DNA of 64,000 nt from a bacterium (GTDB lineage: Bacteria; JACRDZ01; JAQUKH01): the NCBI GenBank assembly GCA_028719205.1, contig JAQUKH010000005.1, forward strand, positions 1-64,000, read 5' to 3'. Numbering within the stretch: the first letter of the stretch is position 1; each line of letters opens with the position of its first letter. Positions 1 to 64,000 of the stretch are shown piece by piece. The notes beneath the pieces were generated by a model that worked only from the letters and a program-made list of their open reading frames with translations, had not been told where the DNA came from and made no database searches. The position numbers and the translations under genes were made by a program.

Positions 1-2181
1 TTCAATGATCGCCCACGCTATGCTTAATCCGTCAAACGTGCTCGTCCCCCGCCCGACTTCATCCAATATTATAAGGCTTTTTTCCGTAGCGTTATTCAGG
101 ATGTTCGCCGTCTCATTCATTTCCACCAGAAATGTGCTTTCCCCTTTAGCCAGGTTATCCATCGCGCCTATTCGCGTGAAAATCCGGTCCGTTAAACCGA
201 TCTCGGCCTCTTCCGCCGGCACAAAAGAACCGCAATGAGCCATAAGGGTAATTAACGCGACCTGGCGGATATACGTCGACTTCCCTGCCATATTGGGGCC
301 TGTTATGATCAATATCTGATCGGTCCCCGAATCCATCAAAGTATCATTGGAAATAAATTCTCCCAGATTGATTATTTTCTCAACAACCGGATGCCGACCT
401 TTTTTGATCATGATATTTTTATCTTTTGAAAGTTTCGGGCGAATATAATTATTCAAATAGGCCGTTAAAGCAAGCCCTGCCAATACATCCAATTCCCCGG
501 TAATATCCGCCAGCGCCTGGATAACAGCGGTATCCGGAACTATCAAAGCGCATACTTTTCTGAATATTTCCATTTCAAGGCGCGTTATCTTTTCTTCCGC
601 GCCCAGGATCTTTGACTCATAGTCCTTCAATTCGGGCGTGATGTAGCGTTCGCAATTTGCCAGTGTCTGTTTGCGGATATAATCAGCCGGTATCTGAGGA
701 AGGTTTGGATTGCTGACCTCGATATAATATCCGAATATCTGATTGAACCTTACTTTAAGGGACCTGATCTTTGATCTTTCTTTTTCTTTATTTTCATAAT
801 CGATTACCCAGTCTTTCCCTGAAGAGACGATCTCCAGAAGCTCATCCAGTTCCCTGTCATATCCTTTTTTTATTATCTTACCTTCCTTCAAACTCAGAGG
901 AACATCATCATTGATCGCGCTGTTGATAATTCCAATAATTTTTTGTATAACCCCGTTATTTTCTTCAATTTTAGTTTTAGCGTTTTTTATTGATCCGGAA
1001 CCGAATTTTTCAAGTTTGGCCGGCAGGTTACAAATGATCTTAAGTGATTCTTTCAGCGAGATCAGGTCGCGCGGGGTGACAATATTGATATTGTTCAGGC
1101 GACCTATGATCCTTTCAACATCATAGATATTTGAAATATCTTTCTGGAGGTTATCTCTTTCAATATTATTTTTTATTAACTCACCTATCGCGTCCATGCG
1201 CGCATTGATCAGATCTTCTTTAATCAGAGGATGCGTGAGCCAGAATCTCAACCTTCTTCCACCCATGGAAGTTTTTGTGTTATCCAGAATATCGAGCAGG
1301 CTTCCTTTTTTAGACCTTGTATTTACTGCCTCTGTTATCTCCAGATTTTTTTGCGTCCCGCTGTCCAGAATCATATAATCGGAAACATTGTATTCTTTTA
1401 AACCGGATATCTGCCCTAAATTTGATTTCTGGTTTTCCTGGACATAACCGAATAACGCCCCCGCGGAAGATATTGCCTCGTCCCATTCATCGCTTATTCC
1501 ATAACCTTTTAGCGAGTTTGTATGAAAGTGTTTTATTAACTTGCTATAAGCGTTTTCCCTGTCAAATTCCCAGTCATTCAGATATGTTAAAAATATTTTA
1601 GGGAAATCTTTTTGGAATTTTATCCCGAATTCTTCTTTCAGTCTTTCCGGCAGGACGCATTCGGACGGATTTAAGCGGCTTATTTCATTATTGAGTTTTG
1701 CGGATCTTTGGCTGCCTTTAAACTCAGCGCACTGGAATTCCCCCGTGGAAATATCTATAAAAGCCAAACCTGCTGAATCCTCTGAAAAAGATAATGCCGT
1801 CAGAAAATTATTTTTTGAACCATCAAGCATTCCCGATTCAAGGATCGTTCCAGGGGTTATAATCCTGACAACTTCTCTTCTTACCACACCCTTGGCCGTT
1901 TTTGGATCCTCGATCTGTTCGCATACCGCGACCTTGAATCCCTCTTTTATCAAACGCGCGATATATGAAGCCGCCGCGTGATAAGGTACCCCGGCTAACG
2001 GCACTTTACTGCCCTGCCCCGCGTCCCTGCTGGTTAACGTTATTTCTAATACTTTCGAAGCTATCTTAGCGTCTTCATTGAACATTTCATAAAAATCACC
2101 CAACCTGTACAATAATATAGCGTCCTTGTGATTATCCTTTATCTTCTGATATTGCCGCATCATCGGGGTAAGCGCTTCCAT
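1..2181 (-). CDS. mutS: DNA mismatch repair protein MutS (3' end runs off the window start)
   Basis: Minus strand from 2181 reads MEALTPMMRQYQKIKDNHKDAILLYRLGDFYEMF. Near the window start it reads ITGPNMAGKSTYIRQVAL and DEVGRGTSTFDG. Missing from the ORF track because it has no stop in the window. Confidence 0.97.
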   Translation of the reverse strand, partial: MEALTPMMRQYQKIKDNHKDAILLYRLGDFYEMFNEDAKIASKVLEITLTSRDAGQGSKVPLAGVPYHAAASYIARLIKEGFKVAVCEQIEDPKTAKGVVRREVVRIITPGTILESGMLDGSKNNFLTALSFSEDSAGLAFIDISTGEFQCAEFKGSQRSAKLNNEISRLNPSECVLPERLKEEFGIKFQKDFPKIFLTYLNDWEFDRENAYSKLIKHFHTNSLKGYGISDEWDEAISSAGALFGYVQENQKSNLGQISGLKEYNVSDYMILDSGTQKNLEITEAVNTRSKKGSLLDILDNTKTSMGGRRLRFWLTHPLIKEDLINARMDAIGELIKNNIERDNLQKDISNIYDVERIIGRLNNINIVTPRDLISLKESLKIICNLPAKLEKFGSGSIKNAKTKIEENNGVIQKIIGIINSAINDDVPLSLKEGKIIKKGYDRELDELLEIVSSGKDWVIDYENKEKERSKIRSLKVRFNQIFGYYIEVSNPNLPQIPADYIRKQTLANCERYITPELKDYESKILGAEEKITRLEMEIFRKVCALIVPDTAVIQALADITGELDVLAGLALTAYLNNYIRPKLSKDKNIMIKKGRHPVVEKIINLGEFISNDTLMDSGTDQILIITGPNMAGKSTYIRQVALITLMAHCGSFVPAEEAEIGLTDRIFTRIGAMDNLAKGESTFLVEMNETANILNNATEKSLIILDEVGRGTSTFDGLSIAWAIIE

Positions 2182-2189
2182 AGGAGGGA

Positions 2190-3257
2190 TCACTCTTTAT
2201 TTTTTTTAATGAATATTTCATCTATCTTATTAAATATCGCCAGGGCTTCTTCTCTTTTGCCGCTTTTGATATATATCAGATATAAATTTTTATATGCCTG
2301 TCCCAAATTACTTTTATTCTTGACGACCTCAAGATATAAATTTATCGCTCTTTCTTTCTGGCCCATTTTTTCATATATCTCGCCAAGCGCGAAATTTATC
2401 TCCGGGATATTCGGATATTTCGCGAGCATTTCCTCATAAAAAGAGATCATCTTTTCAAATTCCTGTTCTTCAAAATACGCGTCCTCTAACTTTTTAGCGA
2501 TCTTAGGAAGGCTATGCGGGTCAAGATTAATTACTGTCTGCCATTCTTCAATAGCTTTATGGATCTTTTCTTCACTATAATAAATATTCCCTAGACCAAT
2601 ATGACCGTTAATGCACTCATCATGCAGGGCAATAGCCTCTTTATAACATTTCATAGCCTCTTTATGATCCTGTTTCTTCAGGTAATTATCGCCGATAGAA
2701 CTCATAATACAAGCCAATTCCTTTTTATCCTGAGAATTTTGAAGCTTCAGGATTCTTTTCTGTACTTCATACACTTCTTCCCACTTATCCAGCTTTTTAA
2801 GAATATTTTTTAATGAAATATTTGACCCGAGATCCTTAATGCCGAATCCCATAAGTTTATTTACAATATTATTGATCTTATCCCAATCTTTATTGCTTAC
2901 CAGAATATAATCGTTCAAAAGGCAGAAATACGTTTTAATAAGCATTTCCTTGGAAATTGTCTGCCTCAGGGTAATTCCTTCGTGGATCTTTATCGCTTTT
3001 TCAAGATTACCTTTTTTTCTGTAGATATCGCCTAATTTCAAATACGCCTCTACGTGATCGGTATCCAAAACCACAACCTGTTTTAAAGCGACAACCCCTG
3101 CATTGAGATTTTGTTCAATAATTAAATTCAGGGCTTTGACATAATAATCACTGGCCTCTTTTTTGTTTTTGTTCTTTAATCTCTGTATTTGCCAATTTTT
3201 ATGAAAAATGATCCAGCCGAGAAAAAAACCTAATACCAGAAATCCCAATTGAGGCAT
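2190..3257 (-). CDS. lapB: LPS assembly protein LapB-like TPR protein
   Basis: N-terminal TM helix, YVKALNLII, LGDIYRKKGNLEKAIKIHE and TPR repeats; directly downstream of a lapA-like gene. Confidence 0.75.
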   Translation of the reverse strand: MPQLGFLVLGFFLGWIIFHKNWQIQRLKNKNKKEASDYYVKALNLIIEQNLNAGVVALKQVVVLDTDHVEAYLKLGDIYRKKGNLEKAIKIHEGITLRQTISKEMLIKTYFCLLNDYILVSNKDWDKINNIVNKLMGFGIKDLGSNISLKNILKKLDKWEEVYEVQKRILKLQNSQDKKELACIMSSIGDNYLKKQDHKEAMKCYKEAIALHDECINGHIGLGNIYYSEEKIHKAIEEWQTVINLDPHSLPKIAKKLEDAYFEEQEFEKMISFYEEMLAKYPNIPEINFALGEIYEKMGQKERAINLYLEVVKNKSNLGQAYKNLYLIYIKSGKREEALAIFNKIDEIFIKKNKE

Positions 3258-3572
3258 TTACTCTTCTCCTTCTTTAGTGAATTCCTCTGTTTCCATAATA
3301 TCTATATTACGAAAAGATTTTAATTCTTCATTTTGTTTTTCTATCAGGTCCTCCAGGCGTTTTATCTCCCGGGACAATTTGAACTGGCGCATAACTCCGA
3401 TAAGGCTGACTATCACCATACCCACGATCATCGAAATAATTATTATAAAGACTAACGGAACTTCCGGAGAATGGTAGCCGAACATATGTATAGTAATAAG
3501 ATTTGGATTCTGGATACCTAAAACTACAAAGATCAGGACCAAAATAAATAAAAATATTACTTTTAATTCCAT
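3258..3572 (-). CDS. lapA: LPS assembly protein LapA family
   Basis: Two TM helices with QN motif and PLVFIIIISMIVG, then a coiled coil; adjacent to lapB. Confidence 0.75.
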   Translation of the reverse strand: MELKVIFLFILVLIFVVLGIQNPNLITIHMFGYHSPEVPLVFIIIISMIVGMVIVSLIGVMRQFKLSREIKRLEDLIEKQNEELKSFRNIDIMETEEFTKEGEE

Positions 3573-3604
3573 AATTATCCTCCATTAAAACTGATTACCT
3601 TCCT

Positions 3605-5851
3605 CTAAACGCCGCTCTTTTCTGTCCATGTACAATCAGGATTTGAACATCTTGAAATATTTCCGGACTTGTTAAACTTTTCCAGAATATAAGCCGCCCC
3701 GCATACAGGACAGGGTTTTGCCACCGGTTTATCCCAGGATACGAATTTGCACGCGGGATACTTGCTGCACCCGAAAAACATCCTGCCTTTTCCTGAACGC
3801 CTCTGGATTATTTTACCGGAACATCCCGCTTCAGGGCAATTCATTCCTATTTCCTGCAATATCGGTTTTGTAGTTTTACATTCCGGGTAATTGGAACACG
3901 CCAAAAACTTCCCAAAGCGTCCTACTTTAACCACCATGGGTTTCCCGCAATTCTGGCAAACTTCCAGAGAAACCTCTTCTTTTGCCACTGTTTCGTTTTT
4001 TTCATCCCATGGTTTCGCGTTACGGCAGGCAGGAAAATTAGAGCAAGCCAGGAACTTCCCGCGCCTTCCCCATTTCACAACCATCGTCCCGCCGCATTTC
4101 TCACATACTATATCGGTAACTTTCTCCTGTTCCTTCTTAACATTTCTCATAGTATCTTCAGCTTTGTTCAAATTATTAACAAAAACTTTATAGAATTCTT
4201 CCAATACCTTCTGCCAGGGAACCTCGCCCTCCTCGATTTTATCCAGATTGCTCTCCATGTTGGCCGTAAAAGCGACCTCAACAACATCGGGGAAACTTGT
4301 CACTAATAATCCGTTAACGATCTTACCTAATTCCGCGGGGAAAAGCCTTTTTTCCTCTTTCCCGACATAACCCCTATCCTGTACCGTTCCGACTATTGAC
4401 GCGTAAGTACTTGGACGTCCGATCCCTTTATCTTCAAGCTCTTTGATCAATGTAGCTTCAGTATACCGGGAAGGCGGTTTCGTAAAATGCTGGCCGGGTT
4501 TAACATCTAACAATTTTAACAATTCATTTTTAGTTAAGACCGGAAGCCTGCCGGTTTTATCTTCTTCACTCTCATCTTTTTTTTCTTCATATAGAACAGT
4601 AAAACCCTTAAATTTTTCCACCAGTCCCGTAGCCCGGAATAAAAACCTCCCTGCCTTTATGGTTACAGTTGTCTGGTCATAAATTGCCGGGCTCATTTGT
4701 GAAGCGACAAATCTTTCCCAGATCAATTTATATATTTTGTATTGATCCTGGGACAAATATTGTTTTATTTCATCAGGAATAAACCTGCAGGATGTAGGCC
4801 TTATAGCCTCATGAGCGTCCTGAACGTTTGCTTTTTCCTTGCGTTTTATGATCTCGGTTAATACATATTCATTCCCGAATTTTTCTTTTATGAACTCAAC
4901 TGTCTCCTTAACTGCCTCAGGGGAGACCCTGATGGAATCAGTCCTCATATATGTTATAAGGCCTACAGGCCCCTGTTCCCCTATTTCCAATCCTTCATAT
5001 AAATTCTGCGCAAACAGCATTGTCTTTTTGGCTGAAAAACCAAATCTCCTGAATGCTTCCTGCTGCAGGCTGCTTGTAATGAATGGCGCAGGCGAATTTT
5101 TCTTCTTTTCTTTAATATTAATATCTTCAATTATATAAGTTTCTTTTTTTAATTCCTCAACAATTGGAGTTACTTCATCCTGTTTTGCAAGCTCGCTCTT
5201 TTTGCCGTTTATTTTATAAAGTTCAGCTTCAAATTTTTCCGCTTCTTTCCCCGAAGACGGCAGTACTGAAATCGTAATAGTCCAGTATTCCTGCGCGACA
5301 AATTTTTCTATTTCTACCTCCCGCTCGCAGATCAAACGCACCGCGACAGACTGAACCCTTCCGGCGCTTAAACCTTTCTGAACTTTTTTCCAGAGCAGCG
5401 GGCTTATTTTATAACCGACCAGCCTGTCTAAAATCCTCCTTGCCTGCTGGGCATTAACCCTGTTAAGATTTATTTCTCCGGGATTGTCAACACCCTGTAA
5501 TATAGCTTTTTTAGTTATTTCATTAAAATTCACCCGGAAAATATTTATTTTATCGCCGCCAAGCTCCTGTGCCAAATGCCAGGCGATCGCCTCCCCCTCC
5601 CTGTCAGGGTCAGGCGCTAAATAAACGTTTTTAGATTTTTTGGCCAGGGCTTTTAGTTCCTTTAAAAGCTTTTCCCTGCCCTTAATAACCTTATACTGCG
5701 GTTCAAAATTATTATCCACATCGACGCCTAATTTTGTTTTAGGCAGATCCTTTATATGCCCCATTGAAGATTTTACAATAAAATCATTGCCTAAATATTT
5801 GTTTATTGTTTTAGCCTTTGCGGGGGATTCTACGATCAATAACTTTGCCAT
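3605..5851 (-). CDS. topA: DNA topoisomerase I
   Basis: LIVESPAKAKTI, DPDREGEAIAWH, SAGRVQS, ITYMRTDS and C-terminal C4 zinc ribbons. Confidence 0.98.
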   Translation of the reverse strand: MAKLLIVESPAKAKTINKYLGNDFIVKSSMGHIKDLPKTKLGVDVDNNFEPQYKVIKGREKLLKELKALAKKSKNVYLAPDPDREGEAIAWHLAQELGGDKINIFRVNFNEITKKAILQGVDNPGEINLNRVNAQQARRILDRLVGYKISPLLWKKVQKGLSAGRVQSVAVRLICEREVEIEKFVAQEYWTITISVLPSSGKEAEKFEAELYKINGKKSELAKQDEVTPIVEELKKETYIIEDINIKEKKKNSPAPFITSSLQQEAFRRFGFSAKKTMLFAQNLYEGLEIGEQGPVGLITYMRTDSIRVSPEAVKETVEFIKEKFGNEYVLTEIIKRKEKANVQDAHEAIRPTSCRFIPDEIKQYLSQDQYKIYKLIWERFVASQMSPAIYDQTTVTIKAGRFLFRATGLVEKFKGFTVLYEEKKDESEEDKTGRLPVLTKNELLKLLDVKPGQHFTKPPSRYTEATLIKELEDKGIGRPSTYASIVGTVQDRGYVGKEEKRLFPAELGKIVNGLLVTSFPDVVEVAFTANMESNLDKIEEGEVPWQKVLEEFYKVFVNNLNKAEDTMRNVKKEQEKVTDIVCEKCGGTMVVKWGRRGKFLACSNFPACRNAKPWDEKNETVAKEEVSLEVCQNCGKPMVVKVGRFGKFLACSNYPECKTTKPILQEIGMNCPEAGCSGKIIQRRSGKGRMFFGCSKYPACKFVSWDKPVAKPCPVCGAAYILEKFNKSGNISRCSNPDCTWTEKSGV

Positions 5852-5868
5852 TTCTTTCCTTCCCTGAT

Positions 5869-6957
5869 TTAAATTTGCTTAACAAACATCTTACCAGCTG
5901 TTTGTTTAACCAGCCCTTTCAGTTCCAATTGCGTTAAAACACCCAAAACCTTCTGGATCGTATCATCTAATTCTCTGCAAATAAGGTCAATATGCTTTGG
6001 TTCATCTGATAAAATTGAAACGACCTTCTTTTCATCTTCATTTACCGATAAAGTTTTATTATAAACCAAATTACTTATTTGATCTTTATTAATATTAAAT
6101 TCTTCCAGAACATCAAAGACATTATCTATTAGTTTAGCCCCTTGTTTAATTAAAACATGCGCGCCTTTATTTTGCTCCGAAAAGGCTTTACCGGGAACGG
6201 CAAAAACATCCCTTCCCTGCTCCAGCGCCAATCCCGCCGTAATTAAAGACCCGCTTTTTAGCCCCGCCTCAACAACTATCGTTCCTTTTGTTAACCCGCT
6301 TATTATCCTGTTTCTCCTCGGGAAATTGGAGAAAAAAGGCCTTGTTGATAGCGGGAATTCTGAAATAACCGCGCCGCTTTCAGAAATACTATCAGCAAGT
6401 GAACGGTTTTCAGGAGGATAAATAACATCCACACCTGAACCTAACACGGCTATAGTCCTTCCTTTTGCCTTCAAAGCGCCGCTGTGCACCGCGGAATCAA
6501 TTCCTCTCGCCAGGCCGCTTACTATAGTAAATCCGCATTTAGCAAGATCATATGAAAACTTTTCCGCGACATCTATTCCGTAAGAAGAAGCCTTGCGCGC
6601 CCCTACTATACTTAATGAAAATTTATCCTCTTTTAAAAGCTTGCCTCTGATATACAGAACAACGGGAGGATCAGAGATCTCCTTTAAAAATTCGGGATAT
6701 TCTTTATCACTTAAGGCAATAAAATAAAACTTCCGCCTCTCCAGTTCTTTTAATTCTTTTTTTAAAATCGGTTCAATTTTTTCTATTCTTAAATTTTCCA
6801 ATAGGTCTTCTTTTGAACCGATTACTTTTGAAAGCTCCTTGCTATCTTTTGAAAAAATATTTTTAGCCGTTCCAAAGGCGTTTACCAGCTTTCTTATTTT
6901 ATCTACTCCTAATCCGGGAACTAAATTCAGGGACAGCCAATATTCCCTTTCATCCAT
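5869..6957 (-). CDS. dprA: DNA-processing protein DprA
   Basis: IVSGLARGIDS, FPRRNRIISGL and SGSLITA; conserved dprA-topA synteny. Confidence 0.97.
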   Translation of the reverse strand: MDEREYWLSLNLVPGLGVDKIRKLVNAFGTAKNIFSKDSKELSKVIGSKEDLLENLRIEKIEPILKKELKELERRKFYFIALSDKEYPEFLKEISDPPVVLYIRGKLLKEDKFSLSIVGARKASSYGIDVAEKFSYDLAKCGFTIVSGLARGIDSAVHSGALKAKGRTIAVLGSGVDVIYPPENRSLADSISESGAVISEFPLSTRPFFSNFPRRNRIISGLTKGTIVVEAGLKSGSLITAGLALEQGRDVFAVPGKAFSEQNKGAHVLIKQGAKLIDNVFDVLEEFNINKDQISNLVYNKTLSVNEDEKKVVSILSDEPKHIDLICRELDDTIQKVLGVLTQLELKGLVKQTAGKMFVKQI

Positions 6958-7443
6958 CTACTTTGTCTCCCAGATAACTTTTGAAATAAACTTATTAACC
7001 AGGTTCCTGTTCGACTTCTGGATATAAGCTACTTCTTCAAGCAAATTATGATAAAGACGGGTCCATACCTCTTTTTCTTTTGTTGTAAATTCATTTTCTT
7101 CTTTATTTTGCCAGTACAGGTCTTTTATTATATCAGGTATTGCGAACGGATCGCCTTTTTTCATAAGGCCAATATAATTCGCGTACCTTTCCGTCCAGAC
7201 GGTACTTCCTGTTAAAACAACAGATTTTTTTAACTGGTCAATGAACGCCGCAAGTTCCTCTTCTGTCTTAATTGCCCTTATTCCTAATTCCGCGGAACGT
7301 TCAACGGGAGCCATTATCTTTGTTCCTTTGGTATTAAACACATAAAATTGTTCTTTTTTCCCGGAAAACTCCGTTGATTCAATTTCATCTATACGGACAA
7401 TCCCATATAACGGGTAAAATACATCCTGATCTACTTGAAACAT
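6958..7443 (-). CDS. CarD family transcription factor (divergent)
   Basis: FQVDQDVFYPLYGIVRI N-terminus, IMAPV...GIR, and the conserved Trp in WTERY. Confidence 0.8.
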   Translation of the reverse strand: MFQVDQDVFYPLYGIVRIDEIESTEFSGKKEQFYVFNTKGTKIMAPVERSAELGIRAIKTEEELAAFIDQLKKSVVLTGSTVWTERYANYIGLMKKGDPFAIPDIIKDLYWQNKEENEFTTKEKEVWTRLYHNLLEEVAYIQKSNRNLVNKFISKVIWETK

Positions 7444-7465
7444 AATTCCTCCTTGAAATTTTCAT

Positions 7466-8059
7466 TTATTTTTTTCTGCTACCCGGCTTATCGACCGGTA
7501 TTCCTTTTTTACATAAGGGACATTCAGCCTGTGTAAATTTTTTAACATCTAAAGTAACTAAAACTTCTTTTCTTACCCCGAAGTCAACCTTACCGCCGCT
7601 TCGATCAACGATCGATCCGACACCGACAATTTTCGCCCCTCCATTTTTTGCTAATTCTATAACTTCCTTTATTGACCCTCCTGTCGTAATAACATCTTCT
7701 ACAACTAAAACCTTTTCTCCTTTTTTAATAGAAAATCCGCGCCGAAGGGCCATTTTATCATCCACTCTTTCAGTAAATATTACCCGCAAACCCTTCTTAT
7801 TTTTTTGGTCCAGATAATCCCCGATTGCGCACGCTATCACTATTCCTCCTATCGCAGGGGCAATAACAGCGTCAATTTCTTCATTTAAAAATCTTTCGCC
7901 GATCAACTCTCCCAGTAATCTTGCGTACTTTGGATCCTGCAAAACAAGCGCGCATTGGAAATAACTATCGCTGTGAAACCCGGAGGTTAAAGCAAAATGT
8001 CCCGACAACAACGCGTTTGTTTCCCTAAAGATTTTTAAAAGTTTATCTTGTAATTCCAT
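7466..8059 (-). CDS. pyrE: Orotate phosphoribosyltransferase
   Basis: GHFALTSGFHS and VEDVITTGGS PRPP motif; next to pyrF. Confidence 0.95.
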   Translation of the reverse strand: MELQDKLLKIFRETNALLSGHFALTSGFHSDSYFQCALVLQDPKYARLLGELIGERFLNEEIDAVIAPAIGGIVIACAIGDYLDQKNKKGLRVIFTERVDDKMALRRGFSIKKGEKVLVVEDVITTGGSIKEVIELAKNGGAKIVGVGSIVDRSGGKVDFGVRKEVLVTLDVKKFTQAECPLCKKGIPVDKPGSRKK

Positions 8060-8115
8060 TTATTTCCTTCCTGACTTCGCACTTTCGCGCTTCCGTTCTT
8101 CCGAGCTGAACTTAT

Positions 8116-8829
8116 TCATACATCAGATTCTTCAATTTCATTTAATATCTTTCTTATTACCGCCAACTTATCTTTTGCTTCTAATATCGGCCTGCCGACA
8201 ACAAGATATGATGCCCCGTTCTTTATTGCCTTTGACGGCGTATCTGTTCTTTTCTGATCGTTCAATGAATCACCTGCCAGACGGATGCCCGGAGTAACGA
8301 TCTTAAAATCAGGCCCGCATTTTTTTCTTATTTCCAGGCATTCCCTGCTTGATGAAACAACTCCATCCAACCCGCATTCTTTTGCCAATCCGGCTAAACG
8401 CAATACAAATTCTTCAGATGAATAATTTATCCCCATTTCACGGAGATAATTCACATCAAGGCTTGTTAAAAGAGTAACACCAACAATCAATGGCGCTCGG
8501 CCGCTTTTTTCTCCCGCTGTTTTAGCGGCCTCCACCGCCCGGATCATCATTTCTCTGCCGCCCGTAGTATGAACAGTCAGCATATCCGCGCCGAGAACCG
8601 CCGCCTCTTTTATCGCCGACGCCACAGTATTTGGTATATCATTAAATTTCAGGTCAAGAAAAACCTTCCCGCCGTTCTTCTGTACCAGCTTAACTATAGA
8701 CGGCCCGCAGGCAGTAAATAACTGGCTTCCTATCTTATAGAACTTAATGAGATCCTTTACTTCATTAATTATCTCTTCCGCCTTTTTAAGGCTATCTGTA
8801 TCCAGCGCTAAAATTAATTTATTATTCAT
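8116..8829 (-). CDS. pyrF: Orotidine-5'-phosphate decarboxylase
   Basis: FLDLKFNDIPNTV, VTPGIR and VVGRPI. Confidence 0.97.
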   Translation of the reverse strand: MNNKLILALDTDSLKKAEEIINEVKDLIKFYKIGSQLFTACGPSIVKLVQKNGGKVFLDLKFNDIPNTVASAIKEAAVLGADMLTVHTTGGREMMIRAVEAAKTAGEKSGRAPLIVGVTLLTSLDVNYLREMGINYSSEEFVLRLAGLAKECGLDGVVSSSRECLEIRKKCGPDFKIVTPGIRLAGDSLNDQKRTDTPSKAIKNGASYLVVGRPILEAKDKLAVIRKILNEIEESDV

Positions 8830-8831
8830 AA

Positions 8832-9635
8832 TTAAAAACTATGTTTATCCTTGTCAGGAAACTTGCCATTTTTAACTTCCTGGCTGAACGCCAAAAAGGC
8901 GTTTGTTATTTCTTTATCCAGGTCCGCGTATTTTTTAACAAATTTCGGTAAAAATTTTGAAAATAAGCCCAGCATATCATAAGTAACTAAAACCTGGCCA
9001 TCACAAAATGGCCCGGCCCCGATCCCGATAGTCGGTATAGATATGCTCGCGGTGATCTTTTTAGCGAGCTCTAATGGTATCTTTTCCAGAACGATAGCAA
9101 ACACTCCCAATTTTTCAAGCTCTTTTGCGTCAGAAATAATTTTCTGAGCCTCTTTTTTATCCACTCCCCGGGTTTTATAACTTCCAAACTGATTAATAGC
9201 CTGCGGGGTTAATCCCAAATGACCCATAACCGGTATATCCGCTTTAATGATCGAAGATATGATATCGGATATTTCAGCGCCGCCTTCAACCTTAACCGCG
9301 CTTGCCCCGCCTTCCTGTATCATTCTTCCCGCGTTGCGGACTGCTTCTTCTTTTGAAATCTTATAGGACAAAAAGGGCATATCGGCTACAATCAAGCTTT
9401 TTTTATTACCCCTGACTACCGCCTTTGTATGATAAATAATATCATTAACGGTAACAGGCAGTGTATTATCATATCCAAGGACTACATTACCTAATGAATC
9501 GCCGATAAGCACCACTTCTATCCCCGCTTTTTCCGTTATATAAGATATTGGATAATCATAAGCAGTCAACATAGTGATCTTCTCACCCTTTTGCTTCATT
9601 TCCATCAAAGTTGCTGTTGTGACCTTTTTTTCCAT
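8832..9635 (-). CDS. panB: 3-methyl-2-oxobutanoate hydroxymethyltransferase
   Basis: MLTAYDY, IGDSLGNV, ADMPFLSY and GHLGLTPQ. Confidence 0.97.
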   Translation of the reverse strand: MEKKVTTATLMEMKQKGEKITMLTAYDYPISYITEKAGIEVVLIGDSLGNVVLGYDNTLPVTVNDIIYHTKAVVRGNKKSLIVADMPFLSYKISKEEAVRNAGRMIQEGGASAVKVEGGAEISDIISSIIKADIPVMGHLGLTPQAINQFGSYKTRGVDKKEAQKIISDAKELEKLGVFAIVLEKIPLELAKKITASISIPTIGIGAGPFCDGQVLVTYDMLGLFSKFLPKFVKKYADLDKEITNAFLAFSQEVKNGKFPDKDKHSF

Positions 9636-9636
9636 A

Positions 9637-10281
9637 TTATCTCCTCTTTGACACCGGCACGTAATATTTCTTTCCTTTTCCCATTTCCTTTATTTCTTTA
9701 ACCAGATTATCCAGATCCTCATGGCTATTAACAAAATCTATCTCATTCGTATTAATAACAAGAAGCGGAGTTTCGCTGTAATGAAAGAAAAAATTATTAA
9801 AAGCCTGGTTTACCGCCTCAAGATATCCCTGAGAGATATTTTGCTCAAAAACTATCCCGCGTGTTTTTATCCTCTCAATCAGGTTTTCAGTGCTTACCTG
9901 TAAAAACACCACCAGATCAGGAAGTATTACTTTCTTTTTTAATAACGAATGAAGATGCCTGTACATCGACATTTCATCTTCGTCCAGATTCAAATGCGCG
10001 AATATTTCATCCCTTTCAAAAAGATAATCACTTATTGTGATCCGTTCAAAAAGATCCTGCTGTTGCAATTCCATCTGCTGCTGATAACGGCTTAACAAAA
10101 AAAACACCTGTGTCTGAAAAGCAAATTGTTCCGGATTCTTATAAAATTTTTCCAGAAAAGGATTTTCACTCGCGTTTTCCAAAACAAGTTTTGCGTGCAA
10201 TTTATCTGTCAGCAATTTTGCTAAACTCGTTTTTCCCGCGCCGATCGCCCCTTCAATAGCTATATATCTTAATTGCTCCAT
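9637..10281 (-). CDS. Deoxynucleoside kinase
   Basis: IAIEGAIGAGKTSLA P-loop and FQTQVFFLLSRY; typical folK-dNK-panB synteny. Confidence 0.92.
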   Translation of the reverse strand: MEQLRYIAIEGAIGAGKTSLAKLLTDKLHAKLVLENASENPFLEKFYKNPEQFAFQTQVFFLLSRYQQQMELQQQDLFERITISDYLFERDEIFAHLNLDEDEMSMYRHLHSLLKKKVILPDLVVFLQVSTENLIERIKTRGIVFEQNISQGYLEAVNQAFNNFFFHYSETPLLVINTNEIDFVNSHEDLDNLVKEIKEMGKGKKYYVPVSKRR

Positions 10282-10317
10282 AATTATTCTGCGCGATGCT
10301 AAAAATCTGTGTAATGT

Positions 10318-10776
10318 TTAATGTAAGATTTTCACCATTTCTTCTATTCTAATATCCGTCCCCGGATATACCAGATCCGGCGCTAGCTCCATTAAAGGCT
10401 CCAGTACAAAAAGCCTGTTTTTAGCCTCCGGGTGGGGAACGATCAATCCTTGTTTTTTTATAACCAGATCATTAAACAAAATAATATCGATATCAATTTT
10501 TCTCGGGCCCCATCTTAAAGATTTTACCCGGCCCATTTTCTTTTCTATAGATTTAATAAAAAAAAGCAATCCGTCCGGGGTCAATCCGGTTTCTATCTGT
10601 ATTACAGCATTAATAAAATCAGGTTGATTTTTTTCCCCTAAAGGAGATGTCTTATAAAAAGAGGAAATCTTTTTAACAGTTATCAATCCATATTTTCTAA
10701 TTTCGTTGACAGCATAATATAGGTTATTTCTTCTATCCCCAAGATTCGACCCCAGGCTTAAAAATATTCCTGCCAT
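10318..10776 (-). CDS. folK: 2-amino-4-hydroxy-6-hydroxymethyldihydropteridine diphosphokinase
   Basis: LSLGSNLG, RWGPRKIDIDI and VPHP. Confidence 0.97.
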   Translation of the reverse strand: MAGIFLSLGSNLGDRRNNLYYAVNEIRKYGLITVKKISSFYKTSPLGEKNQPDFINAVIQIETGLTPDGLLFFIKSIEKKMGRVKSLRWGPRKIDIDIILFNDLVIKKQGLIVPHPEAKNRLFVLEPLMELAPDLVYPGTDIRIEEMVKILH

Positions 10777-10786
10777 ATAAGTTTAT

Positions 10787-11143
10787 TTATATTTCCCTGC
10801 AAATCTCAACTGCCACATAATCTAATTGGCCGCCGATCAAAACCTGCGGTTTTTTAATTTGTAAAAATATTTTTTTGACATTACCTTTTTTCAGGACTTC
10901 ATCTGCTATTGTATCAGCCAATGCCTCCAATAGATTATATTTTTTCCTTGCCTGAATATTATTTATTAATTTATAGATCTCCTGATAATCCACAGTGTCC
11001 TTCAGATCATCGGTTTTACCGGGTTTTTTTAAGTCTAAAAACAATTCTATTGAAATGATTATTTTTTGACCGATTTCTTTTTCAAAATCCTTTGTCCCGT
11101 GGAAACCATGGAACACCATATCTTTTAGAACTATTTTATCCAT
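10787..11143 (-). CDS. folB: Dihydroneopterin aldolase
   Basis: FHGFHG, EKEIGQ, DTVDY and LLEALA. Confidence 0.95.
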   Translation of the reverse strand: MDKIVLKDMVFHGFHGTKDFEKEIGQKIIISIELFLDLKKPGKTDDLKDTVDYQEIYKLINNIQARKKYNLLEALADTIADEVLKKGNVKKIFLQIKKPQVLIGGQLDYVAVEICREI

Positions 11144-11170
11144 AATAATAAGTCACACGTCACAAGTTTA

Positions 11171-12343
11171 TTAAATTTTTAGCTTCCCGATTCTGTCCAA
11201 TGCTTCCTGCAATCTTTTTTTCTCTGTGGTCAGAGAAAAACGAATATAGCCTTCGCCCGCGCTTCCAAATCCCGCTCCCGGGGTAGCAACAATTCCGCAT
11301 TCTTTTATCAACGCAGTAGTTAATTCTCTGGAGGTCAATCCTTTTGGAACCGCAACCCAAACATAAAAAGTGGCCTCCGGATAAATTACATCCCATTTCA
11401 ATTTTTTTAAGCCATTAACGAAAAGGTTCCGTCTTTCCTGATAGACGTTGACTATCTCTTTTTTTATCTGTTTAGGCGACCTTAAAGCCTCAACAGCCGC
11501 TAATTGAACCGCCTGAAATATACCGGAATCCAGGTTGGTCTTGATCTGTCCCAGCCCGCTTAAGATATCTTTATTGCCGGCGGCAAAACCTATTCTCCAG
11601 CCGGCCATATTATATGTTTTAGAAAATGAATGAAACTCTATGCCTACATCCTTTGCTCCGTCAACCTCAAGAAAACTGATAATTTTCTTATCGTAATAAA
11701 TTTCGGAATACGCCGCATCATGGCATACAATAATATTATTTTTTGACGCGAATGCGACTACCTCCTCAAAAAATTCTTTATTCGCGACAGCGGTAGTCGG
11801 ATTATTCGGGTAATTAATGAACATTAATTTAGCTTTTTTTAAAACTTTCGGATCTATTTTTTTAAAATCCGGAAAGAAATTATTTTCTCTTAAAAGCGGC
11901 ATAAAATATGGAACCCCGCCCGCGAAAACAGTTCCTGCCTGATAAACAGGATACCCGGGATCAGGAACAAGAACAACATCTCCTTCATTAATAAAAGCTA
12001 ATGGAATATGTCCGATCCCCTCTTTTGAACCAATAAGCGCGAGAATTTCTGTTTCAGGATCCAAATTTACATTAAACCGTTCTTTATACCAGGAAGCCGT
12101 AGCTTTACGAAATTCGATCATCCCGATATATGACGGGTATCCGTGATTATTTTTATCAGCTATTTCATCCTGCGCCCTTTTAATTATATTGGACGGCGCA
12201 GGCAGATCCGGGCTTCCAACTCCAAGATCAATTATATCAATACCCTTTTTTTTTGCCTCTGTCTTTAAATTATCAAGTTCAGCAAAAAGGTAAACCGGCA
12301 ATTTTTTTAAACGCTCAGCCTTCTCAATTCTAATATTCACCAT
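11171..12343 (-). CDS. dapL: LL-diaminopimelate aminotransferase
   Basis: Class I PLP aminotransferase (NYPNNPT, SFSKTYNMAGWRIG, LIGSKEGIGH) in the dap/lys operon. Confidence 0.85.
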   Translation of the reverse strand: MVNIRIEKAERLKKLPVYLFAELDNLKTEAKKKGIDIIDLGVGSPDLPAPSNIIKRAQDEIADKNNHGYPSYIGMIEFRKATASWYKERFNVNLDPETEILALIGSKEGIGHIPLAFINEGDVVLVPDPGYPVYQAGTVFAGGVPYFMPLLRENNFFPDFKKIDPKVLKKAKLMFINYPNNPTTAVANKEFFEEVVAFASKNNIIVCHDAAYSEIYYDKKIISFLEVDGAKDVGIEFHSFSKTYNMAGWRIGFAAGNKDILSGLGQIKTNLDSGIFQAVQLAAVEALRSPKQIKKEIVNVYQERRNLFVNGLKKLKWDVIYPEATFYVWVAVPKGLTSRELTTALIKECGIVATPGAGFGSAGEGYIRFSLTTEKKRLQEALDRIGKLKI

Positions 12344-12370
12344 TTTCTCCTATATTATAAAAATACACCA

Positions 12371-12412
12371 CCCCTTTGTCCCCTCCTTAATAAGGAGGGG
12401 ATTCAGGGGAGG
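12371..12412. repeat. GC-rich palindromic intergenic element (REP-like hairpin)
   Basis: cccctcctta-a-taaggagggg inverted repeat with outer cccct/agggg arms. Confidence 0.5.
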
Positions 12413-13651
12413 TTATGAATAAACTACAAAACAATTTCTGCCCTTATTTTTGGCTTTATATAAAGCGACATCGGCATTTTTGATCAATTCAACAGCATTT
12501 AAAGAATTCTTCGGATAATTGCTTATCCCAATACTTACACTGACTTTCCTTTTATCATTTCCCCTGACAAAAAGATGGTTATCGATCTTTTTAACTATCC
12601 TGTCCGCGATAGGATGAATTTTAGATTCTTCTAACTGCGGCATAATCACGGAAAATTCATCGCCACCATAACGGCATAAAATATCTATATTACGGATACT
12701 CGCCTTCACAACTTTAACCAGTTCTGTCAATAAGGCATCCCCTTCAGGATGGCCGTGAGAATCATTATATTTTTTAAAATAATCAACATCGATCAACATA
12801 ACACTTAAGGGAATATTATGCCGCTCCGACCTGTCAAACTCCTCTTTTATCCTGCTCTGAAAATAACCAAAGTTATAAACATTAGTCATCGCGTCGATGA
12901 TCATTGACTTTTTTGCCTGCTCATATAACCTTGTATTTTCTAATGCCACCATTGTATGAGCCGTCAAGGTTGAAAGAAGCTGGATATTTTCTTCAGAATA
13001 ATCAACTCCCGCTTCTTCAATAAATTTACTGAGAAAATGAGGTTCGTTTAAATAATTCTTATCGGATTCCAGTTTGTGCAATGAGCCAGTCGCGTGAAAT
13101 TGGCAGTATTTGTCTCCCAACCCCCAGCATTTAGTCTCCTTAACAGACATCTTTTTCTTAAAAATATTCTCGGTAATACCCGCGATTATACCGGATTCAA
13201 AATAACAAATCGGCCTGCCGATCGGGAGCAATCCGGCGCAAGTGGCCGATTCATATAAATTAACCACCATCTTTTCGTCATCAAATTCTACGACTTCCAT
13301 GCGGCCTAATTTAAGCTTTTCAATAAATTCTATCATCTCCCTGATAGACCTTATAGGAAGCCTTACGCCTAACTGCTTGCCGCCATGATAACTAAAACTT
13401 GAGAAACTCTCTCCTAAAATACCCTTTAAACCAAGAAGCCTTATAAAACGATACAACAGAACAGATGTATCGTTCCCTAATTCTTCACGAGTTATCTGTT
13501 CAATATTATCAATATCCAGCCTTAAGATATTGTCTGTTTTTTCCATTTTTTCCACCCCCCCAGTATTTACCTTTGCCGTCCCGTCAGCAATTATAGTAAA
13601 AAGCCGGTTTACCGCGCTTTTTTTGTCCTGATCCCTGATATCCCCGTTCAT
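12413..13651 (-). CDS. Diguanylate cyclase with V4R (4-vinyl reductase) sensor domain
   Basis: V4R motif ESATC...CYFESGIIAG...ETKCWGLGDKYCQF; C-terminal RYGGDEF and ADVALYKAK. Confidence 0.88.
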   Translation of the reverse strand: MNGDIRDQDKKSAVNRLFTIIADGTAKVNTGGVEKMEKTDNILRLDIDNIEQITREELGNDTSVLLYRFIRLLGLKGILGESFSSFSYHGGKQLGVRLPIRSIREMIEFIEKLKLGRMEVVEFDDEKMVVNLYESATCAGLLPIGRPICYFESGIIAGITENIFKKKMSVKETKCWGLGDKYCQFHATGSLHKLESDKNYLNEPHFLSKFIEEAGVDYSEENIQLLSTLTAHTMVALENTRLYEQAKKSMIIDAMTNVYNFGYFQSRIKEEFDRSERHNIPLSVMLIDVDYFKKYNDSHGHPEGDALLTELVKVVKASIRNIDILCRYGGDEFSVIMPQLEESKIHPIADRIVKKIDNHLFVRGNDKRKVSVSIGISNYPKNSLNAVELIKNADVALYKAKNKGRNCFVVYS

Positions 13652-14457
13652 AGCTTTTTGATGCCCAGCACATCCTGCATATTATATAACCCGGGTTTCG
13701 CGTTAAATATAAACCTTGCCGCTTTTATCGCGCCAAAAACAAAAACCTCACGGTTGTGAGCTCTATGCGTAACCTCTATCCTCTCACCTGGCCCGGCAAA
13801 AACTATAGTGTGGTCCCCGACAATATCTCCTCCCCTGACCGCGTGGATCCCTATTTCATTTTTATTACGCGCGCCTGTAATTCCGGACCTGCCATAGACC
13901 CCGCATTCTTTGAGATCCCTGTTTAAACCGTCAGCAAGAAGTTCGGCAAGTTTCAAAGCTGTTCCTGACGGCGCGTCTTTCTTGAGATTATGATGCGCTT
14001 CAATTATTTCAATATTATAATCATCCCCAAGCATCTTCGCCAATTTTGGAGCAAGATAAAAAAGCGCGTTAACTCCTATACTCATATTTGGAGATAGAAC
14101 ACAAGGGATATTTTTTGAAATATTATTAATAATTGTAAGTTCAGGTTCGCTGAAACCTGTAGTCCCGATAACGATCGGTTTTTTAAAAGAATCAGCTATT
14201 TTTAAATGGCCAATGGACGTTTTCGGATTAACGAATTCAATAACTACATCCGCCCTGTCAATAACCTTTTCTAAAGACGGAGAAATATCTATACCCGACC
14301 TGCCTATACCAAGTATTTCGCCAATATCTTTATTAATATTTTTATGCTGTGGATTTTCAACCGCGCCGGATAATTTCATATCAGGCTGATCCGATAAATG
14401 CCGGATAATAGCTGAGCCCATGCGTCCACAGGCACCTGTAACAACAACATTGATCAT
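13648..14457 (-). CDS. dapB: 4-hydroxy-tetrahydrodipicolinate reductase
   Basis: GACGRMG, IGTTGF and EAHHNLKKDAPSGTA. Confidence 0.97.
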   Translation of the reverse strand: MINVVVTGACGRMGSAIIRHLSDQPDMKLSGAVENPQHKNINKDIGEILGIGRSGIDISPSLEKVIDRADVVIEFVNPKTSIGHLKIADSFKKPIVIGTTGFSEPELTIINNISKNIPCVLSPNMSIGVNALFYLAPKLAKMLGDDYNIEIIEAHHNLKKDAPSGTALKLAELLADGLNRDLKECGVYGRSGITGARNKNEIGIHAVRGGDIVGDHTIVFAGPGERIEVTHRAHNREVFVFGAIKAARFIFNAKPGLYNMQDVLGIKKL

Positions 14458-14475
14458 ATAAATCTCCTTCCTCCC

Positions 14476-15351
14476 CTACGAAATCAATCCGTTTGCCTTT
14501 AATGCCAGTTTAAGGGCATTAATATTTTCATCAGTCATCGGGCAAAGAGGAAGCCTCAATTCAGGCGATACCATACCCATCATTGATAATGCCGTTTTAA
14601 CCGGAATAGGATTAGTTTCTAAAAAACACGCCTTCGTTAACGGAAATATCTTATAATGTAATTCTTTCGCCTTCTTTGTGTTGCCGCTGATAAATTCCTC
14701 TATGAGCCTGCTGACCAATCCGGGAACAATATTAGCAACGACCGATATCACGCCATGGCCGCCGATAGATAAAAACGGCAAAATCGTATAATCATCGCCG
14801 GAGAGCATAGTAAATCTGTCACCGCATAATTTAATGATCTCCGATGCCTGTTTTAAATCACCTGTGGCTTCTTTGATACCGACAATATTCTGGATCTTTG
14901 ATAATTCATAAACCGTCTGAGGTAAAATATTTGTTCCTGTCCTTGTCGGAACATTATAAATAATGATCGGAATATCCACGCTTTTCGCGATCTTTTCATA
15001 ATGCATAAATAATCCGCGCGGCGTCGGGCGGTTATAATAAGGAGTTATCAATAACGCTCCGTCAGCTCCTATACTCTTGGCAAATTTTGTTAATTCCAGA
15101 GCCTCTTCGGTATTATTTGATCCCGCGCCGGCAATTACCGGTACTCTTTTATTTACCGTAGATACTGTTATTTCCACTACCCGCTTATGTTCCGCGAAAG
15201 CGAGAGTAGCCGATTCTCCTGTCGTACCGCAGGGGATAATGCCTTTTATACCGTTTTTAAGCTGAAATTCTATTAATTTTTGTAATGCACCTTCATCAAC
15301 TTTTCCCGCTTTAAAAGGGGTAACGATAGCTGTCATCGCGCCTTGAAACAT
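14476..15351 (-). CDS. dapA: 4-hydroxy-tetrahydrodipicolinate synthase
   Basis: GTTGES, TPYYNRP, YNVPTRTG and GIKEATG. Confidence 0.97.
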   Translation of the reverse strand: MFQGAMTAIVTPFKAGKVDEGALQKLIEFQLKNGIKGIIPCGTTGESATLAFAEHKRVVEITVSTVNKRVPVIAGAGSNNTEEALELTKFAKSIGADGALLITPYYNRPTPRGLFMHYEKIAKSVDIPIIIYNVPTRTGTNILPQTVYELSKIQNIVGIKEATGDLKQASEIIKLCGDRFTMLSGDDYTILPFLSIGGHGVISVVANIVPGLVSRLIEEFISGNTKKAKELHYKIFPLTKACFLETNPIPVKTALSMMGMVSPELRLPLCPMTDENINALKLALKANGLIS

Positions 15352-15372
15352 TTTTAAACCTCCTGTGTTTTT

Positions 15373-15436
15373 GTAGGGGCAGCCCTGCGTGGCTGCCCTC
15401 TTTCTATTTCAGGGCGACCACATAGGGTCACCCCTA
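15373..15436. repeat. REP doublet (GTAG-type REP/REPIN)
   Basis: GTAGGGGCAGCC-ctgcgt-GGCTGCCC followed by the inverted unit GGGCGACC-acatag-GGTCACCCCTA; related element at 45056. Confidence 0.75.
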
Positions 15437-16267
15437 TACCTGTATTATACCTTCATAAACAACTGACGCTTTTCCTTCCAGCAAAACATTATATATTTTC
15501 CGGTCCTTTTCTTTAAAATGCACGCGTAACATGCCGCCTTTAGTTATAACACTGACCGGAGCCGTTAAATTTTTCTTTAAAAATGAAATGATCGCGCTTG
15601 CCACGGAACCTGTCCCGCAGGCTAAGGTCTCATCCTCAACGCCGCGTTCGTAGGTCCTTACTTTTATAACATTATCCGAAATGACCTGAACAAAATTTAC
15701 ATTTGTACCGTGAGGGGAAAACTCCGGATAATTCCGTATTTCTTTTCCCAATTTGTTTACATCGACTTTGTCCAGATTATCAGTAAAAAATACCACATGA
15801 GGCACGCCGGTGTTAATAAAAGATACCTCTTTCGTCATCTCCCTGAATTTCAAATTTAAATTCAGCCTGATCTGTTCAGGTTCAGGCATTGACAGGCTGA
15901 TCATATCTTTTTTTACCTGCGCTTTTATCGGCCCGGCTTTCGTCTCCATGGATATATTTTGTTTTTTACAAAATTTTAAATGCGCGAACCTGGCCGCGCA
16001 GCGGGCACCGTTACCGCACATTTCCGCTTCACCGCCATCAGGATTAAAAACCCTCATCTTAAAATCACCGGTTTCAGAACGCTCTATCAAAAGCATCCCA
16101 TCAGCCCCTATCGACCAGCGGCGTAAACATAATGTTTTCGCGAGATTAGATTTATCCTTTTCTAAAATACCATCATCCCGGTTGTCTACAACCACGAAAT
16201 CATTTCCTGTACCGACCATCTTGGTAAAATTTATTTCTACCATCAATTTCCTTTTTATTGCTTTCAT
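15434..16267 (-). CDS. dapF: Diaminopimelate epimerase
   Basis: GTGNDF, EMCGNGARC and RTYERGVEDETLACGTG. Confidence 0.97.
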   Translation of the reverse strand: MKAIKRKLMVEINFTKMVGTGNDFVVVDNRDDGILEKDKSNLAKTLCLRRWSIGADGMLLIERSETGDFKMRVFNPDGGEAEMCGNGARCAARFAHLKFCKKQNISMETKAGPIKAQVKKDMISLSMPEPEQIRLNLNLKFREMTKEVSFINTGVPHVVFFTDNLDKVDVNKLGKEIRNYPEFSPHGTNVNFVQVISDNVIKVRTYERGVEDETLACGTGSVASAIISFLKKNLTAPVSVITKGGMLRVHFKEKDRKIYNVLLEGKASVVYEGIIQV

Positions 16268-17523
16268 ACTCCAACCGCTGTTTTCTGATTAACCAGTAAA
16301 TCACTCAAATTTTCCCTGTCCCGGATCAAATAATATTTATCACCTTTTACTAATACTTCCGCCGGCTTTAAACGAAAATTATAATTTGAAGCCATGGAAA
16401 ACCCGTAAGCACCGGCTGACCTTACACAAAGATAACTATTATTATTAACAAACGGCATGGCCCTTTCCTTTGCCAGAAAATCACCTGATTCACAAACTGG
16501 CCCGACTATGTCCGCCTTGATCATCTTGTTACTTTTATTTACACACGGAATGATTTCATGATACGCGTCATATAATGAAGGGCGTATAAGATCGTTCATC
16601 CCCGCGTCAATAATGACAAAATTTTTATTGCGTTTATTTTTCAAATATAAAACCTTTGTCAGAAGCACCCCTGTATTGCCGACTATAGACCGCCCGGGCT
16701 CCAATATTAATGTTACACCTAATTCCTCAATTAAAGGTAATATTCTTTTAGCAAGCATTGAGAGCGCCGGCACTTTTTCATTTTTATAAGTGATACCGAG
16801 CCCGCCGCCCAGATCCAGTAAACTTATCTTTATACCTTTTTTATTCAGTTTTTTTACCAGGCCAACCAGTTTATGGGCCGCTTCAATAATCGGTGAAAGC
16901 TTTGTTAATTGCGATCCAATGTGCATCTGGCACCCGACAACCTCTATTCCTTTTAAACGGGCCGCTTTTTGATAAAGCTTCTCTGCCTCTTTTATATCGA
17001 TCCCGAATTTGCTGAGTGCTAAACCTGTGGCAATATAATGATGTGTTTCAGGGTCAACATCAGGATTTATCCGGAAACTTATCCTGGCTTTTTTATTCAG
17101 GCTTATCGCAATCCGGTTTATCTCCAAAAGCTCTTCCTCGGACTCAACATTAAACATAAGAATATCCGAATTTAAAGCGTAAAGGATCTCATCCCCTCTC
17201 TTACCGACACCGCTATAAACGATCTTTTTCGGGGAAATCCCGGCTTTCAAAGAAACAAATAACTCTCCGCCGGAGACGATATCAGCCCCAAAACCTGATC
17301 TTCCTATTATCCGTAAAAGTTCAAAATTACTGTTAGCCTTGCAGGCATAACAAAACAGTGTTTTACAGGAAGAAAATGCTTCCTGATATGCCTTAATATT
17401 TTTTGTTAATTCGGAAAAACTGTAAACATAGAGAGGTGTTCCAAATTTATTAACCAGTTTTTCAAAATCAACATTCTCAATAAATAATCTTTTATTTCTA
17501 TAATTTAAATATTCTTCTGCCAT
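16264..17523 (-). CDS. lysA: Diaminopimelate decarboxylase
   Basis: YACKANS, HIGSQ, EPGRSIV and GPVCESGD. Confidence 0.97.
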   Translation of the reverse strand: MAEEYLNYRNKRLFIENVDFEKLVNKFGTPLYVYSFSELTKNIKAYQEAFSSCKTLFCYACKANSNFELLRIIGRSGFGADIVSGGELFVSLKAGISPKKIVYSGVGKRGDEILYALNSDILMFNVESEEELLEINRIAISLNKKARISFRINPDVDPETHHYIATGLALSKFGIDIKEAEKLYQKAARLKGIEVVGCQMHIGSQLTKLSPIIEAAHKLVGLVKKLNKKGIKISLLDLGGGLGITYKNEKVPALSMLAKRILPLIEELGVTLILEPGRSIVGNTGVLLTKVLYLKNKRNKNFVIIDAGMNDLIRPSLYDAYHEIIPCVNKSNKMIKADIVGPVCESGDFLAKERAMPFVNNNSYLCVRSAGAYGFSMASNYNFRLKPAEVLVKGDKYYLIRDRENLSDLLVNQKTAVGV

Positions 17524-17599
17524 TTTAATACTATTTTACTTAATTATTGATTTTATTAAAAAAATCTACTACTGTCAAATAAATAATGCCAAAAATAAA

Positions 17600-17663
17600 A
17601 AACCTTCGAATATCAAATCGAAGGTTTCTTCTAAAAAAAAAGCCGACGATTAGTCAGCTTTTT
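17600..17663 (-). terminator. Two hairpins downstream of the small ORF
   Basis: aaaccttcga...tcgaaggttt and aaaaaaaagccgac-gatta-gtcagcttttt. Confidence 0.55.
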
Positions 17664-17687
17664 CTATTAATCAGATAATAAAAATTT

Positions 17688-17846
17688 TTAGTGGTGCGCT
17701 GCGCCGATCCCCAGATACACGACAACCACGTGTTTAACCATTCCGACTAAAAAATAACCTAAGAGAGATCCGTAACTGACAAGTTCAATCCATATCAAAG
17801 CTTTTTTGCCTGAACTCAATTCACCATGATGAGCGTTTTCTGACAT
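17688..17846 (-). CDS. Small membrane protein, 52 aa (not in ORF track)
   Basis: AGGAGG RBS, then MSENAHHGELSSGKKALIWIELVSYGSLLGYFLVGMVKHVVVVYLGIGAAHH*, followed by terminator hairpins. Confidence 0.7.
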   Translation of the reverse strand: MSENAHHGELSSGKKALIWIELVSYGSLLGYFLVGMVKHVVVVYLGIGAAHH

Positions 17847-17949
17847 ATCCTTGTCCTCCTATTTGGATTAACATTTTTTACTTTTCAAAATCCTCAAAAT
17901 ATCATAACACAAAAGAACACATTGTCAAGAATTTTTTAGTATAATATTT

Positions 17950-18336
17950 CTACTTTGAAGTACCGGGATTTTTTTTCTTATAATCTTCTATTGCTTTATG
18001 CAGGGCGTCCGCGCCGAGATTAGAGCAATGAAGTTTGCTCGGAGGCAAACCTCCTAATTCATCTGCAACCATCTGGTTGTTTAATTTTAAAGCCTCTTCT
18101 ATGGTTTTACCTTTTGCCAATTCACTTACTATACTGGAAACCGCTATAGCCGCGCCGCAGCCGAAGGTCTTGAATTTTACATCCACCAAAATATTGTCTT
18201 TTACTTTGATATAAAAAGTCATCAAATCCCCGCAAACAGGATTTCCTACCGTACCCACGCCGTCGGCATCAGGTATCTCTCCGACATTTCTTGGGTTTTT
18301 AAAATGATCTAAAACTTTTTCTGTATATTCAAACAT
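17950..18336 (-). CDS. nifU: Fe-S cluster scaffold NifU/IscU
   Basis: DHFKNPRNVG, NPVCGD, TFGCGAAIA and KLHCSNL. Confidence 0.93.
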   Translation of the reverse strand: MFEYTEKVLDHFKNPRNVGEIPDADGVGTVGNPVCGDLMTFYIKVKDNILVDVKFKTFGCGAAIAVSSIVSELAKGKTIEEALKLNNQMVADELGGLPPSKLHCSNLGADALHKAIEDYKKKNPGTSK

Positions 18337-18339
18337 GAT

Positions 18340-19050
18340 TTATATTCCTCCGCCGTCTATCCACGTATTTGTCTCTCTTTTATAGCCGGTCAGCATATCA
18401 GATGAAAATATATTGTGATCTTTTTCCATCCGCTTTATTCTGTCTTCCAATTCTTCCTGCATTTTCAAAATGATTTTCACTACATCAGCGATAGGGTCAG
18501 GCAAAACCCCGTGATCCAAATCTAATGGGTGCGCCTTAGGGTATTCAATGATCCTGCCCGGGACACCGACCACCGTAGCATCATTAGGAACTGATTTCAC
18601 AACCACTGAGTTGGATCCGATCCTGACATTATCCCCTATTGTAATCGCCCCTAAAACACAGGCATTTGAACCGACTACAACATTCTTGCCGAGAGTAGGA
18701 TGCCTTTTTTTCTTTTCTAAACTGACACCTCCAAGCACAACCCCCTTGTAGATCAGACAGTTTTCCCCTATCTCAGCTGTTTCCCCGATAACAACACCCA
18801 TCCCATGATCTATAAAAACTTTTCTTCCTATCTTTGCACCCGGATGTATCTCTATTCCTGTCAAAAATCTTGCAAAGTGCGATATCAAACGGGCTAAAGT
18901 ATAAAAATTATTATTATACAAAAAATGCGCTATTTTATGGAACCAAATAGCATGCAGCCCGGGATAACAAAACAAAACTTCTATAATATTTTTAGCAGCC
19001 GGGTCTTTTTCAAAAACTGATTTAATATCTTCTTTAATTATCTGAAACAT
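18340..19050 (-). CDS. cysE: Serine O-acetyltransferase
   Basis: [30 protein letters not shown] and KRHPT. Confidence 0.96.
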
Positions 19051-20902
19051 CGCTTGCTTCTTCTAATTCCTCGATATTATCCTTTTTGGATTTTTTACCT
19101 TTTTTCTCTTCCTCTTCGGAATGCTCCCCTACTTTTTTAGTCCTCTTTTTCTTCAACGATTTTTTAACCGCGTCGGCAAGAGTAATTTCTGTTGACCCAT
19201 GAGTTTTGTTATATTCTTCTACTATTCTTGCTTCTTCTTCTTTGGCAAATGCCTTCTGGCTTAAAATGATCTGTCTTGCTATCAGGTCTACTTTTACAAC
19301 TTTTGTCTCTAATGTTTTCCCTAAAAGTTCAGATTTGTCTTTTTTTATCAACCCGTCTAAAACTTCGCTGAATGACAAAAATCCTGAAAATTCATTTTCA
19401 AGTTCAACTACATAACCGTTGGAAGTTATTTCATTAACTTTAGCATTAAATATCTGCTTGTCTTTGTAGGTCTTCTCAAATTCAGCAAGAGGATCTTCTG
19501 TAAGCTGTTTGACTCCCAGAGATATTTTTTCTTTTGCTTTATCGACATTCAAGATCAAAGCTTCGATTTGCTGTCCTACTTTATAAACCTCATTCGGATG
19601 GTTTATTTTTTTGGTCCAGGAAATATCAGTTATATAAATTAATCCCTCCAACCCTTCTTCCAGCTCCACAAAAACTCCAAAATCCGTAATGTTGGAAACT
19701 TTACAATTAACCCTGGATCCTATCGGGTATTTTCTGTCTATTGTTTCCCAGGGATTTGGCTGAGTTTGTTTTAAACCAAGCGACAACCGCCTGTTATCTT
19801 TATCAATAGATAAAATAGCGACCGGTGTAATTTGCAAAACTTTCAGAACCTGGGACGGATTTGTGATCCTTTTCACCCATGACATATCCGAATTATGGAT
19901 AAGCCCTTCAATACCTTCTTCAATTTCCACAAAAGCCCCGTAATCCATAAGGTTAGTTACTTTGCCGTTCACAATCTGGCCTACCTGGTATTTCTGTCCG
20001 ATTATTTCCCATGGATCAGATGTTTTCTGTTTCAAGCCCAAAGATATTTTATTTTTTTCACGGTCAAAACTGATTATTTTGACTTCTATTTTCTGGCCGA
20101 GTGAAACTTTATCCGATGGATGTTTGATCTTTCCCCAGGACATATCTGTAATGTGTAATAATCCATCCATGCCGCCAAGATCCACAAACGCGCCAAAGGC
20201 AGTAATATTTTTAACAATACCTTCTTTTATCTGGCCTTCCTGTAAAGTAGAAATAATTTCTCCGCGTTTAGATTCTCTATCTTCCTCCAAAACTATCCTT
20301 CTGGAAAGAACTATATTATTTAATACTCTGTTAACCTTTATAATTCTCATCGGGAAAACTTTCCCGACAACATCTTCAATGCGCGATATCGGCCTTACGT
20401 CAAGCTGTGAAGCCGGAAGAAAGGCTTTAACTCCGATATCCACCTCAAAACCACCCTTTATCTGTTTAATGATCTTACCATCCACCATTTTCTGGTTGTC
20501 ATAGGAATCAACAATTTTATCCCACGTAACCATATACGCGGCTTTTTCCCGTGACAGGACCACTAACCCATTTTTGTTCTCTATTTTTTCCAGGAATACA
20601 TTTACTTCATCCCCTTCCTTTATCGTAAGCTTTCCTTCACGGTCAAGAAATTCGGTTTTAGGGACAACACCTTCCGATTTATAACTAATATCTATGATCA
20701 CTTCATCACTCTTGATCTTTACAACCTTCCCCTTAATGATATTCCCTTCTTTTAGAGATGCCATTGATGAATAATAAGCCTGTTCTAATCCCAGACTATC
20801 AACATCCATTAACACCTCCTGCATACCTTCTCTCTTCCCTTCCATAGCCGTATCCACACTTTCTTTTTCAACTGTTTTTACTGCTTTTCTGCCTCGCTCC
20901 AT
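19034..20902 (-). CDS. rpsA: 30S ribosomal protein S1
   Basis: Tandem S1 domains ([28 protein letters not shown]). Confidence 0.96.
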
Positions 20903-20980
20903 TAAAAAAATACCTCCCCTTTCCTAGAATTAGCCCCGCTCTTTTTTATACTTCAAGAAGGGCTATTTGTAAATTTTTTA

Positions 20981-21595
20981 TTACTCATTTTCTCTTAACG
21001 CTTTTATGGCTGACATTATATCATTTCCAATTTGCGAATAAGTTTCTTTTGACCCCTTTTGCGAAAAATAACTGTCAAAGTATACCGGTTTACCAAAAAT
21101 AACCTTAACTTTTTTCGGCCTCGGTAACCATGCGCCTTTAGGAAGCGCTTTATCTGTCCCTTTCACCAAAACGGGAACTACAGGGACTTTGCTATGATAA
21201 ACAATAAAACCTATCCCTGGTTTTGCCTCATGAATATCTCCGTCAAGGCTTCTAGTCCCCTCCGGAAATAATAACAGAACATCTCCGCCTCTTAAAACAT
21301 TTATAGAATTTTTAAGAGCCGCCATATCTAATGAGCCTCTTTTAACCGGAAAGGCCCAAAATTTTTTCATTAACCATCCCAGAACCGGAACATTAAACAA
21401 TTCTGCTTTTGCCATGGAATGCATACGGCGACTGCTTGCAGTAGGAATAATCATCGGGTCAAGGAAGCTGATATGATTAGACGCTAAAATCACCGGCCCT
21501 TTTTCAGGAAAATTCTTAATCCCTATTTTTTCCAATCCAAACAATATATGGGCTAATATATTAAAAACTATATGTACAAATTTATAATAAATCAA
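20981..21595 (-). CDS. plsC: 1-acyl-sn-glycerol-3-phosphate acyltransferase
   Basis: NHISFLD and FPEGTRS. Confidence 0.92.
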   Translation of the reverse strand: MIYYKFVHIVFNILAHILFGLEKIGIKNFPEKGPVILASNHISFLDPMIIPTASSRRMHSMAKAELFNVPVLGWLMKKFWAFPVKRGSLDMAALKNSINVLRGGDVLLLFPEGTRSLDGDIHEAKPGIGFIVYHSKVPVVPVLVKGTDKALPKGAWLPRPKKVKVIFGKPVYFDSYFSQKGSKETYSQIGNDIMSAIKALRENE

Positions 21596-22254
21596 GAATT
21601 TATTACCCTCAATGCCTCTTCCACCATTTCAGGGATATTTAAATTCGTTGTGTCAAGATAAACAGCATCATCAGCTATTTTCAGCGGCCCATATAATCTG
21701 GTTTTATCTTTTTTGTCTCTTTCAGCCAGTTCTTGTTCAATTTTCGAAGTTGTATATTCAAAGCCTTTTGCTTTGAATTCTTTAAATCTGCGATTAACCC
21801 GCTCGCTCAATTGCGCGTCAAGATATATTTTTTTATCTGCCTCAGGAAATACCACAGTCCCGATATCCCTGCCTTCCATAATAACCCTGTTCTCTTTCAC
21901 AAAACTTCTTTGCTTCTTTACCATCTCTTCCCTGACCTCTTTGATCTGGGCAACATAAAAAGTGTTTTCTGTCACTTCAGGGGTTCTTATTAGATCCGTT
22001 ACTTCATCTCCATTAATAAATATTTTAAGGTCTTTACCATTAGGCCTTAATATAATATCAACTTTTCGGGATAAATCTATTACCAAATCTTTATTGTTAA
22101 AATTAATACCAAGTTGCAGGATCTTCCATGTCAAAGAACGATACATTGCCCCTGTATCAATATACAACAATCCCAGTCTTTCCGCTAATAATTTGGCTAA
22201 CGTAGTTTTACCCGCGCCTGCCGGGCCATCAATGGCAATTACTGTACTTTTCAT
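21592..22254 (-). CDS. cmk: Cytidylate kinase
   Basis: IAIDGPAGAGKTT, DTGAMYR and MEGRDIGTVVFP. Confidence 0.97.
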   Translation of the reverse strand: MKSTVIAIDGPAGAGKTTLAKLLAERLGLLYIDTGAMYRSLTWKILQLGINFNNKDLVIDLSRKVDIILRPNGKDLKIFINGDEVTDLIRTPEVTENTFYVAQIKEVREEMVKKQRSFVKENRVIMEGRDIGTVVFPEADKKIYLDAQLSERVNRRFKEFKAKGFEYTTSKIEQELAERDKKDKTRLYGPLKIADDAVYLDTTNLNIPEMVEEALRVINS

Positions 22255-22278
22255 AATAAATTTATTTTATTGCATTAG

Positions 22279-22341
22279 ATTATATCATTTAGTAAATAAA
22301 AGTCAAGATTATTTGACAAATTTAAATAAATGATATAACAT
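22279..22341. promoter_or_regulatory. Back-to-back divergent sigma70-like promoters forming a palindrome (cmk / thiH)
   Basis: Minus strand TTGACT-16-TATAAT; plus strand TTGACA-17-TAACAT; inverted arms tatatcattta/taaatgatata. Confidence 0.55.
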
Positions 22342-22351
22342 CTGACAAATA

Positions 22352-23668
22352 ATGGCCATATCTTTATCAAAAATACTTAATAACTCACTTAAAGGAATAG
22401 TTCCAAATGAAGAGGAAATAAAGCTTCTTTTGGATATCGAAGATGAAGGATCTTTAAATGAACTGACTTTTATCTCAGGTAAAATAAAGGAGTTAATTTA
22501 CGGCAAAAGGATCGTTCTTTTCACTCCCCTTTATTTAAGCAATGAATGCCTTAATAATTGCCTTTATTGCGCTTTTCGACGCGATAATAAGGAAATACAA
22601 CGAAAAACACTTTCCACTGATGAAATAATTTTGCAGGCACAAACGCTTGAAAAAACCGGTTTTAAACGTGTCCTTCTTGTTGCCGCCGAACATCCAAAAA
22701 AATGTTCCCTTGATTATTTAATAAACGCCGTTAGGACAATTTACGAAAATACCGGTTTGCACATAGTGCATCTCAATGCCGCGCCATATTCAGAAGAGGA
22801 ATTTATAAAATTAAAAAGTTCCGGGATCGGTGTGTTCCAGCTTTTCCAGGAAACTTATCACCGCGAAACATATAAAATAATGCATCCCGGAGGTAAAAAA
22901 AATGATTTTGACTGGCGCAGGCTCGCGATGGATCGCGCTATTTCTGCCGGCATAAAAGATGTCGGAATAGGCGCTCTTTTGGGTTTATTTGATTACAAAT
23001 ACGAAATACTTGAACTTATACGCCACAGCCGCGAACTGGAGGCAAAATTTGGTTTCGGGCCTCACACTATCTCTGTACCGCGCCTGAGGCCGGCTCATGG
23101 CTCAGCATTACTAACTCCGCCATATCCTGTTTCTGACTTCGATTTCAGAAAAATTGTCGCGATACTCCGTTTGGCCGTACCTTATACCGGTATTGTTGTA
23201 ACTACAAGAGAACATTCTTTATTGCGGGATGAAATTATTTCTGCCGGCGCGTCACAGATCAGCGCGGGCTCTCATACGGAACCCGGTGGTTACAGTGAAA
23301 AAGGTTCCTCCCTCACCTCTGAAGACGGCCAATTTTCAACTGCCGATAAACGCACCCTTGAAGAAATTATCAAAATTATTATAGAAAAAAAACTTGTTCC
23401 CAGCCTTTGCACCTCCTGCTACCGCGCGGGACGAACCGGGGAAAATTTTGTAAACAAGGCAAAAAACGGTGAGATCCAGGGATATTGTCTCCCAAACGCG
23501 TTGTTGACACTTGAAGAGTACGCCTTGGATTTTGCCCCGGCCGGAACAAAACAAATAATAGATAAAATGATCAACGATAATATGAAAAATATCCCGGATA
23601 AATTATTTAACCAGTTTAATTTAAAACTAAAAAGAATAAAAAATGGTGAAAGAGACCTATATTTTTAG
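22352..23668 (+). CDS. Tyrosine lyase radical SAM, HydG-type sequence in the ThiH position of a thiamine cluster
   Basis: PLYLSNECLNNCLYC, FQETYH, GPHTISVPR and C-terminal CTSC-x22-C; immediately followed by thiS. Confidence 0.85.
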   Translation: MAISLSKILNNSLKGIVPNEEEIKLLLDIEDEGSLNELTFISGKIKELIYGKRIVLFTPLYLSNECLNNCLYCAFRRDNKEIQRKTLSTDEIILQAQTLEKTGFKRVLLVAAEHPKKCSLDYLINAVRTIYENTGLHIVHLNAAPYSEEEFIKLKSSGIGVFQLFQETYHRETYKIMHPGGKKNDFDWRRLAMDRAISAGIKDVGIGALLGLFDYKYEILELIRHSRELEAKFGFGPHTISVPRLRPAHGSALLTPPYPVSDFDFRKIVAILRLAVPYTGIVVTTREHSLLRDEIISAGASQISAGSHTEPGGYSEKGSSLTSEDGQFSTADKRTLEEIIKIIIEKKLVPSLCTSCYRAGRTGENFVNKAKNGEIQGYCLPNALLTLEEYALDFAPAGTKQIIDKMINDNMKNIPDKLFNQFNLKLKRIKNGERDLYF

Positions 23669-23676
23669 GGAGTTAA

Positions 23677-23877
23677 ATGAAAATAATTTTAAATGGTGAA
23701 GAAAAAGTAATAAGTGAAGGTAAAAACATTTTACAATTACTTGAGGAGTTTAAGCTTTCCCCAATGATGGTTGCCGTAGAACTTAACGAGAAAATAATCA
23801 AAAGGGAATATTTTAGTTCTACCGAAATAAAAAAAGATGACAAAATTGAAATTGTCCGTATGATGGGCGGGGGATAA
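23677..23877 (+). CDS. thiS: Sulfur carrier ThiS
   Basis: 66 aa with VAVELN and a C-terminal GG. Confidence 0.93.
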   Translation: MKIILNGEEKVISEGKNILQLLEEFKLSPMMVAVELNEKIIKREYFSSTEIKKDDKIEIVRMMGGG

Positions 23878-23884
23878 AAAAATA

Positions 23885-23932
23885 CAGGCTCCAGGATCTA
23901 ATGGGAAAAAATCCATTCATCCACGGAGCCTG
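23885..23932. terminator. Hairpin between convergent genes
   Basis: caggctcc...ggagcctg. Confidence 0.5.
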
Positions 23933-23959
23933 AAATTCTTATAACTATATCTTTAAAAA

Positions 23960-24406
23960 TTATTCAGCGGCTACTGTAGCGTTTTCAATAATTACCGCGT
24001 ATTTGTATCCGGATCCAAAATCTTTATCTGTAACAACTGTCCCGGTAACAACTATTTTATCCTCAACTTTAGCCTGTCCGTCTGTCGTTATAGTAATATC
24101 GTTTGTTCCTGCCGCGCCGGTACCATCCTGTAAATGTATCCAGTTTTTGCCCATGATACCCATATTAACTTTCACAACTTTTCCGTGCACAGTAATATTT
24201 TTGCCGTTAAGTTCACCTTTTTTAGCGAAAATATCAGCAACTTTTACTAACTCAGCGGGACCTGCCGCAGGCGCTGAAGCCGCTACTTGTGCTTCCTGGG
24301 TAACTGGTGCTTCCTCTGTTTTCTCAGCTTTCTTCTCTCCGCCCTTACATCCCGCGACCAATACCCCTGCGAAAATTACACTTAACACTGTTTTGAAGAT
24401 TTTCAT
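23960..24406 (-). CDS. OB-fold lipoprotein
   Basis: Lipobox VAGC, low-complexity linker, and GKVVK...IMGKNWIHLQDG...DFGSGYKY domain. Confidence 0.75.
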   Translation of the reverse strand: MKIFKTVLSVIFAGVLVAGCKGGEKKAEKTEEAPVTQEAQVAASAPAAGPAELVKVADIFAKKGELNGKNITVHGKVVKVNMGIMGKNWIHLQDGTGAAGTNDITITTDGQAKVEDKIVVTGTVVTDKDFGSGYKYAVIIENATVAAE

Positions 24407-24581
24407 GAAAATAACTCCTTATTTAAATTGTTAGAAAAATTTTGCTTTATTATAACAAAATTTAAAAAAAAAGAAAGAAAATAATTTTAAAAATTTTTTT
24501 TCTTTCTTTTCTATAATTTATCAAAGATTGCTGTATAATATTAAATGGAAAAAATAAGATATTATTCAAGGAGAAAAAGAA

Positions 24582-25361
24582 ATGTTGAAAAATGATTTTC
24601 TGGAAATCGGCGGGAAAAAATTCAAGTCACGGCTTTTAGTCGGTACCGGGAAATACCCGACTTTTAAAATAATGGCTGAAGCACTTGAGATATCAGGCGC
24701 GGAAATTGTTACTGTCGCGGTCCGCAGGGTAAATCTTACTGACAAATCCCAGGAATCACTGCTTGACTATATTGACACAAAAAAATATACGATCTTGCCG
24801 AATACCGCCGGATGTTTTAACGTTGAAGATGCAGTCCGCACCGCCCGTTTGGGCCGTGAAGTCGGATTATCCAATATGGTTAAACTCGAAGTTATAGGTG
24901 ACCCTAAGACACTTTTCCCCGATACAGCGGGTTTGATCGAGGCTACAAAAATCCTTGTCAAGGAAGGTTTCATAGTTATGCCCTATACTAATGACGATAT
25001 TATCGCCGCGCGTAAATTAGTCGACGCGGGTGCCGCCTGCATTATGCCTTTAGCCGCGCCTATCGGTTCAGGACAGGGAATCCTGAACCGCAATAATATT
25101 ATGATAATCCGGGAACTTATTAAGATCCCGATCATTGTTGATGCCGGAGTTGGTACCGCGTCAGATGCCGCCATCACTATGGAATTAGGCGTAGACGGGG
25201 TTTTAATGAATACCGCGATTGCCGGCGCGAAAGATCCGGTCCTGATGGCCGAGGCGATGAAACAAGCCGTAGAAGCTGGGCATAAGGCATTTATGGCAGG
25301 AAGAATACCTAAAAAACTTTACGCGAACGCGTCCAGTCCAATGGATGGAAAAATAAACTAA
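24582..25361 (+). CDS. thiG: Thiazole synthase
   Basis: [30 protein letters not shown] and [10 protein letters not shown]. Confidence 0.97.
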
Positions 25362-25996
25362 TGTTTTCAAAAAATTATTTTTTAAAATCTAGGCTCTGTC
25401 TGGTTACAGACAGAAATCTATCAAAATATCCGTTAATTAATGCAATAGAAGAAGCTGTCAGCTCCGGCATTGATATGGTACAATTGCGCGAAAAAGATAT
25501 GCAGACAAAAGAATATTTTGAACTTGCGCGCCAGATAAAAATTATTTGTAAAAAATATTCAGCCCTTTTTATTATTAACGACCGTATTGATATAGCCCTG
25601 GCCGTTGAGGCGGACGGCGTTCATCTCGGCTGGAAATCTTTACCTTTTCATATCGCGAGACACCTTTTAGGCAAAGAAAAGATCATTGGGCTTTCCGCGC
25701 ATTCCAAGGATGAGGCTGTCGCGGCGCAGGAAAAGGGCGCGGACTATATTACTCTTGGCCCTGTATTCCCTACTGCTTCAAAAAATGGATTAATTGAACC
25801 GCTCGGCTGTAATATTTTTTCTGATATTAGAAAATCTGTTCGTTTGCCGGTATTCGCGATAGGCGGCATAAAAGAAAATAATATTGGAGAAATAATCAAG
25901 GCTGGTGCTAACGGTATAGCGGTAATTTCGGCGATTTTACAGGCAGACAATATTAAAGAAACAGTAAAAAGATTAACTCCCCCAGGGGGCGTTTAA
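25361..25996 (+). CDS. thiE: Thiamine-phosphate synthase
   Basis: VQLREK, IINDRID, DGVHLG and GPVFPTASK. Confidence 0.95.
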   Translation: MFSKNYFLKSRLCLVTDRNLSKYPLINAIEEAVSSGIDMVQLREKDMQTKEYFELARQIKIICKKYSALFIINDRIDIALAVEADGVHLGWKSLPFHIARHLLGKEKIIGLSAHSKDEAVAAQEKGADYITLGPVFPTASKNGLIEPLGCNIFSDIRKSVRLPVFAIGGIKENNIGEIIKAGANGIAVISAILQADNIKETVKRLTPPGGV

Positions 25997-26006
25997 AATA
26001 TTCACA

Positions 26007-27368
26007 ATGAAACAAAAAAACATTCTCCCAGTTGTTTTAACCATCGCAGGCTCTGATCCCAGCGGCGGCGCGGGTATTCAGGCTGACCTGAAAACATTTA
26101 CCGCGCTGGGAGTTTATGGAATGAGCGTTATTACGGCTATAACTTCACAAAACACCCGGAAAGTAAACTCGGTTTATCCCCTTCCCGCGAAAATAGTCAG
26201 GGATCAGCTTGAGGCAGTTATGTCCGATATTAAACCGGATTTTATTAAGATCGGCATGCTTTCTAACATTGAGATCATAGAGGCGGTCACAAATATACTG
26301 AAAAAATATAAATTTAAAAATGTTATTCTTGACCCGGTAATGGCCTCCAAAAACGGAGACTGCCTTTTGGAAAAAAAGGCCTTTAATATCCTTAAAGAAA
26401 AATTGATACCGCTGACTTTTTTAATTACTCCCAATATTATTGAAGCTGAGATCCTTACCGGTATAAAAATAACCGGGTTCGAATCAATAATAAAAACTGC
26501 TGAAAAATTAGTAAAGATGGGCTCAAAAAATGCCCTCATTAAAGGCGGCCATTTAAAAGATGATAATTGTAAGGATTTATTATTAACCGGAAATAAATAT
26601 GTTATTTTGTCCCGCCGGAGAATTAATACAAAAAACACACACGGAACAGGATGCACTTACAGCTCAGCTATCTCGAGTTTCCTGGCTAAGGGAGAAAAAC
26701 TGGAGATCGCGGTCCAAAAGGCCCGGGATTATCTGCACCTTGCGATAAGAAATTCTATTACGTTAGGAAAAGGCAATGGCCCTGTTAATCATCTCGCGCT
26801 ATTACAAAGACAGGAAGAAATTTCATTAATTCGGGAAGAAATGAAGAACGCGGTCATAAAATTAAATAATTCTAAAATAGCCGGATTGATCCCGGAAGTT
26901 CAATCGAACTTTGCCTATGCTTTAAAAAACGCGGATAATTTAAACGAAGTTTTTGGCTTTCCCGGACGGATCATCCGTTTTAAAGAAGAAATACAATACC
27001 TCGCCGAACCGGATTTAGGCGCGTCAAAACATATGGGTAAGGTCGTCCTGACAGCAATGAGGTATAACCCTTCTTACCGGGCTGCCATGAATATAAAATT
27101 TTCAGATGAAATAATCGGTATTTGCAGAAACGTAAAATTCAAGATAGCGGAGTTTGACCGCAATAAAGAACCTTTGATAATAAAAAATAAGGAAGGCCAG
27201 ACTCTCGAATGGGGAACAGATATCGCTATTAAAAGATCAAAAACAGTTCCTGACATTATTTTTGACCGCGGCGCGAACGGCAAAGAACCGATGATCCGCG
27301 TGCTTGGGAAAGATCCGGATGATGTCGCGAATAAAATTATAAAAATCATTAAACAGGAGCAATCATAA
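26007..27368 (+). CDS. thiD: Bifunctional HMP/HMP-P kinase with C-terminal ThiN domain (ThiDN)
   Basis: IAGSDPSGGAGIQADLKT and HGTGC; C-terminal LIPEVQSN...PGRI...GASKH...GKEPMIRVLG. Confidence 0.92.
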   Translation: MKQKNILPVVLTIAGSDPSGGAGIQADLKTFTALGVYGMSVITAITSQNTRKVNSVYPLPAKIVRDQLEAVMSDIKPDFIKIGMLSNIEIIEAVTNILKKYKFKNVILDPVMASKNGDCLLEKKAFNILKEKLIPLTFLITPNIIEAEILTGIKITGFESIIKTAEKLVKMGSKNALIKGGHLKDDNCKDLLLTGNKYVILSRRRINTKNTHGTGCTYSSAISSFLAKGEKLEIAVQKARDYLHLAIRNSITLGKGNGPVNHLALLQRQEEISLIREEMKNAVIKLNNSKIAGLIPEVQSNFAYALKNADNLNEVFGFPGRIIRFKEEIQYLAEPDLGASKHMGKVVLTAMRYNPSYRAAMNIKFSDEIIGICRNVKFKIAEFDRNKEPLIIKNKEGQTLEWGTDIAIKRSKTVPDIIFDRGANGKEPMIRVLGKDPDDVANKIIKIIKQEQS

Positions 27369-28634
27369 ATGACTTTAAGAGAAAAAGCTATTAATAAAAT
27401 AATTACACAGGAAATGATAAAACTTTCTAAGATCGAAAAAAGAAATCCTGAGGAATTGCGCAAAAAGATCGCTGAAGGCAAAATCGCGGTTCCGCGTAAC
27501 CGGAAACGAAAAACAAAGATCTGCGGTATCGGCGAAGGGTTACGCACAAAGGTTAATGCCAACATAGGCACTTCACCGCTTGCTTCTAACCTGAAGATCG
27601 AAATAAAAAAACTGGAAACAGCGATTCGGGCCGGGACCGATACGATCATGGACCTAAGCTGCGGCGGGAATGTGGATAAAATAAGAAAAGAATTAATTTC
27701 AAGATGCCCGATCCCGTTTGGAACAGTTCCAATCTATCAGGCCGCACAGGAAACTACAAAAAAAGGGAAAAAAATTACTGAGATACCCGTAGAATTATTT
27801 TTTGAAGTAATAGAAAAACAGGCTGAAGACGGCGTGGATTTTATGACCATACACTGCGGTGTAACCCGGCACGTCCTTGAAAAACTGGCTTCGAAAAAAC
27901 GGATCACGGGAATCGTAAGCCGCGGCGGCGCGATCATGGCTTCCTGGATGAAACAAAATAAAAAAGAAAATCCATTTTTTGAAAATTATGACCGTTTATT
28001 AAAGATCACAAAAAAATATGACCTTACCTTGAGCCTGGGCGACGGATTAAGGCCCGGATGCCTCGCCGACGCTACTGATCCCGGACAGATCGAGGAATTA
28101 AAAACACTGGGCAAACTCTGCAAGAAAGCTTGGAGTGAAGGAATTCAGGTCATTATCGAAGGGCCCGGACATGTTCCTATCGATCAGATCAAAAAAAATG
28201 TGGAATTAGAAAAGAAATATACTAACGGCGCCCCTTTTTATTGCCTAGGGCCTTTAGTCACGGATATCGCTCCCGGTTATGACCATATTACCTCGGCCAT
28301 CGGAGCCGCGCTTGCCGCGAGTTATGGCGTGGATTTTATTTGTTATGTTACTCCCGCTGAACATTTAAAATTACCATCGATAAATGATGTAAAAGAAGGC
28401 GTGATTGCGAGCCGTATCGCGGGACACGCCGCTGATATCGCGAAACGTGTTCCGTTCGCTTTAGAATGGGATAAAAAAATGGCGCGCGCGCGAAAAAACC
28501 TTTCATGGAAAGACCAAATGAGGCTGGCTATCGATCCGGAAAAGGCTAAATTACTTCATTCGTTATCTCAGGGAACAAATGGGGAAGAATGCTCAATGTG
28601 CGGAGAATTTTGCGCGATGAAGGTAAAAATATAA
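27369..28634 (+). CDS. thiC: Phosphomethylpyrimidine synthase
   Basis: KVNANIGTS, IVSRGG, LSLGDGLRPG, EGPGHVP and CSMCGEFC. Confidence 0.97.
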   Translation: MTLREKAINKIITQEMIKLSKIEKRNPEELRKKIAEGKIAVPRNRKRKTKICGIGEGLRTKVNANIGTSPLASNLKIEIKKLETAIRAGTDTIMDLSCGGNVDKIRKELISRCPIPFGTVPIYQAAQETTKKGKKITEIPVELFFEVIEKQAEDGVDFMTIHCGVTRHVLEKLASKKRITGIVSRGGAIMASWMKQNKKENPFFENYDRLLKITKKYDLTLSLGDGLRPGCLADATDPGQIEELKTLGKLCKKAWSEGIQVIIEGPGHVPIDQIKKNVELEKKYTNGAPFYCLGPLVTDIAPGYDHITSAIGAALAASYGVDFICYVTPAEHLKLPSINDVKEGVIASRIAGHAADIAKRVPFALEWDKKMARARKNLSWKDQMRLAIDPEKAKLLHSLSQGTNGEECSMCGEFCAMKVKI

Positions 28635-28647
28635 AGTGATCCTGAAT

Positions 28648-29721
28648 TTATTCAGGCGTAACTGAAAGAAGATCAGGATAACACTCAAGGCCGGCCCGAG
28701 CGACAGTTTTAATTAAAATATCTTTTGGCTTGTAACGTTCTTTTCTATATATAACAAATTCCGCTTCGTCATTTTCAGGAGTACCGTCATGCAATGTTAC
28801 GGCATTAGCCCCTGCCATTAATCCTAAATATTGCCCGTCTTTAATAAGTAATTCCAAAGAACTGGTGGAGGGAATAAGCATATTCGGGCACAGAATTCTC
28901 AATATCGCCATGGAATTAAGCGCCGTCAAAATATCGCCCGGCGGGCAATTCGCGTAATTTGACATATCATTTGGAATAAATACAGAAGTACTGCCCATAG
29001 GAATATCCAATTTTTTCATCAGCAAAAGGTCATCGGCCATGCTATCCGTTGTCTGTCCCGGCAAACCCGTGATATTACCGGAACTTACCTGGAAACCAAA
29101 CTTTTTCAACATTTCTATATGAGCTAATCTATTTTCAAAACTATCAGAAGGTTTTATCTTTTTATAAAGTTTTGGGTCCGATGTTTCAAATTTAAGCAAA
29201 TATCTTTCGACACCGGCCTCTTTCAACTTTTTGTATTTATCCGCGGACAGGTTCCCAAAACTGCAGATAAAAGTCAGATCCAAATATTTAGCCTTCACTT
29301 CTTTGAGTAATTTATACAGCCTTTGGAAGTAAATATCCGCAGATATCTCTCCCGCCTGGATCATTATCACTCTGCGCCCGTTGCAATAAAGTTTTTCAAT
29401 CTCTCTTAATAATTCACTGTCGCTTAAAATATACCTTTTTATACTCGAATATTTATTCATACCGCAATAATTACATGCCTGCTCGCATATATTTGAATAT
29501 TCAATAACGCTTCGGACTTCAACTTTTTTCCCAAAGACTTCATCCCTTATTTTTCGCGCGTATTCAAATAAACCTTCCTGCTCACCGCCGCGGAATAGCA
29601 AAGCTTTTACAATATTCGTTTTTTTATTAAGATCATTAAATATATTCTTTTCTGATCGCATTATGTCCTTGACTAAATTTCCGAATTTAAGTATATTCGA
29701 TCGGAATGTTTGATTATACAA
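28648..29721 (-). CDS. Radical SAM protein of the BioB/HydE/PylB (BATS) family
   Basis: VIEYSNICEQACNYCG, RYLLKFETSD, GNITGLPGQT and AGANAV. Confidence 0.8.
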   Translation of the reverse strand: MYNQTFRSNILKFGNLVKDIMRSEKNIFNDLNKKTNIVKALLFRGGEQEGLFEYARKIRDEVFGKKVEVRSVIEYSNICEQACNYCGMNKYSSIKRYILSDSELLREIEKLYCNGRRVIMIQAGEISADIYFQRLYKLLKEVKAKYLDLTFICSFGNLSADKYKKLKEAGVERYLLKFETSDPKLYKKIKPSDSFENRLAHIEMLKKFGFQVSSGNITGLPGQTTDSMADDLLLMKKLDIPMGSTSVFIPNDMSNYANCPPGDILTALNSMAILRILCPNMLIPSTSSLELLIKDGQYLGLMAGANAVTLHDGTPENDEAEFVIYRKERYKPKDILIKTVARAGLECYPDLLSVTPE

Positions 29722-29749
29722 TAAATTTATATTAATTTATTTTTTTATT

Positions 29750-30646
29750 ATGATGCAATCTCATTTAATTTATGGAATGCTTGGGGGGCTAGCCGCTTTA
29801 GGTTCAGCCGTCGCGTGGGCCTTCGGTTCGATCTTATTCGAAAAACTCGGGAACGATGTTTCTCCGCTCGGCATGAACCTTGGGAAAGGAATAATAGGTA
29901 TTTTGTATCTTGGAATACTTCTTTTGCTGATCGGCATGGAACCGATAAACAACCGTGATTTTTTATTTCTTGCGCTAAGCGGCTTATTAGGAATTGCACT
30001 TGGAGACACCTTTTTTTTCAAAGCCTTAATGCATTTAGGCCCGCGCTTAACGATCCTCCTGGAAACTCTGGGCCCCGTACTCACGGTTATTATGGCAGTC
30101 CTTTTTTTACATGAAAGGCCGTCTTCTCTTGCATGGACGGGAAGCATATTTACGATCGCAGGAGTTACATGGGTACTTTTTGAATCCGCTCCTATGGAAA
30201 AACTAAAAGAAAACTGGATATCCGGAGTCAAATACGCGCTGTTATCTTCTTTCTGCATGTCACTGGGAATAATTTTCGCAAAAATAGGCGTATCATCAAC
30301 TTCCGCGCTGCAAGGTACATTAATCCGGTTTTTGTTCAGTGTTATCGGCCTTACGCTCTGGGGAACAGCAACCAGAGAAATCAAGAACTGGCTTCTGCCT
30401 TTTAAAAATATCCGGTCGTTAAAACTGCTTCTTCTTACGGTTTTCATCGCGGTTTTCGGAGGTTTCTGGCTTTTTCTTGTCGCCCTTAAATATATTGATG
30501 CCTCTATCGCCACGATACTTAATTCAACCACCCCGTTATTTATCCTTCCGATGGTTGTATTTATATCAAAAGAAAAAATATCTCCCAGGGCGATCATAGG
30601 AGCAGTTATCGCAATAGCGGGGATCGGATTAATATTTGTCGGATAG
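29750..30646 (+). CDS. DMT/EamA family transporter
   Basis: About 10 TM helices in two EamA repeats; SGLLGIALGDTFFF and KEKISPRAIIG. Confidence 0.9.
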   Translation: MMQSHLIYGMLGGLAALGSAVAWAFGSILFEKLGNDVSPLGMNLGKGIIGILYLGILLLLIGMEPINNRDFLFLALSGLLGIALGDTFFFKALMHLGPRLTILLETLGPVLTVIMAVLFLHERPSSLAWTGSIFTIAGVTWVLFESAPMEKLKENWISGVKYALLSSFCMSLGIIFAKIGVSSTSALQGTLIRFLFSVIGLTLWGTATREIKNWLLPFKNIRSLKLLLLTVFIAVFGGFWLFLVALKYIDASIATILNSTTPLFILPMVVFISKEKISPRAIIGAVIAIAGIGLIFVG

Positions 30647-30652
30647 GATCAA

Positions 30653-32074
30653 TTAAGGCTGAAAATCGTCATACGGATTTAATTTGCCTTGCGCGTATGC
30701 CGTTCTTGCAAATGGCATATAGTCAGGATGGTGAAACTGGTGGCATATTTCGTCCGCAAAAAGGATCCCAAGCGGGGTAAGACCAAGCATTTTATCGTTT
30801 TCATAAAGTAAATTGAATTCTTTTAATTTTTCTATCTTCTTCCTGAAAATTGTATCCAATGACACTCCGGTTATTCTCTGGTAATATTTCTTGTTAACTT
30901 CCCGGTTTTTTAAAGGTAATATAAGCGCCCAACGCAATTGGGCATCCCTGTTTCTTACCAGCCCCCTGTCAACGGGCAGTTTACCCTGGTTTATCAAATA
31001 ATAATATTTATCAAAATACTGGGTATTCAGGCCGAATCTGTCTCTCAGGCTGCTGAACGCGGTCAGCCCAAAACCTATCTCATCAAAAAGGTTGCAGCAC
31101 TGGTTATTCGCATAGTGGGAAAAATCATCTTGTGTTTTACTGAAAACACGCCTCAAATTTTCATTATACCCGTTTTGAGATAAAAGTAAGATCGCAATTT
31201 CTTTCATCATAATTGCCCGTTTGAGCCCAAAATATTCCTTTCTCTCTTTAACGGATTTTTTCAAGATCGATCCCATATGATCCCCATATGGAATAATTTT
31301 GAGGCGATATAACTGGATCTCATCCGCACCAAGGGAAACAGCTTTTTCCACCGTCTCGATCCAGGCTTCAATTGTCTGTCCGGGATACCCATAAATAAAT
31401 TCTATATTAACCTTAAATCCCATTTTTTTTGTAATATCGATAGCTTCAATTGCTTCTTTCACGGTATGCGGACGGTTCATCTTTTTTAGTATTTCATCAT
31501 CAAGTGACTGGATCCCTATAGTTAACCGGTCCACACCAAATGATTTTAATATTTTAAGCCTCTCCCCTCCTTCCTTCCCGAGAAGCGTTAAAGGATCTAC
31601 GTCATAAGAAAATTGAGTGCATGAGTTCAAATCCACCCTACTTGAAAATGAACGCAGAAATTTTTCAAGCCTTGCAGGAATCAGGTAGGTGGGAGTCCCG
31701 CCGCCTATAAGGATTGAACGGGGTTTGATCGTTTTTAAACCCAGGCGGTTCATATAAATATCCATTTCCTTCTCCAGCATATTCAGGTAATGGTCTTTTT
31801 CCTCATCAGGGGCCCCGATCTTAACCGGATAGTGGCAAAAAACACAATATTTCATACAAAAAGGAATATGAACATAAATGTCAAACAAATTACCGGATGG
31901 GTTGGCATATCCTTTAAACAAGGTTTTTTCATCAATGGGCGGATACATATTGATCGGAGGGTAATGGACAGAAGGGAAAAATTGCCCGTCGAGACAAATA
32001 AGCCCTTCTTTCTGCAATTTATTTAAATCTTTTATTCGTTCTTCCGCGTCTTTAAGCAGCTTTGCCTTTATCAT
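30653..32074 (-). CDS. HemN-like (class C) radical SAM enzyme
   Basis: YVHIPFCMKYCVFCHY, IGGGTPTYL, RLTIGIQS and IYGYPGQT; HemN_C-like C-terminus (LTPLGILFADEI). Confidence 0.9.
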   Translation of the reverse strand: MIKAKLLKDAEERIKDLNKLQKEGLICLDGQFFPSVHYPPINMYPPIDEKTLFKGYANPSGNLFDIYVHIPFCMKYCVFCHYPVKIGAPDEEKDHYLNMLEKEMDIYMNRLGLKTIKPRSILIGGGTPTYLIPARLEKFLRSFSSRVDLNSCTQFSYDVDPLTLLGKEGGERLKILKSFGVDRLTIGIQSLDDEILKKMNRPHTVKEAIEAIDITKKMGFKVNIEFIYGYPGQTIEAWIETVEKAVSLGADEIQLYRLKIIPYGDHMGSILKKSVKERKEYFGLKRAIMMKEIAILLLSQNGYNENLRRVFSKTQDDFSHYANNQCCNLFDEIGFGLTAFSSLRDRFGLNTQYFDKYYYLINQGKLPVDRGLVRNRDAQLRWALILPLKNREVNKKYYQRITGVSLDTIFRKKIEKLKEFNLLYENDKMLGLTPLGILFADEICHQFHHPDYMPFARTAYAQGKLNPYDDFQP

Positions 32075-32102
32075 AATTCCTGCTATGTAATAACTATTTC
32101 AC

Positions 32103-32196
32103 AAAAAAAACCCCCATATCAAACACGACAAAACTTTTGTCCATCTTTAAAACTAAGCATAATGAAAACGGACATAATCTGTTTGATATGGAGGTT
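32103..32196 (-). terminator. Long hairpin with U-tract (terminator or attenuator) between the peptide ORF and the radical SAM gene
   Basis: Minus-strand AACCUCCAUAUCAAACA pairs with UGUUUGAUAUGGGGGUU, followed by a U-run. The G-U wobble works only on the minus strand. Confidence 0.8.
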
Positions 32197-32220
32197 ACTT
32201 ATAACTGCCTGGCATAAAAA

Positions 32221-32286
32221 TTAACAAGGATGAACATAAGAACTAGCTACAATTTTTGGAGCAAAATACTTAATTTTATTTTTCAT
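32221..32286 (-). CDS. 21-aa peptide, candidate RiPP precursor or leader peptide
   Basis: GGAAGGAG RBS, then MKNKIKYFAPKIVASSYVHPC*; upstream TTGACT...TATAAT promoter-like sequence near 32420-32451. Confidence 0.6.
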   Translation of the reverse strand: MKNKIKYFAPKIVASSYVHPC

Positions 32287-32466
32287 TTACTACTCCTTCC
32301 TTTTAAAAAACTCTTTCTAAATGATTATACTTAATTACAAGAAAAAAGTTTCCTTCTTATTTGTTTTATTTATCGTCACATTTGTCAATTATTTTATACA
32401 TAAAAAAGCATTCGGTTTATTATTATAATATGTTTTATTACCTTTAGTCAAGGAAAAATATGGGAC

Positions 32467-34131
32467 CTAATAGGGATATGGAATCAGTATACGCTCAGCA
32501 TCTTTTCCCTTATCCTTAGCTTTGTGTTTTTCAATATAGCTGTCCCACTCCAGCAATTTTTCCTTCAGTTTTGCTGTTATATCAGGTTTTTCAGAAGCTA
32601 TGTTTTTTTGCTCAAATGGATCATTTTTTAAATCATAAAGTTCAATCTCATCTATAGCTATTTTCTTCCTGGAAATAAAACTCCACCATGAAACCCTTTC
32701 CAGAAGAGATTTATCTTTGCGCAATATTAATTTCCAATCATTGGTTCTTATCGCAATATCATTGGGAGGATATTGCGGGTCATACTTTTCAAAATTTTGT
32801 CTAAGTATATTCCCATATTCCAGTTTTTTTTCATTTCCAAGGGATTGATCCATTTTCCACCTGAAATCCGTTCCCTTAAAGAACATATATTCCCAAAATG
32901 GAGTCCTTGTAGAATAAACAAATTCATTCAACCCGGCGCTTTTATCATTTTCAATCAAAGGCATTAAATTAATGCCCTGGGCCTCATGATTAATGGGAAT
33001 ATCCAGATAATCAAGCAGTGTAGGCATAATATCAAGACCCTGGGCCTGTGCAAGAATTCTCTTCCCTTTAAATTTACTTCCGGGAAATTTAATAATTAAG
33101 GCATTCTTTACTTCGGTATCATATATATCATAATGAGTAAAATATCCATGTTCACCTAAATCTTCACCATGAATGGAATGCAGAACAATAATAGTATTAT
33201 CGCTCAGGCCCAAACTCTCAACCAGAGAAAATAACCTTCCAATAAATTCATCGGTATAATATATACCCGCGTCATATCTTCCGATTATATGTTGAATATC
33301 TTTTTCCGATAAATTGTAACTGTCGGAAGAATCAAAATAATAAACATTTTTATAAATATGTGATATCAAATTGTAACTGATACTGCCATCTTTAGGCCAA
33401 ATATCCTGTTCATTGCCAAAACGGTAAAAAAACGGAGTGTAATCCGGAGCATCAAATTTGTTTTTATAAGAGGGAGGTATATCTCTGGCATACGGCCAAT
33501 GGACTGTCCCTATTGGTATCCATAAGAAAAATTTCTTATCTTTATTATCCTTAAGCCATTGCAGTGCTCCTTCGGGATTTTCTCTTTCACCTGCAAATTT
33601 TATTTTTCCCCCGGGAATTCCTGCTCTAGTGGTATCCGCAGGCTCAAAAACGTCAAACGATTTCCCAAATATTTTTTTAGATTGTATGACAAGCCCGTCT
33701 TTTCTTGTTACTTCAACAATAAATTCAGGACAACCTAAAAAAGCCGCATTTGTATAACCATAGTATTTCAAAATAGAAGGAAGTGTTTTTTCTGAAACAT
33801 TCGCCGATAATGCTTCATATGAAGTCATCCCGTTCACGCGGGGCTCCTGTGATGTAAAAATACTCATTTGGCTTATAGGTGTAAAAGCGGCTTGAGTTAT
33901 AAAATTTTCAAACAATACCGATTTTTCAGCAAAATCATCGATATTTTTACTTGTTTCCCTCTTATAACCATAACAGCCCAGATGGTCGTTCCTGAGAGTG
34001 TCTATGGAAATAAATATAATATTTGTATTTTCGTATTTTGGGCTGACCGCTTTTTCATTCTTTTCCCCATTAACAGACACACCGTTTAATAAAAAAAGAA
34101 TTGTTAAAAACAGAAATACGATCTTTTTCAT
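32467..34131 (-). CDS. Secreted sulfatase-fold protein with non-canonical active site
   Basis: Signal peptide, NIIFISIDTLRNDHLGCYGY, DIMPTLLD and ELYDLKNDPFE; no C/S-x-P-x-R motif. Confidence 0.82.
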   Translation of the reverse strand: MKKIVFLFLTILFLLNGVSVNGEKNEKAVSPKYENTNIIFISIDTLRNDHLGCYGYKRETSKNIDDFAEKSVLFENFITQAAFTPISQMSIFTSQEPRVNGMTSYEALSANVSEKTLPSILKYYGYTNAAFLGCPEFIVEVTRKDGLVIQSKKIFGKSFDVFEPADTTRAGIPGGKIKFAGERENPEGALQWLKDNKDKKFFLWIPIGTVHWPYARDIPPSYKNKFDAPDYTPFFYRFGNEQDIWPKDGSISYNLISHIYKNVYYFDSSDSYNLSEKDIQHIIGRYDAGIYYTDEFIGRLFSLVESLGLSDNTIIVLHSIHGEDLGEHGYFTHYDIYDTEVKNALIIKFPGSKFKGKRILAQAQGLDIMPTLLDYLDIPINHEAQGINLMPLIENDKSAGLNEFVYSTRTPFWEYMFFKGTDFRWKMDQSLGNEKKLEYGNILRQNFEKYDPQYPPNDIAIRTNDWKLILRKDKSLLERVSWWSFISRKKIAIDEIELYDLKNDPFEQKNIASEKPDITAKLKEKLLEWDSYIEKHKAKDKGKDAERILIPYPY

Positions 34132-36119
34132 TTTTTGTAATCCTCCCCTATAGACTTAAGGTGTTTAAATAGTTTTTGCTCAAGTTCATAGGCGATCCTT
34201 TTTTCTTTTTCAGCCAGATTATTCAACTCTTTCGGATCATCTCTTAAATTATACAACTCTCTTTCCCGTGTGTCTATTGAATGTATATATTTCCATCCAT
34301 CGCTTGTCCTTAACGAACGTTTAAATGTATACGATAAATAATCGGTTTCAGAAAAAGCATCTAATTTTAAATCCTCTCCATTCATTAAAGGAACCAGGGT
34401 AACACCCTGCATTTGATCTTTTATGATTTCATTATATTTAATATCCAGCATATCCAGCACAGTCGGCATAATATCGAGTGTTCTTACCTGGTTTTCTATT
34501 ACACTCCCTTTCTTGTCCGGAACTTTGATTATCAAAGGGACTCGAATTAATTCTTCATAGAGGCTGAATCCATGGTCAAATCTTTTATGTTCGTAAAACT
34601 CATTTCCTGAACCGGATGAAACAACTATTATTGTTTTATTCCCCAATCCCATTTTATCAAATTCATCAAAAAAAGTACCTAATTTTTTATCCGCTTCATA
34701 TATTTTCGCGTCATACCACGATTCCCAAAACTTTATATCTTCATCTGCCATATTTAAAAATCCCTCATTTACGCTTAAATCCCTTAATTTCCAATACTCA
34801 TCCACTGTACCTTTATATTTTCCCTTGTAGTTTGGATCAGCAAATTGGTTCTTGAAATCAGCGGGAAGTTGATAACGTCCGTGTACATCATAGCCCTGAA
34901 TAAATAAGAAAAAATTTTCATCCCTGTTTTTATTGATCCATTCTAAGGCCATAGGTAAAACGAGATCAAACCCCGCAAAAGTAATCTTATCATAATAAAT
35001 ATCAAACCCTAAATTATATCCGAAATTCCCGGCTACTCCGGCATCTCCGGTAAAACCGGCAGTTGAGTAACCGTTTTTTTTCAAAACTTGCGCCAGAGTA
35101 ACAGCGGAAGGAGAAAGTTCAGACAGATTAGAAAAAACCTTCTCTTTATCCGTATATATGCTATATTTATTAAGGATCTTATGTTGTGAAGGATATAAAG
35201 ATGTAAACCATGACATAAACGAAGGCAGCGTCCAACTGGAAGGGCTGACAGCATTTTTAAACAAAAAAGCGTTTTTAGAAAATTTATCGAGATTGGGCGT
35301 AGTATCTCTAAAATAACCGGAGGCTCCTGTATGATTTACCCCCAGAGGTTCAAATCCAATTATAATCAAATTATAATTTTTATTCGCATTCCTGTCTTTT
35401 TTAATGTCAGATGATTTTTCTTGTACGGTTTCAACTTTTGAACGGCGGACAATCGACCCGAAGATGCTTAAAACATCTTTTTTATCAAATTTCTCTTTAG
35501 GAATAAATAGCTCGATCTGATACAATTTTTTTTCTTTTTCGTTATAAATGAATATTAAAGCTCCGCGGTATGCTATAAGTTCCTCCGCACCGACTCCATA
35601 TGTAAACCTGGATGTACTCGACAAAATGAGGAAAGCAGTCTTTACCCCCTCTATTTCAATATATTCAACTTTGGGTTTAAACTCATCCGGGTATTCTATG
35701 GTATTTGAAATCATCCCCGGATAGGGGGAAGGTGTTTGATAATAGAGTGAATTTATTATATACTTTTTTTCTTCGATGCGCCTTTCCGCGGAATTGTTAT
35801 CAATATTATTTATAACTTCAATTTTAATTACACTCCCGTTTTTTTCCGCGGAAACCGTAAAAAAAGTATTTTCCCATTCATACATTGATATATTTTTTTG
35901 AATGACAAAGTCATCCGCTTTGCTTATTGATATCCCAAGCTGATCAAAAACTTCTCCTAAACTTGAGTTAAACGGTCCCGATTTATCGGGATCGCTTTTA
36001 CTCATTGTTATCCTCGGAGGGGATAATTTCTTTGTATCACAGTCTGTCCTGCTTAAGAAAGTATGTATAATTAAAAAAAATACGAACAATGGAATAGCAG
36101 TTCTATTTTTTTTCTTCAT
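34128..36119 (-). CDS. Sulfatase-fold protein with extra N-terminal domain
   Basis: TTPNLDKF, SSWTLPSFMSWFTSLYP, LYEELIRVPLII and ELYNLRDDP. Confidence 0.82.
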   Translation of the reverse strand: MKKKNRTAIPLFVFFLIIHTFLSRTDCDTKKLSPPRITMSKSDPDKSGPFNSSLGEVFDQLGISISKADDFVIQKNISMYEWENTFFTVSAEKNGSVIKIEVINNIDNNSAERRIEEKKYIINSLYYQTPSPYPGMISNTIEYPDEFKPKVEYIEIEGVKTAFLILSSTSRFTYGVGAEELIAYRGALIFIYNEKEKKLYQIELFIPKEKFDKKDVLSIFGSIVRRSKVETVQEKSSDIKKDRNANKNYNLIIIGFEPLGVNHTGASGYFRDTTPNLDKFSKNAFLFKNAVSPSSWTLPSFMSWFTSLYPSQHKILNKYSIYTDKEKVFSNLSELSPSAVTLAQVLKKNGYSTAGFTGDAGVAGNFGYNLGFDIYYDKITFAGFDLVLPMALEWINKNRDENFFLFIQGYDVHGRYQLPADFKNQFADPNYKGKYKGTVDEYWKLRDLSVNEGFLNMADEDIKFWESWYDAKIYEADKKLGTFFDEFDKMGLGNKTIIVVSSGSGNEFYEHKRFDHGFSLYEELIRVPLIIKVPDKKGSVIENQVRTLDIMPTVLDMLDIKYNEIIKDQMQGVTLVPLMNGEDLKLDAFSETDYLSYTFKRSLRTSDGWKYIHSIDTRERELYNLRDDPKELNNLAEKEKRIAYELEQKLFKHLKSIGEDYKK

Positions 36120-38157
36120 ATATTTCTTCTAATTTTTGCCCTTCGACAAAATCAGGTATTTTCATACCCATAAGTTGCATGATAGTAGGATACTGGTCCA
36201 CCATTTTGATCGGGTTTTTTAGTTCATAGTTCTTTTTAACTCCCGGACCCATTATTACAAAAGGCGTCCACACAGCTTTTGTGTCATTTGGTAAGATCCC
36301 CTGTTTATAACCGGTTATTAAAGGAGTTTCAAAAACAGTTAAGCCTGAATTTACCTCTTCATTCCAGCCAAAACCTTCTTTATTTGCAACTGTCAAATCT
36401 CCAACCCTATCTGTAGGAAGATCATAAAATTTTCTGGCGTCTTCCCATTTTACGACAGCAGCCACGGGCTTTTTGCCATCTTCATCTTCGAGATTATTGA
36501 GCATCTTTATAACTCTATTTCTTAACTCTTCATATTCCGCGCCGCTTGCCCTTGTCCATTTCCCGGCCAAACCTTTGGGGCTGATATAAATATTATACAT
36601 ATTTAAATATATGACTTTGGAATTTTCCCAATCAATTACAGGTTCTCCTGTTTTTTCATTTATAGTAAATTTTAAAAGGCCTTCTTTAGCAAACAGGCTG
36701 TTAAGATGCACCAGCCTGTTGAGAGGCGACATACCGTGATCCGAGCTTAAAACAATTAATGTATTTTCGTCAGCCTTTTTCAAATACTCTCCTAAAATAT
36801 CATCAAGCCTCTTATACATATTTAAAACTTCGTTCCAAAGATCCTTTCTCTGGTCGTTATCAACCATTTCATACCGTTTACTCGCCGGATCTATTGAACC
36901 AAGCCACCATCGGCTGCTGAGCATCTGGTTTGGCGTATAAATATCCTGGATAAATACATCCGGCCGGTATTTTTCCAGAATAAACTTTGCCGCTTTTGTA
37001 TGCCATTCAAAAGACATATCCGCTTCTTCCTTAAATGTTTCCTTATCTTCAGGATAATATATAAGCTGGGCGGGGAAATTGTCGGCAAAATCAACCATAG
37101 GCCCTGCATTATTTACAAGTTCATCAGAAACTTCAGGCGGTTTTGTTATATATTTATTCAAATTATTGTAAAAATATCTTACCCTGAAAAAAACCTTATC
37201 ATCCAACTCGTCTTTCTTTAATTTAATTATTTTTATCTTAAAATCAGAATTGACATCAAGCTCTCCCCATTTGAGCTGGATAGGATTCCACTGGCTCCAT
37301 TGCCCCTGGGCAAGATCAGCAATCACATTTTTTTTATCCAGAGAAAAAGCGATCCTGTTGTAATCTACTTTATTGTCATCCACACTGTCATATATATAAG
37401 CAAAAATATCCGTCCCCCAGCCTTTCATCTTTGCCTCTAACGGCTGGCTGAACGAGGCCGGTATATTATTCCAGCCTTCAGCAGGTTTAGCATCAACGTA
37501 CATAGTCAGTTCCGGCCCGAAATAAAATAATCTGACGGAACGGCCTTGTTTTTTTCGCTCCGATAGGTCTCTTTCTGACTGGAAATTCAGCGCGTGAAAA
37601 TCAGCTCCCCAACCTCCCCATCTTCCCCTTATGGTAATACCTTCATCAAGCTCGGGTGGAGTAGACCCGGGAATAGAAAGTAAAACAACTTTCTTGCCGC
37701 TTTTTTCCAGATTTATCCAGATAGGAGGAACCTTTTTCGCCGTTGAACTGAATCCCCCAATCGCCACTTTGTCTAACGGACGCCCTTCTATGTGCATCGG
37801 GCCGTCAGCAACACCATGCGTCTTAGGATAACTTCCTGTAAGAAGAGTGGCAAAATTAATCGGAGTATGCGAGGGGAACACAGGGATACAATACCCGTAA
37901 GAACCATTATCCATCATTTTCTTAATATTGGGAAGCTTTCCCTCTCTTGCCCATTCAAAAATTTTAAATAAGTCAGGCTCTGCCCTTACACCATCGGGAA
38001 TAAACCAATATAACTTTTGGGCCTTCGGAGAATCAGAGGTCGAATCTTCCGAAACGGCTATTACCCGTGGGGGGAAAAACTGAAACACCATAAAAAAACT
38101 TAAAAATAACATTTCTGTTATTATTCTGAAAATACTTTTCATTACAATATCCTCCAT
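36103..38157 (-). CDS. Alkaline phosphatase superfamily type I phosphodiesterase/nucleotide pyrophosphatase
   Basis: PDGVR, FPSHTPINFATLLTG, LSSDHG and DQYPTI. Confidence 0.82.
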   Translation of the reverse strand: MEDIVMKSIFRIITEMLFLSFFMVFQFFPPRVIAVSEDSTSDSPKAQKLYWFIPDGVRAEPDLFKIFEWAREGKLPNIKKMMDNGSYGYCIPVFPSHTPINFATLLTGSYPKTHGVADGPMHIEGRPLDKVAIGGFSSTAKKVPPIWINLEKSGKKVVLLSIPGSTPPELDEGITIRGRWGGWGADFHALNFQSERDLSERKKQGRSVRLFYFGPELTMYVDAKPAEGWNNIPASFSQPLEAKMKGWGTDIFAYIYDSVDDNKVDYNRIAFSLDKKNVIADLAQGQWSQWNPIQLKWGELDVNSDFKIKIIKLKKDELDDKVFFRVRYFYNNLNKYITKPPEVSDELVNNAGPMVDFADNFPAQLIYYPEDKETFKEEADMSFEWHTKAAKFILEKYRPDVFIQDIYTPNQMLSSRWWLGSIDPASKRYEMVDNDQRKDLWNEVLNMYKRLDDILGEYLKKADENTLIVLSSDHGMSPLNRLVHLNSLFAKEGLLKFTINEKTGEPVIDWENSKVIYLNMYNIYISPKGLAGKWTRASGAEYEELRNRVIKMLNNLEDEDGKKPVAAVVKWEDARKFYDLPTDRVGDLTVANKEGFGWNEEVNSGLTVFETPLITGYKQGILPNDTKAVWTPFVIMGPGVKKNYELKNPIKMVDQYPTIMQLMGMKIPDFVEGQKLEEIYEEKK

Positions 38158-38158
38158 C

Positions 38159-39178
38159 TTAGAATTGGCAAGTCACCTGACCTGTTAAGGCATTATTGCT
38201 GATTTCAGTCCCGCGCTCATTTTTAAGTTCATAATTAACCTGTAAAAATACTGATTTGTTAAAATACAGGTTAATACCATAAGTGTAGATATCCGTTTCA
38301 TCCCCGTCTATTCCCGTATCCGGGTCATAAGTATCGAATTTGATAATATTCTGAAATTTACCGGGTATAATAAAATAACCCGCTTGTACGTACCAGCCGT
38401 CTTTTTTCGTTACACTATCTTTACCTTTAAGATATTCCGCCTTTAACGAAACTGTATCTTTTACATAGCAAATTTCCGCGCCAATTCTATCGCGGGTATT
38501 TTTGCTTAACGTGGTATCCGTACTTAAAGTGTATTTTCCTGTATAATAAGAACCGCCTATTGATAAATTCTTTAATGGATGAAAAACCAGCCTTCCAGCT
38601 ATGTCTTTATGATTATTGGTATCGGGAGTGCTTATCCCTGAACCGTTAAAAACTCCTATGGCATAATCAAACAGGCCTCTTCCCTCAACCTGGATTCCAA
38701 CATCACGGACGCACTGGTTACCGATAACATCTTTGCTCCTTGATACCAAAGCCTCCACTACTTGCGAAAAATTGATAGTTTCCAGTTTCACGCTCGGGGT
38801 TAAATTTTCCTGGCTGATCGGAATTAAAAATTGGCCTACCTTTAACTTAAACTGTGAATTAAATTTATAACCAACCCACTGATCAAGAAGTTTAGCGGAA
38901 GAACCGCCAAAAATTGCGTGAAACTGATAATCAAAGCCTTCAATATCTCCTGTAATGACCAATCCTGCCAGCTTAATATCAAAGGAATCATTAATACTTT
39001 TATCCTGACGGTAACGTATGTGAGTATACCCGCTTAATTTAACAGGGTTGCCTGTAATTACATAAAACTTATCAGCAGTATCTTTTTTAACAACCGCGCT
39101 ATCCATACCAGGTTCTGCCGCAAAGGACAACGATACAACAACTAAAAAACAAACTGCTAACCAACTGAACATTTTCAT
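38159..39178 (-). CDS. Outer-membrane porin (phosphate-selective porin O/P-like)
   Basis: Signal peptide, KVGQF..P, RDVGIQ, amphipathic beta strands and C-terminal Phe. Confidence 0.78.
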   Translation of the reverse strand: MKMFSWLAVCFLVVVSLSFAAEPGMDSAVVKKDTADKFYVITGNPVKLSGYTHIRYRQDKSINDSFDIKLAGLVITGDIEGFDYQFHAIFGGSSAKLLDQWVGYKFNSQFKLKVGQFLIPISQENLTPSVKLETINFSQVVEALVSRSKDVIGNQCVRDVGIQVEGRGLFDYAIGVFNGSGISTPDTNNHKDIAGRLVFHPLKNLSIGGSYYTGKYTLSTDTTLSKNTRDRIGAEICYVKDTVSLKAEYLKGKDSVTKKDGWYVQAGYFIIPGKFQNIIKFDTYDPDTGIDGDETDIYTYGINLYFNKSVFLQVNYELKNERGTEISNNALTGQVTCQF

Positions 39179-39225
39179 TAAAGCCTTCTCCTTTTTTATT
39201 CTTTTTTAAAATTTGTTATAATATT

Positions 39226-40830
39226 TTACCAATAACCATGTTCTCTGGCATCCTTAATAATTTTCTCCGGGATTTCTTGAGTCGATGGACGGGCCGAGCT
39301 AAACTCTTTTGACCATTTAGCCCACTTTTCCATCTCTTTTTGTAAATTTTCTTTTATCACCGGATGTTTATCAGTAAGATTGATAAGCTCATCAGGGTCA
39401 TTTTTAATATCGTATAATTCGTAGGTCTCTTCATTTACTTGTTTATCTTTGTTTTTATCGGAACCCGAAAACTGAATCTCGTGGATCAGCTTCCATTTAT
39501 AATCTCTTATAGATTCATTTATACTCTGTAATATAGGCCGCGGCGGCGCCGATACGGCTGTTGTTGTGCTATCATGAAAAGGGCTATTCATGTTAAACTC
39601 TGAACCTGCATAGACATAATCATTAACGGAAATATTGCTCTTTATCAACGGAATTAAAGTCTTTCCCTGCATCCCCCCGGTAAAAGGAATATCCAATAAT
39701 TCCAATACCGTAGGCATAACATCAATTAACTGCGCCAGGCCATTTATTCTTTTACCTTCTCTCTGCGGTATCTTGATCATTAATGGAACATGGACGACGT
39801 CATCGTAGAGAGTGCCTCTTGCTATGCCGCCGCGGCCAAACCGGCCATGCAGAGCAAACATCTCTCCGTGTTCAGAAAAAATAATAATAATCGTCTTTTT
39901 AAGAACATTCTCATCGAGAGAACTTAAAAAATCGCCAACCTTAGAATCCACAGACAAAACCTCTTCATCATAGAGATCCCTCAGATAATCAATATCGTCC
40001 TGAGTCAAAATAACTGTCATTTTCTCGGGTTTGGGGATCGCCGGCTTTTGTATTCTTGCAGGTTGAGTCCCTGCAAAAGGGTCAGCTAATGATATATAAG
40101 AGGCAACATACTTATTATCAGAATTCTTAATGCCTATTAGGCTAAATCCGGAGTAAACGATGATATTTTTCCCTTTAGGATCGCTGAATATACCTTTAAA
40201 TTTTTCAGGAGGGGTAAAGGGAGGATGTGCATCATAACCATGAATAAATAAAAAGAATTTTTTATCCGAATTTCTGGAAAGCCAATCCCTGGCTTGAGTT
40301 AACGTTACGTCAAATCCCGTAAAATTAGGGTTATTGTCCGTTTCTTCAAATCCCAACATATGGCCAAATTCTTTATAATAGTCCAATCCACCGGTAAAAG
40401 CCGCTGTTTTATATCCGCTTTTTTTTAAAATATCCGGCAAGGTACTGATACTCTTATTAAGCAGGTCCGTCCTGTAACGCTGCATAACTTTATGGGTATA
40501 GGGATATAAGGACGTAAAAAGAGATGTTGCAACCGGTAGTGTCCACGAATCAGGGGAAAATGCATTATCGAAAACTGCCGCATTTTGTGACCATTTATCA
40601 AGATAAGGGGTCGTGTTCCTTTTATAACCGTAAAGGCTCATATGCTTTACGCCAACGTTGTTTATCGAAATCATGATAAGATTATAACCGCCATAGCGGC
40701 AGGATCCAATTTCTTCTTTTTCAATCCCTAAACTGATTGTCGTAACAACGAAGAAATTAGATAAAAAAACTACCATGAATATTTTTGACAAAACCGCCGT
40801 CTTTAAATTTCCCGTTATCAATAATTTCAT
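39226..40830 (-). CDS. Sulfatase-fold protein with non-canonical active site
   Basis: YGYKRNTTPYLD, DSWTLPVATSLFTSLYP, FSEHGE and ELYDIKNDPDE. Confidence 0.82.
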   Translation of the reverse strand: MKLLITGNLKTAVLSKIFMVVFLSNFFVVTTISLGIEKEEIGSCRYGGYNLIMISINNVGVKHMSLYGYKRNTTPYLDKWSQNAAVFDNAFSPDSWTLPVATSLFTSLYPYTHKVMQRYRTDLLNKSISTLPDILKKSGYKTAAFTGGLDYYKEFGHMLGFEETDNNPNFTGFDVTLTQARDWLSRNSDKKFFLFIHGYDAHPPFTPPEKFKGIFSDPKGKNIIVYSGFSLIGIKNSDNKYVASYISLADPFAGTQPARIQKPAIPKPEKMTVILTQDDIDYLRDLYDEEVLSVDSKVGDFLSSLDENVLKKTIIIIFSEHGEMFALHGRFGRGGIARGTLYDDVVHVPLMIKIPQREGKRINGLAQLIDVMPTVLELLDIPFTGGMQGKTLIPLIKSNISVNDYVYAGSEFNMNSPFHDSTTTAVSAPPRPILQSINESIRDYKWKLIHEIQFSGSDKNKDKQVNEETYELYDIKNDPDELINLTDKHPVIKENLQKEMEKWAKWSKEFSSARPSTQEIPEKIIKDAREHGYW

Positions 40831-40863
40831 CTGCTATCCGGATCAGCCCCTCCTCTGATTATT

Positions 40864-41790
40864 TTAAGACCGGAAATTTCTGAACCATTCTGTTGTTTTA
40901 CTAAGCCCCTCTTCAAAAGAAACTTTTGGATACCATCCTAATTCCTTAGCCGCAAGGCTTCCATCAATAAATATTTTATTTATTTCCCCCAGCCTGGCAG
41001 GGGCATATTCAGGTTTTTCGGAAAATTTAATTATCTTTTGGAGAGTAGAATATATCTGGTTTACGGAAATACCTATCCCCCAACCCAGATTACAAAATTT
41101 TTTATCTCCTTTTTTTAAAGCAAGAATATTCGCGTCAACTACATCGCTGACATAAACATAATCCCTTAACTGCTCGCCGTCTCCATAAATAACCGGTATC
41201 TCTCCGCTCAGCATCTTCTTAATGAAAATCGCGTTTACTCCGGCCTCACCATGAGGATTTTGCCTGGGGCCAAATACATTCGGGTAACGCAGAACGGTAA
41301 AATTCAAATTATAAAGATAATTATATAAAAAAAGGTAATGTTCAACGGTATGTTTCGAAACACCATAATGGCAGACAGGATTGATAGGATGTTTTTCGTT
41401 TACAGGAAAATATTCAGGTTCTCCATATATAGCCCCGCCGGTAGAAATATAGATAATCTTTTTTACTTTATGTTTTCTGCAGTTTTCAAGGATATTAATT
41501 GAACCTAAGATATTTACATCCGCGTCATACTCGGGATTCTCGATGGATTTACGGACATCCATCTGCGCGGCATGATGGTCAACATAATCCGGTTTTTCTT
41601 TCGCGAAAATTTCATCTATTTTTTTGTCACGGATATCGATCTCGTAGAACCTGGCCTTTTTATTGATATTCTCTTTAAAACCGGTTGTCAAATTATCAAT
41701 AATTACTACTTCATGCCCTTCCGCAATCAAACGATCCACCAGGTTAGAAGCGATAAATCCGGCACCGCCGGTGACGAGGATTTTGGACAT
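40864..41790 (-). CDS. NAD-dependent epimerase (UDP-glucose 4-epimerase-like)
   Basis: [26 protein letters not shown] and NVFGPRQ. Confidence 0.9.
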
Positions 41791-41812
41791 AGGATTTTAT
41801 TTTTTGAAAATG

Positions 41813-41888
41813 TGGCGTCCCCAATCGGATTTGAACCGATGCCGTCGCCGTGAAAGGGCGATGTCCTAGGCCACTAGACGATGGGGAC
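41813..41888 (-). tRNA. tRNA-Glu (TTC)
   Basis: GTCCCCA acceptor stem, anticodon arm TCGCC-CTTTCAC-GGCGA, GGTTCAAATCC and encoded CCA. Confidence 0.95.
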
Positions 41889-41903
41889 GCAAAAAAAATT
41901 AAA

Positions 41904-41979
41904 TGGTGAGCCATGTTGGAATCGAACCAACGACACTCTGCTTAAAAGGCAGATGCTCTACCAACTGAGCTAATGGCCC
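41904..41979 (-). tRNA. tRNA-Lys (TTT)
   Basis: GGGCCATTAGCTCAGTTGGTAGAGCA, anticodon arm TCTGC-CTTTTAA-GCAGA, GGTTCGATTCC and CCA. Confidence 0.95.
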
Positions 41980-42069
41980 TGCATACAATAAATTAAAATA
42001 AAAATAAAATATAAAAAATTCAGTTTTATCTTTTTCTTTTATTTAAAAGCAAACAGTGTACTACACTTT

Positions 42070-43344
42070 TTAGTCTTTGTCAATACTTTGTTCACGCCCT
42101 TCGCCTACAGAGATAAGCGAAACTTTTACTCCGACTAATTCTTCTATTTTTTTTATATATTTCTTCGCGTTTTCCGGCAGTTCATGATAAAACTTTTTTC
42201 CGACCAGACTTTCTTCCCATCCCGGAACTTCTTCATAAACAGGCTTACTCCGTAAAAGAACCCCCATCTGGCTTGGAAATTCTTTCAGAATTTTATTTTT
42301 ATAACGATACCCCGTACATACCTTTATTTTTTTCAATTTATCTAAAATATCCAGTTTTGTCAGGCAAATTTCATTTATACCGTTGATTCTCACCGCGTAA
42401 CGAACTACTACCGCGTCAAACCAGCCGCATCTGCGCGGACGGCCTGTTGTTGCTCCGAATTCTTTACCTTCATCACGCATTACCTCCTGCATCCCCGATG
42501 GAAATTCAGTAAGCATAGGCCCCTCACCCACTCTGGTCGTATAAGCCTTGGCTATCCCCATGATCCTGTCAATCTTGCGAGGATCTATCCCAAGGCCAGT
42601 GAATAAACCGCCGATAGTTGAATTAGAAGATGTTACGTAAGGATATGTCCCCCAATCTATATCGAGCATTGTGCCCTGCGCGCCTTCAAAAATAATATTT
42701 TTCCCGTCATTCATGAAATTATTCAGCAGCAGAGAAATGTCACAGGCAATTTCCTTCATCCTTTTGGCATATCCCATATACTCATCCATAATTTTCTTTT
42801 TGCTGAATCCGGGGTGAAGATACATTTTTCTCAATAAAAAATTTTTCATATTGAGGTTAAGGTCAAGTCTTTCCTCAAAACCATCTTTGTCAAACAGGTC
42901 CCCTATACGTATACCGGTCCGCGCGTATTTATCAGTATAAGCCGGCCCGATACCCAACCCTGTTGTACCGATCTTTTTACCTTTTTTTGCTTTCTCAGTC
43001 AAAATATCAAGCGCCTGATGATAAGGCATAATAACATGAGCTGAATCACTCACAAAGATCCTGCCTTTAAGATCAATACCCCTTTTTGTAAGCATGTCAA
43101 TTTCATTAAATAAAGCCTTAGGGTCAATTACAGCGCCGCTGCCGATAAGGCAGATCCTGCCTTTATGCATTATTCCGGAAGGTATAAGATGAAGAACATA
43201 TTTTTCACCTTTTATGACGACAGTATGCCCGGCATTATGCCCGCCCTGATAGCGAACTACGCAATCCGCGCCTTCTGTAAGCAGATCAACGATCTTGCCT
43301 TTTCCTTCATCTCCCCATTGAGTTCCAATTACTACAGTATTCAT
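42070..43344 (-). CDS. purA: Adenylosuccinate synthetase
   Basis: GTQWGDEGKGK, GGHNAGHT and GATTGRPRRCGW. Start placed at the ATG after a GGAGG RBS. Confidence 0.97.
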   Translation of the reverse strand: MNTVVIGTQWGDEGKGKIVDLLTEGADCVVRYQGGHNAGHTVVIKGEKYVLHLIPSGIMHKGRICLIGSGAVIDPKALFNEIDMLTKRGIDLKGRIFVSDSAHVIMPYHQALDILTEKAKKGKKIGTTGLGIGPAYTDKYARTGIRIGDLFDKDGFEERLDLNLNMKNFLLRKMYLHPGFSKKKIMDEYMGYAKRMKEIACDISLLLNNFMNDGKNIIFEGAQGTMLDIDWGTYPYVTSSNSTIGGLFTGLGIDPRKIDRIMGIAKAYTTRVGEGPMLTEFPSGMQEVMRDEGKEFGATTGRPRRCGWFDAVVVRYAVRINGINEICLTKLDILDKLKKIKVCTGYRYKNKILKEFPSQMGVLLRSKPVYEEVPGWEESLVGKKFYHELPENAKKYIKKIEELVGVKVSLISVGEGREQSIDKD

Positions 43345-43452
43345 ATTCCTCCAAACACCCTTATACACAGAAAAAAACTCTGAGTAATAATTTATACACC
43401 CAGAGTTCCTTAGATCTTATAATATACTATCTTTTTATGCTTGTCAAGACAT

Positions 43453-45036
43453 CTACAAAATAACAAGTTTTATTTTAGTAATTCCTTCCACTTGTTCGAT
43501 CTTTTTCAAAATGGCCGCGGAAATATCGTCATCAACATTAAAAACAGCAATTGCCTGCCCGCCGTTTTGTGTCCGGGCATATTTCATACCGGCAATATTG
43601 ATTGAATTTTCACCCAAAATCGTACCGATCTTCCCTATCACCCCGGGCTTATCGATATTAAAACAAACCAGCATATATTTTGAGAATGTCGCGTCGATCA
43701 TAAAGTCATCTATTTTAACCAGCCTGGGTTCAGTTTGAGAGATCAGAGAACCTGCCACTTTCATTGTCCTTTTATCTGTAGTCACTTTTACCAAAACTAA
43801 ATTTGCAAATGAATTCGCCTCACTGCTTTTGCTTTCCACGATCTTTATCCCGCGTTCCTGAGCGATTACCGGCGCGTTAACTAAATTTATCGTCTCAGAA
43901 AGCATCGGTTTTAAAAGGCCTATTAAAACTGAAAGTGTTATAGGGGAAAGATCATAACAGGTTATTTCACCGCTATACTCAACATAAACCTCTTCAATAT
44001 GGCCTTCATTTATCTGAGAAATAAACTTGCCGATCTTTTCAGCCAGATCAATATACGGCCTGAGTTTATTTAATATTTCAGGTTCCAATGTAGGAATATT
44101 TACGGCGTTGCGTATCATTTTACCATTAAAAGCGTCAACCATTTGTTCAGCGATCTGAATTGCCACATTCAACTGGGCCTCTTCTGTCGACGCGCCCAAA
44201 TGAGGCGTTACCAGGATCTGAGGCGATAAAATAGCCGGGCTGTTAAATGGCGGTTCCTCTTCAAAAACATCCAGCGCCGCGCCTGCGACCTTTCCGCTTT
44301 TGATCGCCTCACATAAAGCTTTTTCATCCACAACTCCGCCGCGCGCGCAATTAATTATCCGCACTCCTTTTTTCATCATGTCAAATTCCTTTGCCCCGAG
44401 CAAATATTTTGTCTCGGTAGTTAACGGAATATGAAGAGAAATATAATCAGCCTGCGGTAAAATATCCCGCACGCTCATCAAAGTAATACTTAAATTTTTT
44501 GCCTTCTCGACTGACAGTACCGGATCATATCCGATAACCTGCATGCCTAATCCCTGCGCCCGCTTGGCCACTTCACGGCCGATACGGCCCAATCCGATAA
44601 CCGCGAGTGTTTTCTTATAGACCTCTGTTCCCGTAAACTTTTTACGTTCCCATAATTTATTTTTCATTGAGGCATCTGCCGCCGCGATATTCCGGGACAT
44701 CGCTAAAAGCAGAGTAATTGTATGTTCCGCCGCGGAAATAGTATTCCCGCCCGGTGTATTCATCACAACAATACCCTTTTTAGTCGCTGCCTCAACATCA
44801 ACATTATCCACGCCGACACCCGCCCTGCCGATAACCTTCAGTTTATGGGCCGCGGCAATAATTTCTTTTGTCACTTTAGTTTCACTGCGGACGATCAAAC
44901 CTTCATATTCACCAATGATCTTTATTATTTCATCCTGAGGAAGTTTTAATTTAACATCCACTTCAAGGTTTTTATCACTCTTGAGGATCTTTATTCCTTC
45001 TTCTGATATCGGATCTGTAACTAAAATTTTCGCCAT
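43453..45036 (-). CDS. serA: D-3-phosphoglycerate dehydrogenase
   Basis: GRAGVGVDN, GLGRIG and TPHLGAST; C-terminal ASB and ACT domains. Confidence 0.96.
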   Translation of the reverse strand: MAKILVTDPISEEGIKILKSDKNLEVDVKLKLPQDEIIKIIGEYEGLIVRSETKVTKEIIAAAHKLKVIGRAGVGVDNVDVEAATKKGIVVMNTPGGNTISAAEHTITLLLAMSRNIAAADASMKNKLWERKKFTGTEVYKKTLAVIGLGRIGREVAKRAQGLGMQVIGYDPVLSVEKAKNLSITLMSVRDILPQADYISLHIPLTTETKYLLGAKEFDMMKKGVRIINCARGGVVDEKALCEAIKSGKVAGAALDVFEEEPPFNSPAILSPQILVTPHLGASTEEAQLNVAIQIAEQMVDAFNGKMIRNAVNIPTLEPEILNKLRPYIDLAEKIGKFISQINEGHIEEVYVEYSGEITCYDLSPITLSVLIGLLKPMLSETINLVNAPVIAQERGIKIVESKSSEANSFANLVLVKVTTDKRTMKVAGSLISQTEPRLVKIDDFMIDATFSKYMLVCFNIDKPGVIGKIGTILGENSINIAGMKYARTQNGGQAIAVFNVDDDISAAILKKIEQVEGITKIKLVIL

Positions 45037-45055
45037 TTGTTCTCCTGTTGTTAAC

Positions 45056-45117
45056 GTAGGGGCGAACCCATGTGTTCGCCCTTCATATATTGGGCAGACA
45101 CGCGGGTCTGCCCCTAC
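45056..45117. repeat. REP doublet (GTAG-type REP/REPIN)
   Basis: GTAGGGGCGAAC-ccatgt-GTTCGCCC ... GGGCAGAC-acgcgg-GTCTGCCCCTAC. Confidence 0.8.
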
Positions 45118-45124
45118 AATAAAT

Positions 45125-46261
45125 TTATGCCATTAAAACTTTTTGCGCCGCGCCTACACCTTTGCCCAGTTCAAGTTTATATCCCATTTCAACGAGTACC
45201 ATTTCCATCGCGGAAATAACTATTACAATATCAAACACATCCATATATCCGAGATGCGCGATCCTGAATATTTTGCCTTTCACATGATCCTGTCCGCCGA
45301 TTATAGTAACGTCATATTTGCTTTTCAATTTTTTGATAAATAAACCGCAGTCAATTCCGGCAGGAGATTTTACCGGCGTTACAGCATTGCTTGGAGCATC
45401 AGGCGCAAAAAGTTCCAAACCCATTGCCTTAGCCGCTTCACGAACTGCTCTTCCCATTTTTTCGTGTCTTTTGATCACGTTATCCAGGCCTTCTTCCAGT
45501 ATCATTGATAAAGACTTGTTTAAACCGATAACAAGGGAGATTGCTGAAGTAAAAGGCGTCTCTCCGTCTTCCAGAGATTTTCTGGCCTTTTTCAAACTGT
45601 AATAAAATTTAGGCAGTTTGGATTTTTCGGTCATTTTCCATGCCTTATCGCTTACTGAAATAAAAGCAAGGCCTGGAGGAAGCATTAAAGCCTTCTGAGA
45701 ACCTGTTACCGCTATATCAACATGCCAATCATCCGTACGGAATTCTTCAGCGCCAAGCCCGCTGATAGCATCAACAACGAGTATCGCGTCTGTATCTTTA
45801 ACTATATTCCCAACCGCCTGAATATCCGTTCTCGCGCCGGTTGAAGTTTCAACTAAAGTTGTAAAAACAGCTTTTATAGCTTTATTTTCCTGCAAGTGCT
45901 TCTTAATATCATTCGGATTTACCGCCTTACCCCATTCTATATCTATATAAACTACATTTACGCCGTAAGCTTCCGCTATTTTGCCCCATCTTTCCCCAAA
46001 TTTTCCGCCTTTTACCACAAGAACGGTATCTCCGGCAGAAAGGGTATTAACCACAGCCGCTTCCATCGCGCCCGTACCGGAAGAGGTCATTACAAAAACA
46101 TCGTTTTTAGTTCTGTAAACTTCCTTTAAAGCAACGTTCACCTTTTTAAATAATTCAATATAAACAGGTGTCCGGTGATGAATTATCGGCTTTGCCATTT
46201 CTAAAGAAACTTCCGGCGGAATCATCGTCGGCCCGGGTGTTAATAGATAATTTTTTCTCAT
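45125..46261 (-). CDS. Class V aminotransferase (serine-glyoxylate family, probable phosphoserine aminotransferase)
   Basis: LLTPGPT, SSGTGAMEAA and GSQKALMLPPG; upstream of serA. Confidence 0.88.
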   Translation of the reverse strand: MRKNYLLTPGPTMIPPEVSLEMAKPIIHHRTPVYIELFKKVNVALKEVYRTKNDVFVMTSSGTGAMEAAVVNTLSAGDTVLVVKGGKFGERWGKIAEAYGVNVVYIDIEWGKAVNPNDIKKHLQENKAIKAVFTTLVETSTGARTDIQAVGNIVKDTDAILVVDAISGLGAEEFRTDDWHVDIAVTGSQKALMLPPGLAFISVSDKAWKMTEKSKLPKFYYSLKKARKSLEDGETPFTSAISLVIGLNKSLSMILEEGLDNVIKRHEKMGRAVREAAKAMGLELFAPDAPSNAVTPVKSPAGIDCGLFIKKLKSKYDVTIIGGQDHVKGKIFRIAHLGYMDVFDIVIVISAMEMVLVEMGYKLELGKGVGAAQKVLMA

Positions 46262-46334
46262 ATCGCAGTCTCCCTTTTTATTATATTAAGTGTATATTAT
46301 ATCTTAGAGGTAAATGTATGGCAAGCACTTTTCT

Positions 46335-47555
46335 TTAATCTTTTTTTATCAGTTTCAAGAACTTTCTTTTTCCAACTTTCAAAAGAGATTCTTTCTTATT
46401 TCCAAAATCATATTTGTCTTCTGATACTTTTATCCCGTCGATACTTACTCCACCCTGCTCTATAAGTCTTCTTGCCTCGCCTTTACTAGATACTAGTTCA
46501 TTTTGCACCATTATTTCACCCAGACTGCATCTTGAACTTGATGAAGATGATGATATAATAAATTCAGGAATTTCATCCGGCTGGCCTTTTTTCGAGAAGA
46601 TCTCGTTAAACTCCCTTTCCGCGTTATCCGCCTCCTCTTTCGGGTAATAATCAGTTATTATAAGTTTAGCGAGCCTGCTTTTTACAAATTTTGGATTGAT
46701 CGCGCCTTCTTTCATCTGGCTTTTTAATTCATTTAATTCTTCTTCAGGAACATCCGTCAAAAGCTTGTAATATTTCATCATCATTTCATCAGAAACAGAC
46801 ATTAGCTTACCGTATATTTCTCTCGGCGGTTCGTTTATTCCTATGTAATTCCCGTAACTTTTACTCATTTTTCTGACACCGTCTGTTCCTTCAAGCAAAG
46901 GCATTGTAAGAACAACCTGCGATTCCTGTCCGTATTCTTTCTGCAGGGCGCGCCCGACCAGCAGATTAAATTTCTGGTCTGTCCCGCCTATCTCGATATC
47001 CGCCTTAAGTTCCACTGAATCATATCCCTGTGCTAACGGATACAAAAATTCATGGATGCCGATCGGTTCCTCTTTTTTATACCGGTTGGAAAAATCATCG
47101 CGTTCCAGAACCCTCGCGACTGTGTAGTGCGATGCCAGTTTTATCACATCGCTGAAATTCATCTGGTTCAGCCAATGGCTGTTATAAACGATCTCAACTT
47201 TATCGAGGTCAAGGATCCTGCCGATCTGTTTCACATAAGTTTTTGAATTATTTTCCACGTCTTCTTTTGACATGGGCGGGCGTGTCACTGACCTGCCGCT
47301 TGGATCGCCGATCATTGCCGTAAAATCACCTATCAAAAAAATTATCTTGTGCCCCAGGTCCTGAAACTGTCTTAATTTTCTGAGAACTACCGTATGCCCC
47401 AGATGAATATCCGGCGCGGTCGGATCAGCCCCGAACTTTACTTTGAGAGGCCTTTTCTCTTTTCTGCACAATTCCAATTTTTTCAGGAGTTCTTCTTTTG
47501 AAATTATTTCTTCCGCCCCTCGTTTAATTATTTCTAATTGTTTATTAACATCCAT
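46335..47555 (-). CDS. tyrS: Tyrosine--tRNA ligase
   Basis: [26 protein letters not shown] and C-terminal S4 domain. Confidence 0.97.
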
Positions 47556-47559
47556 AATT

Positions 47560-48237
47560 TCACCTCTTCGTTTTTTTACCTAACAATTTAATTAAAACAA
47601 TTCCCGCGATAAATCCCCCGATATGCGCGAACCACGCAATACCCTGGGTTTCTCCGATCCCTAAAGATGTGAATCCATTCAAAAACTGAATGACTATCCA
47701 AAACCCTATAACAAAGAATGCCGGGACCTGAATAAATTTTAAGAATATAATGATCGGGACAACCACTAATATTTTAGCGCGGGGATAAAGTAAAAGATAC
47801 GCGCCCAGGATCCCTGAAATAGCGCCGCTCGCTCCGATTACAGGCACGTTAGAACTTATATTTACAACAGTATGCGTTACCGTAGCTAGGATACCACACG
47901 CGAAATAAAAAAGCAAAAATTTTGTATGGCCGAGATAATCCTCAATATTATTCCCGAAGATCCAAAGGTAGAGCATATTTCCCAGAAGATGCATCAGGCT
48001 CGCGTGCAAAAAAATCGATGTAACAATATTTACATATACAGGAAGAGAACTTTTTATTAATATATGCCTGCCATGTAAAAGTTCAGACGGGATCAATCCC
48101 ATTTTATCGATAAAAACACGCCCGCCTTCACCCCCCAGAGACATCTCATAAATAAAAACTCCGATATTCAATAAGATCAATAAAATCGTAAAAAACGGAA
48201 ATGTCTTTGTCGGGTTATCGTCTTTTAAAGGAATCAT
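47560..48237 (-). CDS. Rhomboid intramembrane serine protease
   Basis: [21 protein letters not shown] and AHIGGF. Confidence 0.93.
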
Positions 48238-48371
48238 TTTCCACAGTTTTGAATTTAAATATTAAATAATTCTATATTTTATATTAAATCCAACTAAAAT
48301 GATAATAAAATATTAATTGATAAATAAATAATTTATTGATATATTCAGGCAAATAACAGAAAGGAAATATT

Positions 48372-50081
48372 GTGCCCCTGAAAAAATATTCGATATTATT
48401 ACTTTTATGTATTTTTTACACTTATTATTTTACCGCTGCCCTTTACGCTGACCAGACGGAAGAATTGTTATTTTCTGCCGGTAATGGCGATACAAAAGAA
48501 ATGAAAGCTGTCCTGGATAAAGACCCAAATATAATAAACTCAAAAAGCAGTGAAGGGATAACAGCTTTAATGCTGGCGGCTCAGGAAGGACATTTAGAAA
48601 ATGTCAAGGTCTTACTGGAGAAAGGGGCGGATTTTAATATTAAATTCTCTGACGGCAGGGATGCTTTAATGATCGCGGTCCAGCATAACCATACTGAAGT
48701 AGTTAAAGTTTTGCTTGATAAAGGTATGAACGTGAATACTATGTATAATGACGGAATAACTGCCCTGATCAGCGCGGCATGGGAAGGATATAATGAAACT
48801 GTAAAAGCGTTACTGGAAAAAGGAGCGGATTTTAATATTAAATTGCCTGACGGCAGAGATGCTTTAATGATCGCATCTCAACAAGGTCAAACTGAAACAG
48901 TCAAGATTTTGCTTGATAAAGGTATGGCCGTGAATACTATGAATAATGACAGGATAACTGCCCTGACCAGCGCGGCATGGGAAGGACATACTGAAACTGT
49001 AAAAGCGCTGCTGGACAAAAATGCTGATATAAACATGCAATCCAAAAACGGTTTAACACCTTTGATAGCCGCAACCCAGAACGAACATGCTGAAACAATA
49101 AGAACATTAATAGATAAAGGAGCAAACCTGGATTTAGAAGCTAATGGAATGACTGCATTTCTGACTGCCGTACAAAAAGGGAATATTAATATCATCCAGA
49201 TATTTTTAGATAGAAATATAAACATTAATAAACCAAGCAAAAATGGCCTGACTGCTTTAATTGCCGCGATACAAGCAGGTAATACCGATACCGTAAAATT
49301 ATTGATCAAAAAAGGGGTTGACCTGGATATTACATACGGCAGAAGTAAAACAGCTTTAATGGTTGCCTCTGAAGAAGGCCGTACTGAAATAGTAAATCTG
49401 TTATTGCTGAATAAAAACTCAGATATAAACGCGCAATTCGGACAAGGTATTACCGCATTAATATTGGCAGTCCAGCAGGGCCATACGGAAACTGTAAAAG
49501 TCCTGCTGGCAAACGGTGCGGATGTTTACGCGGTATGCGGCAATAATACTTCTGCTTTAATGTTCGCTTCACTGTTCAACCATGTTGAAATAATAAAACT
49601 ATTATTAGATAAAGGCGTTGATATAAATGCTGTTGATAATGAAGGATTTACAGCCTTAATGTTTGCCGCGCAAAAAGGCAGTACCGAAGCTTTTAAGATC
49701 TTATTGGATAACGGCGCTAAAACAAATATTGAATCGCATAACGGCATGACAGCTTTTTCAATCGCAGTTACGGAAGATCACACTGAATGTATCATAGCGC
49801 TTTTGGAAAAAATAAATGAAAAAGATTTTATTAAGATCGAGGAAGACCTGATCCGCAAATTGTCTGATGATGATATAAATGTTATTTTATACGCCGCAAA
49901 AGCGTTAGGAGTAATAAAAGGCACCTTAGCCATTAAATTTTTAATAAACGCCTTAAGCCATGAAAATCAGGAAGTTAAATATGAAATATCAAGATCTTTA
50001 AGAAAGATTACAGGCGTGAGTTTTGGCTCAGATCAGGCAAAATGGCAGGAATGGTGGAAAGAAAAAAATAAAAAACAGTAA
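48372..50081 (+). CDS. Secreted ankyrin-repeat protein with C-terminal HEAT-like repeats
   Basis: Signal peptide, more than 12 G-x-TALxxA...G...VxxLL repeats, and a LRKITG..FG.D..KW..WW C-terminus. Confidence 0.9.
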   Translation: MPLKKYSILLLLCIFYTYYFTAALYADQTEELLFSAGNGDTKEMKAVLDKDPNIINSKSSEGITALMLAAQEGHLENVKVLLEKGADFNIKFSDGRDALMIAVQHNHTEVVKVLLDKGMNVNTMYNDGITALISAAWEGYNETVKALLEKGADFNIKLPDGRDALMIASQQGQTETVKILLDKGMAVNTMNNDRITALTSAAWEGHTETVKALLDKNADINMQSKNGLTPLIAATQNEHAETIRTLIDKGANLDLEANGMTAFLTAVQKGNINIIQIFLDRNININKPSKNGLTALIAAIQAGNTDTVKLLIKKGVDLDITYGRSKTALMVASEEGRTEIVNLLLLNKNSDINAQFGQGITALILAVQQGHTETVKVLLANGADVYAVCGNNTSALMFASLFNHVEIIKLLLDKGVDINAVDNEGFTALMFAAQKGSTEAFKILLDNGAKTNIESHNGMTAFSIAVTEDHTECIIALLEKINEKDFIKIEEDLIRKLSDDDINVILYAAKALGVIKGTLAIKFLINALSHENQEVKYEISRSLRKITGVSFGSDQAKWQEWWKEKNKKQ

Positions 50082-50105
50082 AAGGGCATAATAATAAAAT
50101 ATCCA

Positions 50106-50133
50106 TTGACTTTAAAAGAATAATTGATAAAAT
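50106..50133 (+). promoter_or_regulatory. Sigma70-like promoter of tRNA-Leu
   Basis: TTGACT-16-TAAAAT with an extended TG motif. Confidence 0.55.
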
Positions 50134-50151
50134 GACTGATAATCAAAATAC

Positions 50152-50238
50152 GCCGGAGTGGTGAAACTGGTAGACGCAGAGGACTCAAAATCCTCCGGAC
50201 GCAAGTTCATGTCGGTTCGATTCCGACCTCCGGCACCA
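50152..50238 (+). tRNA. tRNA-Leu (CAA)
   Basis: GCCGGAG acceptor stem, GAGGA-CTCAAAA-TCCTC anticodon arm, long variable arm, GGTTCGATTCC and CCA. Confidence 0.96.
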
Positions 50239-50320
50239 TCAAATGTTGTTTATTTTCAATGAGTTGTGTCTTCCCAAGGTCTTTCTTATTCATCACTTAT
50301 TTCGGCTGTTTTATCCAAAC

Positions 50321-50413
50321 TGTGCCCAAAACGTGCCCATCAGAACACAAATGGACACATTTCCACACAACACATACCTCATAAAGATACATCCTTTACC
50401 CACAACATTATTG
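50321..50413 (+). repeat. Direct repeat copy 1 (integrase arm-site-like)
   Basis: tgtgcccaaaacgtgcccatca...cataaagatacatccttt; related to 51247-51346. Confidence 0.65.
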
Positions 50414-50425
50414 AAATTTCAAAAT

Positions 50426-51031
50426 TTAAAATCTATGATTTAAGGAAATTCCAATTGAAGGCATTCCTTTTGAATCGGGAAGCATTGCAAAACCCACCCG
50501 TGTGTTTTTCTCGTAAGGAGCATAAGCAAGTTTTGGACCTTCAATCATTCCAAATCCAAGACCTGCAATAGAACCACCTATATATCCCCAAGCCATACTT
50601 TGCCAAATATGTCTAGAATTGTTTGTATTAGAATAAGATATTCCCCCAACTGCTGTACCAACTGCCAGCCCAAGAGCCCCACCTAACCACATATCTCTAA
50701 TAAGAAATGCTCCAAAACCTGTTTGATCGTTATGAAAATCATAAAATCCAATACCTAAACCCAATGCTGTTCCACCAATTACGCCATATAATGCACCGTT
50801 TGTAATACGTTTTCTTTTTCCTTCACTGTTTAGTTTGTCTCTTCCCTCATATACCCGGATACTTCCAATTGATAAACCAAGAAGTGCCCCATGCTGCAAC
50901 TCTGCCCATCCATAGTTAATTATTGAGGGTCTATCTTTTGGATCAATAGTTCCAAAAAAATCATTGCCTGCCCTTGCATATCCTGTTAAAACAAAGATAA
51001 TAACGATTACAACTAAAGATTTATTTATCAT
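50426..51031 (-). CDS. Glycine-zipper membrane or secreted protein
   Basis: Signal peptide, repeated GxxxGxxxG helices and C-terminal Phe. Confidence 0.75.
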   Translation of the reverse strand: MINKSLVVIVIIFVLTGYARAGNDFFGTIDPKDRPSIINYGWAELQHGALLGLSIGSIRVYEGRDKLNSEGKRKRITNGALYGVIGGTALGLGIGFYDFHNDQTGFGAFLIRDMWLGGALGLAVGTAVGGISYSNTNNSRHIWQSMAWGYIGGSIAGLGFGMIEGPKLAYAPYEKNTRVGFAMLPDSKGMPSIGISLNHRF

Positions 51032-51246
51032 TTCTCCTCCTAATAGTTACTTTTATATTTATCGTGATTTTATAATCATGATCCACTTAAGTCAATATAA
51101 ATATTGTAAATTATTTATAAAACTACACAAAAAATCGGTATATTCCTAAAATAGACATTATAATATGGAATACTTATAATTATTAAGATTTATTATTTCC
51201 CAATGATATTCAATAAAAAAAGGAGAGCATTTCGCCCTCTCTTTTC

Positions 51247-51346
51247 TGTGCCTAAAACGTGCCCATCATTACAAAAAAAGGCACGTTTTCACAAATCTCC
51301 AGCCAACATGTTTCATAAAGATATATCCTTTATCAACAATATTTTG
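51247..51346 (+). repeat. Direct repeat copy 2 (integrase arm-site-like)
   Basis: tgtgcctaaaacgtgcccatca...cataaagatatatccttt. Confidence 0.65.
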
Positions 51347-51395
51347 CCTTATTTATTAAGCACTTACTTGAACCTCAAAAACACCCTGATTAGGG

Positions 51396-51450
51396 CTCAA
51401 AATCCTCCGGTCGCAAGATCATGTCGGTTCGATTCCGACCTCCGGCACCA
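51396..51450 (+). repeat. Duplicated 3' part of tRNA-Leu (attR-like)
   Basis: ctcaaaatcctccggtcgcaagatcatgtcggttcgattccgacctccggcacca; differs from the tRNA at two positions. Confidence 0.92.
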
Positions 51451-51585
51451 AAAATTTTCGTTTCACTCAAATTTTTATGTATTTAGTAATTTGTAATTAG
51501 TATTTTGGACGTGGAATAAGATTTATTAAAACGAAAATTTTTTCCTAAATACAAATTACACACACTCACACAAACTATATTTCCT

Positions 51586-64000: not shown

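Follow-up and report, generated by a model that had tools for sequence, protein, structure and literature searches.

The window, a 64,000-nucleotide stretch of bacterial DNA (contig JAQUKH010000005.1, positions 1 to 64,000), carries on its minus strand a gene of 21 codons at 32286..32221, the span including the stop codon. We refer to it as the His-Pro-Cys peptide gene; it was identified from its open reading frame and its homologues, and its translation is MKNKIKYFAPKIVASSYVHPC. The gene upstream of it encodes a sulfatase, and the peptide copy stands behind it. Further along the minus strand follow a terminator-like hairpin and then a group of three larger genes, two of them encoding radical SAM enzymes.

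The peptide gene and its flanking signals

A Shine-Dalgarno sequence, GGAAGGAG, lies at 32300-32293 on the minus strand, 6 nt ahead of the ATG. All nine homologues examined have a purine-rich, GG-containing site 5' of the start, which in seven of them includes GGAGG. Both the reading frame and its strong ribosome-binding site had been proposed in the first-pass annotation, and both hold. The promoter that was also assigned to the gene holds in part: the site TTGACT-18-TATAAT is present at 32451-32422 on the minus strand and matches the consensus at 11 of 12 positions, but such sites are just as frequent in shuffled sequence (32 observed in the region vs 30.5 +/- 5.4, hence not enriched), and the site is weak evidence.

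Behind the gene, also on the minus strand, an imperfect long hairpin (32194-32111) runs directly into eight consecutive T residues (32110-32103), giving an intrinsic-terminator-like end to the peptide transcript, as had been described. Folding of the 326-nt leader yielded -71.4 kcal/mol (z = -3.73), and none of 100 shuffles was as stable. The outer stem and the T-run are kept in a second genome of the same genus (G001), in which a convergent thiC comes next. The hairpin can be assigned to the peptide gene because it is kept behind the peptide there, without the HemN-like gene following. A search of Rfam over positions 25000-36000 returned no match at E <= 1, and therefore no known riboswitch or leader lies there. 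The idea that the peptide is an attenuator or leader peptide was dropped because it is conserved in unrelated contexts.

In the homologue alignment, all 16 third codon positions vary, compared with 9/16 first and 9/16 second positions. The copies in the window's genome and in a more distant genome of the phylum (G004) differ by seven synonymous and six non-synonymous codon changes, and a serine codon has passed from AGT to TCC between them; the G004 homologue is GC-rich and keeps its amino acids through synonymous changes. TAA, TGA and TAG all serve as stop codons among the homologues. At the same time, 24 nt of the open reading frame are identical across four genomes of the phylum. The intergenic DNA has no repeat copies in its own genome, where only short, weak matches were seen. 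Judged by this codon-position variation and by its conservation as a peptide, the open reading frame is a genuine coding gene, above chance, and its reading as a conserved micro-gene of the precursor-peptide type is supported.

By sequence comparison, the peptide belongs to a widespread family of 17-22 residues with a basic N-terminus and the pattern Y-x2-P-x2-V-x4-[VI]-H-P-C-stop. Columns Y7, P10, H19, P20 and C21 are invariant in 15/15 aligned sequences, and the window peptide carries all of them. A leader motif YxxPx(L/I) had been proposed; its Y-x-x-P part, the lasso-type leader motif bound by an RRE, is thus invariant, but no Leu or Ile is conserved two places after the proline. Five of the six genomes of its phylum keep the peptide, with homologues in G001, G002 (cut by a contig end), G003 and G004, and also far outside the phylum. 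Six family members had no match in Pfam or NCBIfam at E <= 10. In an exact look-up, five of these six, including the window peptide, were absent from the protein collection, and the sixth was the hypothetical protein Gmet_3586 of Geobacter metallireducens GS-15. A strict back-translated pattern found two loci among genome contigs, apparently the G003 and G004 matches, in a search that may leave out own-genus records; its three matches among metagenome contigs did not encode the motif.

The adjacent HemN-like cassette

The gene closest to the terminator, at 30653-32074 on the minus strand, encodes a HemN-like radical SAM protein with the Pfam domains Radical_SAM and HemN_C, as the first-pass annotation had it. 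It is followed by an EamA-family transporter gene on the plus strand (29750-30646; Pfam EamA, 142 bits) and, on the minus strand again, by a HydE/PylB/BioB-like radical SAM gene at 28648-29721 (Pfam Radical_SAM and Fer4_12). The last of these had been placed in the BATS family, but no BATS domain was found in it at E <= 0.001; HydE (TIGR03956) is its best NCBIfam match, with 206.7 bits where the cut-off is 254.6, and PylB and BioB come next. The EamA assignment is confirmed, but the gene faces the HemN-like gene with its 3' end and the HydE-like one with its 5' end. Since it lies on the strand opposite to both neighbours, the three genes do not form one operon.

The HemN-like protein falls under all NCBIfam cut-offs. 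It is closest to the STM4012 family (175 bits vs 380), and the other equivalogs score 160.7 vs 324.95 (HemN), 145.3 vs 205.4 (HemW) and 122.8 vs 400 (ChuW). With HemN, HemW, ChuW/HutW and STM4012 it shares the Radical_SAM plus HemN_C architecture, but it travels with HydE-like, methyltransferase and EamA genes; haem genes and the peptide do not accompany it. Among 47 loci with orthologues of 44-70% identity, a methyltransferase gene is found at 39, a HydE-like gene at 37 and an EamA gene at 34. For the methyltransferase of this type of cassette, the best match in the window's own genome reaches 35.6 bits at a contig end, with no clear orthologue.

The HemN-like enzyme had been proposed as the partner of the peptide, a proposal that failed when the surroundings of its orthologues were scanned: within as much as 4 kb in either direction, none of the 47 loci contained a member of the peptide family. 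In the reverse direction, no HemN-like orthologue was found at E <= 1e-20 in G001 and G002, which belong to the same genus and have the peptide, and G003 and G004 contain only paralogues of 26-29% identity. In G001 all three cassette genes are missing at this place, and the peptide gene and its terminator abut the convergent thiC. The comparison of these loci indicates that the HemN-like, EamA and HydE-like genes make up a conserved cassette of their own and are not the peptide's partners, and that the cassette sits between the peptide terminator and thiC in the window's own genome only.

The combination of HemN-like, HydE-like, methyltransferase and EamA genes is kept in many phyla and corresponds to no pathway described so far.

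The GeoRSP system and the peptide family

The window's genome encodes, on a different contig (C8, about 40.3-42.5 kb), an adjacent trio consisting of a PqqD-family protein, an rSAM/SPASM protein and a SPASM-only protein. Their composition and order are those of GeoRSP (TIGR04302/TIGR04303/TIGR04304), a catalogued system for which no peptide model exists. Against TIGR04303, the C8 rSAM/SPASM protein reaches 408.3 bits (408 in a whole-genome search), which exceeds the cut-off of 400. The other two have their best models in TIGR04302 (61.3 vs 100) and TIGR04304 (100.9 vs 300), and, in contrast to catalogued GeoRSP, neither of these proteins reaches its cut-off in this phylum. By eye, the 302-aa C8 protein lacks an N-terminal CxxxCxxC. 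A locus search with the C8 rSAM protein recovered one close locus only. A further difference from GeoRSP elsewhere is that the peptide gene is detached: it stands on contig C5 and the cassette on C8, without physical linkage, and therefore their linkage in this genome rests on its relatives.

In these relatives, the peptide gene is often embedded in or placed beside the cassette. The order in G004 is PqqD, rSAM/SPASM, peptide, SPASM-only, and in G003, where linkage is partial, the peptide gene is directly ahead of the SPASM-only gene. The full series is represented within one phylum: a peptide gene inside the cassette, one partly separated from it, and one standing wholly apart. In 5/5 GeoRSP-bearing genomes of a second phylum, the peptide gene is flanked by the two SPASM genes. 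Within the class of a Geobacteraceae metagenome-assembled genome, where two cases were inspected in full, it lies 49-218 nt from the rSAM gene in at least 29 genomes, and 7.45-7.80 kb from it on the same contig in 12 further ones. In cupin-type GeoRSP clusters, the 1.5 kb around the rSAM gene contain no family member; the peptide gene stands about 7.5 kb away from the enzymes, next to one for a NosD-like protein. The C-terminus of the cupin loosely resembles the peptide.

The two also occur in the same genomes. In a sample of 251 genomes from this class, about a third of which have GeoRSP, the motif was found at a single threshold in 73 of the 80 GeoRSP bearers vs 3 of the 171 others; these are raw counts that ignore kinship. 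The pattern had no match in the remaining 7/80 bearers, and one genome (G269) has five motif matches and no rSAM match at E <= 1e-80. Among 401 mixed genomes, all 12 bearers of TIGR04303 had a family member, with looser thresholds (two to three mismatches) used on GeoRSP bearers only. A reversed-pattern control gave no match anywhere. Outside the class, GeoRSP is present in several small phyla. Unlinked copies of the peptide gene stand behind diverse large genes, encoding multihaem cytochromes, fn3 or Ig-like proteins, or a B12-rSAM protein, and therefore leave room for a role other than that of a substrate.

Gene order and co-occurrence support the C8 PqqD, rSAM/SPASM and SPASM-only proteins as the partner of the peptide, although adjacency never proves a peptide's substrate status. 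In the literature searched, with subscription journals and supplements outside its scope, we found nothing on the peptide, Gmet_3586 or the GeoRSP system.

Proposed role of the peptide

Taken together, the genomic patterns suggest that the peptide is the product of a translated micro-gene and probably the ribosomal substrate of the GeoRSP trio. Its transcript would start at its own promoter, end at the hairpin terminator and carry no other gene. The N-terminal Y-x-x-P part would be held by the PqqD protein, while the rSAM/SPASM enzyme would modify the invariant C-terminal [VI]-H-P-C. The modification could be an oxidative decarboxylation of the terminal Cys, like the one that MftC carries out on a terminal Tyr, or a thioether or carbon-carbon cross-link. 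From the leader and core division drawn by the first-pass annotation, the core idea agrees with the conserved C-terminal half, but the HemN-like and HydE-like enzymes drop out as the modifiers. As to a lasso-type leader, Y7 and P10 are invariant (15/15) and the cassette includes a PqqD protein as the putative binder.

Similar arrangements are known. Mycofactocin is made from the MftA peptide with the PqqD-like chaperone MftB and the rSAM/SPASM enzyme MftC, and the PQQ system comprises PqqA, PqqD and PqqE. With the former, the present system shares a short peptide with a conserved C-terminal target, a PqqD-type chaperone and an rSAM/SPASM enzyme. However, the peptide ends in H-P-C and not G-V-Y, a second, SPASM-only paralogue is present, no MftD, MftE or MftF genes were seen here, and the C8 rSAM/SPASM protein reaches 176 bits on the MftC model, under the cut-off of 265. 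The likeness to PQQ lies in the tiny precursor, the PqqD chaperone and the rSAM/SPASM enzyme, and PqqE is among the nearest solved structures (6c8v, E = 8e-17). The peptide has no counterpart of PqqA's Glu/Tyr pair, however, pqqB and pqqC genes are absent here, and the score on the PqqE model is 128 bits vs a cut-off of 381. The best solved match is SkfB (6efn, E = 7e-18). The sactipeptide and ranthipeptide maturases SkfB, CteB and PapB are likewise rSAM/SPASM enzymes and form a bond between a Cys sulfur and a carbon within one peptide, but the present family has a single Cys at the very C-terminus and far shorter precursors, and the corresponding models score far under their cut-offs (e.g. 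PapB, 88.9 vs 340).

It is rather unlikely that the peptide is instead an unmodified small protein, for example a thiol-, metal- or haem-binding partner or an assembly factor, working with the wider GeoRSP neighbourhood of beta-helix NosD-like and OpuAC-like proteins, cytochromes and permeases while the rSAM pair acts elsewhere. Such a role would agree with the extra copies directly behind genes for a multihaem cytochrome and other large secreted-type proteins, with an invariant H-P-C that could bind metal, and with the cupin-type clusters, which place the peptide 7.5 kb from the enzymes and near the NosD-like gene. Against it, in at least 35 genomes the gene lies between the two SPASM genes or at most 218 nt from the rSAM gene, a PqqD-family peptide chaperone is always in the cassette, and size and C-terminal conservation recall PqqA and MftA.

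Modification by the adjacent HemN-like and/or HydE-like enzymes, with export through EamA, appears very improbable. HemN-like enzymes such as TbtI and NosN can act on peptides, and the genes are physically adjacent in one genome, but the peptide is found at 0/47 HemN-like loci, the same-genus genomes G001 and G002 have no orthologue at the threshold used and G003 and G004 only distant paralogues, the three genes are missing where the G001 peptide and terminator abut thiC, EamA is on the opposite strand, and a terminator stands between the peptide and the HemN-like gene. Scarcely credible is a chance reading frame or a non-coding RNA (leader, attenuator or sRNA) 5' of the HemN-like gene: an AT-rich region, the 24 identical nucleotides and the structured hairpin downstream could be read in this way, but the GC-rich G004 homologue keeps its residues through synonymous changes, every third position is variable, the sequence is kept across unrelated contexts and phyla, Rfam gave no match, and the genome has no repeat copies.

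If the peptide is the substrate of the GeoRSP trio, its product is conceivably, by analogy with PQQ and mycofactocin, a new peptide-derived redox cofactor or prosthetic group and not an antibiotic, an extension that we put forward tentatively and regard as having a low probability. The GeoRSP pair would make it from [VI]-H-P-C, one conceivable route being oxidative decarboxylation at the terminal Cys with subsequent cyclisation, and extracytoplasmic redox proteins would use it, for example the multihaem cytochromes whose genes precede extra peptide copies.

Neighbourhood alone can mislead: in this window it suggested a radical-SAM cassette that is unrelated to the peptide. A defined substrate candidate of 17-22 residues makes GeoRSP, which is catalogued but unstudied, directly testable, and the locus indicates that a peptide gene can stand far from its enzymes as a terminator-bounded, stand-alone unit.

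Conservation of the peptide gene

The first-pass annotation had described a 21-aa ORF with a ribosome-binding site and a long hairpin behind it, an observation that proved largely right. The ORF (32286-32221, minus strand) encodes MKNKIKYFAPKIVASSYVHPC, with the ribosome-binding site GGAAGGAG lying 6 nt 5' of its ATG. It is followed on the same strand by a long imperfect hairpin (32194-32111) and eight T (32110-32103), and the 326-nt leader has a folding energy of -71.4 kcal/mol, with z = -3.73 relative to 100 shuffles. The promoter-like site that had also been claimed does exist (TTGACT-18-TATAAT, 32451-32422, minus strand), shortly after the upstream sulfatase-family gene ends, but such sites are equally frequent in real and shuffled sequence (32 versus 30.5). 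Three sulfatase-family genes with Pfam Sulfatase and SGSH_C domains occupy 32467-36119 and 39226-40830 of the minus strand. Within 25000-36000, we found no Rfam match at E ≤ 1 and no TPP riboswitch.

The intergenic DNA matched two genomes of the same genus (G001 and G002) and one from another family of the phylum (G003), and the ORF itself was its best-conserved part. The translations read MEKKIKYFSPKIVASSYIHPC in G001 and ...KYMEPKVVASSYVHPC in G003, while the copy in G002 is cut by a contig end. Using a back-translated pattern, we found a further homologue with GC-rich codons, MKKEYEKPAVVASSYIHPC, in G004, another genome of the phylum. Among nine homologues, variation affected 16 of 16 third codon positions, nine first and nine second positions. 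Synonymous changes preserved the residues Tyr, Pro, Ser, His, Pro and Cys, each of the three stop codons was in use, and a purine-rich, GG-containing ribosome-binding site preceded every copy (GGAGG in seven). The sequence is thus under purifying selection as a peptide. A 15-sequence alignment had no gaps from the Tyr to the C-terminus, with Y, P, H, P and C invariant. No Pfam or NCBIfam model matched six family members at E ≤ 10, and the one member for which an identical 20-mer is catalogued appears there simply as 'hypothetical protein Gmet_3586'.

The neighbouring HemN-like cassette

Three genes beside the peptide had been proposed as its partners. The gene at 30653-32074 (minus strand) is HemN-like as annotated, with Radical_SAM and HemN_C domains. 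The next (29750-30646) is indeed an EamA gene, but lies on the plus strand, opposite to the peptide. The gene at 28648-29721 (minus strand) encodes a radical SAM protein, but no BATS domain was detectable in it; it is HydE/PylB/BioB-like, with a HydE score of 206.7, below the cut-off of 254.6. Beyond this cassette follow ThiC and a ThiD-ThiN fusion on the plus strand, near which a third radical SAM gene (22352-23668, 438 aa) does carry a BATS domain.

A search for related loci returned 47 with HemN-like relatives (44-70% identity), spanning Omnitrophota, cyanobacteria, Verrucomicrobiota, Desulfobacterota, Bacteroidota, methanogens and others. They included a HydE-like gene in 37 cases, an EamA gene in 34 and, in 39, a methyltransferase of ~390 aa with an N-terminal extension, which is absent from the window and has no clear copy in its genome. 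The cassette thus composed recurs across many bacterial phyla and methanogens, and no curated family matched it. Peptide orthologues had been expected upstream of the HemN-like homologues; none of the 47 loci had a related short ORF within the 450 nt upstream, and scanning the 384,145 bases retrieved in six frames turned up no family member, just four chance 'HPC-stop' strings. In G001, an epimerase gene stands on one side of the peptide and its conserved hairpin, and a convergent thiC (86% identity to the window copy) followed by thiD-thiN stands on the other; the HemN-like, EamA and HydE-like genes are all absent from the locus. No HemN-like orthologue was found at E ≤ 1e-20 in G001 (98% complete) or G002 (92%), and G003 and G004 contained only paralogues of 26-29% identity. 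In the present genome, the cassette of three genes therefore just happens to sit between the peptide terminator and thiC. These results refute the proposed partnership: the HemN-like gene is part of a separate cassette.

Co-occurrence with GeoRSP genes

In G003, the gene directly after the peptide encodes a SPASM-domain protein, best matched in NCBIfam by the SPASM protein of GeoRSP, a trio of PqqD-family, radical SAM/SPASM and SPASM-only proteins. The order in G004 is PqqD-family protein, radical SAM/SPASM, peptide, SPASM-only. TIGR04303, the radical SAM/SPASM model, was found in all six genomes of the phylum. In the present genome, the trio lies on another contig (C8), where the 342-aa radical SAM/SPASM protein scores 408.3 bits (cut-off 400), while the PqqD and SPASM-only proteins flanking it have TIGR04302 (61.3, below the cut-off of 100) and TIGR04304 (100.9, below 300) as best matches. 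After this trio come one OpuAC-like gene and several beta-helix genes. OpuAC-like binding proteins and NosD-like beta-helix proteins stand beside GeoRSP genes in the phylum (L074, on C8; L064, on contig C14 of G003) and in clusters of the Geobacteraceae class (L173), and may also belong to the system. The cassette is split in one family of the phylum (L075, contig C4 of G003; L127, contig C270 of G005; L064), with PqqD and radical SAM/SPASM together behind a 259-aa ORF and SPASM-only elsewhere, directly 3' of the peptide gene.

Among 401 mixed genomes, 12 carried TIGR04303 at E ≤ 1e-90. The pattern Y-x2-P-[KR]-x2-[AG]-x-S-x-[VI]-H-P-C-stop (≤1 mismatch) matched seven, six of them TIGR04303 bearers; the seventh match lies within a 432-aa ORF of another frame, with Gln replacing His. 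Looser scans, applied to GeoRSP bearers only, supplied those without a strict match, giving a family member in 12 of 12. In a second small phylum, five of six genomes had the radical SAM gene, each with a 17-18-codon family gene between radical SAM/SPASM and SPASM-only (e.g. MKYIKPKAKGISSVHPC). At four loci (L139, L140, L177, L178), the start of the gene 3' of SPASM-only resembles, by eye, that of a cysteine desulfurase or other class-V aminotransferase-like protein.

We then considered 251 genomes of the class holding the Geobacteraceae MAG of locus L033. The radical SAM gene was present in 80 at E ≤ 1e-80 (78 above cut-off) and the peptide pattern, at a single threshold of ≤2 mismatches for all genomes, in 76; 73 genomes had both, seven GeoRSP only, three the peptide only and 168 neither (Fisher p = 7e-51, relatedness ignored). 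Two of the peptide-only matches look like chance, while the third genome carries five that look good. As a control, the reversed pattern gave no match in any genome. Among the matches listed, the peptide lay 49-218 nt from the radical SAM gene in at least 29 genomes; at least 12 had it on the contig of that gene at a distance of 7.45-7.80 kb, and at least four at 11-20 kb. Two adjacent loci examined whole read PqqD, radical SAM/SPASM, peptide, SPASM-only. The 7.5-kb type runs multihaem cytochrome, peptide, NosD-like beta-helix protein, CarboxypepD_reg protein, OpuAC-like protein, ResB-like protein, ArsP-type permease, cupin, PqqD, radical SAM/SPASM, SPASM-only.

Extra unlinked copies occur in two phyla 60-120 nt downstream of genes for multihaem cytochromes c with 3-10 CXXCH motifs (among L147, L148, L156, L158, L162 and L173). 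Others follow a B12-radical SAM gene or genes for surface-type proteins with fn3 or Big_1 domains; the window peptide follows a sulfatase-family gene.

Partner and proposed chemistry

The peptide family is coding and conserved, and its members accompany GeoRSP genes across genomes, often lying within the cassette itself. Judged from these gene associations, the most likely partner of the window peptide is the GeoRSP trio on the other contig. A search at the level of titles and listings returned no relevant paper on the peptide, the GeoRSP system or the HemN-like cassette. The suggestion that the peptide is of precursor type, its leader marked by Y-x-x-P, gained support; the family is conserved, with Y and P invariant. 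A PqqD-family protein is present every time in the peptide-associated system; the K/R-rich N-terminal Y-x-x-P segment would be the leader held by PqqD, and the C-terminal [VI]-H-P-C would be the core. In every copy the stop codon directly follows Cys, which suggests that the reactive end is this free C-terminal residue. Among characterised NCBIfam families, the best-scoring relatives of the GeoRSP radical SAM enzyme are AhbD, NirJ and MftC, which catalyse oxidative decarboxylation or removal of carboxylate side chains. Given these relatives and the terminal Cys, MftC-like decarboxylation of that Cys and a Cys thioether cross-link would be about equally likely.
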